Part shown: positions 1 to 64,000 of the stretch, piece after piece
Position numbering within the stretch: position 1 is the first letter of the stretch
Layout: the number at the start of each line of letters is the position of its first letter
The notes under the pieces: generated by a model
Told to the model about the DNA's origin: nothing
Seen by the model: only the letters and a program-made list of their open reading frames with translations
Database searches by the model: none
DNA from: a virus
IMG/VR virus record: IMGVR_UViG_3300045988_108174
Length of the DNA stretch: 64,000 nucleotides
Direction: 5' to 3' (one strand)
Program-made: the position numbers and the translations under genes

Positions 1-57
1 CCAACAAAATTCAACTTCCTTCCAACAAAATTCAACTTCCTTCCAACAAAATTCAAC
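1..57. repeat. Tandem direct repeat, 21-bp unit ccaacaaaattcaacttcctt in 2.7 copies; window starts inside the array
   Basis: Copies at 1-21 and 22-42, partial third copy at 43-57. Confidence 0.9.
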
Positions 58-65
58 AGATCAGC

Positions 66-162
66 GTTTTAAAACGGCATAATGTAGGGTTTTCCTACAA
101 AATTAAGACTTACAGTGCTTTAAAACGGCATAATGTGAGTTTATTCTACAAAATTCAATAGG
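66..162. repeat. Two copies of an about 45-bp direct repeat (66-109 and 118-162) with core tttaaaacggcataatgt...ctacaaaatt(c)aa; iteron-like
   Basis: The two copies are 52 bp apart. They share the ACAAAATTCAA core with the 21-bp repeat. Confidence 0.85.
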
Positions 163-232
163 TTGAGAGTTGAAAACTATATTCTATAGATTAGTAGTAA
201 TCGGAATGTATAACAATTAAAACATAAACAAC

Positions 233-493
233 ATGAACGTATATGACTTTGCGCCTGACTTAGATTTGAGTAAGGAGGGAGAGGGTTCTATTTTTGGGGT
301 GAAAGGAATAGAAGGCAGTGATGGTATAGTATATGCTAAGGTAGTTAGCTGTGTAGACGTTAAGGATTACGGTTGTGAGAGGTGTATTTTTTATGATTGT
401 TATAAGGATAAATGTTTGTTATCGCGTAGTGTTAGTTGTGTAGATGGGGACCGGATTTGTAGGTACGAACAGGCTGCCATAGAGGGGGAGTAG
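233..493 (+). CDS. Hypothetical Cys-rich small protein
   Basis: 86-aa ORF, first after the repeat region; multiple Cys pairs. Confidence 0.4.
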   Translation: MNVYDFAPDLDLSKEGEGSIFGVKGIEGSDGIVYAKVVSCVDVKDYGCERCIFYDCYKDKCLLSRSVSCVDGDRICRYEQAAIEGE

Positions 494-536
494 GCGGCGC
501 CTTGGGCTAAGGCCTGCGGTTGTAGGTGGAACGTAG

Positions 537-552
537 GTCGGAGCAGAGCCGG
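537..552 (+). other. Degenerate copy of the T-arm-like hairpin (gtaggtcgg-agcagag-ccgg) seen at 781 and 1635
   Basis: Flanks are conserved with element E1 (ggtg..gtaggtcgg...ccgg...aca..aaaa..aaggagg..ATG); the loop differs. Confidence 0.3.
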
Positions 553-600
553 AACAGTTTGTTGTGGAACTAAAAAAAATAAAAAGGAGGAGATAGCGAT

Positions 601-681
601 ATGAAAAAGGCATTTAAGATATTTTCTATTATGTTTGTCATAGAAATAGTGTTGATAGCTATTTTAGATGCTATGGCGTAA
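601..681 (+). CDS. 26-aa hydrophobic peptide (MKKAFKIFSIMFVIEIVLIAILDAMA)
   Basis: Perfect SD AAGGAGG 7 nt upstream; below the ORF-track size cutoff. Confidence 0.3.
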   Translation: MKKAFKIFSIMFVIEIVLIAILDAMA

Positions 682-723
682 GTGAGAAAAATTTCTTCAT
701 TAATTTTCTTATGCTTTAGACAG

Positions 724-753
724 AGTGCTCCCGTCTGCGAAGATCGGAGCACT
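724..753 (+). other. Hairpin agtgctcc/ggagcact with internal ct-GCGA-ag GNRA tetraloop
   Basis: 8-bp perfect stem; loop gtctgcgaagat is shared with terminator hairpins at 5591 and 2382. Confidence 0.5.
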
Positions 754-806
754 TGCTTTATGGGATTCATGGTGCGGTAGGTCGGTTCGATTCCGGCGAT
801 CTCACA
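741..806 (+). ncRNA. tRNA-like element E1: T-arm-like hairpin gtcgg-ttcgatt-ccggc plus acceptor-like tail gatctcaca; not a canonical tRNA
   Basis: Has a GGTTCGATTCC T-loop motif. Only about 68 nt, no convincing D or anticodon arms, and the acceptor-like 5' strand sits inside the preceding hairpin. Confidence 0.3.
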
Positions 807-834
807 CAACATTAAAAACAAAGGAGGAAAGAAA

Positions 835-1176
835 ATGAAAGATGGTATTACATTACATCCAGAACACGGATTGAATCCGTCTATAGAAGTTTGCATGATA
901 TGTGGCGAAGAGATGGGGATTGCTTTATTAGGGAATAACATCAAGGGGCAGGCGCCGCATCATATATGCACGGGCGAAGTATGTGACAATTGCAAAAAGA
1001 TAATAGACGAAGGAGGTTGTTTTATTATCGAAGTCGAAGATGGCTCAGATCAAAAGAATCCGTATCGCACAGGAAGATATTGTGCGATAAAGAAAGAGGC
1101 AGCAAAGAAAATGTTTGGACAGGAGCATAATATTGTGTACATGGAAAAGTCTGCATACAGTCTAATAATACTATAA
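835..1176 (+). CDS. Hypothetical zinc-ribbon protein (CxxC...CxxC)
   Basis: 113 aa; SD AGGAGGAAAG upstream. Confidence 0.6.
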   Translation: MKDGITLHPEHGLNPSIEVCMICGEEMGIALLGNNIKGQAPHHICTGEVCDNCKKIIDEGGCFIIEVEDGSDQKNPYRTGRYCAIKKEAAKKMFGQEHNIVYMEKSAYSLIIL

Positions 1177-1191
1177 AAAACGAAGAGAGAT

Positions 1192-1506
1192 ATGTTTACA
1201 AAAGAAGAGCGATTATTCATATGGAAAAAGGTATATGAGATGATTGATAGGCAAGAGGATGGGGAATACATATGTGTTGCGTTAAGAAATGTAGTGTTTA
1301 TGTATTTCAAAAAACATAAAAATATCTATGGGTTTCGTTCAGACGAAATGGTGAGAATATATTTCCCGGAATTGGAGGAGAAGATAAGTATGGCCACAGA
1401 ACCAGAGGAAACAAGAACGTTTTATGGGTGGTTTGGTTGCATTAGTCCAGAAACGAAGGAGGTAAGGCTGAATATTGTGAAAGATATTATAAAAGAGTTA
1501 GAATAG
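1192..1506 (+). CDS. Hypothetical protein
   Basis: 104 aa, co-oriented and tightly packed. Confidence 0.5.
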   Translation: MFTKEERLFIWKKVYEMIDRQEDGEYICVALRNVVFMYFKKHKNIYGFRSDEMVRIYFPELEEKISMATEPEETRTFYGWFGCISPETKEVRLNIVKDIIKELE

Positions 1507-1590
1507 TATTTTTGTTAATCTATTTTATTCATCAAATTAAGTTTTGGGTTTTGGCATGTCGGTTCGTGAGAATAGGCATGTCTATTTGTG

Positions 1591-1660
1591 TATCATAGAG
1601 GGATGGCGCGGCGTGCCGGTATGTATGTGCCGGTCCTGGTTCGATTCTGGGCATCTCACA
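1591..1660 (+). ncRNA. tRNA-like element E2: T-arm-like hairpin cctgg-ttcgatt-ctggg plus catctcaca tail; paralogue of E1
   Basis: Same loop TTCGATT and tail ATCTCACA as E1. Stem bases differ but still pair, a compensatory change. Confidence 0.3.
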
Positions 1661-1912
1661 AACAATAAAACATAATTATATGGAAGTAATAACATTCGGT
1701 CCGAACATGGATTTGTCTTCTAAAAAAAACAGGAGATGTATTTAGATTAAAATTGTATGGTATAGAGTATGATGTCAAAGTAGTTGGTGACGACGAAGAT
1801 CCTCTTATGTTCTGCAAAGATTGTATATTTTTTAACAACTCCGAACGGTGTTCACTCTCAGAATCGCAAGACTGGTGCTTAAAAAAGCAAGTTGTTTACT
1901 GTAAAATAAGAC

Positions 1913-2104
1913 ATGATGAGGGAATTTAATGCGAAAGACGCCAATTTCTTATGGCGTCAAATTGGTAGGATTGATGGGGTGATAGAAACTCTGAACCGTA
2001 CCGAAGGAGAGATGCCGGAAATTATAGCCGGAGTGCTAAAAAGAATAAGAGACGATATAGATAAGTTTGTAGACAATAAAACGAAAGATTATGAGAATAT
2101 ATAG
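1913..2104 (+). CDS. Hypothetical protein
   Basis: 63-aa ORF. Confidence 0.3.
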   Translation: MMREFNAKDANFLWRQIGRIDGVIETLNRTEGEMPEIIAGVLKRIRDDIDKFVDNKTKDYENI

Positions 2105-2300
2105 GAATGATATTATAAAGGCGTCAGCGATAAGCACAGACGACGACAGAGGTTTGTTGTTGTGTTCAATAACAGATTCAGGCTTTACGTCTATAGCGAG
2201 CGTGATATCGGCTGTTAAAGACAAGTTACCAAACAAAGATCATAAGAAGATGGTGTTTGAAATCTTGAATGATACGAAAAAAAGAGTACGGACGATATAA
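2091..2300 (+). CDS. Hypothetical protein
   Basis: 69-aa ORF. Confidence 0.3.
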   Translation: MRIYRNDIIKASAISTDDDRGLLLCSITDSGFTSIASVISAVKDKLPNKDHKKMVFEILNDTKKRVRTI

Positions 2301-2381
2301 CAATTGTGGGACAAAAGTATTGTAATAAAGAGCAGAAAACAATATGTTTATGTAATGTTAGTTTTTTCATTTTTATTGAAA

Positions 2382-2423
2382 AGAGCGCCGGCCTGTGAAG
2401 GTATGCGCTCTTTGTATTTGTAT
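2382..2423 (+). terminator. Intrinsic terminator: agagcgc/gcgctct stem with ct-GTGA-ag tetraloop, then T-rich tract
   Basis: 7-bp stem, GNRA loop, followed by ttgtatttgtat. Confidence 0.5.
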
Positions 2424-2444
2424 AATATATAAAACGATAATAAT

Positions 2445-2699
2445 ATGACAGATAATAACATAGATGTGAATATCGTACCTGTAAAGAATGGTGCGAAACG
2501 TGTTGTGGTATCATATTACCATTATTCACGCAAGGACAAAAATCACATGAGTTCTCAAACGGATTACGTGTGGGAAACAAAGAATGAAGAAATGTTTAAA
2601 TACTTTGAGGCCAGGAGGACAAAAGTATTTTATAGTCAGATTCGTGCCATGTGTAGATTCTATGGCAAGAAAAATGTACGTAAATACAAAAAGCTATGA
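2445..2699 (+). CDS. Hypothetical protein
   Basis: 84 aa; follows the terminator at 2382. Confidence 0.45.
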   Translation: MTDNNIDVNIVPVKNGAKRVVVSYYHYSRKDKNHMSSQTDYVWETKNEEMFKYFEARRTKVFYSQIRAMCRFYGKKNVRKYKKL

Positions 2700-3505
2700 T
2701 ATTAAAAACGACAACCAACGAGTTTTGTTTCATTAACGTAAGTTTCTATGAAACAATAGCAGATCCTCGCTATTTCTTTGAACAAGATTATGAAGAGATG
2801 CCGGAATATGAGGAGGAATTAGATTTTGATTTTGATTCTTATTGCAATAAGTTTATTCCTTTTGTACAGGAATGGGCGAATAAGGTGGGCGAACGCCTTT
2901 ATGAATATGGTGTGAATAACATAAAGGTAATATCGGTCGGACATCCAAAAGAATACAATTATGGTACCGATTGGATAAACGTAGAGGTAGAGTTTTGTGA
3001 TGAATGGAGGCAAAAGATGTTATCTAACATTGGTAAGATTGTTAATGATGATAAATGCAAGAAGTATGCGGAGGCTAATTATCGGTCGGTATCAGGATAC
3101 ATCTTTTTAGGACCTGAAGATTTAAAGGAATTTGAAAAGAAAATAATAGAAAGAAAGTCAGATTCGGGATATGATGTAACAATATTATTAAATATGTATC
3201 TAACTTTGGCTTTTGTAAAAGAATTTGGATTTAAAGCCGGAGAAGCGTGGAGTGAAATAACAGAATATGCTTACGGATGTTTATCGTATTCCGATTTTGC
3301 AACAACAGAGATGCTTATACCGGAAGGTTCGGAGCATTTATTCAAAGACATTTACACGGCAAAGGCCGACGAATTATATCATCATGTCCTGGATAAATTC
3401 GGATGGGCGTGGCGTGATCCGAAATATAAATCAGAAACAGAATTATGCTCGATGTTAAAATGGGCAAAAGAAAAAGGCTTGACCATTGAAGAGTTAAGTA
3501 TTTAA
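2696..3505 (+). CDS. Hypothetical protein (269 aa)
   Basis: ATGA overlap with the upstream gene; long ORF. Confidence 0.65.
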   Translation: MILKTTTNEFCFINVSFYETIADPRYFFEQDYEEMPEYEEELDFDFDSYCNKFIPFVQEWANKVGERLYEYGVNNIKVISVGHPKEYNYGTDWINVEVEFCDEWRQKMLSNIGKIVNDDKCKKYAEANYRSVSGYIFLGPEDLKEFEKKIIERKSDSGYDVTILLNMYLTLAFVKEFGFKAGEAWSEITEYAYGCLSYSDFATTEMLIPEGSEHLFKDIYTAKADELYHHVLDKFGWAWRDPKYKSETELCSMLKWAKEKGLTIEELSI

Positions 3506-3568
3506 TTGTTAAACATAAGGCAGTAGTGGTGCGTGAGTATAGGTGCTGCCGTTAAAATATTTTATAAG

Positions 3569-3817
3569 ATGAAAAAAGAAGAGATTCAAACTATTTTATA
3601 CACAATCAAAGAAGGAGACAGTATTAAAATCAAAGTACAAGACAAAAGTGAAGAGATAAGATTGCGGGATCATGTAAGAAGAACGCAGAAATACGGATAC
3701 AGGTTTTGTTTGTCTCATTTGCATGATGGAATTTTCTATTTGGAGAAGTTGGAAGAGGGAGATAAAGATAAATACTATAGAGTAATAAACAGAGGAAATG
3801 GAAAGACCGGAGTATAA
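3569..3817 (+). CDS. Hypothetical protein (ORF track gives a GTG start at 3533)
   Basis: First ATG in frame (MKKEEIQ...) at 3569. Confidence 0.45.
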   Translation: MKKEEIQTILYTIKEGDSIKIKVQDKSEEIRLRDHVRRTQKYGYRFCLSHLHDGIFYLEKLEEGDKDKYYRVINRGNGKTGV

Positions 3818-4091
3818 TAAGCTACGCAAAATGGCTAAGACTACTCCAGGTCTGATAGTGGACGAGGCGCAAAACATGATGCGTGTATCGCTGTATGATA
3901 ATGGGGAACTTAAGAAGATCGTAGTAGTAATGAAATGCGATTCTTTTTTACAGTCAAAAAGTAACATAGAAAAGATAATGTTATTATCATCTTCTATAGA
4001 AGATAGAAAAAACAAAGAAAAAAATAAAACAAAATTAGAAAATGAACAGAATAACAAAAATAAGAGAAGAAATAGGAGGAAAACAGGTTGA
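3798..4091 (+). CDS. Hypothetical Lys/Asn-rich protein
   Basis: 97-aa ORF with a low-complexity C-terminus. Confidence 0.3.
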   Translation: MERPEYNKLRKMAKTTPGLIVDEAQNMMRVSLYDNGELKKIVVVMKCDSFLQSKSNIEKIMLLSSSIEDRKNKEKNKTKLENEQNNKNKRRNRRKTG

Positions 4092-4425
4092 TTTGACCTT
4101 TTATGGGTGTTTTTGCAGCCTTATTGAAGGTGATAGAAAGATAATACTAAAGGCAATAAAAAACGGTCGTAAGAAAGGCGTAATCGGAGCCATTCAGCCT
4201 GGAAGACATGATAGAATTTGGACCACATGGGCTATTGCTTTTGAGGATCTGAAGGTAGGGGATACGGTAGAGTTCAGTACATCTGGAAAATACAATCCCG
4301 GATTTCATGCTACGGAAAAGTATGTAGGGTGTGTAGAATGGATAAAAGGATCGGAATGTGCGATAAAAACAGGTAAGGGGATGGCAGTAGTATTAATTAA
4401 ACACATAGAAAGGGTAGTAAAATGA
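4042..4425 (+). CDS. Hypothetical protein
   Basis: 127 aa. Confidence 0.5.
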   Translation: MNRITKIREEIGGKQVDLTFYGCFCSLIEGDRKIILKAIKNGRKKGVIGAIQPGRHDRIWTTWAIAFEDLKVGDTVEFSTSGKYNPGFHATEKYVGCVEWIKGSECAIKTGKGMAVVLIKHIERVVK

Positions 4426-4706
4426 TGGATTTAAGGATGTTTATAGACCTATTTCAGGAGACTGAGGTAGAAAACTTGTTTAAAGCGTTAGATTTATGTA
4501 TGGAATATGTAAGATTAGATTTACATGTGTCTAATGTAGGAGCTTATGTAACGTGTTCATACAGCAATGATCTTGAATCTCTTTCACAGGCAGAAGGTTG
4601 TAATGTGAATATGATAATAGAGGTACCCTACTTATTCGAAGCATTCATGGAATATGCTTCACCGGAAATGAAGTTGTATTATGAAAAACTAACAGAGATA
4701 GTATAA
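4422..4706 (+). CDS. Hypothetical protein
   Basis: 94 aa; ATGA coupling. Confidence 0.5.
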   Translation: MMDLRMFIDLFQETEVENLFKALDLCMEYVRLDLHVSNVGAYVTCSYSNDLESLSQAEGCNVNMIIEVPYLFEAFMEYASPEMKLYYEKLTEIV

Positions 4707-4707
4707 T

Positions 4708-5181
4708 ATGAAAGAAGAAGTAGAACGGATAAAGAAGTTGGTAGGCATAGATCATAACAGATGGGAGCAACCTTGTACATGTGATAAATGTAAAAACATG
4801 TGTAAAGTTCCTTGTATTGGTACGCCAAAAGACATAGAGGCTATCATAGATGCCGGATACGCTGACAGGTTAAAAGAAACAATGTGGATGGTAGGGTATC
4901 TTGCAGTGAAAGAAAAACCAATAGCGATGATCCAGCCAACAGAGAAAGACGGGTGGTGCGCATTCCGCCAGCCGGGCGGTCTCTGCGAGCTGCATGACCT
5001 CGGACTAAAGCCGACTGAAGGAGTTCTGGCTTCTTGTAAGGTGGTTGAAGAAGACGATATTCCGACATACGAAACATCCGTACTTAGAGCAGTAGCTCAC
5101 GAGTGGGTTAAGGTGGAGAACTTTGGAAATGTAATGAAGGTCGTTTTTAAATTTTTGCATGAAAATGAACGTAGAAAATAA
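4708..5181 (+). CDS. Hypothetical Cys-rich protein
   Basis: 157 aa with CTCDKCKNMC...C...C cluster. Confidence 0.55.
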   Translation: MKEEVERIKKLVGIDHNRWEQPCTCDKCKNMCKVPCIGTPKDIEAIIDAGYADRLKETMWMVGYLAVKEKPIAMIQPTEKDGWCAFRQPGGLCELHDLGLKPTEGVLASCKVVEEDDIPTYETSVLRAVAHEWVKVENFGNVMKVVFKFLHENERRK

Positions 5182-5569
5182 ATTAAATAAAGTGGTTAAG
5201 ATCCTAAAAGAAAAAGGATTCGTAGTATATAGAAAGGGCGGGAAGGAGCCAGGTGTATTTTATGCCAAAGAAGGTGACAGCCGGATAGGATTCGTTTATC
5301 CAAACAACGGATATATATACGACAGGATAAAAATGTGGTCTTTTTCAAGGGTGTATAAACCACATAAGAAAACCGGATCTTCGTGTTTAATGTGTGTCAG
5401 CGACGAATTTACTATAGAAAATGCAATTAAGAGCATAGAAGATAGACTGTGGGTAAATTATATAAAAGACGGTAACAGAAAACGACCAGAAGAATATAAA
5501 AATATAAGAGAATTTGTTGGTAGCTTCACTAAATTCTACAGCTCTGTAGAATTAGTTGAAGTAAAATAG
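5159..5569 (+). CDS. Hypothetical protein
   Basis: 136 aa; followed by the terminator at 5591. Confidence 0.5.
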   Translation: MKMNVENKLNKVVKILKEKGFVVYRKGGKEPGVFYAKEGDSRIGFVYPNNGYIYDRIKMWSFSRVYKPHKKTGSSCLMCVSDEFTIENAIKSIEDRLWVNYIKDGNRKRPEEYKNIREFVGSFTKFYSSVELVEVK

Positions 5570-5590
5570 TTTTCCATGTAAGTTAGTTAC

Positions 5591-5627
5591 CGGCACTGGT
5601 CTGCGAAGATAGGTGCCGTTTTTTTTA
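5591..5627 (+). terminator. Intrinsic terminator: cggcac/gtgccg stem with ct-GCGA-ag tetraloop plus T9
   Basis: Hairpin followed by tttttttta; downstream gene has a strong RBS. Confidence 0.65.
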
Positions 5628-5647
5628 TTCAAGAAAGGAGGACAAAG

Positions 5648-5899
5648 ATGGAGAAAAGAGGCAAGAAGATGCCTTACGAGGTAGTCATACAGGAAAGAAA
5701 AAGAGTGGATTTGTACGGTAACGTAGTGTATTATATCCATTGGTTTGATAAATATGGGTACAATATCACAAACGAATGGAAATTCTGGAGCAAGGGTCCG
5801 AAAAAGAAATACGATAGAGTTAATCGTTATCTAACGGATAGTTGGTTGAAGGAATACTGTGGGAATAACGATTTAAAGATAAGGAGAATAAAGGAATGA
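5648..5899 (+). CDS. Hypothetical protein
   Basis: 83 aa; SD AAGGAGGA upstream. Confidence 0.55.
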   Translation: MEKRGKKMPYEVVIQERKRVDLYGNVVYYIHWFDKYGYNITNEWKFWSKGPKKKYDRVNRYLTDSWLKEYCGNNDLKIRRIKE

Positions 5900-6411
5900 A
5901 AAAGATAAAAGTAGACAAAGTGATATTATACTATATGGATCGGGTAGACCCTGACGGGAACCCATACCGGTTCTATGTGTATAAAGGAATGGCATCTGAA
6001 ATAGAATACTTTTGCACGGAAGAGGCAGGTAATATGACTATACCAATCGGAGAAGGAGAGTATGTCAAGATTGTACCAAAAGAAATAGAGAAAATACCGG
6101 TAAGGGGATATAGGAAGCTTACTGGAATATGGAATCGTGAAACATGTAACGGAAAGGGATGGTATAGGCTTTTTAATTATTTCAAATACAAGCCGACCCT
6201 ATGTTATTTTAAAAAAGCTGGACATGATGTAAATGGGAATACAAGATACGAAATATCATTATTTAACAACATTATAAATGTGACAAGGTATTTCAATCTG
6301 TGGAGAATGAAGCCAGGAAAGTATGCTATGGTAACAAACGAGTGTGGCGCCTTGGATGTTATAAAAGAAAAATTTGACAACATAAATATAGTGGAATATG
6401 GATCTGAATGA
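5896..6411 (+). CDS. Hypothetical protein
   Basis: 171 aa; ATGA coupling. Confidence 0.55.
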   Translation: MKKIKVDKVILYYMDRVDPDGNPYRFYVYKGMASEIEYFCTEEAGNMTIPIGEGEYVKIVPKEIEKIPVRGYRKLTGIWNRETCNGKGWYRLFNYFKYKPTLCYFKKAGHDVNGNTRYEISLFNNIINVTRYFNLWRMKPGKYAMVTNECGALDVIKEKFDNINIVEYGSE

Positions 6412-6766
6412 ATTGTACAAAGAAATAGAAAAAGCGGAGGTTGATCTGAATGCAAAAAGATTAAAGTACATCAAAGAAGCATTAGCAGAAAACAATGGAA
6501 TTATAAAGCTAAAATTTAAAGAGTTTAAAGAATTTAAAGAAACTAATGATGTATTTGACTTTGACGATCAGTTTCCGGTGATAATAGAAATTGCTGGGAT
6601 TCCTATGTATTTAACGGAAGTGTATGTCAAAAAAAACGATTTTCGTATAGTTCTGCTGGATTATGATGATATGACTTTAGGTGATTATGATAATACAGGG
6701 GAAAATGAACAGGTTGCTTATTTTATTAACTATTGCTTAAATCAAGACAAAGATGGGAAAGAGTAG
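6398..6766 (+). CDS. Hypothetical acidic protein
   Basis: 122 aa. Confidence 0.5.
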   Translation: MDLNELYKEIEKAEVDLNAKRLKYIKEALAENNGIIKLKFKEFKEFKETNDVFDFDDQFPVIIEIAGIPMYLTEVYVKKNDFRIVLLDYDDMTLGDYDNTGENEQVAYFINYCLNQDKDGKE

Positions 6767-6941
6767 AAAAGATTATGAGAAGTATCTTAACTCAATATCT
6801 CCAGATAGAGACGATGAGAGATGGATCATTGGAGGAAAGAACAGGTATTGCGGTAGAGAGAATTATGGCACTATGATCAAAAGGTATGATCCTATTGGTT
6901 TTAATGTAGGATACAGGGAGTGGGTAGAACAGCCAGAGTAA
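6753..6941 (+). CDS. Hypothetical protein
   Basis: 62 aa; followed by a GC-rich island. Confidence 0.4.
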   Translation: MGKSRKDYEKYLNSISPDRDDERWIIGGKNRYCGRENYGTMIKRYDPIGFNVGYREWVEQPE

Positions 6942-7034
6942 GGCGGCGCCTGCCCTGCCATGAGGTCGGCCTGGCTGTCTGTGGCCAGGACCGTACATTA
7001 GTCAGATAGTGAACGACGAAAACAATACAAATGT

Positions 7035-7514
7035 TTGTTGATTATGAGAGTAGAAGATTTAACGAAGTTTGAAGGAGAATGTCCTAACATAGTCGTATTT
7101 GGTACATATATGGATATTAGGGTTCCATTAACGAAGAAATGGAAGAAAATTATTAACGAGAGAGGAGATAAGCCAAACACGTATCATAACTGTTTGATTA
7201 GTTATATCTCAGAGCAGATCGCGTTGTCCGGATTCAACATGAAAAGCATCGGGAACCTCTTAATAAAGGGAATCGTTTTTAATCAAAACGATTACTATAA
7301 GTATAACGACGTAGGAGGATTCCCGGCAACTATCAACGATTTGGGATATTGGGATAAAAACAGGGTAGAGCTAAATGAAGATTTTCACACTGTTAGGCTG
7401 TTTAATACAGTAAGTGTATATGGATTGATGTTTGGACCCATAAAACAAAATAATTTCATTACGCTGGAAAACGATATAATGCAGATTAATGTTGGCAGCA
7501 TAACTTACATCTAA
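7035..7514 (+). CDS. Hypothetical protein
   Basis: 159 aa. Confidence 0.5.
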   Translation: MLIMRVEDLTKFEGECPNIVVFGTYMDIRVPLTKKWKKIINERGDKPNTYHNCLISYISEQIALSGFNMKSIGNLLIKGIVFNQNDYYKYNDVGGFPATINDLGYWDKNRVELNEDFHTVRLFNTVSVYGLMFGPIKQNNFITLENDIMQINVGSITYI

Positions 7515-7543
7515 AGAGATAAATCATAAAGCTATTATACTTA

Positions 7544-8374
7544 GTGGAGTCGGGAGAATCGAAGTTTCTTGTCTTCGACGAAATGCCTGATAAAATTAGC
7601 ACAAAGTACGGAGATGATACCATTATTGGAAGGATAGGAGGTATATTCTATGATTTCTTTGCAAAGAGAAATGAGAGAAGAGAAGCTCTCGGAGGTAGAA
7701 AGTTCGATATCGTACTTGACAACGGAGAGATAGAGAAGTGTGAAGGGCAATGGTGGGATGCGGTGACAGACAGAGCAAGAGAAGAAATCGTAAGATCCAA
7801 AAGTGAGAAATGTACATGTGAAAACAGAGTACCATCCGAAGAGGATAAGAAAGAGTCAACTGACGGACTGTATATAATCTACAAAGACGGACATGCAGAG
7901 CCGTTTACCGGCGATAACTCCAAAGATTGTGTACGATACATTGGGTTGAAGCACAGATACATGTCATTTGCAATCTCACTGACGGAGCATGATATCATAC
8001 AATTGCTTGACGATGATAGCCGTGAAGAATCCGGAAGTGGGACATATTACGAACGTGAATGTGATGCGCTGTTTGACATTGACGGACGCGGCAATACGGA
8101 ACGCCTTGTAACCAGAAATCCAAAATTGAGAAATCTGCTGGAAGATGGCGAGTATATACCATCTCTTGGTCAATTAAATTTAATGGCCCATTATATGGAC
8201 GAACTAAACAAAGCATTCACTTATGTTTCGGCATCTCCCCTCTCCTCGACGTGGTATTGGTCCAGTACTGAGAGCAGCCAGGCCGTCGCGTGGTACGTGG
8301 TCTTCTCCAGTGGCCTCACGGGCACCGGCAACAAGCACATCGGAGACATGGTTCGGGCGGTAATTGATTTTTAA
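7544..8374 (+). CDS. Protein with C-terminal DUF1566-like (Lcl C-terminal / Fib_succ_major-type) domain; start uncertain (GTG 7544 or ATG 7583)
   Basis: C-terminus WYWSSTESSQAVAWYVVFSSG...K..GDMVRAV matches the W-SST...AW-V-F..G...K...VR-V signature; locally GC-rich. Confidence 0.55.
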   Translation: MESGESKFLVFDEMPDKISTKYGDDTIIGRIGGIFYDFFAKRNERREALGGRKFDIVLDNGEIEKCEGQWWDAVTDRAREEIVRSKSEKCTCENRVPSEEDKKESTDGLYIIYKDGHAEPFTGDNSKDCVRYIGLKHRYMSFAISLTEHDIIQLLDDDSREESGSGTYYERECDALFDIDGRGNTERLVTRNPKLRNLLEDGEYIPSLGQLNLMAHYMDELNKAFTYVSASPLSSTWYWSSTESSQAVAWYVVFSSGLTGTGNKHIGDMVRAVIDF

Positions 8375-8385
8375 AAAGGATTACA

Positions 8386-9192
8386 ATGATAACATCAGTA
8401 AAAATAAAAGACAATACAAAAACTCCATTTGAATATGTTTCGGATATAGAAGCATTTGAAAATGGCAGAGAATTTATTTTCAAGCCAGGAGTGAATGTGA
8501 TTATAGGGAAAAACGGTAGTGGAAAATCAACCTTGCTTAACATCATATCAATGTATGCGTTATGCGAGAAGTCCATGTGCTCTGAAATACCGATCGAGGC
8601 ACTGGATTTTCCACCTATATTTGATGATGATGACAAGGTTCTTGATGGGATTGACATATTATCCGATTATGCAGGAAAGGTATTCCGTTTATTGCCATCG
8701 GCGGAGATGAATCGAGATAGCGTATTGAAAAACATCAGCAACTTAGATTTGTATGTGAATAATATTCGAAGATCTTATGGAGAGAAAGTGGTGTTATCAT
8801 TGGAATCACTTTTCAATTTAATGTTCGGTCAAAAGGATTATACGTTTCCAATACAAGATCTTGTAGAATACAAGAAAAAATCAAATGCGTTTTGGATTAA
8901 AAGGATTGATAGTCTGTTGAAGTATTATAAAAGAAACCGCATAACATTAGCAGAAAGCAGTTTTGAATACACGGTTCTCATGGATGAGCCAGACAGGAAT
9001 CTTGACATTGACAATATAATGCAAATTTATAATGTATTGTCATTCCATAAACTACAAACGCAAATTATAGCCATAGTACACAATCCGGCATTGATTTACA
9101 AGTTAAGCAAATTAGATTGTGTGAATTTCATAGAGATGACAGAAGGATATCTAAAGGATGTTGTCAATTTCATAAGTGAAACAAATAAATGA
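8386..9192 (+). CDS. Compact ABC-type ATPase (RecF/SbcC/OLD-N-like)
   Basis: Walker A GKNGSGKST, signature-like RSYGEK, Walker B VLMDEPDRNLD, H-loop IVHNP. Confidence 0.75.
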   Translation: MITSVKIKDNTKTPFEYVSDIEAFENGREFIFKPGVNVIIGKNGSGKSTLLNIISMYALCEKSMCSEIPIEALDFPPIFDDDDKVLDGIDILSDYAGKVFRLLPSAEMNRDSVLKNISNLDLYVNNIRRSYGEKVVLSLESLFNLMFGQKDYTFPIQDLVEYKKKSNAFWIKRIDSLLKYYKRNRITLAESSFEYTVLMDEPDRNLDIDNIMQIYNVLSFHKLQTQIIAIVHNPALIYKLSKLDCVNFIEMTEGYLKDVVNFISETNK

Positions 9193-9198
9193 AAGAGA

Positions 9199-9552
9199 AT
9201 GAGAAAAGAACTGAAAATAATAGGATCAAGAGATCGGCACGTATTTACAGCGACATTCATTCGTTTTGGATTCAGGGATGGGTATAAAGGACCTGTAAAG
9301 ACAATACTTTTACAAGACGTGTTACTCGATGGCAAAATAGTAACAGATCATTTGTGGTTTGATTTGACAAAAGGATTCGAAAGCGCCGATTTATTACCAA
9401 GCGATGTGGTTGAGTTTTGTGCAAGGGTTAGTATTTACGAGAAAGGATATAAAGGATATAGGAATGACGTATTCGATAGGCCGATAGAAAAGGATTATCG
9501 ATTGTCAAGACCAACAAAGATTAAAAAGATTAGGAAGAAATCAATAGATTGA
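9199..9552 (+). CDS. Hypothetical protein
   Basis: 117 aa, directly after the ATPase. Confidence 0.5.
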   Translation: MRKELKIIGSRDRHVFTATFIRFGFRDGYKGPVKTILLQDVLLDGKIVTDHLWFDLTKGFESADLLPSDVVEFCARVSIYEKGYKGYRNDVFDRPIEKDYRLSRPTKIKKIRKKSID

Positions 9553-9652
9553 CATACTACCGCGAACTTTAGGTGTGGGAGTATGTCAAAGAGATGACAG
9601 AAGGGCATCTTAGTAAAACTTGTATATTTGTGTCTAATTAATTAAAGGTGAG

Positions 9653-9961
9653 ATGAACTGGAAGAAATTCAAAGAGGAAAAACCTTCAGAGGGAGAAGAA
9701 GTGTTGGCTTATCACCCAAGTTGGATAGATGAAGATTTCAACCCAAGAGGTATAAGAATAGGGTTTTGGAATGGAGGAGACGATTTTAAATCGGCTCATT
9801 GGTGGGATTATCAAGATTGTTATATCACAATCTCTCATTGTGATTGTGATGATAATTCTCTTTTCAGTGATAGAATAAAAAACAGCATAGAGCCAGAGTT
9901 ATGGATATCACTTGATGTTATTACAAATTACTTACCTGATATAAAACAAAATCACTTATAA
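9653..9961 (+). CDS. Hypothetical protein
   Basis: 102 aa. Confidence 0.5.
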   Translation: MNWKKFKEEKPSEGEEVLAYHPSWIDEDFNPRGIRIGFWNGGDDFKSAHWWDYQDCYITISHCDCDDNSLFSDRIKNSIEPELWISLDVITNYLPDIKQNHL

Positions 9962-9963
9962 CA

Positions 9964-10347
9964 ATGAGCTATTTTATATTAATGGGGAGAAGGATTCCCA
10001 AGCAAGCTATAACAGGCTTTAAGTTTCAAAATGAAACAGATAACATTCGTCCTTTCCTATCAATCAGGATAAGAGGGAAGGAGGAAATTATACCATTTAA
10101 AGATAAAAGGGAAATACTGTCCGTGAAAGCGCATCTAGGTTCTGTCTTCTCCGGATTTGTGAAAATAGGTGACTGGTATCTCAAGATGTCGGAGGTTAAG
10201 GAATATAAGCCGGTAACTGCCGAGGATATGAACCCCTACATCTTGTTTAAGACATCTAAGTTCGGGAACATAAAAGTTCGTTTCCAAAAAGATGAAGATA
10301 TGAATGCAGAATTATTGATATTGGATCAACTTTTTGATGTGGAATAA
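9964..10347 (+). CDS. Hypothetical protein
   Basis: 127 aa. Confidence 0.5.
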   Translation: MSYFILMGRRIPKQAITGFKFQNETDNIRPFLSIRIRGKEEIIPFKDKREILSVKAHLGSVFSGFVKIGDWYLKMSEVKEYKPVTAEDMNPYILFKTSKFGNIKVRFQKDEDMNAELLILDQLFDVE

Positions 10348-10376
10348 ATTAGTAATCACCTTTTATAAATCAAGCT

Positions 10377-10628
10377 ATGACCTGGAAAGAATTGAAAGAC
10401 AAAATATCTCTTATGACAGAAGAAGAGCAACAGCAGGAAGTTGCAGTTTGGGGAGAATATCTGAATTTGATGAAAGATTGCTCCTTGGAGAAAACAAATG
10501 AGAATATGTACTACAACTCTGAATGGGATTATACTCTTGAAGAGAGTGAATTGGAACCGGAAGACAAGAATGACCCTGATGTACATAGGGTATATGAAGC
10601 AGGAATGTATTATATTTATTCGAATTGA
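10377..10628 (+). CDS. Hypothetical acidic protein
   Basis: 83 aa. Confidence 0.45.
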   Translation: MTWKELKDKISLMTEEEQQQEVAVWGEYLNLMKDCSLEKTNENMYYNSEWDYTLEESELEPEDKNDPDVHRVYEAGMYYIYSN

Positions 10629-10646
10629 TTTTAAAAAGATCTGATT

Positions 10647-11393
10647 ATGGCAGCATTAACAACACTAAATATAACGGAAAAGAACGCTAATAACAGTTTG
10701 TCCGTAACTGTTAAAGTGAATGTCACCAAAGAAGGAGTGTTTACCACTACCTTGTCAAAAGAAGATGTGGATAAGATTCATTCTTATGGGATCAAATTAC
10801 CTACAAACAGATTAGGCAACGAAGGATATTTCAATAGTATAGCACTTTCTGATTTGGAAAGTCAAATCAGGGAAGTTCTGAAGAGATGTTTAAGTTATAA
10901 AATAGTAGAAGAAGTGCCTGTTATTAAGTATCAACTGGAAACGAATTGCATGTTTTCCTATGACAAAAACGGAAATATTGTCCCTAACCCCTCTAAGGAA
11001 TGGACAGGAAATGATGAGAATGGAAAATGGAGGGATGGAACTTCCCGTTTAGATGCCTTAAACACCCAACCTTTCGGTTTTAGTGTTTATGCAAAACCAT
11101 TTCTAAAAAGAGTAATTGAATATGGTAATAGAGAGACAAAAGTAGAATACGGCAGGTTAAATACAGAAAAAGGAACTTATGCGCACTGGCTGAATTATGT
11201 AACATGCATATCATACAATCGATATAAGCCGGTAATGGAAGTGGAATGCAACGAATGCACCTCAAAATTATTCGTTGATATGATCAAATCTATTTGTGAG
11301 ATAAGTGAACAAGTCAAGAGTTTTATCAATCCAGAACAAATAAAAGCAATTGCGGAGTCAAATGAACCGATTTTGCTTTTATCTAACAACTAA
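10647..11393 (+). CDS. Hypothetical protein (248 aa)
   Basis: Long ORF. Confidence 0.6.
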   Translation: MAALTTLNITEKNANNSLSVTVKVNVTKEGVFTTTLSKEDVDKIHSYGIKLPTNRLGNEGYFNSIALSDLESQIREVLKRCLSYKIVEEVPVIKYQLETNCMFSYDKNGNIVPNPSKEWTGNDENGKWRDGTSRLDALNTQPFGFSVYAKPFLKRVIEYGNRETKVEYGRLNTEKGTYAHWLNYVTCISYNRYKPVMEVECNECTSKLFVDMIKSICEISEQVKSFINPEQIKAIAESNEPILLLSNN

Positions 11394-11399
11394 AAAATC

Positions 11400-11540
11400 A
11401 TGAGGTATGTATGTGTTTTTATCTGCTTTCTGTTATGGCTTATTTTTACGTTGTTATTATCATTCACTGTCATAGGATTGGTTATAAGCGTGAGTGATGA
11501 ATGGCAGGAAATGGGTAACAAAATAATAGATAAACTTTAA
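11400..11540 (+). CDS. 46-aa hydrophobic single-TM peptide
   Basis: Small ORF MRYVCVFICFLLWLIFTLLLSFTVIGLVISV...; below the ORF-track cutoff. Confidence 0.25.
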   Translation: MRYVCVFICFLLWLIFTLLLSFTVIGLVISVSDEWQEMGNKIIDKL

Positions 11541-11546
11541 TAAAAT

Positions 11547-11792
11547 ATGAATAAGAATATAATCAACAACGCTCAACTTTTAGAGATTAAAACTAAGATT
11601 AGACAACTTGGAGCAATGATGAATGCATATCAATGCAGGTTTGTGGTTTTTTCGGGTCAATTGTTTTTTGTGGATGATGAATATGCTGGAACGGTTAAAC
11701 TGACTAATCTTGATAATGGAGAATCTAACATATCATTCCCTTCATGTGACGATGGATTGATAATCAATCCAGCCGATAAGCATATTAAATAA
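11547..11792 (+). CDS. Hypothetical protein
   Basis: 81 aa. Confidence 0.45.
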   Translation: MNKNIINNAQLLEIKTKIRQLGAMMNAYQCRFVVFSGQLFFVDDEYAGTVKLTNLDNGESNISFPSCDDGLIINPADKHIK

Positions 11793-11836
11793 TTTCAAAA
11801 CTAAAAATATTTAAATTAATTAAACAATAATAAGAC

Positions 11837-12088
11837 ATGAAACAAGATATAGAATATGCTGTTCCTCTTTTTAAAGCTGGTGCAGAATGGCGCATTAACA
11901 GCGTGTGGCACGATGCAAGAGAAAAGCCAGACAAAGGGAAGCTGCTCATTGTGGAGGATATTGACGGTGCTTATGATTTGGTCTATTTAACCAAGAGCAA
12001 GCCATGGGAAGAACTTTCAGAAAAGGATCATTATATGCGCTGGGCATACATCGAGGACTTGCTCCCATGCGAAGAAGAAAGGGGGTGA
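11837..12088 (+). CDS. Hypothetical protein; paralogue of 12356..12667
   Basis: Shared motifs AGAEWRINSVWHDA and RWAYIEDLLP. Confidence 0.55.
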   Translation: MKQDIEYAVPLFKAGAEWRINSVWHDAREKPDKGKLLIVEDIDGAYDLVYLTKSKPWEELSEKDHYMRWAYIEDLLPCEEERG

Positions 12089-12090
12089 TA

Positions 12091-12339
12091 ATGAATAAAA
12101 AATTAAGAAATGCCATAAAGAAAGCAGAAAACAAACAAAACGAAGCGGACCTTGCACTGCAATCCATTTGGGAACATCTTGCTTTCTCAGGATTTAGAGA
12201 TAATGAGCCTAATTTGAGCATGGCTTCAGGAAATGAAATCATACTTGAATGGAACGGTTCAGAAATGAATGCGAATGAGATTATAGACCGTATGGAATCA
12301 GTAGGATATATAACTCCCGATGATTTTATTGGAGGTTAG
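12091..12339 (+). CDS. Hypothetical protein (83 aa; ORF track extends it upstream to 12004)
   Basis: ATG at 12091 preceded by AGGGGGTGA; the upstream extension overlaps the previous gene. Confidence 0.45.
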   Translation: MNKKLRNAIKKAENKQNEADLALQSIWEHLAFSGFRDNEPNLSMASGNEIILEWNGSEMNANEIIDRMESVGYITPDDFIGG

Positions 12340-12667
12340 ATTAAAGTATAAAATTATGAAAAGAGAAGATATTGAAAAAGCAGCAAAAGATTATTCCATA
12401 GGTCTTAAAGAAGTGGATGCAGACGATTATGTTCTACGCAAGGATAATTGCCGTGAAGACTTCATGGCGGGTGCAGAATGGAGCATCAACAGCGCGTGGT
12501 ATGATGCAAGCGAAACACCACAACACAGTGGAATGTTGATTGCTATTAAACAAGATGGAACTCCTATTGTCTGTGGGCCAAATAACTCTAATTGGAAAAT
12601 AGCTGTTAGAATTTTCCATATCGTAAGATGGGCATACATCGAAAATTTACTGCCTATTACATGTTGA
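12320..12667 (+). CDS. Hypothetical protein; paralogue of 11837..12088 (probable start ATG 12356)
   Basis: AGAEWSINSAWYDA and RWAYIENLLP motifs. Confidence 0.55.
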   Translation: MILLEVRLKYKIMKREDIEKAAKDYSIGLKEVDADDYVLRKDNCREDFMAGAEWSINSAWYDASETPQHSGMLIAIKQDGTPIVCGPNNSNWKIAVRIFHIVRWAYIENLLPITC

Positions 12668-12688
12668 ATAATATATTTTCACGAGATC

Positions 12689-12904
12689 ATGACCGATAGA
12701 GAGCTTCTTGAAGAAAACAATAAAATACTAAAAGAAATTATAAATTTTGTAAGGAAAGTTGATTCTACTGAATACAGGGATCATCAAGACTTTATGGAAT
12801 TTCTGAGGAATGTGGCAGCCGATATATGGGTGGAATATACGGAGCCTGAACAAAGAAGTAAGTTGTTTAATCTAATGAATAAAAAAAATGAAAACAGTTT
12901 TTGA
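12689..12904 (+). CDS. Hypothetical protein
   Basis: 71 aa. Confidence 0.4.
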   Translation: MTDRELLEENNKILKEIINFVRKVDSTEYRDHQDFMEFLRNVAADIWVEYTEPEQRSKLFNLMNKKNENSF

Positions 12905-13556
12905 TTTAAGCAGAGATGAGATTGTGGCATTGACAGACGAAGAGATAAGTCTGTATATAGACAAAGAGCTTGTTGGTAAGGGTATTCCAATTGAAGCTAA
13001 AAATTGGAATATAAAGAACGAAAAAGAAGTCGTGTATCCAAGAACGGGAGTTCCAGTATTTATGTTAAAAGATATCGGCATCGGTTTTAGAACCATAGAA
13101 GGTGCAACTGAGGTGGCTAATTTGCTTATTAAATATAATGCATTTAAAATGGAATCAAAGTTTCTGATAGGATCGTATGAGCAGTTTTGGATCATAAATG
13201 GAAGTGTTTGCCCAGCCATTACAGGAGAAGCGGGATATAGCAAGGAAGAGTTTGATAAGGTAAACAAGGAAAACAAAGATCCAGAATTGGAAAGTATAAA
13301 TTCTTTCAATGATACTGTGAAAAAAGCCAATGAAATCAAAGACAGGGTATTGAAATACGTGGACAAGATAAAACGGGAGCGTGCGTACAACATCGACCTT
13401 TGCATGACTTTCGAAAGATATATTGAGATAGCAGATAAAGATGCGGAGCGGGCTATGGCTTTCTTGAAAGAAGCCTACCCGTTTAATGAAGAAACAGAAG
13501 TCTTTATCAGGAAAAGATACAATATGTCTATCGATGTTGACCCGGAAGAAAATTAA
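12888..13556 (+). CDS. Hypothetical protein (222 aa)
   Basis: Long ORF. Confidence 0.6.
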   Translation: MKTVFDLSRDEIVALTDEEISLYIDKELVGKGIPIEAKNWNIKNEKEVVYPRTGVPVFMLKDIGIGFRTIEGATEVANLLIKYNAFKMESKFLIGSYEQFWIINGSVCPAITGEAGYSKEEFDKVNKENKDPELESINSFNDTVKKANEIKDRVLKYVDKIKRERAYNIDLCMTFERYIEIADKDAERAMAFLKEAYPFNEETEVFIRKRYNMSIDVDPEEN

Positions 13557-13624
13557 TTTATATTAAATCATTTTGTTTCTTATTAAGCAACAAAAGACAT
13601 ATCTTTGTCCGAAAAAAAAACAGA

Positions 13625-13879
13625 ATGGAAGAAAAAGAGATAAAAGAAGCTATGATTGAAGCCCTAACGCACTTAGAGGGGTGTAAGTATTTCGTAGCTA
13701 CGATAGTAAATGAAGAGGAAAGAAGATTTGATATGAGCCTAAGAATGTCACAACATCAATTGGCATTAATTATAAAAGGCATCTTATCTAATAATGAGAT
13801 GATGATGATGGATGTTTTGCAGTGGTGTTCTGAAAGATTTAAAAACAGTATAGAGAAAGGAAAGAAATCAACTAATTAA
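13625..13879 (+). CDS. Hypothetical protein
   Basis: 84 aa. Confidence 0.45.
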   Translation: MEEKEIKEAMIEALTHLEGCKYFVATIVNEEERRFDMSLRMSQHQLALIIKGILSNNEMMMMDVLQWCSERFKNSIEKGKKSTN

Positions 13880-13890
13880 ATATTAATACA

Positions 13891-14361
13891 ATGAATCGCT
13901 GGTTTGAAATTACGGTAAAAGCCGAGATTGATAATATCGAGAACGGCAAAAAAAAGAAGGTAACTGAAAAGTATTTAGTGGATGCCTTGTCTTACACAGA
14001 GGCAGAATCAAGATCGTTGGAGATCTTCAAGGATTTGTACAATTCTTTCGAGGTTGTAAAAATTAATCCTATTAAAGTGTCGGAAATCTTCTTCAACGGA
14101 GAGGCTGAGTACTGGTATAAGTGTAAGGTGAATTACATTACACTGGATGAAAAGAAAGGTAAAGAAAAGAAAACACCATGCTATATGTATGTCCAGGCCG
14201 GCAATCCCAAGGATGCCGAAGCTGTGTTGACTAAAGGCATGCAGGGTACGTTGGGCGACTGGAATTGCGAAGCTATTGCTGAAACGAAGATCATAGACGT
14301 ATTCAAATACGATCTTCAGAAGGGAGCTGAAAAATTAGGCGAGAAGAAGAGTGAAGAGTAA
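13891..14361 (+). CDS. Hypothetical protein
   Basis: 156 aa. Confidence 0.55.
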   Translation: MNRWFEITVKAEIDNIENGKKKKVTEKYLVDALSYTEAESRSLEIFKDLYNSFEVVKINPIKVSEIFFNGEAEYWYKCKVNYITLDEKKGKEKKTPCYMYVQAGNPKDAEAVLTKGMQGTLGDWNCEAIAETKIIDVFKYDLQKGAEKLGEKKSEE

Positions 14362-14590
14362 GGCTGATGTAGTTTCCAACATAGCGCTTGTTGTGGCGAT
14401 AATATCATTGCTTTCAGCAGGCGCTTTCCTTCTGATAGTGATTAAGACAGACGAGGTATCTAAATTATTAATGAACGTACCTTATCTACTGGCTTCAGTG
14501 GGATTGTTCTTTTCAATAATATCATTATTATTCGAATGGAAAGCAAGGAAAAGAAGCTATACGTCTGCGAACGATGCGGACGAAAAGTGA
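14351..14590 (+). CDS. Small membrane protein with two predicted TM helices
   Basis: 79 aa, two hydrophobic stretches and a charged C-terminus. Confidence 0.5.
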   Translation: MKSKADVVSNIALVVAIISLLSAGAFLLIVIKTDEVSKLLMNVPYLLASVGLFFSIISLLFEWKARKRSYTSANDADEK

Positions 14591-15057
14591 TGATAAGAAG
14601 TCATGGCTTATGCCAGGCTTGCAGGAGCAAAGAGTTGACTCCGAAGAAAAAAAACGGAATTACATCCATTAAAAACAGCAGCAAGAAGAAAAAGTTAGAG
14701 AACCCGGATTTATCCGGGTTTTTTCGTCTTATGTTGGAGGAGTTGAGTACTATTCGAATGTCTATGACTGGTAAGGCTATTCATTTTCCTACAGTATGTA
14801 ACGTCTGTCACATACTTCCGAAAAGGATATATAAGTCGGTTGCTACTTGCAGGGATAATATAGTTTTCCTTCATGAATCGGAGCATACGGTATTCGACAT
14901 GTATCTTGACCGGATGGAATTTGATAAACTTGAAACAGAATTTCCTTTTGTATGGAAGTATGCGGTAAAGAAGGTACTGGATATGGAAAGCAGGGGAATG
15001 ATCAAAGAAAGAGGTAGGTTGATTATTGAAATAATTGACAGATATAACCCCAAATAG
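14536..15057 (+). CDS. Zinc-ribbon protein
   Basis: N-terminal CERCGRKV-x10-CQAC; 173 aa. Confidence 0.55.
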   Translation: MESKEKKLYVCERCGRKVMIRSHGLCQACRSKELTPKKKNGITSIKNSSKKKKLENPDLSGFFRLMLEELSTIRMSMTGKAIHFPTVCNVCHILPKRIYKSVATCRDNIVFLHESEHTVFDMYLDRMEFDKLETEFPFVWKYAVKKVLDMESRGMIKERGRLIIEIIDRYNPK

Positions 15058-15411
15058 TATTAACCTGATATAATTCTATTATAAAAGTTTAATACATCTC
15101 TTTCAGAGATCGGGTTATTAGCCTAAGCCTTGAAACAAAGGCTACGTTATTTGAGAATAGATAGTTACCTACGGATGTTTACCCAAGTTCGTAGCTCTAA
15201 GAATGGTGGTTAAACAGGAGTAGTGTATTTGACGAAACAGTGTTGCCATTATATAAAACCTCTTATAACATTGGCGATGGGTACTAACAGGATGAAATAT
15301 TCCTGACTTATCCCTAACGGGATTTACATCTACCTCGGAGACCGAAAGGTCTCCGAGGGGATGTATTAAAACAGATGAATAGCTTTAAATATATTTAATA
15401 GAATATGGGAT
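15058..15411 (+). other. About 350-bp ORF-less, hairpin-rich region; candidate structured ncRNA or control region
   Basis: No ORF of 60 aa or more on either strand; multiple hairpins including an 11-bp GAAA-loop stem. Confidence 0.4.
15333..15358 (+). other. Perfect 11-bp hairpin cctcggagacc-GAAA-ggtctccgagg
   Basis: Seen directly; GNRA tetraloop; no T-run after it. Confidence 0.6.
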
Positions 15412-15588
15412 ATGAGAAAAAAATATAAGGTTACAATAGAAGCTGACGATGAAATTATTTTCATTGCCAACGTAAAAAGAGGAGAGAGTGAGAGAGAAAT
15501 TGATTTTGAGGGAGCAGCCGCAGATATGGATGAGACTGTAACTGTGTTGTATTATGTTAAAGAGGAATTAATTGAGAAATTGCGATGA
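15412..15588 (+). CDS. Hypothetical 58-aa acidic protein
   Basis: ATGA overlap with the next gene; below the ORF-track cutoff. Confidence 0.35.
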   Translation: MRKKYKVTIEADDEIIFIANVKRGESEREIDFEGAAADMDETVTVLYYVKEELIEKLR

Positions 15589-16904
15589 TAGAACAGAAAA
15601 TAAAAATATTGACAGATTTAGGGTTTGTACCTATGGTGGAGGGAAAAGGAAATACGTTGTTTAGAATGAACGATGTTGTGATGTCGGTGTCAGATCCTAA
15701 TCAAACACCGGAGCAGTTGAAGAAGGAGGTTATGTCTTTAATAAAGAACAGAGACATAGCGGAAAGAGGTGGACAGGTTCCAGTAGTTGAAGAGCCGGCG
15801 CCTGAGCCAGAGCAGGCCCAGAAGGAGGAACCGGAAGCTCCGGCGGAGGAAGCCGCTCCTAACCCCGGAGAAGAGGATTCGAATCCGTTTACAGAAAATC
15901 AGGAAACGTTAGAACCGTTTTATATCTGTGATGAGTTAAAGAAGATCGAGACTCCCAAATTCGTAAGATTGACATTAGACGGTAATCGTTTTTATGTAAG
16001 AAAGATGGACGATGGGACAGCCAAGATATACGCCTCGGTAACAACCATGATCAGAGACGGATTCGTAGATGACAAGACGGCTCTTCAAGAATGGAGACAG
16101 GAGATGAGGATGATTGGTCGCAATCCGGAAGAAGTATCAGAATATGATGCAGATAAAGGAACGATCATGCACTACCTATACGGATTGTACTTGACAGGTA
16201 GAGATATGGTCTTAAATCGAAGTTTTATAGTTAAGACAGTGCAAGAAGGCAAGCTTAAAATATCAAAAAAGAATCTTGACAAATTCTTTGGTAGCATAGA
16301 TGATCTTGATGATATGATTGTCAGAGTTATGAAGTTTGCTAAGTTTTGTTCGGAGTATAAGGTTAAGCCGATGATGATTGAAAGAATATTGTCATTAGAA
16401 GATTATTTGGTAGCTACGCCGATAGATGCGATGGTTAAAATGACATTCAAATACAAAGAAGAAGGTTATTTTGGAGCCGTGTATCAAAGGGCTACGGGGC
16501 AGTTCAAAAAAGGCGATCCGAAGAAGGAAGTGAGAGAAGTGGAGAAAGAAGAGATTGTTATCTTAGATTTTAAATCAGGTGACATACGAAATGAACATGC
16601 TTTTCAATTGGAGGCTGAAAGGAGAATGGTTAAAAACTGGTACGGAATTGATGCACGTATTATGAATTTTTCTCCAAAAAGCACGAACAGTAAAGGTTAT
16701 ACGCTAAAAGAATGGTCTGATAAGAATGCTGCTATGGAGAAAGCGGACTGTGTGTTCCAACAAGGGATGTTGAATCATATCAGAAAAGATAAGAGGTTCA
16801 AAGTGAGAAAAGGAGTGCTGAATATCAATAAGCCGTACAATGAAGAGGATCATACGGTCGTGTATGATATTGCAGAGGAAATGTCTAAAAGATTCATAAT
16901 ATGA
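15585..16904 (+). CDS. Hypothetical 439-aa protein with acidic/Pro-rich linker; possible PD-(D/E)XK-like nuclease core
   Basis: Motif IVILDFKSGD...QLEAE resembles (I/V)D-K-G nuclease motifs; weak. Confidence 0.35.
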   Translation: MIEQKIKILTDLGFVPMVEGKGNTLFRMNDVVMSVSDPNQTPEQLKKEVMSLIKNRDIAERGGQVPVVEEPAPEPEQAQKEEPEAPAEEAAPNPGEEDSNPFTENQETLEPFYICDELKKIETPKFVRLTLDGNRFYVRKMDDGTAKIYASVTTMIRDGFVDDKTALQEWRQEMRMIGRNPEEVSEYDADKGTIMHYLYGLYLTGRDMVLNRSFIVKTVQEGKLKISKKNLDKFFGSIDDLDDMIVRVMKFAKFCSEYKVKPMMIERILSLEDYLVATPIDAMVKMTFKYKEEGYFGAVYQRATGQFKKGDPKKEVREVEKEEIVILDFKSGDIRNEHAFQLEAERRMVKNWYGIDARIMNFSPKSTNSKGYTLKEWSDKNAAMEKADCVFQQGMLNHIRKDKRFKVRKGVLNINKPYNEEDHTVVYDIAEEMSKRFII

Positions 16905-17134
16905 ACGATATTGTTATTCCTGAAGGAGATTATATAGAAATCGTAAAACCGATATGCATCAATCCTTTTGGTGATTATTTTATTAACATCAAAAGGGGTT
17001 CGAGATTAAGATTATCGAAAGATTTGAAAATAGGAGATAAATATGCAATATGTGTACTTGCATCTCATAAGAAATATGGCAAGACCATCGAAATAATAAT
17101 GCCTATATTGGTCAGAAATACAAGAAGAGTATGA
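16901..17134 (+). CDS. Hypothetical protein
   Basis: 77 aa; ATGA coupling. Confidence 0.45.
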   Translation: MNDIVIPEGDYIEIVKPICINPFGDYFINIKRGSRLRLSKDLKIGDKYAICVLASHKKYGKTIEIIMPILVRNTRRV

Positions 17135-17481
17135 AAAGAAAAATTAGAAGAACAGGAGAGATAATAGACGTAATCACTTTCAGTAGCTCAACTACAAGAA
17201 GCGACCATGACAGAATACAGTTCTATGGTGATAATGGGAATGTGATAAGTGAGAGTTTAAATTTTTATCTCGATACCCTTCCTGTAAATGACGAAAACAA
17301 AGATGTAGACTGGGAGCAACGTAGATTCGATCTTATCAAGGCTTATTCTATTGAGTTTGTTAAAGCACAAAATAGAAAAGGTGAAATAGATTGCGGAGTA
17401 TATGTACCAGATGTGGTGTCATGGTCTATAACTATAGCAGATAGAATCATAGAGGCGATGAGAGGAGTTAAAAATGCTTGA
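17131..17481 (+). CDS. Hypothetical protein
   Basis: 116 aa; ATGA coupling. Confidence 0.45.
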   Translation: MKRKIRRTGEIIDVITFSSSTTRSDHDRIQFYGDNGNVISESLNFYLDTLPVNDENKDVDWEQRRFDLIKAYSIEFVKAQNRKGEIDCGVYVPDVVSWSITIADRIIEAMRGVKNA

Positions 17482-27464: not shown

Positions 27465-28875
27465 ACTTAGACCTTACCAAAAAGAAGCAGTAGATGCCGG
27501 GCTTAAGTTTCTTACAGGAAGATCTAAGAAGCCTGGCATAATCGTAGCCCCATGCGGATGTGGAAAGAGCCTTCTGATATCCAAGATAGCACATGAAATA
27601 AATAGACCGACATTAGTATTACAGCCCTCAAAAGAGATTCTGGAGCAGAATTATGCAAAGGCCGTATCATTCGGTTCTAAACCTACTATATATTCTGCTT
27701 CATGTGGTATAAAGGAGCTGTCGGCTATGACTTATGCAACATTAAAGAGCATAAAGAAAGATGTAGCGAGGTTGAAGGATATAGGGATAGATACCTTATT
27801 GATAGACGAATGTCATTCAGGATATTCTCCTGAAGAAGGTTCTGAATTTATGGAGTTTATGAACAGGTTCCCAGAGGCGAAGGTACTGGGCTTCACCGCC
27901 ACTCCCTGCCGCCTCCGAACCTACAGTTCCATGCTGGAAGGGAACTATAGCAAGCTCAATATGCTGACGAAAGACGAGCATAACTTCTTCAAGAAAATAG
28001 TTCATGTGACTCAAATACAAGAACTAACTTCTCAAGGGTTTTGGTGTCCACTTAAGTACGAACGATGGTCGTTTGATGAATCGGCTCTGATGTTAAACAG
28101 TACCGGAGCCGAATACACCAACGAATCTATTAAAGAAAGTATTGTACGAAACGGCTTAAACAACTCTATCTACAAGCGCCTTCTTCAACTTATGAACGAG
28201 CGTAAAGCCATTTTGGTTTGCATGGATTCTATCGAATCATGTAATAGAATATCAGAGTTCATGAATGCCAGGATGGGAGCCATAACCGGTGTCGTAACAT
28301 CGCTAACAACCAAAAAGAAAAGAGAGCAAATCATATCCGATTTCAAAGAAGGTAAGTTGAAGGTGGTTTTTAATTATTCAACGCTTGCTACCGGATTTGA
28401 TTTTCCTGAACTTGATTGTGTGATGTTTGGTCGACCAACTTTCTCATATTCAACTTATTACCAAATATTAGGCCGCGCCGTCCGCATCCATCCTGACAAG
28501 AAAGAGGCGCTGATAGTTGATTGCTGCGACAACATGAGACGCTTTGGTCGGATAGAAGACCTGACAATCGAGCAATTCCCTTCTAAGGGCTGGTGTATGT
28601 TTGCCGGCGATCAACTTCTGTCTAATATAAGGATGGGTGATATTATTACCAAAGACGAGATCCTTCGTCGGGCAGCCTCGCTTAAATCTGTGAATGGAGA
28701 TGGTAGGAGAGAAGACGATCTTGACAGCATAATAATGTGGTTTGGAAAATATGAAGGAATTAGATTCAAGGACATACCAGTGTCGTATTTTAGGTTCTTG
28801 GCTGAGAATATGGCAGTAAAACCAGGAGACAGGAAAGAAAAGATTATCGAATATTATAATAGAATAAAAGCATGA
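27454..28875 (+). CDS. SF2 DEAD/DEAH-box helicase with C-terminal DUF3820-like tail
   Basis: Motif I APCGCGKS, motif II LIDECH, motif III FTATPCR, motif VI QILGRAVR. Confidence 0.8.
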   Translation: MGFELRPYQKEAVDAGLKFLTGRSKKPGIIVAPCGCGKSLLISKIAHEINRPTLVLQPSKEILEQNYAKAVSFGSKPTIYSASCGIKELSAMTYATLKSIKKDVARLKDIGIDTLLIDECHSGYSPEEGSEFMEFMNRFPEAKVLGFTATPCRLRTYSSMLEGNYSKLNMLTKDEHNFFKKIVHVTQIQELTSQGFWCPLKYERWSFDESALMLNSTGAEYTNESIKESIVRNGLNNSIYKRLLQLMNERKAILVCMDSIESCNRISEFMNARMGAITGVVTSLTTKKKREQIISDFKEGKLKVVFNYSTLATGFDFPELDCVMFGRPTFSYSTYYQILGRAVRIHPDKKEALIVDCCDNMRRFGRIEDLTIEQFPSKGWCMFAGDQLLSNIRMGDIITKDEILRRAASLKSVNGDGRREDDLDSIIMWFGKYEGIRFKDIPVSYFRFLAENMAVKPGDRKEKIIEYYNRIKA

Positions 28876-29234
28876 ACAGCAAAAGACGTAAGAAAATAGA
28901 GGATATTATTTCCAATTTGGAAAAGCATAAAACAGATCTTGAGTTTATCAAATCAAAGCTGTCAGAGGTTAGGCATAATCTGGATTCAGCCAAGGATGAT
29001 GTTGATATGATTTTAGACGAAGAGACGGAAGCAAGAGATAATATGCCGGAGTCGTTACAAGATACAGAAAGATATTATCAATCAGATGAGGCTGTAGCTA
29101 ATATGGAGGCGGTTGTTGATGATATAGAAAGTATTGTAGGGGATTTAGAGAATGCGGTTTCAACCATTGATGATAAAATCAATGACATAGAAACTGGTAT
29201 TATAGGGAATTTAGAGGCAGCCATAGGCGCATAA
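28872..29234 (+). CDS. Hypothetical acidic coiled-coil protein
   Basis: 120 aa; ATGA coupling; followed by the palindromic terminator. Confidence 0.5.
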   Translation: MNSKRRKKIEDIISNLEKHKTDLEFIKSKLSEVRHNLDSAKDDVDMILDEETEARDNMPESLQDTERYYQSDEAVANMEAVVDDIESIVGDLENAVSTIDDKINDIETGIIGNLEAAIGA

Positions 29235-29280
29235 CGTAAAAATATAATCATAAAATTTAACACAATATATTTGTATAGAT

Positions 29281-29318
29281 ATAATACGATACATATTTTT
29301 GTATCGTATTATTTTTTA
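29281..29318 (+). terminator. Perfect 13-bp inverted repeat ataatacgataca/tgtatcgtattat with loop tatttt plus T6; terminator and/or operator
   Basis: Seen directly; followed by tttttt. Confidence 0.65.
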
Positions 29319-29331
29319 TGTGTTATATTTT

Positions 29332-30066
29332 ATGAAAACAAATGTTACAATGGTATCAAAAGACCGAGAATTATTTGGCGTAATAATTAAGCAGGACACT
29401 AAAACTTCGTTTATGTCCTTAACAGACCTTCAGGAAGCCTATACGAAGAAGAGGGTTGAGATGGGGTGGAATGAAAAGAGAATAGAGAATATCCTATCTA
29501 ATAAGGAGAGTGCGGAACGTGTTTACTATATCCTTGAAAAACAAGGATATAAGATAGAATCAGGATTTCCTGGTTTTATACAATCTGTTGAAAAAGAGTC
29601 ACTTATAAAAGTGATGAAAAAAATGGGAGCTTATAAGACAATGGGTAGAGGAGAGAATAGGAGAACTATGTGTAATCCATATATATGGGTGCTTGTAGCT
29701 ATGGAACTAAACCCTATGTTGTATGCTGAGGTTGTTACGTGGTTAACAGATAAGCTTATCTTAAACCGAATAGAGGCAGGTGATAAATACAATGTCTTGT
29801 CAAGAGCTATATCAAGATTTCCGGATGCCGATTACTCCAAGATGGCTAAAGGCTTAAATTGGATTGTATTTAATGAGCGTGAAAGCATGATAAGAAATAG
29901 GGCTACACAGGAGCAGTTGAAAGAACTTGAAACCCTACAGTCTAATCTTGCATTCTGCATAGAGATGGGAACCATCTCTTCTTTCTCTAATTTAATGAAC
30001 ATGATGAGATCTATATATGTAAAGAAATGGGGAGAAGAGGCTGTAACTTCTAAAAACGTAAAATAA
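29332..30066 (+). CDS. Hypothetical protein, possibly with KilA-N/Bro-N-like N-terminus (ORF track has a TTG start at 29299 inside the terminator)
   Basis: First ATG after the terminator; the N-terminal similarity is weak. Confidence 0.45.
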   Translation: MKTNVTMVSKDRELFGVIIKQDTKTSFMSLTDLQEAYTKKRVEMGWNEKRIENILSNKESAERVYYILEKQGYKIESGFPGFIQSVEKESLIKVMKKMGAYKTMGRGENRRTMCNPYIWVLVAMELNPMLYAEVVTWLTDKLILNRIEAGDKYNVLSRAISRFPDADYSKMAKGLNWIVFNERESMIRNRATQEQLKELETLQSNLAFCIEMGTISSFSNLMNMMRSIYVKKWGEEAVTSKNVK

Positions 30067-30067
30067 T

Positions 30068-30355
30068 ATGGGAGTAAAAGAAATAAGAGAACTACTTAGA
30101 CTCTACAATCTCGAACATAGTGTCGTCCAGAACAAAAACTCTGGGCGGTATTCTATTATTCTCCATAACAACATCATAGGAACGAACGTAGATGGAGAGA
30201 AGGTAGTTGTGTTCAGAACCATTCCGGATGGAAGCAATACGTTCTCTATGGAGCGAAATAGATTCTATGAGGGGTTTGTAGAGGCTTTTGATGACGATAA
30301 GGCGATTGAAGCCGTAAAACAGTATTTTGAGAAAAACAGAAATGATAGGGTATAA
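30068..30355 (+). CDS. Hypothetical protein
   Basis: 95 aa. Confidence 0.5.
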   Translation: MGVKEIRELLRLYNLEHSVVQNKNSGRYSIILHNNIIGTNVDGEKVVVFRTIPDGSNTFSMERNRFYEGFVEAFDDDKAIEAVKQYFEKNRNDRV

Positions 30356-30407
30356 GACGAAGATGGATTATATTACTATCGAAATGAGGTAAAACAACGA
30401 TAAAGCA

Positions 30408-30965
30408 ATGGAAAAGATGGATGATAATACTAAAAATATCCTTTATCCAAAAGGATCTATTTTTCGCATATTAAAAGATGATATAATCAGTGCCGAATTT
30501 AAAATCGTCAAAGGAGCTATAGCGGAGGCAGTATCAGACATAGAAGTAAATGATAAATATGCTGAGGTTTGTTGCAATGGGGAGACGTTCGTCATAGAAA
30601 CGGATATTATGGATATTATTCTTACCAAAGACCCCATAGAAAACAAATCGGTGAAAAATGACATCATTGACGACAAACTACGATGGGATTTGCTTCCAAT
30701 GAAAGAGATTGAGGATATTGTAAGAGTCTATCATGCTGGTGCAAAGAAGTACGGACCCAATAAATGGCAGAACCTTGACAACGGGTTTGAACGGTATCGT
30801 GCTGCGGCTGCCAGACACCTAATGGAATACATGAAAGGGGAAAGAGTGGATTCCGATACAGGATGTTTTCATCTTGCACAATGTGCATGGAACTGTATAG
30901 CTATGCTGTGGTATGACAAGCATGGAAAAGGGTTGATACCATTAAACAAGGAGGAAAAGAAATGA
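30408..30965 (+). CDS. dATP/dGTP pyrophosphohydrolase-like domain protein (DUF5664 type)
   Basis: RWDLLPMKEIEDIVRVYHAGAKKYGPNKW...RHLMEY...HLAQCAWN matches the RWDL(L/I)P...KYG..NW signature. Confidence 0.55.
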   Translation: MEKMDDNTKNILYPKGSIFRILKDDIISAEFKIVKGAIAEAVSDIEVNDKYAEVCCNGETFVIETDIMDIILTKDPIENKSVKNDIIDDKLRWDLLPMKEIEDIVRVYHAGAKKYGPNKWQNLDNGFERYRAAAARHLMEYMKGERVDSDTGCFHLAQCAWNCIAMLWYDKHGKGLIPLNKEEKK

Positions 30966-31273
30966 CAATAGAACAACTAAATTATTTATTAAGAAAAGAG
31001 CTTTATGCTATAAAAAACCATAAAGACAATATTGATAGAATCAAAAAAGAATACTTTGATTCCAATTATGGGTTAAAAGAAGGAGGTAAGATCCGTATTT
31101 TACACGAAACAGGAGATGAAATGATAGGCTTCTTGAAAAAAGTTGAAGTATGTGAAGACGGAGATCTGTACTTGACAATCCAAAAACAAAACGAAAAAGG
31201 TGACAGAGGCAGAGGAACATGGAATATGTATCTATCATCAAAATCAATTAAAATTGAAAAATTATTAGATTAA
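30962..31273 (+). CDS. Hypothetical protein
   Basis: 103 aa; SD AAGGAGGA. Confidence 0.5.
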   Translation: MTIEQLNYLLRKELYAIKNHKDNIDRIKKEYFDSNYGLKEGGKIRILHETGDEMIGFLKKVEVCEDGDLYLTIQKQNEKGDRGRGTWNMYLSSKSIKIEKLLD

Positions 31274-31280
31274 TAACGAT

Positions 31281-31811
31281 ATGATTAGAGCAAGATTTTA
31301 CATTAAAAAATCCGACTGTAGTAACGACTACCGTCCAGTCAAATGGCCTATAAAATACCCGTATTGGTGTAGCGCAGAATCCAGTAATTCATTTGTGCTG
31401 GTGGCGTATGCTGAAGACGAAGACAGTATAAAAGAACTGTGGCCGGAGGCGTATGATATTAATGTCTTAGAGAAAGATACCGAAATTAGATTCACATTAA
31501 GATTTCCTAAGCCGGAATGGTATGAATTGTACGAAAGGGAATTAGAAGAATGTGATAGATTTATATGGGTTACGGATGCGTGCCTGAGAGACGGTATAAT
31601 AAGAAAAGTAAAAGCTAAAATAGAAGAGTACGGCGGTCTTTTGTTAGCCGACATCCCTGATAGGTTCACTCCTTATGAAATAGGAATGGATGCTTTTGAG
31701 AGCAAAGAAGAAGCTTTAAAACATGCAGAGGAACGGAGAGCGTACCTAATCGAATATATTAAGAAACGATTGAATAAACTTGAAAATCTAAAATTTAAAT
31801 GCGATGATTAA
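31281..31811 (+). CDS. Hypothetical protein
   Basis: 176 aa. Confidence 0.55.
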   Translation: MIRARFYIKKSDCSNDYRPVKWPIKYPYWCSAESSNSFVLVAYAEDEDSIKELWPEAYDINVLEKDTEIRFTLRFPKPEWYELYERELEECDRFIWVTDACLRDGIIRKVKAKIEEYGGLLLADIPDRFTPYEIGMDAFESKEEALKHAEERRAYLIEYIKKRLNKLENLKFKCDD

Positions 31812-32517
31812 TTACGCGGCAAAAGCCAGGAAAGCTTATTTGATAAACAATTTCGATAAGATTCTTAACAGTCTCAACACGCTTCATTCAACGGTTGAGA
31901 CCATGACGTTGTTCGTAAACGACCAGGCTTATAATTACATTCTTAAGCTAAAGGAAGTAATTAAAACCAGTCCTATGTATAAGCACAATATCAAGCGTCT
32001 TTTAAATGATATGGACAAAGAGATAAAGAGGTACAATGCTTCTATCTACTACATAAATAAAGAACGTAGTGAGGTTATTGCTGATATAACACAGGTCATG
32101 GAAGACTGTCTCATGCCATACATAGACGACCTGGCCGGCGCTATAAGGGCAGCCGTGTGGTCGAGGGGTGTGTCCGAGGAGCGGACGGAAGCGGCGGTAC
32201 TGTCCCTAATCGTATCCTCCTTGGCCACGACATCAGGCAGACTTATCTCAGGTGGATATCAGATCATGAAAGAAATGGGTGGAGGTCAAGGTGGTAATCC
32301 ATTTACGTTTATGAGCATTGATAAGATAAGACACTTATCTACATCATTATCTGATGCTATTACCGGTGGAGAAATAGCTCTTGAAGAAAAAGAAGCCAAT
32401 GACATAACTAAGGCAATGGATGTTTTTATTGAGAAAATGTCTGATTCGGATATTGTTGATAAGGTGATCAGCATACTCGAAGAGGCAGAATCTAAAAATA
32501 AGGAGGAGCGATCGTGA
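31804..32517 (+). CDS. Hypothetical protein
   Basis: 237 aa. Confidence 0.55.
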   Translation: MINYAAKARKAYLINNFDKILNSLNTLHSTVETMTLFVNDQAYNYILKLKEVIKTSPMYKHNIKRLLNDMDKEIKRYNASIYYINKERSEVIADITQVMEDCLMPYIDDLAGAIRAAVWSRGVSEERTEAAVLSLIVSSLATTSGRLISGGYQIMKEMGGGQGGNPFTFMSIDKIRHLSTSLSDAITGGEIALEEKEANDITKAMDVFIEKMSDSDIVDKVISILEEAESKNKEERS

Positions 32518-32705
32518 ATTATTTGGATGGGTATGTAGAAGAAGTTCTTTCTGAGCCGTACTATGATGATTATGGCTCTGGAATTTTTAGGTGGTGGGTG
32601 GAAGTATCTTACATTTGTGAAGGTACAGAATCAACTACTATCTTAATGTTTGATACGAGAGAAGAAGCAGAGGCAGTAAAACCAGGTTATAAATTTTTAT
32701 GTTGA
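32514..32705 (+). CDS. Hypothetical small protein
   Basis: 63 aa; ATGA coupling. Confidence 0.4.
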   Translation: MNYLDGYVEEVLSEPYYDDYGSGIFRWWVEVSYICEGTESTTILMFDTREEAEAVKPGYKFLC

Positions 32706-32712
32706 AAATAAC

Positions 32713-32961
32713 ATGAGGTATTTTGTTTTATTGATGGCACTTGTGTTATCATCATGTTCGCATGATGATAGTCAGGTTAATAACGGATGGGTTATATATG
32801 ATTTACGTCCTTTACAGGGTGGGCGTGTGATGTATTATGGTGAAGACGGAGGATTTTCAATATTTAACAGTAATAGACTTATAAAATTCGTTGGATACCA
32901 AGGGGAATACAATATAGGAGATTCTATTAAGATCATAAAAGTGAAACAATATGGAAAATAA
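32713..32961 (+). CDS. Predicted lipoprotein (signal peptide with lipobox LSSC)
   Basis: MRYFVLLMALVLSSC; 82 aa. Confidence 0.5.
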   Translation: MRYFVLLMALVLSSCSHDDSQVNNGWVIYDLRPLQGGRVMYYGEDGGFSIFNSNRLIKFVGYQGEYNIGDSIKIIKVKQYGK

Positions 32962-33439
32962 TTTAAAACTCGTATGTCCAAAATGTGGCACTCCTCACCA
33001 GCCTCATTCTCCGCACACGATGGATGCAGATGGATTTGAAAGGTGTGAGATAAGAACTGTCATGGAAGACAGGGGGTGGTGCTACGAATGCTCTTTTTGG
33101 CAAAATATGTACGACAAGCACAAAGACGATCCAGGATGGGTTAGGATAGACGGTGAAAGCTGGGTGCTTAAGCCTATGGTGGAAAACGTACCGAGCGGAT
33201 GGAACAGCCTTGGATGCGGTGGAAGAAAAATGTATATCAATATCGAAGGGAAAGGCATTGTTGTATCAAATAACTGCTGGTGCCAAGGTGATGTTTCGGA
33301 TGCATTTAAGGATCTGATGCCTGATAATGCCACTTGGGCTACGAAGGAGGAATTTGACAAAGCTCCTGTAGTAGGATATATTATAGAAGGTATTGGTTTA
33401 GTTTTCACAGATAGGGAAGGTCATAAAGCTAATGCTTAG
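32951..33439 (+). CDS. Hypothetical Cys/His-rich protein
   Basis: 162 aa, CPKCGTPH...C..C. Confidence 0.5.
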   Translation: MENNLKLVCPKCGTPHQPHSPHTMDADGFERCEIRTVMEDRGWCYECSFWQNMYDKHKDDPGWVRIDGESWVLKPMVENVPSGWNSLGCGGRKMYINIEGKGIVVSNNCWCQGDVSDAFKDLMPDNATWATKEEFDKAPVVGYIIEGIGLVFTDREGHKANA

Positions 33440-33680
33440 GAATCTATTTCATGTTCCTATTAGAATATTTGAAAGGAAATTAACTAATGGGGAAATAGAA
33501 TATTGGTGCCAATATCAAAACATTTTTGGGAAATGGAAAAACAGAATAAAATATAATATGTTTGGCGTGTCGTATTATGCTGTTTTTTATTCATTCGAAG
33601 ATGCGTATGAATTTAATTATGGTGAGAAAGAAGAAGGAAAGGTAAAGGTAGTGGATTCTTGTTACAAGAGAAGATGGTAA
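33432..33680 (+). CDS. Hypothetical protein, last gene of the + block
   Basis: 82 aa. Confidence 0.45.
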   Translation: MLRNLFHVPIRIFERKLTNGEIEYWCQYQNIFGKWKNRIKYNMFGVSYYAVFYSFEDAYEFNYGEKEEGKVKVVDSCYKRRW

Positions 33681-33682
33681 CT

Positions 33683-33727
33683 ACAATAATCCCCGGCCAT
33701 ACAATAGGTGTACGGTTGGGGATTATT
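33683..33727. terminator. Bidirectional terminator between the convergent + and - blocks: 11-bp stem caataatcccc/ggggattattg
   Basis: Lies between the last + gene (ends 33680) and the last - gene (ends 33795); A/T-rich flanks on both sides. Confidence 0.55.
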
Positions 33728-33794
33728 GTAATATATGATTAATAACCGTCTTATCTTATACTAATACATTTTAGTACTATTTTTATATCTTTTA

Positions 33795-34244
33795 TTATAA
33801 TTCCACATAGGTATCAATAGGGACAAAGCTGCCAATTGTACTTATCTTATATATTGAATGAATAAGGTGAGTACTTGGACTTAATTTCAGTTGAGGTACT
33901 TGATTGGATCCTTCTGTAATAAAGAAATAATAAAAAACGTCTCCAATCGTAAACTGTAATATAATATCACCTGTTACCTGTCCTTCATTAAAGTAAGCCT
34001 GGATATATTGTCCAGAATTTGATATCGTACAACTTATAGGATTACCGCCCATCGTACATACCTTGCTATTATTAATTTCATCTAAAACATAGGAAGCCGC
34101 CATAGTTGCTCCATTAGATCGGTATCTACAACCAAGAATAGGTACAGGATTTCGCCATGTGGTTGTAGGGGCCGAAATCGAACAAGCAAAAACAGGGATC
34201 TTGACGCCGGCAACTGTCTTAATATTTTCAAATCTTCTTCTCAT
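33795..34244 (-). CDS. Hypothetical protein; N-terminus MRRRF shared with the upstream paralogue; candidate fibre or receptor-binding module
   Basis: 149 aa; last gene of the - block. Confidence 0.5.
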   Translation of the reverse strand: MRRRFENIKTVAGVKIPVFACSISAPTTTWRNPVPILGCRYRSNGATMAASYVLDEINNSKVCTMGGNPISCTISNSGQYIQAYFNEGQVTGDIILQFTIGDVFYYFFITEGSNQVPQLKLSPSTHLIHSIYKISTIGSFVPIDTYVEL

Positions 34245-34248
34245 AATT

Positions 34249-34866
34249 TTATAAAATTAATTCAGTAAAAGGACGGACATAATGTGAACTACCCCTTGAA
34301 CCTGTATCCAAATGATCTCCTTGGATGTTTATATCATAATACCACGAATAGGAAAATTTTTCATTTCGAGTGGATGTCCACATTCTATTACTCATTATCG
34401 TACCTCCTACCATTAAAAGGCATTCGTTTATTTCATTAGCATACAATGATATCAAAAAAAACTCTCCGGCGCCACCTACATATCCATTTTGACCATTTTT
34501 AAATAAATAGCTATTAGCTTTATTAAAAGCGTAATCTGTATTACTGGTATCATATTCAAGATACGCATTCTGATTTTCACGCCCCCAATAATCCTTTTTA
34601 ATAGTTCCCATATGAGAACTATCTTGTGCAAATATATTGTCTATTTCTCCATCCTTACCCCAACGAAATGTGCCAATATATTCGGTGGCTATAACAAAAC
34701 ACACTTTATCTACAAGAGCTATTCCATTGCATAGATCATTGGAATATCCTTTATTAGACCAATTTTCTTTTGTATATAATCCTCCATCTACATGTTGGAT
34801 GTATATGCCTTTATTGATTATAAGCGAGGGATTTACCCCCATCCCTATTTGAAATCTTCGTCTCAT
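34249..34866 (-). CDS. DUF1566-like domain protein starting MRRRF (ORF track extends to 34926)
   Basis: C-terminus MWTSTRNEKFSYSWYYDI...HYVRPF matches the DUF1566 signature. Confidence 0.5.
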   Translation of the reverse strand: MRRRFQIGMGVNPSLIINKGIYIQHVDGGLYTKENWSNKGYSNDLCNGIALVDKVCFVIATEYIGTFRWGKDGEIDNIFAQDSSHMGTIKKDYWGRENQNAYLEYDTSNTDYAFNKANSYLFKNGQNGYVGGAGEFFLISLYANEINECLLMVGGTIMSNRMWTSTRNEKFSYSWYYDINIQGDHLDTGSRGSSHYVRPFTELIL

Positions 34867-34931
34867 GATTTTTTGTTTGCAAGATAGCAATAATTGACAA
34901 CATAAAAGAAACCGGTTCCCTATCATCTCTG

Positions 34932-34962
34932 ACTGAGAACCGGTAAGAAAACAATTTCAAAA
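34932..34962 (-). terminator. Hairpin ccggttc/gaaccgg followed on the - strand by tttcttttatg
   Basis: Immediately downstream of the 2140-aa gene. Confidence 0.45.
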
Positions 34963-35081
34963 AAAATTAAACCTACATAATCTTTCAAGTAAGAACAAAA
35001 AAACGTACAATCGACTCTTTGACGATGCTAATATAGCATATTGGAATCATACAAAAACAATGCAAGTCCGATATTCTTCGT

Positions 35082-38000
35082 CTATTTGTAACTAACATCA
35101 TCGTCTCCTTCCGAATCAGGAGTGGCGCCGATGAAGAACATCATTGACTTGTTGTTCGTCTGCTGCCACCAATTATAGGCGCGCGCTACGTCTTCCGGCG
35201 TCTTGATATTATACCATTGTTTGATAAACGTCTGTTTGGCGAGTTGCCTAAATAACTTAGACTCTCCTTTGTATGTACCGGACGTCACCTTATCAAGTGA
35301 ATAATTCCTAAGATCGGTAAGATCCTTAAGTTTCCGTCCCATAACAAACGGGTCGTTAATGATATCTACCACATTAAGCTCCATAATAAACGGCATCTGT
35401 GAAGCTATTTCATTTATGGTTCTGAATCCAACGTAAGATCCAAATTGAGTAAGCCAACTTTCTTCGTTTTCATCATCATCACGCCATCCGGCAAGAAGCA
35501 TGGATACGGCTTGCATGATAAGGAACGTGCCGGCATAGACACTGAGGCGTTTGAGATTAGTTTTTTCTACCTCATCCATATTGTCTTTATTTTCGTTCCA
35601 GGCATCTATGATGTTTTTCATACCAGACTCGGAAGCCAGGCTAAATGTTTTGGCTATCATATTCTTTAACGTAATTGACAACCCTTCCTCTTCTTGCATT
35701 GTTTGGAAATTGAAGCCACGTCTTTTCCACAGACGTTGAGCCGCCAGCACCAACCATCCTCGGTGGGCGGTCATGAACCTGGCTATCCAGTTGCGCGATG
35801 CGGCAGTTCGGTTTTCTTCATTCAAAGATCCGTTACATATCTGCGACAAGCTACGGACTTGATTCCTGGTTATAGCCATCTGGGTTTCAACTTCCTCAAC
35901 AGTAACACCCGATCCTGGCTTTACAACCACCTTCCCATCCACGACGTCTACCATACTCCATAAAGTACGATCTTTTAATGCGTTCCATTCTCTTTTTATG
36001 GTACTCTGTTCTTTATTACGTTCTTTTTCCATCTTGAAATCTTGGAACGTGTAGAACCGACCTTTGTAATAACGAACATTGTCCATAGTAGCAATCATAA
36101 CCTGCGGATCAAGAGGGTAGTTCAGGATTTTCATAAAAGCATACATAGGCGAACGCATTAAGGTCCTGGCCGCTCTATTGTATCCGGCACCATACATACG
36201 ATTTCGGATATTGAATATCCCCATTCTCTCACCTATGACATATAATTTGCTTTTCCTATCTATGTCTCCGGTTTCTGCTATACAAGATGGAGCAAGGCGT
36301 GAAAATTCAGCCGATGCGTATTTAAGGGAATCTTTACTTATATACTGTCCTACGGCAGATTCCATGATGAGGTTGATATGACCTGTTAAGGCGCCGGTAG
36401 CTGCCACAAACGGGGACAGTGCCAAGTTCATGACCGACATAAATCTTTCAACAGCCATCATAATTCTTGTAAGGTCTACCGTATATCCTCCGATGTTCAC
36501 CGTAAGTTTTTTGGTGTTCATCCTAATGCCATAATAATGATCGTTGAAGAAGTCCCTGAACATCTGATATGCTTGGGTTGCTTCAGCCTTTTTACCACCT
36601 TCAAATTGTTTATTCAGTAACATCTGCTCCAGTCCTTGAGCGAGCTCTATAGACTTCTGCTTTTCGTTGTATAACGATGACTGCATCATAAGCATCGAAT
36701 AAGAGTAGCCAAAATCGTGAGATACATCATCTTGGTTCTCCAATTCATATATGTAGTATTTAGGTATAGACCTAAGTCTGTCTTCCGGATCATACACTTC
36801 TCCTTGCCTGGTTTTACCGTATAAAGAATCGTCTACTCTGTCCAGGCACAGATCTGATACAAAATTACGAACCGTATTTTTGAAGTTAATACCCAATCCT
36901 TCTATACGTTCTATATCTTGTTTTGATATCTGTGGAATAGCATACAGGTTCGGGCTCTGCTCTTTGTATAGATCAAGGGATTGTCTTTTTATTTCCTTGA
37001 GTTTTTGAATCATATTCCACTGCTCTACGTTTTTAGTAGCAACTTCATTACCGTCAGCATCATACTTGATACCAAAGTCATTGAAATAAGATTCATCACG
37101 ATACAGGCTTTTCTTAGGCATTCGATGACCATACCCATGATCTTTTACATAATCAGGATTACGGCCGTTATTTTCGGCTTCAGATTCAGCCACCCATGCC
37201 CTTGCAGGATCGAAAGACAGGTACGATATGTTCATGCCATAATCTTGGGTGGATGTACCGTTTTGCACGTCCTTAACCATCTGCGCCACATCTATCTCAC
37301 CTCGACCTATTTTGTCGATCATAGCCGCATATCCGGTAGGCGCCATGCGTTTATAGTAGGAAAAGACCTGGCCCCTGGCAAATTCATTAACAATAGCATT
37401 AGCTTCTTCTACACCCTCTTCTCTTGTATTATTTAAAAACAAGCTGGCCATCTTAGCATTAACAGCATTCCTGAAATCTCTACCGTCTAATTCTTTGCTT
37501 ATACCAAGCTTTTCTGACAGGTAGTTGGTTTCAGATACGGTAAACAGATATCGGTTATCAGCAGCCTTAAACAGCTTATCCCTTAAAGCCTGAATCCTTT
37601 TTGCTTTCTTCGCCGTAGTATGACGTTGTACGAACTTCCATTCCACTTCCTTGGAGTCAGCAAGAGCATTTAAATAAGACTGATTTACTTCGTTTTCGGC
37701 CTTACTGCTTTTAGTAAGGTACTTATCAATATCTTCAAGACCCACCATCTTAGCATAATCTATTAAAATAGCGTAATCAGCTTCAATAGCTTCAGATGCG
37801 GCCCTAAAAGCATCTCTTTCAGACAAGGTAAATGTCGCTTCGTTAATTTCTCCGATATCAGCCACATCTCGGTTGTTTCCGATTATTTCCTTGATAATGG
37901 CCTTATTTTTTTCTATATCTTTCACAATCGAATCCACGTCAGTCGCATCTTTATCACTTGTCGTAGAACCAATGATATCATGCGCCATTTTAAGATACGA

Positions 38001-41000
38001 AGCCTTGTTATTTGATTCGGTACGCGCCGACTGTTCCGATTCTACTTCATTCCAAAACCGATCATTGAACGACAGGTGACCTCCCAACATAAGTGTCTTC
38101 AGCGCAGCTTCTCCTCCCGACTCGCTCTGAATCGTTCTTAATTTTTGCAAAAACGATTCTGATACGGCATTGGTAACATTATTTGATTCCTTTCTCCAAA
38201 CTTCATTTATAGCTTGTATTTCTTTAGCCATCTTAAGTTGGTCGCCGGTTTTTTCCACTCTCCTGGTTCCTACATATATGTATTCTGAAGCTGCTTCCTT
38301 ACGTTGTTTACGAAGCAGTCCTTCTTCTTCGTAATTGCTGCTTTTAAAATAGGCAACTTCATCAAAATTACCACCGCTATCAATAAAAGGCTGCCTCAAT
38401 ATCCGCTTCTGCCGAGAAAGAGCATTAAGGTATTCTTTGGTTGTTTGAGAAACCGGATGCCCTAATTCTTCTTCAGCCTTTTTGTATATGGATTCCATTC
38501 TTGTGGCATAACTTTCGCTAAATTCCAGTTCCGAATTTTCAGCATCCCATTTTTCCATCTGTTCCGTATAGATTTTTTCCTGTTCGATAGTAAAAATATC
38601 GGTATTAACCCTATCGGACGACGGTTTAAATTTAGCGTTCTCAGTAACCGTATTTCCGTCCTTGTCAACTACTTCTCTTTTAAATACGTAATTACGGTTA
38701 TTGTCAACCACATCACCAATTTCTTCTTCTGATATCTCTATGTTCATGGCGGTCGCAAACGCTCGCATCTGCGCCAGCTTCTTATTACGATCGTATTTAG
38801 CCATATCAAGGGCACTACGAAGGTAATTAGAAGTTTTGCCGTCTACTTTCTGAAGCAGTTTTTCAAATTCAGATTTGTTAAAACCATGCTTTTTCGCATA
38901 TGCCAGGAAATCGGATATGGCGGGCTGGGCATTCACCATCGCATTGTAATTGTCTTTGGCAATCATCGCTCCAAGAGCGTTATTGAACGGGCTGGAAGAA
39001 TGCTCTAATATACCGAACCACCTACTTATCCAAGAAACATCGTGTTGAACCTTATCAAAGAACTCTTTTACTCTCTTTACCTTATCTGCCGGCACATGAA
39101 GTTCGTTCATTAACTTGTCAAGCAACGTACTTTCATCAAGATCTTGTACTGATTTAATATCAGACTGAATACCATTGATGTCGGCAATGACGGTATTGAT
39201 CCTATTTGTATAATCCTGCTTTTCATGTTCATCAAATTCGGTACTTCTGTTACGGATATATCCTCGAAGATCGTTCATGATCGGAAGAACCTGATTGTTG
39301 ATAATATCTACGTTCTTTCGATCATTGGTATTGAAGTGAAGCTTACCGTCTTTGGTATCACCATGAAGGATGGTGTTTACCACATTACTTAAGTATCTGA
39401 CCTGAGCTTCGGCTGTGGAGATCATGCTGTTCATGGCAGCCGCCATCTCATTCTTGTCTATTTCGGTCTCTACCTTATTTATCTTATCTTCTATGGTCTT
39501 AAGCTGAGCAAGAGTCATAGACGTAGTTACAGCCCTATCAGAGCTTATCTGACGTAAGTCTCTTAAGGTTTTTCTTAGTGATCTGATCTTAGACTCAAGA
39601 AACTTGTTCTTGTTCATAGAAGAAAGAGAGTATAATGTAAAATCATTATCCTTTAACAGAGAGGTGTCAAATCCTTTATCTATGTCGGTAATAGCAAGAT
39701 CGCGAATGTTTTTAATAACATTATTCAAATCTTGTCTTTGGGTAGATAAAGCTGATTTAAGCCAGCTTACTATTCCAGAGAGAAGCTGCCGGACGCGCCC
39801 CAGGAAGGAGGTGGGCTCTACCGGCGCCTGTGCTGTGCCGGTCTGCATCTCCCTGGCAAGGATCTTTCCAAGAATTTCTCTCCTAACAGCATTATCAAGC
39901 TCGGATCCTTCATATACCTTACCGTATGTATTATAATACTGACCTGCATACTGGTTCCACTCTTCCGTACCTTCTACATCTTGCAGAACAGCCTCAACAG
40001 CATTCTGATCTCTGTATGCCTCTACAAGGAAGTGGGATGTTTCTTCTACTAAATCAGATAAAGTAGCATCTTCACCAACTGCTATTACGTTATTGGCAAT
40101 ATCCGCCAATGCCTTAGCAGAAGGTTCATGCCCGTATTTGGTTTGGTACTTCTCTATATAATCGGTCATACCTATGACACTAACGCCAAGCGTTTTCAGT
40201 ATCTCGACAATAGAATTTCGTTGATCACGTTCCTGCCTGCTATAATCTGATACGATCTTAGCTTTAGTATCAGCATAAAGATCGTTGTCTTCTAATATGA
40301 ATGAAACTACAAGCGCATCAAAATGATCGTACTTGGCGTCCAATTCATTGTATCTTCCTGACTTAAGATCGTTCTTTATCTGCTCTTTGCTAACCCTTTC
40401 CGTTCCTCCGGTGGCGAGCCTCATAGTTACCTTACTATTATCCAACGAGCTTATGGTTATCATACCTTGGTCGTTCATGGAAACATCTGAACCAAAATGA
40501 TTACGGAGCTCGGTGTAGGATAAGGCTGAATTGAAAAGTCTAATTTGTCCTGTATGACCTTCTCCTGTAAGATAATAGCTTCTTGTTTCAGGATCGAATA
40601 TCTTAGATCCGGACAAAAGACCTTTCTTTATAAGGTAGTTAATTATACCACCTTTTGTTGATAAAGAAGTAGAAGCAGAAGCGGTCATGACCGGTATAAA
40701 AGATTTGGGATTATTAAGAACATACTTTCCAGCCTTGTAAGTAATGTCTGCCACGCCATCCACGGTAGATTCTTGAACGGTGCCTGATAAGAATCCTATT
40801 CTAATATCATTCCCGCCAGAGCGAAGAGCTTCTCCGTAATCTTCAAATAATTGACTACGATCGTTCATGAAAAACAAACGAGGCTCTCCGGTCTGATACG
40901 TTACACCCACAGGATTAGAATCTGTCTGTGGTAACTCTTCTGGGCTAAATATCTTAAGACCGTCTTTTATAACCATATAATTAACACCCTTATCCTGTAC

Positions 41001-41504
41001 CATAGATACGGGAGTGAAGTCCGAAGATATAGCATCTTGTAGATACTGCCCTGCGTCTATTCCCGGTCCTTCCGGTACGGAAATACTTGACGGGACCATA
41101 GCATCTACCAACATAATATTATCACCCAGATCTTGGCTGTAAAATCCAAAGCCCGATTCTCGGATTTCATAAGGTGCATCTGATTTTGACACAAGAACAG
41201 GGTTACTCATCTTAGAAGCCTTATCCAGCACCCTTTCCCTGTAGGCTTCTGGGATAAGATCGATGTTGGATTTTACCTTATTATAAGCCTGTTTGTTGAT
41301 AGGCACTCTCTTTCTCCAGTCGCCAAAAGCCTTTAAGAACTTGTTGGAAAATACGGTTTTAAAAACAGTAGTAGCCCGTTCCCTGTTCTCCATAAGGGGA
41401 ATAGATGCTATTTTATCAAACAACATAGACCTGTCCCCTGATCTGGTAGAGACAGAAACAACTTTCTTTTTATTATCTCTTTTAATAATACACGTTGATG
41501 TCAT
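35082..41504 (-). CDS. Giant 2140-aa virion-type protein of unknown function
   Basis: Single uninterrupted ORF; no recognised catalytic motif. Confidence 0.85.
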   Translation of the reverse strand: MTSTCIIKRDNKKKVVSVSTRSGDRSMLFDKIASIPLMENRERATTVFKTVFSNKFLKAFGDWRKRVPINKQAYNKVKSNIDLIPEAYRERVLDKASKMSNPVLVSKSDAPYEIRESGFGFYSQDLGDNIMLVDAMVPSSISVPEGPGIDAGQYLQDAISSDFTPVSMVQDKGVNYMVIKDGLKIFSPEELPQTDSNPVGVTYQTGEPRLFFMNDRSQLFEDYGEALRSGGNDIRIGFLSGTVQESTVDGVADITYKAGKYVLNNPKSFIPVMTASASTSLSTKGGIINYLIKKGLLSGSKIFDPETRSYYLTGEGHTGQIRLFNSALSYTELRNHFGSDVSMNDQGMITISSLDNSKVTMRLATGGTERVSKEQIKNDLKSGRYNELDAKYDHFDALVVSFILEDNDLYADTKAKIVSDYSRQERDQRNSIVEILKTLGVSVIGMTDYIEKYQTKYGHEPSAKALADIANNVIAVGEDATLSDLVEETSHFLVEAYRDQNAVEAVLQDVEGTEEWNQYAGQYYNTYGKVYEGSELDNAVRREILGKILAREMQTGTAQAPVEPTSFLGRVRQLLSGIVSWLKSALSTQRQDLNNVIKNIRDLAITDIDKGFDTSLLKDNDFTLYSLSSMNKNKFLESKIRSLRKTLRDLRQISSDRAVTTSMTLAQLKTIEDKINKVETEIDKNEMAAAMNSMISTAEAQVRYLSNVVNTILHGDTKDGKLHFNTNDRKNVDIINNQVLPIMNDLRGYIRNRSTEFDEHEKQDYTNRINTVIADINGIQSDIKSVQDLDESTLLDKLMNELHVPADKVKRVKEFFDKVQHDVSWISRWFGILEHSSSPFNNALGAMIAKDNYNAMVNAQPAISDFLAYAKKHGFNKSEFEKLLQKVDGKTSNYLRSALDMAKYDRNKKLAQMRAFATAMNIEISEEEIGDVVDNNRNYVFKREVVDKDGNTVTENAKFKPSSDRVNTDIFTIEQEKIYTEQMEKWDAENSELEFSESYATRMESIYKKAEEELGHPVSQTTKEYLNALSRQKRILRQPFIDSGGNFDEVAYFKSSNYEEEGLLRKQRKEAASEYIYVGTRRVEKTGDQLKMAKEIQAINEVWRKESNNVTNAVSESFLQKLRTIQSESGGEAALKTLMLGGHLSFNDRFWNEVESEQSARTESNNKASYLKMAHDIIGSTTSDKDATDVDSIVKDIEKNKAIIKEIIGNNRDVADIGEINEATFTLSERDAFRAASEAIEADYAILIDYAKMVGLEDIDKYLTKSSKAENEVNQSYLNALADSKEVEWKFVQRHTTAKKAKRIQALRDKLFKAADNRYLFTVSETNYLSEKLGISKELDGRDFRNAVNAKMASLFLNNTREEGVEEANAIVNEFARGQVFSYYKRMAPTGYAAMIDKIGRGEIDVAQMVKDVQNGTSTQDYGMNISYLSFDPARAWVAESEAENNGRNPDYVKDHGYGHRMPKKSLYRDESYFNDFGIKYDADGNEVATKNVEQWNMIQKLKEIKRQSLDLYKEQSPNLYAIPQISKQDIERIEGLGINFKNTVRNFVSDLCLDRVDDSLYGKTRQGEVYDPEDRLRSIPKYYIYELENQDDVSHDFGYSYSMLMMQSSLYNEKQKSIELAQGLEQMLLNKQFEGGKKAEATQAYQMFRDFFNDHYYGIRMNTKKLTVNIGGYTVDLTRIMMAVERFMSVMNLALSPFVAATGALTGHINLIMESAVGQYISKDSLKYASAEFSRLAPSCIAETGDIDRKSKLYVIGERMGIFNIRNRMYGAGYNRAARTLMRSPMYAFMKILNYPLDPQVMIATMDNVRYYKGRFYTFQDFKMEKERNKEQSTIKREWNALKDRTLWSMVDVVDGKVVVKPGSGVTVEEVETQMAITRNQVRSLSQICNGSLNEENRTAASRNWIARFMTAHRGWLVLAAQRLWKRRGFNFQTMQEEEGLSITLKNMIAKTFSLASESGMKNIIDAWNENKDNMDEVEKTNLKRLSVYAGTFLIMQAVSMLLAGWRDDDENEESWLTQFGSYVGFRTINEIASQMPFIMELNVVDIINDPFVMGRKLKDLTDLRNYSLDKVTSGTYKGESKLFRQLAKQTFIKQWYNIKTPEDVARAYNWWQQTNNKSMMFFIGATPDSEGDDDVSYK

Positions 41505-41564
41505 AGTAAAACATTTTTGTTATGAGACAAAGGTAGTTAAAAATCAAGCATATCATAGAAAATA

Positions 41565-41594
41565 AAGCCATCTAACTTCTCAGTCTGATGGCTT
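41565..41594 (-). terminator. Hairpin aagccatc/gatggctt followed on the - strand by ttattttct
   Basis: Downstream of - gene 41648..41971. Confidence 0.5.
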
Positions 41595-41647
41595 AAAAAT
41601 GATATGAAAAAAAAAATATAATCTGACGAAAAATCGTCAAGTTCAGC

Positions 41648-41971
41648 TTATATGTAATGCATGTACCCATCTCGGTGAATAAACCTTCCCGATTCAAAGC
41701 GCTCAATATCTTCAGGGCAAATAGGGTCCGAATCCTCTCTCCTGGCTTCAAACCAAAGCCCCGGCTTACGAAGTCGGCAAGTTATGATATAGTTAAAGCA
41801 ATTGTGCGTAAAATGGAAAACAGATCCTACAGGGAAATACCTATCAGCTTGAAATACGATTCTTTTTCGTTTAGTATCAAACGTGATATCTCCTACTATC
41901 TTAGCCACGTAATAGCTTCTGCCATTTAACGTTTCATCTGTTTGTGGTATCCAATAATAACCTCTTGCCAT
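41648..41971 (-). CDS. Hypothetical protein (accessory island)
   Basis: 107 aa. Confidence 0.5.
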   Translation of the reverse strand: MARGYYWIPQTDETLNGRSYYVAKIVGDITFDTKRKRIVFQADRYFPVGSVFHFTHNCFNYIITCRLRKPGLWFEARREDSDPICPEDIERFESGRFIHRDGYMHYI

Positions 41972-42009
41972 GCCACAAATATATGAAAAAGTCGGATAAC
42001 TTACGTACC

Positions 42010-42321
42010 CTACTCTATTATTTGTTTAAATAGTCCAATTTCATCTATTTTGACATGACCGCTTTGCATACGACCATTATTAGGATTATGTAGAAAATTG
42101 AAACCACTTTCTTTTTCCTGTCTTTCAAAAGAGCTGATATCCTTTCCTCTACGGGCTCTTTCAAAAGCTTTATTGAACAACTTGCCTCTAAAGGTCTTGA
42201 CGAGGATCTTGGTAGAGTTATTGCCGGCTCTTACCATTGCTTTCCTTGCCCGGTCCTCCGAGACAAAACTGCTTCGGAAAATATACGATGCTGCTGCTTG
42301 TATATCTTGTTTAGTAATCAT
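42010..42321 (-). CDS. Hypothetical basic protein
   Basis: 103 aa. Confidence 0.5.
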   Translation of the reverse strand: MITKQDIQAAASYIFRSSFVSEDRARKAMVRAGNNSTKILVKTFRGKLFNKAFERARRGKDISSFERQEKESGFNFLHNPNNGRMQSGHVKIDEIGLFKQIIE

Positions 42322-42671
42322 ATGCCAAACATTCCTTTCAAGATACTATTTTTTATACTATATATCAATTTCATCTCATCTCTATCATATACGCCAAAAA
42401 AGGATTCACTGGGGTCCTTTGGATTTACGCTCAGTTGAATTATACAATTGTAAAGATAGACCTTAAGTTCATAATTATCAGAGTATCTATCCCGTATGGT
42501 TTCAAATGTCTTAATTAATTCTTCAACAAGTACTCTGCTAAATGAAAAAGGTTCTCTACAATTACCTTTAAATATGATATGATTTAAATCATTGGTATTA
42601 TCAAATTCGTACTCTACCCGACTGTCGTCCATCATATCATAAGTGATTGACTTTTTGATTTTAAACCCCAT
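42318..42671 (-). CDS. Hypothetical protein
   Basis: 117 aa; ATGA coupling. Confidence 0.5.
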   Translation of the reverse strand: MGFKIKKSITYDMMDDSRVEYEFDNTNDLNHIIFKGNCREPFSFSRVLVEELIKTFETIRDRYSDNYELKVYLYNCIIQLSVNPKDPSESFFGVYDRDEMKLIYSIKNSILKGMFGI

Positions 42672-42688
42672 GTTGTTTTGTTTTTTAG

Positions 42689-42994
42689 TTAATATAGATC
42701 TTCTGAATACAATTGTTCTCTAATGGCACTCCTATCTACTACCATTTCCTGATTATTGCTCTTAACAAGTTCAGATGCCTCCTCTCTTGTTAGAAACCGA
42801 TTCTTGCTTGTCAAAAATCCTTGAACACTGCGGTTTTTATGGGCTATACCGTATGCCGCAAGTTGAGATAGTATAGAGGGGTGTCTCAATCCACAGAACA
42901 CGGTGCCGGATGGTATATTGGTGGGCTGATAGGGACGTTTCTTGTCGTCCTGCACCCAGATGGCCGCGCATATCACGATTTCTTTATTACACAT
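42689..42994 (-). CDS. Hypothetical protein (motif ICAAIW...GLRH)
   Basis: 101 aa. Confidence 0.5.
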   Translation of the reverse strand: MCNKEIVICAAIWVQDDKKRPYQPTNIPSGTVFCGLRHPSILSQLAAYGIAHKNRSVQGFLTSKNRFLTREEASELVKSNNQEMVVDRSAIREQLYSEDLY

Positions 42995-42996
42995 GA

Positions 42997-43272
42997 CTAT
43001 AAATTTAATATTCCGTTTTTACCAATATGCTTCTTTTCTTCTTCAGTAGGCCATTCTTTCTTGAACTTACCGTGCCACGTTCCAGGAACTACCACCACTT
43101 CGCCTCCCTTACTATATTCAATAGCGGCACATTCAGAACAAAGAGGCTTGCCTTCATATCCCTTTAGCGACTTATCGTAAATACGATTCTTACAAGGTCT
43201 TATAAGAGCCCAGTAATATGATGTGGCTGTATTATCTATACAGCCACATTTTGAACATACAAACAAACTCAT
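42997..43272 (-). CDS. Zinc-ribbon protein
   Basis: CSKCGC...CSEC. Confidence 0.5.
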   Translation of the reverse strand: MSLFVCSKCGCIDNTATSYYWALIRPCKNRIYDKSLKGYEGKPLCSECAAIEYSKGGEVVVVPGTWHGKFKKEWPTEEEKKHIGKNGILNL

Positions 43273-44048
43273 CCCGCAATCTCCCAGTCATTAGACATAA
43301 TATCATGTTCGGTTGGATTCCAATTTGATGCTACTTTTTGACCTGTATCTACCATCAATATATTTACGTCAGACATACAGATATACTTTTTACCCCAATC
43401 GATTCTTTTTATCTTACGACCTAATTTAAGCCGTTGTAAAGCCTGTTCGAATGTCATGCCACGACGAGGCAGTTTGAGATACTTTTTAAGTCTGTCGGCA
43501 GCTTCATTTGGTGTATGGCCATCGTATTCGAAAGCGGTTTCTCTTTCAGGAACATCAAACAAATCCCAGTATTTGCTTTCATAGTGATTAGATACCTGAC
43601 CGGTAGGTAGGATCGCCATCACAATAAACCAATCATCAGAACCGAAGCATTTTTCTCCGTCGCTGTGTCTCCTTGATTTGCAAACTTCAACCTGTCCGCT
43701 TCTGGCTAATAGATTAAAGAAGGCAGCGTCATACAATATGCGATACCTATACAATTCATTGAAAGTGTGGTATCCGTCAGAGACTTCTCCCACGTCTACA
43801 GGCTTCTTGTTTTGAATACTACCCAAAATATTCTCTATATAGAGCTGTATTTTATACATACCCATTTCGGTGTGGCCGTATTTGTTCAAGATATTATTGA
43901 CATCGTATTGTATATTAAAATCTTTTTCAAATTCTACTTCAGGATGATTCGGATAGAAGTAGTCCACTGATGCTTCTAACACTGACTTTACGTGTTCTAT
44001 TATCCTCGCAACATCATCATGTTTAAAAAAAATGCTTAAATCTTTCAA
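43269..44048 (-). CDS. Two-domain protein: N-terminal domain of unknown function fused to C-terminal DUF2829 (Tad2-like) domain
   Basis: C-terminus MTFEQALQRLKLGRKIKRIDWGKKYI...WNPTEHDIMSNDWEI matches the DUF2829 pattern M-F-EAL-ALK-GKKV-R-GW....W-P...D--A-DWE. Confidence 0.6.
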   Translation of the reverse strand: MKDLSIFFKHDDVARIIEHVKSVLEASVDYFYPNHPEVEFEKDFNIQYDVNNILNKYGHTEMGMYKIQLYIENILGSIQNKKPVDVGEVSDGYHTFNELYRYRILYDAAFFNLLARSGQVEVCKSRRHSDGEKCFGSDDWFIVMAILPTGQVSNHYESKYWDLFDVPERETAFEYDGHTPNEAADRLKKYLKLPRRGMTFEQALQRLKLGRKIKRIDWGKKYICMSDVNILMVDTGQKVASNWNPTEHDIMSNDWEIAG

Positions 44049-44150
44049 CGAATTTAATATCTTCGTTGATTGCTGATTCGAACTCTTCTTTTGTCATCAC
44101 TCTAATTACATCTTTTTTTTAAATCGTCTAATCCCATGATTTATTTTAAA

Positions 44151-44471
44151 TTAGTTGTTATTATACTTTTTTATCCTACAATACAAATCCAATAAGAACT
44201 CAGCAGAAAAACCATCCCATGCATTATTCTGCCAAATATCTACTTTGTTAATAAACCAAAACCATGTGGGACCCTCATATGAAGAATCAGATGATGATCC
44301 CAATCCGATTTTCTCCATTTCATTCGCCACATCAGAATAAGGATCTAAAATGACTCCCCTAATCATGTTAATAATATCATCCTTGTCTAACATAAATTGA
44401 AACCGCTCCTTGTTAGTAGGCGGATCTTGATTCAATTTACCAGTCGCAAGCCATTCTCCATCATGATACAA
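44151..44471 (-). CDS. Hypothetical protein
   Basis: 106 aa. Confidence 0.5.
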   Translation of the reverse strand: MYHDGEWLATGKLNQDPPTNKERFQFMLDKDDIINMIRGVILDPYSDVANEMEKIGLGSSSDSSYEGPTWFWFINKVDIWQNNAWDGFSAEFLLDLYCRIKKYNNN

Positions 44472-44485
44472 TTCGGCAAGTTTCT

Positions 44486-44791
44486 TTACCTTATTTTTAA
44501 GAAAGAATACTCTTGTATGACTTCTATAAAATCAGCTTCGTTAGCTTTACCTTCTATAAAGATAACGGTTTTGCTTCCAGGTCTATGATCGTCTAAGCTT
44601 GCCGGGATTCCTAATATCGTCCATCCTTTAAACTCAGCTATCTTAAAACGCATGACATCAAACACCTTATAAAAATCATCACAATCTACAGATTCTATTA
44701 CCTTAACATCCTCTTCCGTAAATTTACCTCGTATTGAAATAACATGATGACCAGGGCAGCCATCGGTTCCGAAATATGCGATTCTAACCAC
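44486..44791 (-). CDS. Hypothetical protein (motif YFGTDGCPGHH)
   Basis: 101 aa. Confidence 0.5.
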   Translation of the reverse strand: MVRIAYFGTDGCPGHHVISIRGKFTEEDVKVIESVDCDDFYKVFDVMRFKIAEFKGWTILGIPASLDDHRPGSKTVIFIEGKANEADFIEVIQEYSFLKIR

Positions 44792-44811
44792 GATATTTAC
44801 AATATTTTAAT

Positions 44812-45027
44812 TTATTTTGCTAAAACATTCATATAACATGGCACATCTACCACATCTCTTCTACGAAGTCCCTTATCAAAATAAGAAACTATATAAGTGT
44901 TTTTACCTTCGTGATCAGGCCTGGGATCGAAACATTCAAAAACGAATCTTGTTACACCTTCCAAATGACCAAGCATGAAAACAAATTCGCCACCGTATCT
45001 TTTATTAGCTAATTCTTCTACGGTCAT
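44812..45027 (-). CDS. Hypothetical protein
   Basis: 71 aa. Confidence 0.45.
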   Translation of the reverse strand: MTVEELANKRYGGEFVFMLGHLEGVTRFVFECFDPRPDHEGKNTYIVSYFDKGLRRRDVVDVPCYMNVLAK

Positions 45028-45251
45028 AATCTGTCCCCTCCTAATCCTGAATTGATGCTAACGTACTTAACACGGACATCATTTCCACGTCCAAGCTGAC
45101 CCCAGCCGGGCGATGGCGTTCCCTTGGCCGGAGCAGGGACAGCCCTAAGCCGAGACCAGTCCTGCTTTTGCCTCATGGCTTCAGCCTCTTTGTAATACCG
45201 GTTACACAGTTCTTGATCTTCGTAACCAACGTAATCTTCCTTATTTTCCAT
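45024..45251 (-). CDS. Hypothetical protein, first gene of the island
   Basis: 75 aa; ATGA coupling. Confidence 0.45.
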   Translation of the reverse strand: MENKEDYVGYEDQELCNRYYKEAEAMRQKQDWSRLRAVPAPAKGTPSPGWGQLGRGNDVRVKYVSINSGLGGDRL

Positions 45252-45331
45252 ATAGAATACTTTTTCAACAAAAGTACGACATTCATGAATTAATTAGATT
45301 TAAAATAAAACAATATGAATTAAAATAAAAA

Positions 45332-45356
45332 CCCGATACGTTAAAATCGCATCGGG
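45332..45356 (-). terminator. Hairpin cccgat/atcggg followed on the - strand by tttttatttt
   Basis: Ends the 45.7-45.3 kb minus-strand unit. Confidence 0.5.
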
Positions 45357-45379
45357 CCCGGTATTGAAAAAAAATAGGT

Positions 45380-45556
45380 TCAGATCTTGGGTAAAGATTC
45401 GAGCCAATTTTTAACATCTTTATATTTAGGGTCTTTGTCTATTCTATCTTTCAGTTCATGCAATGCTGAGTCCATAACCGTATTCGGTACGCCAATCAAC
45501 TCTCCTATTAAATACAATGGGGTTTTATTCGATTTAGATTCGTGTGCTATATTCAT
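45380..45556 (-). CDS. Hypothetical 58-aa protein
   Basis: Below the ORF-track cutoff; followed by the terminator at 45332. Confidence 0.3.
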   Translation of the reverse strand: MNIAHESKSNKTPLYLIGELIGVPNTVMDSALHELKDRIDKDPKYKDVKNWLESLPKI

Positions 45557-45719
45557 GTCAAAAAAAAGTTATGTGAAACAAACCGGCCACGGGTATTCTA
45601 TTGCCCGCCGACCGGTATAATATTTTTATTCTTTTTTTTCCAAACGGGAAAAACGGGAATGCGGGAATCATATTTTTTACTATGGCTCCCGCACCACCGG
45701 AAGGACCTGGATCTGGATC

Positions 45720-46013
45720 TCAGGTCAGATCCTTCCAGTTTATTTTTTCGCCGAGGTAATCTTGCACGGCAAGCCATCTTATAAAGGCTACTCCTTCGGG
45801 AGCATCCGGATCATCCAAATACATTAACGTAGCTTTCACCAACTCGTTCTCACATTTGAAGACCTTCGGAAAACCATCCGAATAGTACATTGCAAAGACA
45901 TATTGGACATCGCCCCATGTCGCTTTATCCGGCTTCTTCGCTCCGCACTTTTCAAAAATATCTTTTATTTCCGGCTGCTTCCAGATCCTCTTGGATCCAT
46001 CGACGTTGACCAT
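45720..46013 (-). CDS. Hypothetical protein
   Basis: 97 aa. Confidence 0.5.
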   Translation of the reverse strand: MVNVDGSKRIWKQPEIKDIFEKCGAKKPDKATWGDVQYVFAMYYSDGFPKVFKCENELVKATLMYLDDPDAPEGVAFIRWLAVQDYLGEKINWKDLT

Positions 46014-46106
46014 CTTCTTTACCGCCTCATCAGCAAGAGCATTAGAAAAATGGTAGCCGTAAGTATCTACATATTTCTGATAAGCTGGATCCTCTGCGTC
46101 TGCTCC

Positions 46107-46484
46107 TCAATAAGAACGACCTCTGCCACGTCCGCGACCTCTACGCATCTGAGGTCCGTCACCGTAGTATCTGTCGTCTCCATAGTAATCGGTCGGGTAG
46201 GATTCGTAACCCATCCTCCGGTATTCCCGGTCCTCCATTTCATGACGACGTTCGCGCTCTTCGAGCCTTCTTTCCCTTTCTTCCAGCTCGTTTTCGCGTT
46301 CTTCCATTTCCTTCATCTTCTCATGCATACCGTAATGATCATAAGGAGGAAGGAACCCATGTCCGTACTCCATGTACGTCCCATCAGAACGACGGCTTCT
46401 GCCTCTGCCTCCACCTCGCCTGTCTTCTATCTCATCATATCCAGGATATTCTCTGTGTCCTGAATTTAAATCATATACTATCAT
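46107..46484 (-). CDS. Low-complexity RG/RGG- and RE-rich protein
   Basis: RRGGGRGRSRR...EERENELEERERRLEERERRHEMEDREYRR...RRGRGRGRGRSY. Confidence 0.5.
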   Translation of the reverse strand: MIVYDLNSGHREYPGYDEIEDRRGGGRGRSRRSDGTYMEYGHGFLPPYDHYGMHEKMKEMEERENELEERERRLEERERRHEMEDREYRRMGYESYPTDYYGDDRYYGDGPQMRRGRGRGRGRSY

Positions 46485-46491
46485 ATTATAC

Positions 46492-46986
46492 TTATTTCAA
46501 ACGTTCTACAATTAACTTCTTTAAATCTTCGAATGAATCAGTAAGGTCATTCGCCTTATTTTCTATACCAGCTATTTTACGATCCTGCTCTCTCGTTTGT
46601 TTGAATGCCGGATTGATGTCTTCTAATATAGATTCACAAGCCTCTATCTTGGCACGATGGGTATCTACGCTGTCTATTATGTCTTGACTGGTGCTTTTTA
46701 TAGCATTCAGTTCGTTCATAATCGGATCTATGCTGGTAGATAATGTTATACCCATAGCCTTAGCCACATTCTGGGATTCCGGGACCGTATAGGTCTTGGT
46801 TTCGCCAGTGAGCTCTACCGTCAGATCCACCACGCGGGTCTGCATCGCCTGATACTGACCCGGCTGAGGAGGAAGATACCTGGGTTCGGATACGGCTACT
46901 ACCTTTCCCAATTCGTATTTAGGTACTGTATTAGTATCAAGGGTATGTACCTGAAACCCCTTCTTCAAATCTGAAAACATGATCAA
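46492..46986 (-). CDS. Hypothetical protein
   Basis: 164 aa. Confidence 0.55.
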   Translation of the reverse strand: MIMFSDLKKGFQVHTLDTNTVPKYELGKVVAVSEPRYLPPQPGQYQAMQTRVVDLTVELTGETKTYTVPESQNVAKAMGITLSTSIDPIMNELNAIKSTSQDIIDSVDTHRAKIEACESILEDINPAFKQTREQDRKIAGIENKANDLTDSFEDLKKLIVERLK

Positions 46987-47036
46987 AATATTATTTAGGT
47001 GAAAATAGGGTGATGATCTCCATCACCCTACTGAAA

Positions 47037-47450
47037 TCATTTACCTGCTTTAACTTCAGACGCCTGGGCTGCCGCTACTGGAACACAGCAATCCATTAAT
47101 CTTAACACGCCACGAACTTTATTGAAGTACAGAAGGCGTTCTGTGCCATTTACCATAGCAGCACCCGTTACAGCTACGTTAATAGGGTTCACGACATTCA
47201 CTCCCGTAACCGAGCAACAGGTGTCGGCTCCTACTGTTGAAACTGTGCTGTTTGCCGGGACCGCAATCTGTACCGGTAGAGCACTTCCGGCTGTGGGGAC
47301 TACTTGCCTTATCTTAAGAAGGATAAGACCCTCACACGGAAGGGCGATCCAAGCCCGTGGGTTAATACCGAAGATTGTATTTGTCGTACTGACAATAACA
47401 TTCTTCGTAACCATCTCATACAACGATCCTATTTTAGAAACACAAGCCAT
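47037..47450 (-). CDS. Hypothetical protein with strong SD (GGAGG); possibly abundant structural component
   Basis: 137 aa; rich in V/T/A/N; RBS gagaGGAGGctaatATG. Confidence 0.55.
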   Translation of the reverse strand: MACVSKIGSLYEMVTKNVIVSTTNTIFGINPRAWIALPCEGLILLKIRQVVPTAGSALPVQIAVPANSTVSTVGADTCCSVTGVNVVNPINVAVTGAAMVNGTERLLYFNKVRGVLRLMDCCVPVAAAQASEVKAGK

Positions 47451-47473
47451 ATTAGCCTCCTCTCTTAATAAAA

Positions 47474-48481
47474 TCAGACAGCAGCGTTGTTATTGCAACA
47501 TCCGTTGTTACATCCACATCCGTTATTGCAGTAACCTCCTCCGAATACCTGTCCCCAAGAATAAGCCTGGTAAGGAGAACAAGAGGGGTAGGCTGGGACG
47601 GCCGTCGGGCGTAATTGACCAACGATATTCTGGGTTTGTTGCTGAGATAATGCCGAAGCTGTCAAAGCCGCTTTTTCTTCACGAAGTTGAGCAATAGTGT
47701 TCTGCATCTCCCTCATTTCCAACTGACAGAATTTGTCGTTGATCATAACGGTTTGAGCGTCAAGTTTCGCAGACAAGATATTGAATTGGCTTGTAGCTTG
47801 CTCACGATTGTTAGCCAGACCTTGGTTGAGACCGTTCTGCAAGATATTGGTTTGTTCCAACGTGCGAAGCTGGTTATCAAAACCTTGCTGAGTAATCATT
47901 CCCTGAGTCTGGCAAGTGCTTTGATTGATCAACGAACTCAGATTGCAGCAGCAAGAGCTGATTTGATTTCCTATTTCACAACCTTGTTGTTGAACTGCGT
48001 TGATAACAGCCTGAGAAGTCATACCTACCTGACCAGCTACTTTATCAATAGCACCCTGTACGTTGCAGATAGCGTTCTGAAGTTGAGTAGTAGAACAGTT
48101 CAAAGCAGAAGCGATCTGATCTATAGCGCTACGATTACCTTGAATTGCCTGCATCAGAAGCTCACGACCGTAATCGTTATTCAACTGAGCGGGTAAACCA
48201 TTGGCGCAACAATCACCACCATTTCCAAAACCGTTACCGAAGCCGCGTCCACCCCACAGCCAGAACAAAACAATTATCCAGAGCCACCAACCGTTAGCCC
48301 CACCGAAACCGTCCTGGTTATTACGACCGTTCATCAAAGCCGCCACCAGATTCGGATCCATTTTATTACCACCTATCAAATTAGCAAACATGCCGGGAAT
48401 CATTGAAAGAAGACCGTTAGTGGCTGCACCACCACCGTTAGCCCCGGCTCCATCTAAAAGGACGATTTTATCACCACCCAT
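47474..48481 (-). CDS. N/Q/G/C-rich protein with W-rich TM helix and C-terminal CNNGCGCNNGCCNNN tail (ORF track extends to 48538)
   Basis: Start MGGDKIV; WWLWIIVLFWLW helix; Q/N-rich coiled region. Confidence 0.6.
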   Translation of the reverse strand: MGGDKIVLLDGAGANGGGAATNGLLSMIPGMFANLIGGNKMDPNLVAALMNGRNNQDGFGGANGWWLWIIVLFWLWGGRGFGNGFGNGGDCCANGLPAQLNNDYGRELLMQAIQGNRSAIDQIASALNCSTTQLQNAICNVQGAIDKVAGQVGMTSQAVINAVQQQGCEIGNQISSCCCNLSSLINQSTCQTQGMITQQGFDNQLRTLEQTNILQNGLNQGLANNREQATSQFNILSAKLDAQTVMINDKFCQLEMREMQNTIAQLREEKAALTASALSQQQTQNIVGQLRPTAVPAYPSCSPYQAYSWGQVFGGGYCNNGCGCNNGCCNNNAAV

Positions 48482-48538
48482 AATTTTATAGTATTTAATT
48501 GTTAAACATACGTGCATGAAGCACGTAACAAAGATCAT

Positions 48539-49233
48539 GATTGCAGGGTGGAATACAGGTGTGTTTGTTTCCTATAGAAGAGAAGTATTTTCAGCAAAAA
48601 CGGAAGTATAATACACAATAATTAATTTTCCCCCATTTAAGGGGAAAACCTGATAATCATAAACTTTTGCCTTTCCCATTTTGGGTAAAGCACTGTAAAA
48701 CAAACCAGGGCCCGCATCACTGCGAACCCTGATCTACACTAATCTAAACTAATACCATGAAAAACTTAAATCTAAAAACTAAAGAACACACAAATGTATG
48801 AAAATGTATGGTTTTCACAAAGAATCTGTATCCTGTTCTTTCGTGTGATTCAAGACATGGGATATAGTTCTGATACTTAATCCGGTTTGATTTCGTATCA
48901 GATTATAAATATAGGATTTTGAAACTACAGTTCTTAATTGACCTAAAATTCATAATGTTTTTATACATAAGATGAATGCTGTTATTACGTTTGATGGTAC
49001 TGATTCTCATTTCCTACCGTTATTAGTTACGTTCTGTTCTTACCTTCCTTTTTTTCTATAATCCCTTCCTGAAACTAATATTGCAAACTTAATAAAAATA
49101 ATCCAAAAACAACGAAAGTCTGACTTTTCTTGTATGTTGCTGATATATGTGCATATATAAGAAAAGTGAGACTTTCACAAGCCTCACTCCCCAAATTATA
49201 ACTATGAAAAAACTATATATATGTACACAAAAA
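48539..49233. other. About 700-bp ORF-less AT-rich region inside the late block with several hairpins
   Basis: No 60-aa ORF on the - strand; includes hairpins ttttcccc/ggggaaaa and caggg...ccctg. Confidence 0.4.
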
Positions 49234-51492
49234 TTACCTACATTCCAATTTATTAAGATCATCCAATTCAGGCTTGCTTACGGTCATGTCTTGCGTCAAG
49301 CCAGATCTGTTTTGGTATGGAGCGTAATCGGTTTCTACCGTCTTAGCCTTCTGAGTAGAATCGTATTTCACCTCTGATTCGGTTCCTGTCAGATTTTGGT
49401 AGATAGAGCCGGAACTACTCTCGCTTACTTTAGACCATATCTTATTACCTACTCTTATAAAATTATCATAAATACCTTCGGCTGTTATAACACCATCTTG
49501 CTCTACGATATTAGGGCCCGATTTTTCTTTTAACAAATACGGGTGCCTGGTGTAAAAATAGTGTTCAAAATCATTCCCGGCATACAAAGGGTCATACTTC
49601 TCCAAATAAAACAATTCTGATAAAGAAGGGTCGGTACTGGTCATGCTATAATCAAACAACATCAACCTGTCTTTTCCAGATAAAGATAATTCTATTGATT
49701 TCAAAATATCAGGATCATCAGAAATAAGGCCCAAAGATGGACCAGGTTTGAAGTCAAGATACTTATAGGCATTATCATATAATTTTGTTTTATGGAGTTT
49801 GTTGTCAAGGTAAGATTGGTATAAATCGAATAAGGATAATGGGTTTTCGCTATCTTGTTTTTTGTTCATGTATCGACTATACTCCCGATCCACATCCACG
49901 TAAGGAACGTCAAGTACCGCCGGGTGTCCAAACGCCATCCTGGTCATTATCATGTCCTCCGTGTTCTGAGAATCCATGAACGATCTGACGTATTTTTTAA
50001 TGGAAGCCATGAGCGTATTATTATCTACGTTCCGTACTTTCTCTTTATCCAAAACGCCGTTCTTAAAACAAGATTCAGGATATATTTTAGTAGAAAAATG
50101 AGTTAGGTTGTGCTTGGCTAACACTGTTGATATTTGATACATCTCGTTAATATCATCTTTGCTGATCCTTTGATATAGATTATCTCCTACCTTAAGCAAT
50201 GAATGTTTCTCAAACGCTTCTACTGGGTCTATATTGGATTCAGAATAAACGATATTCAAATTATCCATATACTCCGGCAATAATTCAGAATAATAATCTG
50301 TGCTATCACCAAGAACATCATCTATAGAAGATGCCAGCGTTGGAGCATAATTTACATCATTATGCCTGGCCACATAAATATCAAGATCCAGCATCAAATT
50401 ATCTATCTTATTCAAAGATTCTTCTGTGCCATCATAAGTTTCCGATGTCCCTATTATATCTATGCCAAACCACGTACAAGCCTCTTCTATATCCCATATC
50501 ATGCTTCTTAAATCGGATTCGGTGTCGGCATTAGCCCTATGTAAATAAGCTGATATACGAGCTCTTAGGAACTCTATTTTGCCAGGATTGTAATAAGACA
50601 GATCTTGTAACTTAGACAAGGATCTTCTCTTGCCTTCTACCACATCATCCCCTTCTATGTTTATTACCGGAATCTTATTCGTAGATGAGAACTCATCAAA
50701 CATAGATTCGGCAAATTCTTTATCAGAAACGAATTTCTCAACCAGTTCAGGATAGGAATTTCTCAACGATTCAAAAGCAGATGAAAATTCAGAAAAGTTT
50801 TTTATGCCGGCTACTGTTTTACGCATAGCATAATAAAGCTCAGAAGGATTATATGGTACCTTTTTACCAAATTGGTTAAACACTCCCTCCTTGTAAACAA
50901 TAGGACCATACTGATAGTCAATAGACATAAAATAATTATCTTTTTCCCTATCATGTTCGTTAATAGAAGAATCTATTAACTTTCTCATGGAAGTCAAAAC
51001 CTCGTTTAAAACAGAAGGATCGGATAAAATACGACTTATCTCTGTTTCATCATACAAACCGGATCTCCTTAATTTCTGCTCATTCAGTATCAAACTGCCA
51101 TCTACATAAAAATCGAAGAGAATAGCATTAGACAATGAAGACGCATTGAAAAAATAATGAGTAGACAAAAGGAAATCCCTTACATCCTTAATGTCCTGAG
51201 CCGTTAAAGGATCAGCAAAATAAGTCTGACGCTTCATATACGACAGCACGTCTTCTAAAAGAGGTTCACCATTGGGATCGGTATTAAACATCTCCCCTGG
51301 AGCCGGGTTATTCCAATGACCGTAATACGACAAAAAACCAGGAGTGTAAGCCTTAGCCCATACCTGAAGAGCCCGCTCGCTGTTTCCTAATACTTTTAAA
51401 GCACTTTCGTAAAGAACGGAAGGCTCCCCGTTAGGAGCCTTAACCCGTTTTATTTCATTTTCCTTTTTTTCTATCTGACATTTGACACCCAT
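49234..51492 (-). CDS. Large 752-aa virion-type protein of unknown function
   Basis: Long ORF. Confidence 0.8.
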   Translation of the reverse strand: MGVKCQIEKKENEIKRVKAPNGEPSVLYESALKVLGNSERALQVWAKAYTPGFLSYYGHWNNPAPGEMFNTDPNGEPLLEDVLSYMKRQTYFADPLTAQDIKDVRDFLLSTHYFFNASSLSNAILFDFYVDGSLILNEQKLRRSGLYDETEISRILSDPSVLNEVLTSMRKLIDSSINEHDREKDNYFMSIDYQYGPIVYKEGVFNQFGKKVPYNPSELYYAMRKTVAGIKNFSEFSSAFESLRNSYPELVEKFVSDKEFAESMFDEFSSTNKIPVINIEGDDVVEGKRRSLSKLQDLSYYNPGKIEFLRARISAYLHRANADTESDLRSMIWDIEEACTWFGIDIIGTSETYDGTEESLNKIDNLMLDLDIYVARHNDVNYAPTLASSIDDVLGDSTDYYSELLPEYMDNLNIVYSESNIDPVEAFEKHSLLKVGDNLYQRISKDDINEMYQISTVLAKHNLTHFSTKIYPESCFKNGVLDKEKVRNVDNNTLMASIKKYVRSFMDSQNTEDMIMTRMAFGHPAVLDVPYVDVDREYSRYMNKKQDSENPLSLFDLYQSYLDNKLHKTKLYDNAYKYLDFKPGPSLGLISDDPDILKSIELSLSGKDRLMLFDYSMTSTDPSLSELFYLEKYDPLYAGNDFEHYFYTRHPYLLKEKSGPNIVEQDGVITAEGIYDNFIRVGNKIWSKVSESSSGSIYQNLTGTESEVKYDSTQKAKTVETDYAPYQNRSGLTQDMTVSKPELDDLNKLECR

Positions 51493-51518
51493 TGTAATTA
51501 ACTTTTTTGCAAAGTTAA

Positions 51519-52058
51519 TTATAAAACCGACTTATACAATGACGGATCCCAAATTCCTTCTATATAAATCTCCGGAAAACTCAAACTGCCATCACGAAAA
51601 GTGGTGACTTCCAAGCTGGGAATGTTGAAAACAGTACTGGTATCACCAAACTCACCATTCAACTTGATAGCATTTCCGCTGTTATTAGCCTCATAATAAA
51701 AATAACAATAATTTTCATTAATGCTTGGATCATATTCGTACCAATATGTTAGATCTTGTATATGATCTTCTATGTTACCAATTTTGTTTTCACCTAATAT
51801 AAAAATACCATTATTGCTATGATTATAAACCATAGATTCATAACCACCATAATTCCAATCACTATTAAACATTATGTAACTAACATCAGAATCATGATCT
51901 TTTAATACAGGCCCTATATGTATATGAATTTTATTAAACTGACATACATAAGGTCTTTTTCCTCCAAGCCTTTTTATATCTTCATTGGATAACTTATTAT
52001 AACATCCTCCCACGAAATTATCCGCAGCATTAAAAAATCTCCTTCTCATACTCAACAC
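51519..52058 (-). CDS. Hypothetical protein (179 aa)
   Basis: Stop/start overlap with the 2213-aa gene. Confidence 0.6.
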   Translation of the reverse strand: MLSMRRRFFNAADNFVGGCYNKLSNEDIKRLGGKRPYVCQFNKIHIHIGPVLKDHDSDVSYIMFNSDWNYGGYESMVYNHSNNGIFILGENKIGNIEDHIQDLTYWYEYDPSINENYCYFYYEANNSGNAIKLNGEFGDTSTVFNIPSLEVTTFRDGSLSFPEIYIEGIWDPSLYKSVL

Positions 52059-55000
52059 TCCTTGTTTAACTCATTTATCGAATCCGAATTATCAGAACCT
52101 TCTACAAGATTCTTATTCCTATCTATCTCTTCCTGGCTCATGTTACTCATCATATTTTGTATTTTTCTACCAGATTGAGATAAAGAACGGATGAATGCAC
52201 TGGAACTTATCTTAACTCCAAGATCCGGTTTTGCCCTAAACGCTTCACCGGTACTGATATTATACAAATCATACACACCTGAGTTCATATAGAATTTATA
52301 TATCCAGTTTCCACCAGCTTTTTTGTACCCTAATTTGGTTAGCTCGACTACACTCATACCAAATTTAATGCCATTACGACCCATTATCTTCTCCGGTATA
52401 GGTTCTACCTTAGCCGGAACAGATGTATATGCTTCATCACCGCCGTACAGGAAATAAGGGGTTGTCACCCTTGATATGTGAGTAAGCGGCTCTTCGGATA
52501 TACGAGGTTCGTTTTTTGCAGTCTTAGATTCTTTCCTTGGATTGGATATCCTAATAAAAGGATCGTATGTTAAAAAGGTTAAGCCGTATTCTACTTTATA
52601 ACCTGATACGCCGTTAAGGTCCCTTATAGCCTTAGTCGTATGCGAGTGGTTGATGGTGTCTATCCCGTACCTTGATTCCATATCGGTCATAATGCTATTA
52701 ACCTCATCTCCCTCTACATAAACCTCTTCTCCTTCCGGAATAGAGGTTATGCCGGAAGCCCTTCTAAGTAGCCATAAAGTAACTTCAGCAATGTCAGAGA
52801 ACTTATCTCCGTTCTTTCTATAGTTATCTACTCTTCCTTCTTGAGATCCAGGTAATTCGACATTTCCTTTAACTTCGACATTTGTTCTGGATTGTCCTTT
52901 GCCTTCTCCATCTCCCTTTTTATCGCCATCTTCCTCAGTGCGTACTGCACCGCCTTCTGCACTTCCTTCTTTTCCATTATTTAAAATATTATCTGATTCT
53001 GACTCTATAGACTCCACAACAGCATCATACTCTGGAATGCCACTAAGGAAATCTGCTACGTTATTCAAAAACTCTATTTTTTCCTCGTTTGTTATATCGA
53101 GGCTTTCCATAGGTTCCCATATGGCAGGCAAGTTATTTGATTCTATTGCAGTAGAAACATCTTCTACAGTTTGATTATCTACCGTAGGCAAAACTTCAGA
53201 AACCAAACTATTGATGTCAGATTCCATTTTTTCTACTTCCTCTTTTGTGCCATATTCTTTTAGGGTATCCATACCATTGACTCTAAGAGAATAATTCAAA
53301 GCCTTGCTTGGAACAAAATTAATATATTTCAAAAAGTTTTTCAACTCTGATATAATTTGTTCGTCAGATCTTGGCCCAACATAATCAACCACCACCTGAT
53401 CTGTTTGAGAACGAAGCCAAGAAACGTATTCTTCTAAAGTCTTACCACCTTTACTGGAAGGAGTGGATATTTTATCACCTACTGTTCCTTTAGGTTCTAA
53501 TCCCATTTCCTCCTTAAGGCTTTTAGGATTACCTCTCTCACGAAGAAACCTCAAATCACCTCCTACAATCTTCCTTGCTATAAAATCAAAAATATTAGCA
53601 TAAGACGGCAATCCTTCTTTTTCTATATGAGATTCTATTTCGTTTAACATAAGAGAGAAGTTTTTCCTGGAGGTACGCTTCTTGCCAGGTAAAGACTGTG
53701 CAGCTTGTGCCGCAGGAGCCGGCTGAGCTAATGGCGCCGGCTGAGTCCCCCGGACAGTCCCTTCCTCTGGCATTTCCTCTTCATAAACATCCACGTCTTC
53801 TTTAGAAGTAACGGTCTTACCCTCATCAGAGAAAGGAAGATCATCCTCTATAAGCGACTTAGGGCTGGAAGATGATTTACCAAACTGAATCCTGATCTTA
53901 GGAGCGACAAACATCTCACCTTCGAAATCTATTCCAGATTCTACTTCAGACGTCACAATGTCTTTCACGCTCCTACTTCCATCTTCTACCCACTTAACAA
54001 CATCAGGAACTGTAGATAATTTTTCTATAGCCTCACGAGCTTTTCTAAGCCCTGAAATAGGATTCAAATACGATACTTGATACGAAGCCGGATCAAGACC
54101 TAACTTGGTTAGATACGCATTAAGATCTTGTATATCATCTTGACCCATCTGTAGCAATTCAGAATCACCGGATTCAAGCAGCATATCTATAAAAGACATC
54201 CATTTCTGCCCTTCCTCTGATTCCACAGAACGTAGGCTAACTGGGAAAAGATAATTAAGACCGTTTTTACCTTTGATGACAACTACCGGAACTCTTACAT
54301 TTTTGTAATTATTCCCCTTGTCATTTAATATAGAATAAGCAAATGGGAAGCCTGTGTATTTAGATCCGTTCTTAAGCACGACTTTACCATTTAATACATA
54401 TCCGACATCAGATACTTTTTCAGCACCTTTTTCGGTAATAGGGAGATTTTCTACCTGGCCATATCCTTGACCGTTCACCTTCATGTTAAACACCGGTCTT
54501 CCGGGAAGGGTCTGGGCAACAACATGCGTGCCGACGCCGATGGTAGCCGACCGGCCGGCGTCCTTCTTCCACTTGTTAAAAGCCGTTCTTCTTATTTTAC
54601 TTATACCATCTATGCCTCCTGTATCAGCTTTTACAACAGAAACGAATCTGTTCCCACTCATGACCTTGATAACCATATTGGATACCAGTTTATTCTCAGC
54701 AGATTCTATTCTTTTTTTATCGCCGGACTGAACAGCGTCATTGTATTCGGCAAAAAGAGACTGATTATAGGTATCATTTACATCTATTTCGAGATTAACC
54801 TTATCTCCTTTTTTCAAAGAAGATAATGCTTCCTGATCTATTTTATCTACCTCATTCTCTCCGAATCCGACACCTGTTCTGTACGGAACCAATTCATCTG
54901 AATCAAGACGCTTATAAACCAAAGAATAGGAATTACCCACGTCCTGAATAGACACGTCTGTGTAACGGTTAAGAACACGAGCCGATTCTTTGTCTATAGA

Positions 55001-58000
55001 CCATCTCGCATGATAAGGCAATTCAATTATAGTAGCCGTTTCTCCACCTATATTAAGAGAATACCTTTTAGTGCCATTAGCGTTCGTTTCAGAGCTTATT
55101 TGAATAGGAACCAATGATTTTATAGAAGATATAAATTTATCGGCTCTAAGACCTGCAATTTCATACCTTTCGTTGCCATCGTTGGATATTCTTCTAACCA
55201 TCAACGTCTCTGGATTCTGGGCGCTATCTATGTTAGCTCCAGGCGTATTATCGGATTCATCTAACTCATTTACAAGAGAATCTATATTGGTATCATCCTC
55301 CCCAAAATTACTTAACGTAGATTCGGAAATACGACCTTTATCAATAATCCTGTTTTGTTCGATATAAGGAAGGAGATCTGTGATGTTTCCAACCTGGCCA
55401 AGATCTTCTATGGTAAATACCGAATCGGCAAGCTTATCTTCGTCAACCTTCTCCCCTTTATCCCGTCTGTTCATTATATCAACATACGAAGAAATAGCAT
55501 CATCAAGTTCCTTCCTTTGATCTGGTTCTAAATTGGATTTAGCCATATCAATAATAGCTTTATTATCCTCATACACAGATCTCGGACTTGTAAGCCTATC
55601 AGCCTTCTCAGATAATGATTTTATGAGATTAACAGGACTGTCACCCAAAGATGATACATAATCATCAAAATCTTGTTTGTATTTATCATACACATCTTTT
55701 TCTCTCGCAGTAAGAAGATCGGCATTGCCTGTATATAGTTTATCAATTATAGACTGCCTTACGGCCGGAACCATAATAGGATTATCCATAGCAGCCTCAT
55801 AATCTTCATCCGATACAGACTCCGTAAGCGGTGACTCTTTTATATCATCTTCTGCTTCCTTCATCCTATCTTCCCTTACTTTATCAAGAGCATGCATAAA
55901 AGCCTTGATAGTCCAAGCTTCGTCTTCCGAAATCTTACCTTCTGACACAGCTTGATCTACTACCTCATCAGTATCATATTCACCAACTTTATTAGGCTCT
56001 GCAAAATCAGGAACCTTATCATCCCCCTTATAAGGAGTAGACCATAGAGAAGACAGCGCTTTTGAAAATCCCCTGTTTTCCTCAGCTAAGAATCTTTTAT
56101 CAAGCATCTTGGACAAGAAGTTATTCATATTCCTATAGCCCATCAAACTCCTTCGGTATTCATTTACCAAGGATCTCATGGCTTTGTCTTTGGCTGTAAA
56201 CTTCTTTTCCTGTCTTGATTTTACATTAAAATAATCATCAAAAGCCACAAGCGTATCATAGGCTTCTATCACATCTTGTGAACTTATGGGAGAAAGAGGA
56301 GATGATAAAACAGATTCGGTTTTACTTACCAACTCTTCTATCGAAAACTCTTTTCCTATTAACGTTGATAACTCAGACAACGAATTGTTGTAATTGGTTC
56401 TAAGACTTTCCAATTCTTTGGTTTTTCGTTGTATGTATTCAGCTTGTGGATCTTTCCCTTCTACGTTACGAGGGCGGGTAGCAAGATCTTCTATTTCGGA
56501 TTCAAGTTCTTCTATTCTTGACCGTATGCCACGGATAGCCATCGCCCGCTCCCTTGCCCTGTCCGACAGCCGGGAGAACGTACTTAGCGCATCTGCCACG
56601 CGAGGCTGTCCTGAAAGCGTTTCTATGACAGAAGCTATGTCTTTCATTCTTGATTCTGATTGAAGACCAAGGAAGGCATTACGAGCCACGTATTTTCTAA
56701 ATTCAATCTTAGAGTCATCACCTATAAGATCTTCAGCAAAACTCTGGGCAGATCTGAAATCAGAAAGACGATTGTTATAATTATCAATAATAGAATCCTT
56801 GTATTTCTTTGCCTCTTCCAAAGACATTCCATTAGCTTCGGCTATTTCCGAAATAGGCATCATATCAATCATCTGCCGGAAATTTTCAGCCGAATCCTCT
56901 AAGGTTCCCATTTGGTTGTCAATAGACATCTTTTCAAACATAGCATCATCAAGCTCCTTACCAGTCATAGACTGGGCATCGGAACGAACTTGAGGCCCTA
57001 AACTCATTGATTTTTTCAACGTATTCAAAGCCGCCGTGTTAAGATTAGAAGATGCTTTGTTATATTCATTCACTTGCCTTTCCAGCAAGATCTGACTATT
57101 GCTATACTCTTTCACCCCAAAGAAGCCTTCCCTCATACCAAACAAAGAACCGATAATAGCACCGATTCCTATTTCAGTCCATCCTTCTTTAGACGTATAT
57201 TGCTTTTTAAATCCTTCAGAAATAGCATCAAGAACATCAACGGCTCCGTTCATGGCTACATTATCATATCTTGACTTAACATATTCCTCAGCCGTATTCT
57301 GAACAGCACCTTGAGATCCTTCTTCCCATAAGCCTTCGGATACAGGTCTTTTCATGATATTGAAAACATTGCCTGCTATCTTCTGTCCTATATTAGGATT
57401 GGTTATTTTAATAGCCATCTCTCCCGGCTTCGCAACTTCCGTCCCTAATCCAAATAAATGCTTGTTGAGCCTCTTTTCCAACCCAGGTATAGCCTTTCCT
57501 CCTAACCCTATATACTTACCAAAAAGAAGCCAGTTAGATAATCCTAGTATACCCATATTGGCGGCAAATATAGCACTACCTACATCAGCATTAGAATTAC
57601 GAAAAACAGCCATTTCCTCTGCATTGGGATCACGACCATAAATCTTACGATAATAATCCTTGAAATCAGACTCGGATTGCTTCATAAAAGAATTTGCTTC
57701 AACCGATGACTCGAATCCGGCACTGGTAGCCAACAACGTCATGGTCTTAGCCGCCTCCCCTACATTTCTTCCGGTAGCAACTCCTTTTCTTACATAGTCG
57801 TTAAACACACCTTTAAGGCTTCCTATGCCCCTATTGGCAGCTTGCCTTGCTGCTAACTTAGCTCCGATTCTTCCACCTAATTTAGCACCTATATTGCCCA
57901 ATGATCCAACTCCAAGTCCTCCGGTCATGTACGCTGATATCATGGCTCCTACGGTAAAAGACATACCATTACCAAGGACATCATTCCATAAGAAATTACC

Positions 58001-58693
58001 GGTATCCTTAAAAAGCTTCTGACCAAAATTATAATCTTCTACCTCTTTCTTGTAATAATGAGGAAGAAGCATGTCTATTTGCTGGTCAAGATCACCTACA
58101 AACTTATCCATGTTAGTGTTTAACGCAGCTTTATAACTTCCCTCAGATGCCATATTGATAAGTTTGTCAGGCAATGACACAACTCCTTGTGCACCGTACA
58201 ATGCAGACTTTAAAGCGAATTTGCCTACACCATTCCAAAACTTACTCCATCCGCCCTGTCTCCTGGCATAATAATCCTCATTGTTTATACCCGGAATATA
58301 GTTGGGATATTTTGTACGCCATACCCCATCATTACCCATCTGATGACTTTCACGGATACTTGCCTTTGGTCCATAGGGATTAAGAGGCGGCGGGGCAGGT
58401 GTAGCCCCCCTGTAGCTGTTACGAGCCAGTGCCTCCGAGTAGCTGTTGCTTATCTCCTTGGCTATATACGGTTCTTCGTATTCGGCAGCAGCTATCCTTG
58501 ATGCGTAATCCGGAAATTTAGGTTGGGCATACACACCTTCACCAGGCATATAATTAGGAACCAGAGGCGTTGTCGTCTCTGGTAGTGTAGCCGGAGTATA
58601 ATTCTCTTCTTCGGCTAATTTTCTTTGCCTTGCCACATCTTCGTAAGTGGTTTTAGCAGCAGGATTATATCTATCTATATTATTGTCAGCCAT
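52052..58693 (-). CDS. Giant 2213-aa virion-type protein with Gly-zipper-like region and Pro/Ala-rich linker
   Basis: GNGMSFTVGAMISAYMTGGLGVGSLGNIGAKLGGRIGAKLAARQ; PAPLAQPAPAAQAAQ. Confidence 0.85.
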   Translation of the reverse strand: MADNNIDRYNPAAKTTYEDVARQRKLAEEENYTPATLPETTTPLVPNYMPGEGVYAQPKFPDYASRIAAAEYEEPYIAKEISNSYSEALARNSYRGATPAPPPLNPYGPKASIRESHQMGNDGVWRTKYPNYIPGINNEDYYARRQGGWSKFWNGVGKFALKSALYGAQGVVSLPDKLINMASEGSYKAALNTNMDKFVGDLDQQIDMLLPHYYKKEVEDYNFGQKLFKDTGNFLWNDVLGNGMSFTVGAMISAYMTGGLGVGSLGNIGAKLGGRIGAKLAARQAANRGIGSLKGVFNDYVRKGVATGRNVGEAAKTMTLLATSAGFESSVEANSFMKQSESDFKDYYRKIYGRDPNAEEMAVFRNSNADVGSAIFAANMGILGLSNWLLFGKYIGLGGKAIPGLEKRLNKHLFGLGTEVAKPGEMAIKITNPNIGQKIAGNVFNIMKRPVSEGLWEEGSQGAVQNTAEEYVKSRYDNVAMNGAVDVLDAISEGFKKQYTSKEGWTEIGIGAIIGSLFGMREGFFGVKEYSNSQILLERQVNEYNKASSNLNTAALNTLKKSMSLGPQVRSDAQSMTGKELDDAMFEKMSIDNQMGTLEDSAENFRQMIDMMPISEIAEANGMSLEEAKKYKDSIIDNYNNRLSDFRSAQSFAEDLIGDDSKIEFRKYVARNAFLGLQSESRMKDIASVIETLSGQPRVADALSTFSRLSDRARERAMAIRGIRSRIEELESEIEDLATRPRNVEGKDPQAEYIQRKTKELESLRTNYNNSLSELSTLIGKEFSIEELVSKTESVLSSPLSPISSQDVIEAYDTLVAFDDYFNVKSRQEKKFTAKDKAMRSLVNEYRRSLMGYRNMNNFLSKMLDKRFLAEENRGFSKALSSLWSTPYKGDDKVPDFAEPNKVGEYDTDEVVDQAVSEGKISEDEAWTIKAFMHALDKVREDRMKEAEDDIKESPLTESVSDEDYEAAMDNPIMVPAVRQSIIDKLYTGNADLLTAREKDVYDKYKQDFDDYVSSLGDSPVNLIKSLSEKADRLTSPRSVYEDNKAIIDMAKSNLEPDQRKELDDAISSYVDIMNRRDKGEKVDEDKLADSVFTIEDLGQVGNITDLLPYIEQNRIIDKGRISESTLSNFGEDDTNIDSLVNELDESDNTPGANIDSAQNPETLMVRRISNDGNERYEIAGLRADKFISSIKSLVPIQISSETNANGTKRYSLNIGGETATIIELPYHARWSIDKESARVLNRYTDVSIQDVGNSYSLVYKRLDSDELVPYRTGVGFGENEVDKIDQEALSSLKKGDKVNLEIDVNDTYNQSLFAEYNDAVQSGDKKRIESAENKLVSNMVIKVMSGNRFVSVVKADTGGIDGISKIRRTAFNKWKKDAGRSATIGVGTHVVAQTLPGRPVFNMKVNGQGYGQVENLPITEKGAEKVSDVGYVLNGKVVLKNGSKYTGFPFAYSILNDKGNNYKNVRVPVVVIKGKNGLNYLFPVSLRSVESEEGQKWMSFIDMLLESGDSELLQMGQDDIQDLNAYLTKLGLDPASYQVSYLNPISGLRKAREAIEKLSTVPDVVKWVEDGSRSVKDIVTSEVESGIDFEGEMFVAPKIRIQFGKSSSSPKSLIEDDLPFSDEGKTVTSKEDVDVYEEEMPEEGTVRGTQPAPLAQPAPAAQAAQSLPGKKRTSRKNFSLMLNEIESHIEKEGLPSYANIFDFIARKIVGGDLRFLRERGNPKSLKEEMGLEPKGTVGDKISTPSSKGGKTLEEYVSWLRSQTDQVVVDYVGPRSDEQIISELKNFLKYINFVPSKALNYSLRVNGMDTLKEYGTKEEVEKMESDINSLVSEVLPTVDNQTVEDVSTAIESNNLPAIWEPMESLDITNEEKIEFLNNVADFLSGIPEYDAVVESIESESDNILNNGKEGSAEGGAVRTEEDGDKKGDGEGKGQSRTNVEVKGNVELPGSQEGRVDNYRKNGDKFSDIAEVTLWLLRRASGITSIPEGEEVYVEGDEVNSIMTDMESRYGIDTINHSHTTKAIRDLNGVSGYKVEYGLTFLTYDPFIRISNPRKESKTAKNEPRISEEPLTHISRVTTPYFLYGGDEAYTSVPAKVEPIPEKIMGRNGIKFGMSVVELTKLGYKKAGGNWIYKFYMNSGVYDLYNISTGEAFRAKPDLGVKISSSAFIRSLSQSGRKIQNMMSNMSQEEIDRNKNLVEGSDNSDSINELNKEC

Positions 58694-61600
58694 AAATTTT
58701 CTGCAAAAAATCGTTCAACTTACTAAACTTGTCATTCATATTGGGCGTGATATTTATTCCTCTCATATACGGATCCCTCATCTGATCAAGACGTTCTTGA
58801 ACAGCCTCCTTCACGTATTTTACAAAGAAGTACTGAGGACACTTCTGGTGAATGCTATTCCAGTAATCCGCATACTCATCATTACCTGGATCCAAAGGAA
58901 CAAAATCCGAGAACAACAATGCAGGATTTTTAGAATTTTTAGTCCTTTTGTCATAGAAATTGACCGCTACCTCTCTCGAACCCCTATCGTCCATTCCTTC
59001 CAACTGAACTGATATGTTATCAGACATGTCAATAAAATTATCAACAAGGGTTTTAATAACATTCATTTCTTCCGGCTTAAGGTAAGAACCATGAACCTTT
59101 ACTATATCATAAAGATCATTCTTAACATCAGCCTTAGAAGCCAAACGAGGAAGGCCATTACGTATAAGATACTTATCATAAGAATAACCTTCCTTCTTTC
59201 CGGCATCTACAAAATCACAGGTTCCAAAACTTGATTTGTAGCCATCTACCGGATAATTGCGCTCCTCGACCGAAGGATCTATACCCGCCTTAAGAAGCTC
59301 GTCATTCGTAATCTCAACTCTTTCTGTAACATGAGAATTTTTACCGGAACCTACTTGAGCAGTCAAGAATCTTCTAACAGTGCCATTATCTATCTCGGCA
59401 TCCATATTAATGGCATTAATAGCAGTAGGATCCAGATTATCTACCTTTCCTGCCATGTAACCGGACAATCTTCTAAACTGAGCCTTCTGCAAAGACTTTT
59501 CCGGTGAATCGGCATTCCAATTGTATCTTTTGTAAGAATCAAGGTAATGATACTGAGATAGCTTATCAGAAATCTGATCGGGAGATACAGACATTTTTAT
59601 CTCATCCTGCATCTGACCTGCTATCATATCAGACACCCTACTGTTTTTTTCAGCATATCTTAGCTGGGTAATAGTCAATGGTTCACCTTCCTGATAATCT
59701 TTTAAATCTATATCACCATCCTTATCTATGGTCATATAATCAGATATATTAAAATCAGGATCGCCATTGAGTTTCTTCATTCCATTAATAAGAGCCAATG
59801 TACCGGTAGAAGAACCATTATTCTCGCTTGTAATAGCATCAGATATGTTTTTCCCCAACTTGCCGGCACTCACCTTAGCTCCTGATGACGGAGATATAGC
59901 ACTAAGAATATCTATTCCTCTTGAAGGGTCCATCATGTATTCTCTGAACCCTACGGCATCAGATACACCAGTTGTTATGGCTGTGGCGAGTAGGAAGGCT
60001 CCAGCCTTGTCATCTGTATCGGTAAGATTTATAAAAGAATTTCCTTTCATAAACTTAGCATTACGAACTTTACGGATAATATCCTTATTTTTTTTAGTAA
60101 CTATATTATCTATTTGATAATCAGTTATGTTATTTATAGCCTTTGCAGCTCCATTTGCCTTAGAATCAGAAAGAAGTAAAGCATCATAAGCTTCAGACAA
60201 TCTGTTATTTCCTTGTCCGAAATATCCGTTTTTCTGACCTCCATTATTTTTTAAATAAGAATATATCCGTTCTTCAGGAGTCATATTAGCATACAATCCT
60301 GGGTCAGTTTTTTCTTCTTCGTATGATGCTGCAACGATATTGCTTCTGTCTGTAGGAGATAATGAATTATATAATTTCAATAAATTTGCTCTACGCTCTG
60401 TGGAAGAAGATGTGAGTTGTTCATAAGGGATATTAGCCAAATTAACAGATCCTATCTTACCCGTTCCAGAATTGATAGCCGTAGGCCCGTCCATAGGAGC
60501 CATCGGCACTCCTACACCGCCTGCTCCTCTTGTGCCTCCGGATGAGCTTTCAGTGCCCATCTTGGAACCGTAAGTACGCATGTATTCGGTTTCAATCTTA
60601 GCCTGAGCAAGCTGCTCATTCGCCAATGATATTTCAACCATAGACTTGGCATTGTCAGTCAAAAACTTTCGCTGAGCCCTATCCTCTGCCAACCTTGCAA
60701 AATAAAGATCATCTTTCTTCCTTTCAAAACTTGTATTGTCGTATCTCCATGCATCAACCATCTTATCGAAAAGATTATTGGTAACAACAAAATTAGCAGC
60801 CGCTACCGGATCTGATGAAGCTATTATCATATCTGCCTCCCTCTTGGCTTCTGCTTTCTGATTTTTAGCTTCCTGTATCTGACTGTCAATACGATCAATA
60901 ATATCTTTATTATCCCCTACTGATTTCTTTTTCGCTTCCAATGCTCCTATATGCCTATCGTATCTTTCGACATAAGACCCAATGTATTGACTAACCAAAT
61001 CCGGATTACTGAACACCGGATTGGTAGCTGCCATATATGATGCCTCTATTCTCATCTGATTCCTCATGTTTTCAGATAAGTTAGCAGACACAAAATTCCT
61101 TATCTGGGAATCTGTAAGTTCATCTACGTTAACTTCTATAATCCCACCAGTAGGATTACCTTTAACATCATATTCTGTTGTTTGAATCTTCTTGCCTTCG
61201 TTATTTTTCCTAAAGTCACTAACCAGCTTATTTATCTCCTTAGTATAATCGACATAAGGAGAATAATGAAGACCTCCTAACCTTGATCCTGCTTTACCAT
61301 CTGACCTCCATTTGTAATAAGGATCCAAAGCATGCCATTCATTAATAGGAGAATAAAGTTCAGGATGATTCTGTTTTAGAGATTCTATTTCCTTCATAAC
61401 CCTCTTGCCTTCTTTTGTGCCGGCAATAGCGTTAATGACCGTATCATCCAACACCGAACTTATCTCTCCTTGTATGGCTCTCGTAACACCATCAGAAGAA
61501 AGATCCGCGCCTTTGAATTTTTGATTGATGTTAGCAATCACACCTGACATCTTATCTTCCATATAAGCGCGGGCTTCAGGCTTATCTATCTCTTGACCCA

Positions 61601-61745
61601 TAAGATAATCTACCTGGGTATAGATCTTTTCACGAGCAGCATCAACCTTCTGCTGTTTGTACATCATGACGTCCTTAACAAGATCTATGTTGTAAGGACT
61701 AACATACGGGGCATATTGCCTTAAAATACTATACTGTGAAGCCAC
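58686..61745 (-). CDS. Large 1019-aa virion-type protein of unknown function
   Basis: Overlaps both neighbours (8 nt and ATGA). Confidence 0.8.
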   Translation of the reverse strand: MASQYSILRQYAPYVSPYNIDLVKDVMMYKQQKVDAAREKIYTQVDYLMGQEIDKPEARAYMEDKMSGVIANINQKFKGADLSSDGVTRAIQGEISSVLDDTVINAIAGTKEGKRVMKEIESLKQNHPELYSPINEWHALDPYYKWRSDGKAGSRLGGLHYSPYVDYTKEINKLVSDFRKNNEGKKIQTTEYDVKGNPTGGIIEVNVDELTDSQIRNFVSANLSENMRNQMRIEASYMAATNPVFSNPDLVSQYIGSYVERYDRHIGALEAKKKSVGDNKDIIDRIDSQIQEAKNQKAEAKREADMIIASSDPVAAANFVVTNNLFDKMVDAWRYDNTSFERKKDDLYFARLAEDRAQRKFLTDNAKSMVEISLANEQLAQAKIETEYMRTYGSKMGTESSSGGTRGAGGVGVPMAPMDGPTAINSGTGKIGSVNLANIPYEQLTSSSTERRANLLKLYNSLSPTDRSNIVAASYEEEKTDPGLYANMTPEERIYSYLKNNGGQKNGYFGQGNNRLSEAYDALLLSDSKANGAAKAINNITDYQIDNIVTKKNKDIIRKVRNAKFMKGNSFINLTDTDDKAGAFLLATAITTGVSDAVGFREYMMDPSRGIDILSAISPSSGAKVSAGKLGKNISDAITSENNGSSTGTLALINGMKKLNGDPDFNISDYMTIDKDGDIDLKDYQEGEPLTITQLRYAEKNSRVSDMIAGQMQDEIKMSVSPDQISDKLSQYHYLDSYKRYNWNADSPEKSLQKAQFRRLSGYMAGKVDNLDPTAINAINMDAEIDNGTVRRFLTAQVGSGKNSHVTERVEITNDELLKAGIDPSVEERNYPVDGYKSSFGTCDFVDAGKKEGYSYDKYLIRNGLPRLASKADVKNDLYDIVKVHGSYLKPEEMNVIKTLVDNFIDMSDNISVQLEGMDDRGSREVAVNFYDKRTKNSKNPALLFSDFVPLDPGNDEYADYWNSIHQKCPQYFFVKYVKEAVQERLDQMRDPYMRGINITPNMNDKFSKLNDFLQKIYG

Positions 61746-64000
61746 TATTTGGTCCTCCTTCTTCTTTTAATTTCATCATCTTCTTTATTTAAACTTCTCA
61801 AGTAAGGTGTGGAATAATCACCCATATTCATCACATCCTGATTACCTTGAACGTAAATAATTTGACCACTTGGAAGCATTCTCATATTTGGAGCTATGGA
61901 AGCTATGGTATTCAACGATGTACGAACATTGAACTTATTCTGTATCTCGCTGTTTATACTATCATAATAACGAGCAAGATTTTCATCCCTTATAGCCATA
62001 GCCTTCAACAACCCAGATTCATAACGTTGCCTTTCTGCTATGTTCTTATCATCTGTCTGAACATAAGCCATTTCATTAAACCTATCAGCTTCGTTTATTT
62101 GCCTTGCGTTATTGAAATTTACTTCATTAACATACTTGGCTATATTGCTTCCAGCTATGGCGTTCATATTAGCCAGAATAGCAGCCCGCTGGGAGTCGGG
62201 CACGTCACCTACTGCGTCTAACTGAGCCGATGTCGCACGGTTGAGCTCGTTGATATACTGATCAGCAGATTGAAGAACCGGGTCTATTCTCGGAGCCTGA
62301 TGTCTTTCCAGGCCTTCTATCTCCAAGCCAGTGTCAAGGGTTCTTAGCATTTCCGGGAAGATAGGACCGAACGCCGCCGGTCTGCCCTGTCCTTTAGGTC
62401 CGTTGTCTTCAACCACCTCCTCTGTATCGGTGTCGGTTGCAGTCGTAGGCGTACTTGCTTTCGGTTTTACCTCTATCCTTCCAGGAGATCCAATCTTAGG
62501 CGGTGTAAGGTCTGGTGCTATGGGACCGGCCTCAATAGGCTTCATTTCTGGTTTAACAGACTCAAGAACGAAGTCTATTTCCGGCATTAACCCACTATCT
62601 CTTAAAGCAACAAACTTATTATAATCGGAGCCCAGAATCTTCTTAGCGGCATCAGATTTATCACCAAATAAGTCAACATAATTCTTTATCCCTTTTTCGT
62701 TTAACAATCTTTTTTGCTCTGCCGAAACAACGTCCAACCCATAATAAGAACGAGTAGCTGTTGTCTGACCAAACTTATCATCTACGGCAAATGAATTATA
62801 AGCCTGATTCCCTCCGTAGCTTCCGGCGTCCTGGCCCCAGAATCCGTACTCATCTCTGAATTTCTTGGCTGCATCAGCATTCGTGATAGCGCCTACATCA
62901 GCTAACGCCCACAATGCATTTAATTGCCTGTTGTATCCTTTCTGAAAACCTTCTGTATCAAAATCACCATCCGTATTGTACTTGTTGGCCCATCGGTTTA
63001 TGTCGAGCAAATTAGATACCGCCTTATCATTTACCCTGCCGTATCCTAAATTGCTTCTATGTTGGAGATTCTGGTTGGCATTGACACTGGAATCAGGATT
63101 AAGAATCTGCTCACGACCACTAACATCAGATACAGTCATATTAAGAGTTCGTCCAAATAACTGATTAATAAGCTTATTGTAGCCGATAGCATTCTTTCTA
63201 AGTTCCTCCAGCTCCTTCTGAGTAGGTCCACCTTCAGCCATTTTTCTGGTTTGCTTAACATACTCGTCATATATCCAGTTCTTAGCATCTGATTCTGCAA
63301 TATTAAAAGCCTTAGCTTGTTTCTTTACCTGATTCAGATCAACAACCCCGCCATCCCTGAAAAAAGCATCCATCCTCTCGTTACGCTTAGATTCTTCCTG
63401 TTTGCCATAAACGATTTCAGCGAAAGAACGAAATTGTGCTTCAAGCTCGTCTATCTCTTTCTGGTTTTCATTGACGTACTTGGAAAGAATAGAAGCATTA
63501 AGATTAGATGTGTTTTTGTCTTTTACATCTTCATTTTTCTCTAATCTCTTATATACACGCTCCTGATCTTCGTACTTATCAGACAAACCTATCTTCTTCT
63601 TATATCGATCAAGGAGTGTAGCATACGTATCTTTTGACGTTGCCTTAATACCATAATTTTCTCTAACGTAAGAGGCAAACTCATCATCTATCTTACGATA
63701 ATCGGAAACAATATAAGCCTCTGGCAAATCAACCGGAGTGCCACCATTTTCATGTCTGTTTCCTTTGGCTTCCATAGGCCCTACGGAGTCAGGAGTCAGC
63801 ACGTACTCGCCTTTCTCTATCTCTACATTCGCAGCATCTTCCATAGACTTGGGAAGAGGATAAATATATTCGCCGGTCATATCAGACGTATCCATCTTCT
63901 GACCGTTACCTAAATTCACGCCACCACCTTCACGTTCCCACTTGATGAATTGCTGACGACGCTCCTTGGCAAGTTTTTCCCTCGCTGCCTGCTCGTCTCT
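61745..64000 (-). CDS. Large protein of at least 752 aa, N-terminally truncated by the window edge
   Basis: Reading frame stays open from 63919 to 64000 (..DEQAAREKLAKERRQQFIKWEREGGGVNLGNGQ..). Confidence 0.75.
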   Translation of the reverse strand, partial: RDEQAAREKLAKERRQQFIKWEREGGGVNLGNGQKMDTSDMTGEYIYPLPKSMEDAANVEIEKGEYVLTPDSVGPMEAKGNRHENGGTPVDLPEAYIVSDYRKIDDEFASYVRENYGIKATSKDTYATLLDRYKKKIGLSDKYEDQERVYKRLEKNEDVKDKNTSNLNASILSKYVNENQKEIDELEAQFRSFAEIVYGKQEESKRNERMDAFFRDGGVVDLNQVKKQAKAFNIAESDAKNWIYDEYVKQTRKMAEGGPTQKELEELRKNAIGYNKLINQLFGRTLNMTVSDVSGREQILNPDSSVNANQNLQHRSNLGYGRVNDKAVSNLLDINRWANKYNTDGDFDTEGFQKGYNRQLNALWALADVGAITNADAAKKFRDEYGFWGQDAGSYGGNQAYNSFAVDDKFGQTTATRSYYGLDVVSAEQKRLLNEKGIKNYVDLFGDKSDAAKKILGSDYNKFVALRDSGLMPEIDFVLESVKPEMKPIEAGPIAPDLTPPKIGSPGRIEVKPKASTPTTATDTDTEEVVEDNGPKGQGRPAAFGPIFPEMLRTLDTGLEIEGLERHQAPRIDPVLQSADQYINELNRATSAQLDAVGDVPDSQRAAILANMNAIAGSNIAKYVNEVNFNNARQINEADRFNEMAYVQTDDKNIAERQRYESGLLKAMAIRDENLARYYDSINSEIQNKFNVRTSLNTIASIAPNMRMLPSGQIIYVQGNQDVMNMGDYSTPYLRSLNKEDDEIKRRRRTK

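Follow-up and report, generated by a model that had tools for sequence, protein, structure and literature searches.

The window analysed here is a 64,000-nucleotide stretch of IMG/VR virus record IMGVR_UViG_3300045988_108174 and belongs to the lineage of an epsilon crAss-like phage of the human gut. Near one genome end, a row of small genes is interspersed with non-coding elements. The gene at 233-493 is followed by a conserved non-coding block on the + strand, E1 (494-570), and by a 26-aa ORF (601-681), whose stop codon adjoins the 5' edge of a tRNA-like element, E2 (682-806, + strand). The leader of a zinc-finger gene (835-1176; ATG at 835, with AAAGGAGG) begins after E2. The stop codon of the next gene (1192-1506) is followed by a conserved A/U-rich segment (1507-1552, + strand) and by the element E3 (about 1553-1660, + strand), 3' of whose spacer lies the ATG at 1680 of the gene 1680-1929. 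The similarity of 1680-1929 to 233-493 in BLASTP is only weak (E = 0.1) and does not establish paralogy. An extra copy, E0, is found about 1.2 kb upstream of the window. E2, E3 and E0 each lie directly 5' of an ORF in the sense orientation, and a short, fixed distance of 19-30 nt, occupied by an A-rich, unstructured spacer, separates the element from the next start codon. The phage's own tRNAs (Met, Gln, Arg and Cys) are located a few kb upstream in the same orientation as the elements; they have no encoded CCA and, as for the elements, a start codon follows about 20 nt 3'. A polynucleotide kinase/phosphatase of the tRNA-repair type is also encoded by the phage. Neither annotation nor gene calling shows an integrase near the elements. 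Other repeats are present at 1-160 of the window, and the genome termini reported for CrAssE-Sib adjoin this region (PMC11054128). The authors of that report state that a search with FASTER and IntegronFinder failed and that integration into the host genome could not be judged (PMC11054128).

More than 100 relatives carry E2, which has 37 distinct variants among them and diverges less than the flanking ORFs. Its 5' GUGAGA (682-687, + strand) is complementary to UCUCAC at 800-805, with which it may form an acceptor-like stem; direct reading and the MFE structures offer an alternative local pairing with UUUUCUUAU at 704-712. The relatives carry GUGAGG (a G.U pair) and, in one case, GUAAUA, the stem being nearly invariant. 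The body of the element is a long hairpin (714-763, + strand) made of the helices 714-715/762-763, 717-720/757-760, 723-731/746-754 and 733-736/741-744 and capped by a GCGA tetraloop (737-740). It is 99.1% paired and has three double-sided pair changes (G-C/A-U, U-A/C-G and C-G/A-U); the observed values were reached by 0-1 of 500 shuffles and the folding z is -2.4. Read directly, AUG-GGAUU-CAU at 760-770 resembles the small hairpin of E3 described below. The T-arm (781-797, + strand) has the form GUCGG / UUCGAUU / CCGGC and is 100% paired in the 37 variants, GCUGG/CCGGC and GUCGG/CCGAC included. Tail and spacer (798-834, + strand) read GA-UCUCAC-A followed by CAACAUUAAAAACAAAGGAGGAAAGAAA up to the ATG at 835. 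A local GGU/AUC pairing of the tail beside the T stem was rejected because its 5' partner, 775-780, varies freely and the pairs are not kept. The variability of 775-780 resembles that of a tRNA variable loop. E2 as a whole is 99.3% paired with three double-sided covarying pairs. A mosaic junction lies 3' of the element at about 810-820, where relatives continue into different genes and the ends and starts of HSPs cluster around 810.

The A/U-rich segment that precedes E3 diverges by 0.2-0.3%, compared with 5-13% in the neighbouring ORFs. The motif TTCATYAA is common to this segment and the A/U-rich stretch of E2 at about 691-722; the segment is possibly a promoter or a protein-binding site. 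E3 begins with the hairpin P0 (1553-1582, + strand), in which GGCAUGUC at 1553-1560 pairs with GGCAUGUC at 1575-1582 around the loop GGUUCGUGAGAAUA. P0 is 100% paired in 36 variants, in which four pairs vary in a wobble-compatible manner, and 1575-1582 has rival partners that are almost as good. GUGAGA at 1566-1571 (+ strand) lies within the loop and is complementary to UCUCAC at 1654-1659; the two strands would pair as an acceptor-like stem or, with P0 formed, as a pseudoknot, and are 100% paired, with two pairs varying (A-U/G.U and G-C/G.U). The fragment GTCGGTTCG, which had been noticed earlier and assigned to 1551, does exist, at 1558-1566 in the loop region of this hairpin. A small hairpin with a G-rich loop follows (1593-1606, + strand; UCAU / AGAGGG / AUGG); it is 100% paired, one pair alternating between U-A and U.G, and may partner the T-loop in the manner of a D-loop. 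An extra hairpin (1616-1633, + strand; CCGGUAU / GUAU / GUGCCGG) immediately precedes the T-arm, where a long variable arm would lie; it is 98.8% paired with 5 of its 7 pairs varying and is missing in two relatives. The T-arm itself (1635-1651, + strand; CCUGG / UUCGAUU / CUGGG) contains two G.U pairs. It is 99.4% paired, and four of the five pairs vary (CCCGG/CCGGG, UCUGG/CCAGG and others). CA-UCUCAC-A and AACAAUAAAACAUAAUUAU make up the tail and spacer (1652-1679, + strand) up to the ATG at 1680. Over 30 pairs E3 is 99.6% paired; 17 additional pair types occur and just 4 cells are broken. Its pair-preserving changes are mostly one-sided wobble changes, which the shuffle control does not separate from chance. 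The mosaic junction 3' of E3 is at about 1670, positions 1680-2070 being missing from all but about 28 of about 100 relatives, and one relative is without the entire 5' half of the element. Both elements are larger than the roughly 68 nt of the initial annotation, which had taken in only 741-806 of E2 (682-806) and 1591-1660 of E3 (about 1553-1660).

The upstream copy E0 is a 64-nt mini tRNA-like fold. Its acceptor-like stem, UGGUUGU/GCAACCU, has seven positions and is contiguous with the T stem; one relative carries ACAACCA, which produces seven perfect pairs. E0 is 95% paired with three double-sided pairs, and its MFE structure is the proposed three-way junction. The sole candidate for an anticodon loop has 5 nt and is variable (CUAUA, GUAUA, GUACA, AUAUA), and its stem covaries. 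The acceptor-like stem of E2 and E3 has 6 bp only and is shifted by 2 nt relative to the T stem; it can equally be described as 5 bp with an added G-1:C73 pair and two mismatches beside the T stem. It is nearly invariant, so that covariation cannot confirm it, and it competes with local hairpins (682-712 in E2, P0 in E3).

In both E2 and E3 the T-arm consists of a UUCGAUU loop on a 5-bp stem whose closing pair is G-C, and the common tail AUCUCACA follows; this motif is found nowhere else in the 64 kb. When both strands of the window were scanned with a strict pattern (5-bp stem with G.U allowed, closing G-C, loop TTCRANN), exactly two matches, 781-797 and 1635-1651, were found. The same two sites have the 5-bp stem, the G53-C61 pair and a UUCRANY loop. 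The chance expectation from 100 first-order Markov simulations is 0.23, and 4 of the 100 reached two matches. Both matches are intergenic, on the same strand and 854 nt apart, and have an identical 8-nt tail; the loose 10-mer alone, or the tail alone, is not above chance in the window. For E2 and E3 the sequence confirms the order noted initially, in which the T-loop TTCGATT, the tail (G/C)AUCUCACA and an A-rich spacer precede a gene start. The phage's tRNA-Cys and tRNA-Arg have the same T-loop, GGUUCGAUUC, as the elements, and E0 matches tRNA-Cys in its 3' part at 24 of 28 positions, the trailer UCUAAA included. The suspected tRNA origin is supported by these identities, and to judge from sequence the elements are likely tRNA-derived.

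E1 has GGTG..GTAGGTCGG-N7-CCGG in common with E2, in the form GTAGGTCGG-AGCAGAG-CCGG at 533-552. It diverges by 0.6-1.8%, and a mosaic junction lies 3' of it, after GTGGAAC (570). The architecture and the conservation agree with its earlier listing as a copy of the family; the T-loop, the tail and stem covariation do not. The loop AGCAGAG is not a T-loop, the tail is missing, and the proposed hairpin shows no covariation, CCAGG and other variants of the relatives breaking its stem. RNAalifold favours another helix, GGCCUGCG/CGUAGGUC. With neither the variants nor RNAalifold supporting a T-like hairpin, membership of E1 in the family is unsupported; it is possibly a degenerate relative of E2.

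The same elements were found in more than 117 IMG/VR contigs, in GenBank OR575929 and in Logan/ENA contigs, all from close relatives (at least about 90% identity). In the same genomes the elements diverge by 0.2-2% and the flanking ORFs by 5-13%. Across relatives the T stem of each copy is 99-100% paired although 2-4 of its 5 pairs vary, so that the compensatory changes proposed between copies hold within each copy. Nearly every version of the T stem contains G.U pairs, whose counterparts on the opposite strand would be mismatched C.A; this points to a structure that acts in the + strand RNA. Hybrids of E2 and E3 as well as deletion forms exist among the relatives. The elements are the most conserved sequence between variable gene cassettes and hence are the points of homologous recombination at which cassettes are swapped or deleted. 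No similar elements were found in distant crAss-like contigs (L134-L136; phi17:2, 1-50 kb). A tblastn search of GenBank phages with the neighbouring proteins returned only CrAssE-Sib or crAss phages without the intergenic element, and contigs with homologues of the zinc-finger protein or the DHH-phosphoesterase (35-68% identity) were of the same lineage or had no T-arm elements.

ARAGORN called no tRNA or tmRNA gene in the window, and Rfam gave no tRNA or tmRNA match on 1-3000 even at E<=10, in agreement with the proposal of a tRNA-like RNA structure short of a full cloverleaf. With thresholds lowered to 80%, ARAGORN made mutually inconsistent calls and none for E2, Ile or Tyr being assigned to different E0 variants; the mitochondrial mode was likewise inconsistent. 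A functional tRNA can be rejected on these results and because the copies have no D arm, anticodon loop or conserved anticodon. A tmRNA is rejected as well: there is no RF00023, RF04321 or ARAGORN match and the GUGAGA/UCUCAC stems are without a G.U at position 3, while the tmRNA of phi14:2, the positive control, was detected with the same tools. No Y RNA was matched by Rfam in the region, and no TROVE/Ro60 annotation occurs within the examined parts of OR575929. The tails are A/C-rich and no terminator-like site was found in 1-2600, which rules against intrinsic terminators. Promoters of the sigma-70 type and of the Bacteroidetes type (TTTG...TAnnTTTG) are not enriched, and no convincing site lies within the elements. 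The elements have no Rfam entry, and no description of them was found in the literature on crAss-like phages. The initial annotation had named two observations that would count against it, silent tRNA finders and homologous phages without conservation or covariation; the finders do report nothing, and the homologous phages show both conservation and pair-preserving substitutions.

Among the roles first suggested, that of a leader or processing element is favoured. We propose, with a probability of about 40%, that E2, E3 and E0 are anticodon-less, tRNA-derived elements that punctuate the phage mRNA as putative RNase P/Z processing or stability signals. The elements would be transcribed within the rightward mRNA of the small-gene block. 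Each would retain the part of a tRNA that is seen by the processing enzymes, a T-arm stacked on an acceptor-like stem, with idiosyncratic hairpins in place of the D and anticodon arms. RNase P, RNase Z and the CCA-adding enzyme need no more of a tRNA as substrate than a minihelix of acceptor stem and T-arm. Two cuts would bracket the acceptor-like stem, one made by host RNase P on its 5' border and one immediately 3' of it by RNase Z or a different 3' enzyme. Such cleavage would punctuate the polycistronic mRNA: the upstream cistron would end at its stop codon, the downstream cistron would gain a short, unstructured, A-rich leader of 20-30 nt before its start codon, and a stable tRNA-shaped RNA of 60-125 nt might be released. 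In a weaker form of the proposal, the folded element would merely protect the adjacent mRNA ends. The highly conserved A/U-rich segments 691-722 and 1507-1552 are not explained by processing. Were these segments promoters, the transcript would not include the 5' strand of the proposed E2 stem.

A different role, which we regard as possible but unlikely, is that of trans-acting tRNA mimics. Processed or not, the elements would then be stable small RNAs whose T-arm/acceptor module binds proteins, of the host or of the phage, that recognise the tRNA elbow or acceptor end, and early in infection they would serve as regulators or decoys. EF-Tu, the CCA-adding enzyme, modification enzymes, and toxins or defence nucleases acting on tRNA ends are candidate partners. 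The T-loop consensus is perfectly conserved though decoding is impossible, several diverged paralogues have different bodies and the same T-arm, and both the polynucleotide kinase/phosphatase and the tRNAs are encoded a few kb upstream. The equivalent early region of phi14:2 yields abundant non-coding RNAs, its intergenic RNAs exceeding most mRNAs (bioRxiv 10.1101/2020.03.07.982082). However, the location of every copy immediately 5' of a sense ORF suggests a role in cis, and an RNA with no anticodon loop cannot be a decoy for anticodon nucleases.

Rather unlikely, too, is an uncleaved cis-acting leader or stabiliser, in which the fold, with no tRNA enzymes involved, would shield the upstream or downstream cistron from exonucleases or tune translation initiation of the next gene. 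The fixed distance to the start codon, the unstructured A-rich spacer and the stability of the hairpins are in line with such a role, and a transcript starting in 1507-1552 would have P0 of E3 at its 5' end. Such a role leaves unexplained, however, that a canonical T-loop and not just any stable hairpin is invariant in four paralogues, and likewise the tRNA-like acceptor pairing of E0. More speculative is a scheme in which duplicated tRNA genes became mini-tRNAs that are excised by host RNase P/Z, both punctuating the mRNA and acting in trans as decoys for elbow and acceptor-end factors; the phage would then possess a bacterial-virus counterpart of mitochondrial tRNA punctuation.

It is improbable that the elements are decaying pseudogenes or recombination scars, remnants of duplicated phage tRNAs that have no function at the RNA level, serve at most as homology patches for recombination, and appear conserved because the phage population is young. 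tRNA descent is likely, all relatives are close, the mosaicism breakpoints coincide with the elements, and E1 resembles a decayed copy. Yet the elements are 3-20 times less divergent than the adjacent coding sequence of the same genomes, and substitutions in the helices overwhelmingly preserve pairing, double-sided changes in the non-tRNA hairpins included. Moreover, the D and anticodon arms are not randomly degraded but replaced by new, structured, conserved hairpins.

Sites acting at the DNA level, either attP cores whose sequence matches a host tRNA gene at its 3' end or ssDNA hairpin promoters or origins, are very improbable: the 3' part of a tRNA gene is frequent in integrative elements and the region adjoins both the CrAssE-Sib termini (PMC11054128) and the repeats at 1-160, but GGTTCGATTCNGGNNATCTCAC is in no bacterial tRNA gene among 185,579 species genomes, there are three to four non-identical copies, no integrase is near, and the G.U pairs of the T stems become C.A mismatches on the complementary strand. 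The scan of species genomes gave five matches, none in a tRNA; one of them is a 3.9-kb phage contig of the same family binned in a MAG. As no bacterial tRNA gene ends in the element sequence, an att site is unlikely, and the att-like option of the initial annotation was dropped. An N4-type hairpin promoter for a virion RNA polymerase is unlikely because the G.U pairs of the stems are lost on the template strand; the reported lack of the crAss transcription gene block in the epsilon group also speaks against it (PMC7886860).

The proposed punctuation of the mRNA has several relatives among known systems. tRNA-like signals of the mascRNA/MALAT1 type are cut by RNase P and RNase Z. Likewise, the t-elements of plant mitochondria are tRNA-like, are cut by both enzymes and define mRNA ends (PMC1920247). 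In both, an acceptor-like stem and a T-arm that take no part in decoding lie within longer transcripts beside coding regions; the stacked stems of this arrangement are seen in E0 and are putative in E2 and E3. The known signals are eukaryotic, organellar or nuclear, and their cleavage is established, whereas the present elements belong to a phage operon and were recognised from sequence; E2 and E3 differ further in the non-canonical junction of T stem and acceptor-like stem and in their large extra hairpins. Punctuating mitochondrial tRNAs and operon-embedded bacterial or phage tRNA genes are also tRNA-shaped units between cistrons, but they are functional tRNAs, unlike the elements, which have no D arm or anticodon loop. 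The tRNA-like domain of tmRNA similarly joins an acceptor stem and a T-arm to non-tRNA inserts, and in phi14:2 the non-coding early region that corresponds to this one has an orphan T-arm as well as a tmRNA gene. However, the elements are shorter (60-125 nt vs 260-470 nt) and have no G3.U70 alanine identity pair, pseudoknot series or tag reading frame. Promoter-stem-loop (PeSL) cassettes and the boundary or linker sequences of mosaic phages contain promoters and simple stem-loops. Like the elements, they are short, conserved and non-coding and lie between small early genes at points of cassette exchange, but the conserved module here is a tRNA-like fold in which no promoter was recognised. Bacterial Y RNAs (YrlA), some of them phage-encoded, are non-coding and mimic the T-arm/acceptor region of tRNA (PMC4201824). 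Unlike YrlA, the elements have their T-arm at the 3' end rather than internally, no long terminal Ro-binding helix and no Rfam match, and no Ro60/Rsr gene occurs in the examined phage regions.

Few viruses of the human gut are as abundant as the crAss-like phages, whose gene expression is poorly understood. Cleavage of the elements by tRNA-processing enzymes, if it occurs, would make them a clear example of phage tRNA mimicry that organises mRNA maturation, and the elements would also account for the conserved non-coding islands between fast-changing gene cassettes. They would also constitute a set of natural minimal substrates for studies of RNase P and RNase Z, and the T-arm with its AUCUCACA tail is a compact, sequence-searchable marker of the lineage.

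Two intergenic gaps of the window contain tRNA-like RNA elements, E2 (682-806) and E3 (about 1553-1660), both with a provisional 5' border. The T-arm, a tRNA-type hairpin, and the tail on its 3' side read GUCGG-UUCGAUU-CCGGC-GAUCUCACA at 781-806 in E2 and CCUGG-UUCGAUU-CUGGG-CAUCUCACA at 1635-1660 in E3; the UUCGAUU loop, paired stems and tail described in the initial annotation are thus confirmed by the sequence. Both strands of the 64 kb window were scanned with a strict T-arm definition (five pairs, a closing G-C and the loop TTCRANN), and the only two matches are those in E2 and E3, with 0.23 expected from Markov simulations. In 50 kb of CrAssE-Sib (GenBank OR575929, 'phage csAssE-Sib', 151 kb, human gut), the right end of which is 93.7% identical to the window's first 4 kb, the same definition finds three annotated tRNAs, one further orphan and nothing else. 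Neither the 10-mer alone nor the tail alone exceeds its chance frequency in the window; the signal lies in their joint occurrence on the same strand at two intergenic sites with a spacing of 854 nt. Nearly all T-stem versions contain G.U pairs, two of them in the window's E3; in E2 and in E0, a fourth copy upstream of the window, the position of the U.G pair alternates. Since these pairs become C.A mismatches on the complementary strand, the selected structure is that of the + strand RNA, the sense of the surrounding genes.

Of the three related elements originally claimed, E2 and E3 stand, and for E1 (494-570) membership of the family is not supported. E1 has GGTG..GTAGGTCGG-N7-CCGG in common with E2. 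Its loop is AGCAGAG, it has no tail, the stem that was proposed is disrupted in its variants, and RNAalifold favours another helix.

Among the matches listed, more than 117 IMG/VR contigs, 80-250 kb long, carry the pattern GGTTCGATTCNGGNNATCTCACA, most of them twice, and additional copies occur in Logan/ENA contigs. All contigs bearing it are close relatives of the window; searches for more distant lineages by way of the neighbouring proteins led back to this lineage or to phages that lack the elements. In relatives, E0 lies beyond the 5' end of the window, about 1.2 kb before its position 1 (for example at 1640-1710 in contig L130, at 3600-3690 in L131 and at about 450-530, minus strand, in OR575929). 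It is a 64-nt mini tRNA-like element, UGGUUGU-A-GCAU-AAA-AUCY-(5 nt)-RGAU-AGGA-AUGC-GUG-UCCGG-UUCGAUU-CCGGA-GCAACCU-C, forming a three-way junction with a covarying hairpin and T stem. A start codon follows 30 nt after it, and a non-coding stretch of about 480 nt with more hairpins (AGUACG...CGUACU) precedes it. A fifth type, GGGACGA..UGGU-CACAUAA-GCCA..AGCGG-UUCGAUU-CCGCU-CCGUCCC-A, was found in one relative only (L036, about 10960-11040). With its 7-position acceptor stem, 7-nt CACAUAA loop and the common T-loop, it is called tRNA-Met (CAU) by the mitochondrial and relaxed bacterial modes of ARAGORN; it has no D arm, and A replaces U before the anticodon.

The proposal that compensatory changes maintain the hairpins was partly borne out in the relatives, where the stems of E0, E2 and E3 stay paired through pair-preserving changes. 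The minimum-energy fold of E0 is exactly the proposed three-way junction; 95% of cells are paired over 14 distinct variants (at most 51% in slid controls), with double-sided change at three pairs, and the observed values were reached in 0-5 of 500 shuffles. When GCAACCU is changed to ACAACCA in a variant, the acceptor-like stem of E0 consists of seven perfect pairs. The long hairpin of E2 (714-763, GCGA tetraloop) and its T-arm are 99.3% paired in 37 variants, with double-sided change at three pairs (17 cells), reached in 0-1 of 500 shuffles; the six positions 775-780, immediately 5' of the T stem, are free to vary, as the variable loop of a tRNA is. The 30 proposed pairs of E3, in five helices, are 99.6% paired in 36 variants, with 17 extra pair types and four broken cells. 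Slid controls of E3 are at most 48% paired, and the shuffle control is uninformative because all E3 changes are one-sided. The 5' half of E3 is ambiguous: 1575-1582 has three possible partners, namely 1553-1560 (100%), 1613-1620 (98.6%) and, in part, 1590-1593.

In both E2 and E3 a 5' GUGAGA (682-687 and 1566-1571) is complementary to the UCUCAC of the tail. The resulting acceptor-like stem would be offset by 2 nt from the T stem, comprising five pairs and a G-1:C73 pair in tRNA numbering, and it competes with local hairpins. It is plausible, and unproven because it is nearly invariant.

Each element is in sense orientation, preceded by a stop codon and followed by an A-rich leader, with the next start codon 19-30 nt further on; the genuine tRNAs of the phage, further upstream, are arranged likewise. 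RNase P, RNase Z and the CCA-adding enzyme all recognise an acceptor/T-arm module. In plant mitochondria, mRNA ends are set by t-elements, which are tRNA-like as well (PMC1920247). Placement, arrangement, enzyme recognition and this precedent together favour a reading, with a probability of roughly 0.4, in which the elements would punctuate the mRNA as tRNA mimics, through processing or end protection. That they serve instead as trans-acting tRNA decoys is unlikely, and that they are stabilising leaders left uncleaved is quite unlikely. The elements are real and conserved, and selection on RNA structure has shaped them; their mechanism is a proposed one, and they belong with tRNA-like structural mimics as a variant form; it is very unlikely that they are functionless relics, and hardly credible that they are sites acting at the DNA level.

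The cloverleaf search by ARAGORN and Rfam that the initial annotation had suggested gave no tRNA or tmRNA match: ARAGORN finds neither in the window, and Rfam has no match in 1-3000 even at E<=10. Decoding tRNAs were rejected, as the D arm is absent, the candidate loops are variable and the anticodons proposed by relaxed ARAGORN are inconsistent, with none for E2. A tmRNA was likewise rejected, although the same tools find that of the crAss-like phage phi14:2, and terminators were ruled out. Att sites were rejected as well: among the bacterial tRNA genes of 185,579 species genomes, none ends in this sequence, and the one related match there is a short contig of phage origin that had been placed in a MAG.

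The simplest account of their origin is that the elements descend from phage tRNA genes that were duplicated. The T-loop and its closing pairs recur unchanged in tRNA-Cys and tRNA-Arg of the phage itself. Of 28 positions in the 3' part of E0, 24 agree with tRNA-Cys, a match that takes in the trailer UCUAAA outside the tRNA proper, and the acceptor strands of E0 resemble the tRNA-Cys acceptor minus one base pair.

In phi14:2 (NC_021806), a Cellulophaga phage, functionally unassigned intergenic RNAs of the early region exceed most mRNAs in abundance (bioRxiv 10.1101/2020.03.07.982082). This genome has a tmRNA gene and an orphan T-arm (GAAGG-UUCGAAU-CCUUC) at 4031-4500 and 1760-1850; the tmRNA has the ARAGORN tag GSSVQKLAMVA* and scores 46 bits in Rfam, one bit below the gathering score. 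Both sit in intergenic stretches of the early region that Drobysheva et al. call very highly transcribed 'long non-coding RNAs'. Thus, crAss-like phages more widely may carry tRNA-shaped non-coding RNAs in this part of the genome.

Among about 100 relatives, divergence in 30-nt windows inside the elements is 0.2-2% (481-540, 661-720, 781-810 and 1501-1560), and adjacent ORFs diverge by 5-13%. The A/U-rich segments 691-722 and 1507-1552 are extremely conserved. Alignment breakpoints cluster directly 3' of each element (about 571, 810 and 1670), the gene after E2 differs between relatives, and of the roughly 100 relatives only about 28 have a cassette at 1680-2070. Hybrids of E2 and E3 occur, as do deletions spanning between them. 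These comparisons show the elements to be the stable joints in a cassette-like region. Wedged between E1 and E2 on the + strand is a 26-codon ORF (601-681) with a strong ribosome-binding site, encoding the hydrophobic peptide MKKAFKIFSIMFVIEIVLIAILDAMA; it is kept in relatives with amino-acid changes, and in some of them it ends at the UGA within the GUGAGA of E2. Right after E3, a + strand frame from ATG 1680 stops after 21 codons at an eight-A run (about 1724-1731) and resumes in another frame as ORF 1753-1929; this gene may be frameshifted or slippage-prone. It resembles gene 233-493 only weakly (BLASTP E = 0.1).

The element region is an array of small ORFs, all on the + strand, which in relatives runs on unbroken from a block with polynucleotide kinase/phosphatase, a DHH phosphoesterase and four same-strand tRNA genes. 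The paper that describes CrAssE-Sib places it among the epsilon crAss-like phages and says nothing of the elements (PMC11054128). Elsewhere in the window, the sole Rfam match reaching its gathering score is a HEARO RNA (RF02033, 15044-15288, + strand; 95.9 bits, gathering score 83) in a non-coding gap of 527 nt. This RNA family is linked to HNH endonuclease/IscB genes. There is no obvious IscB partner, because the next ORF (15585-16904, 439 aa) has no Pfam match and matches only a PHROG 'exonuclease'.

Purine excess on the coding strand is strong (GC skew +0.2 to +0.33, 1-34000 versus 34000-64000), the sign of the skew flipping at about 34 kb together with gene orientation, and early genes have strong AGGAGG ribosome-binding sites. 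This would be unusual if the host belonged to the Bacteroidota, as is assumed for crAss-like phages. One family contig (L121) sits in a Veillonella MAG bin, possibly by mis-binning. The stretch 1-160, the most divergent among relatives (20-30%), holds on the + strand three tandem copies of a repeat of about 21 nt (CCAACAAAATTCAACTTCCTT), followed by a unit, TTTTAAAACGGCATAATGT...hairpin...CTACAAAATT, that is present twice. These repeats are near the position reported as the genome terminus of CrAssE-Sib, and the stretch could contain packaging, origin or promoter signals.
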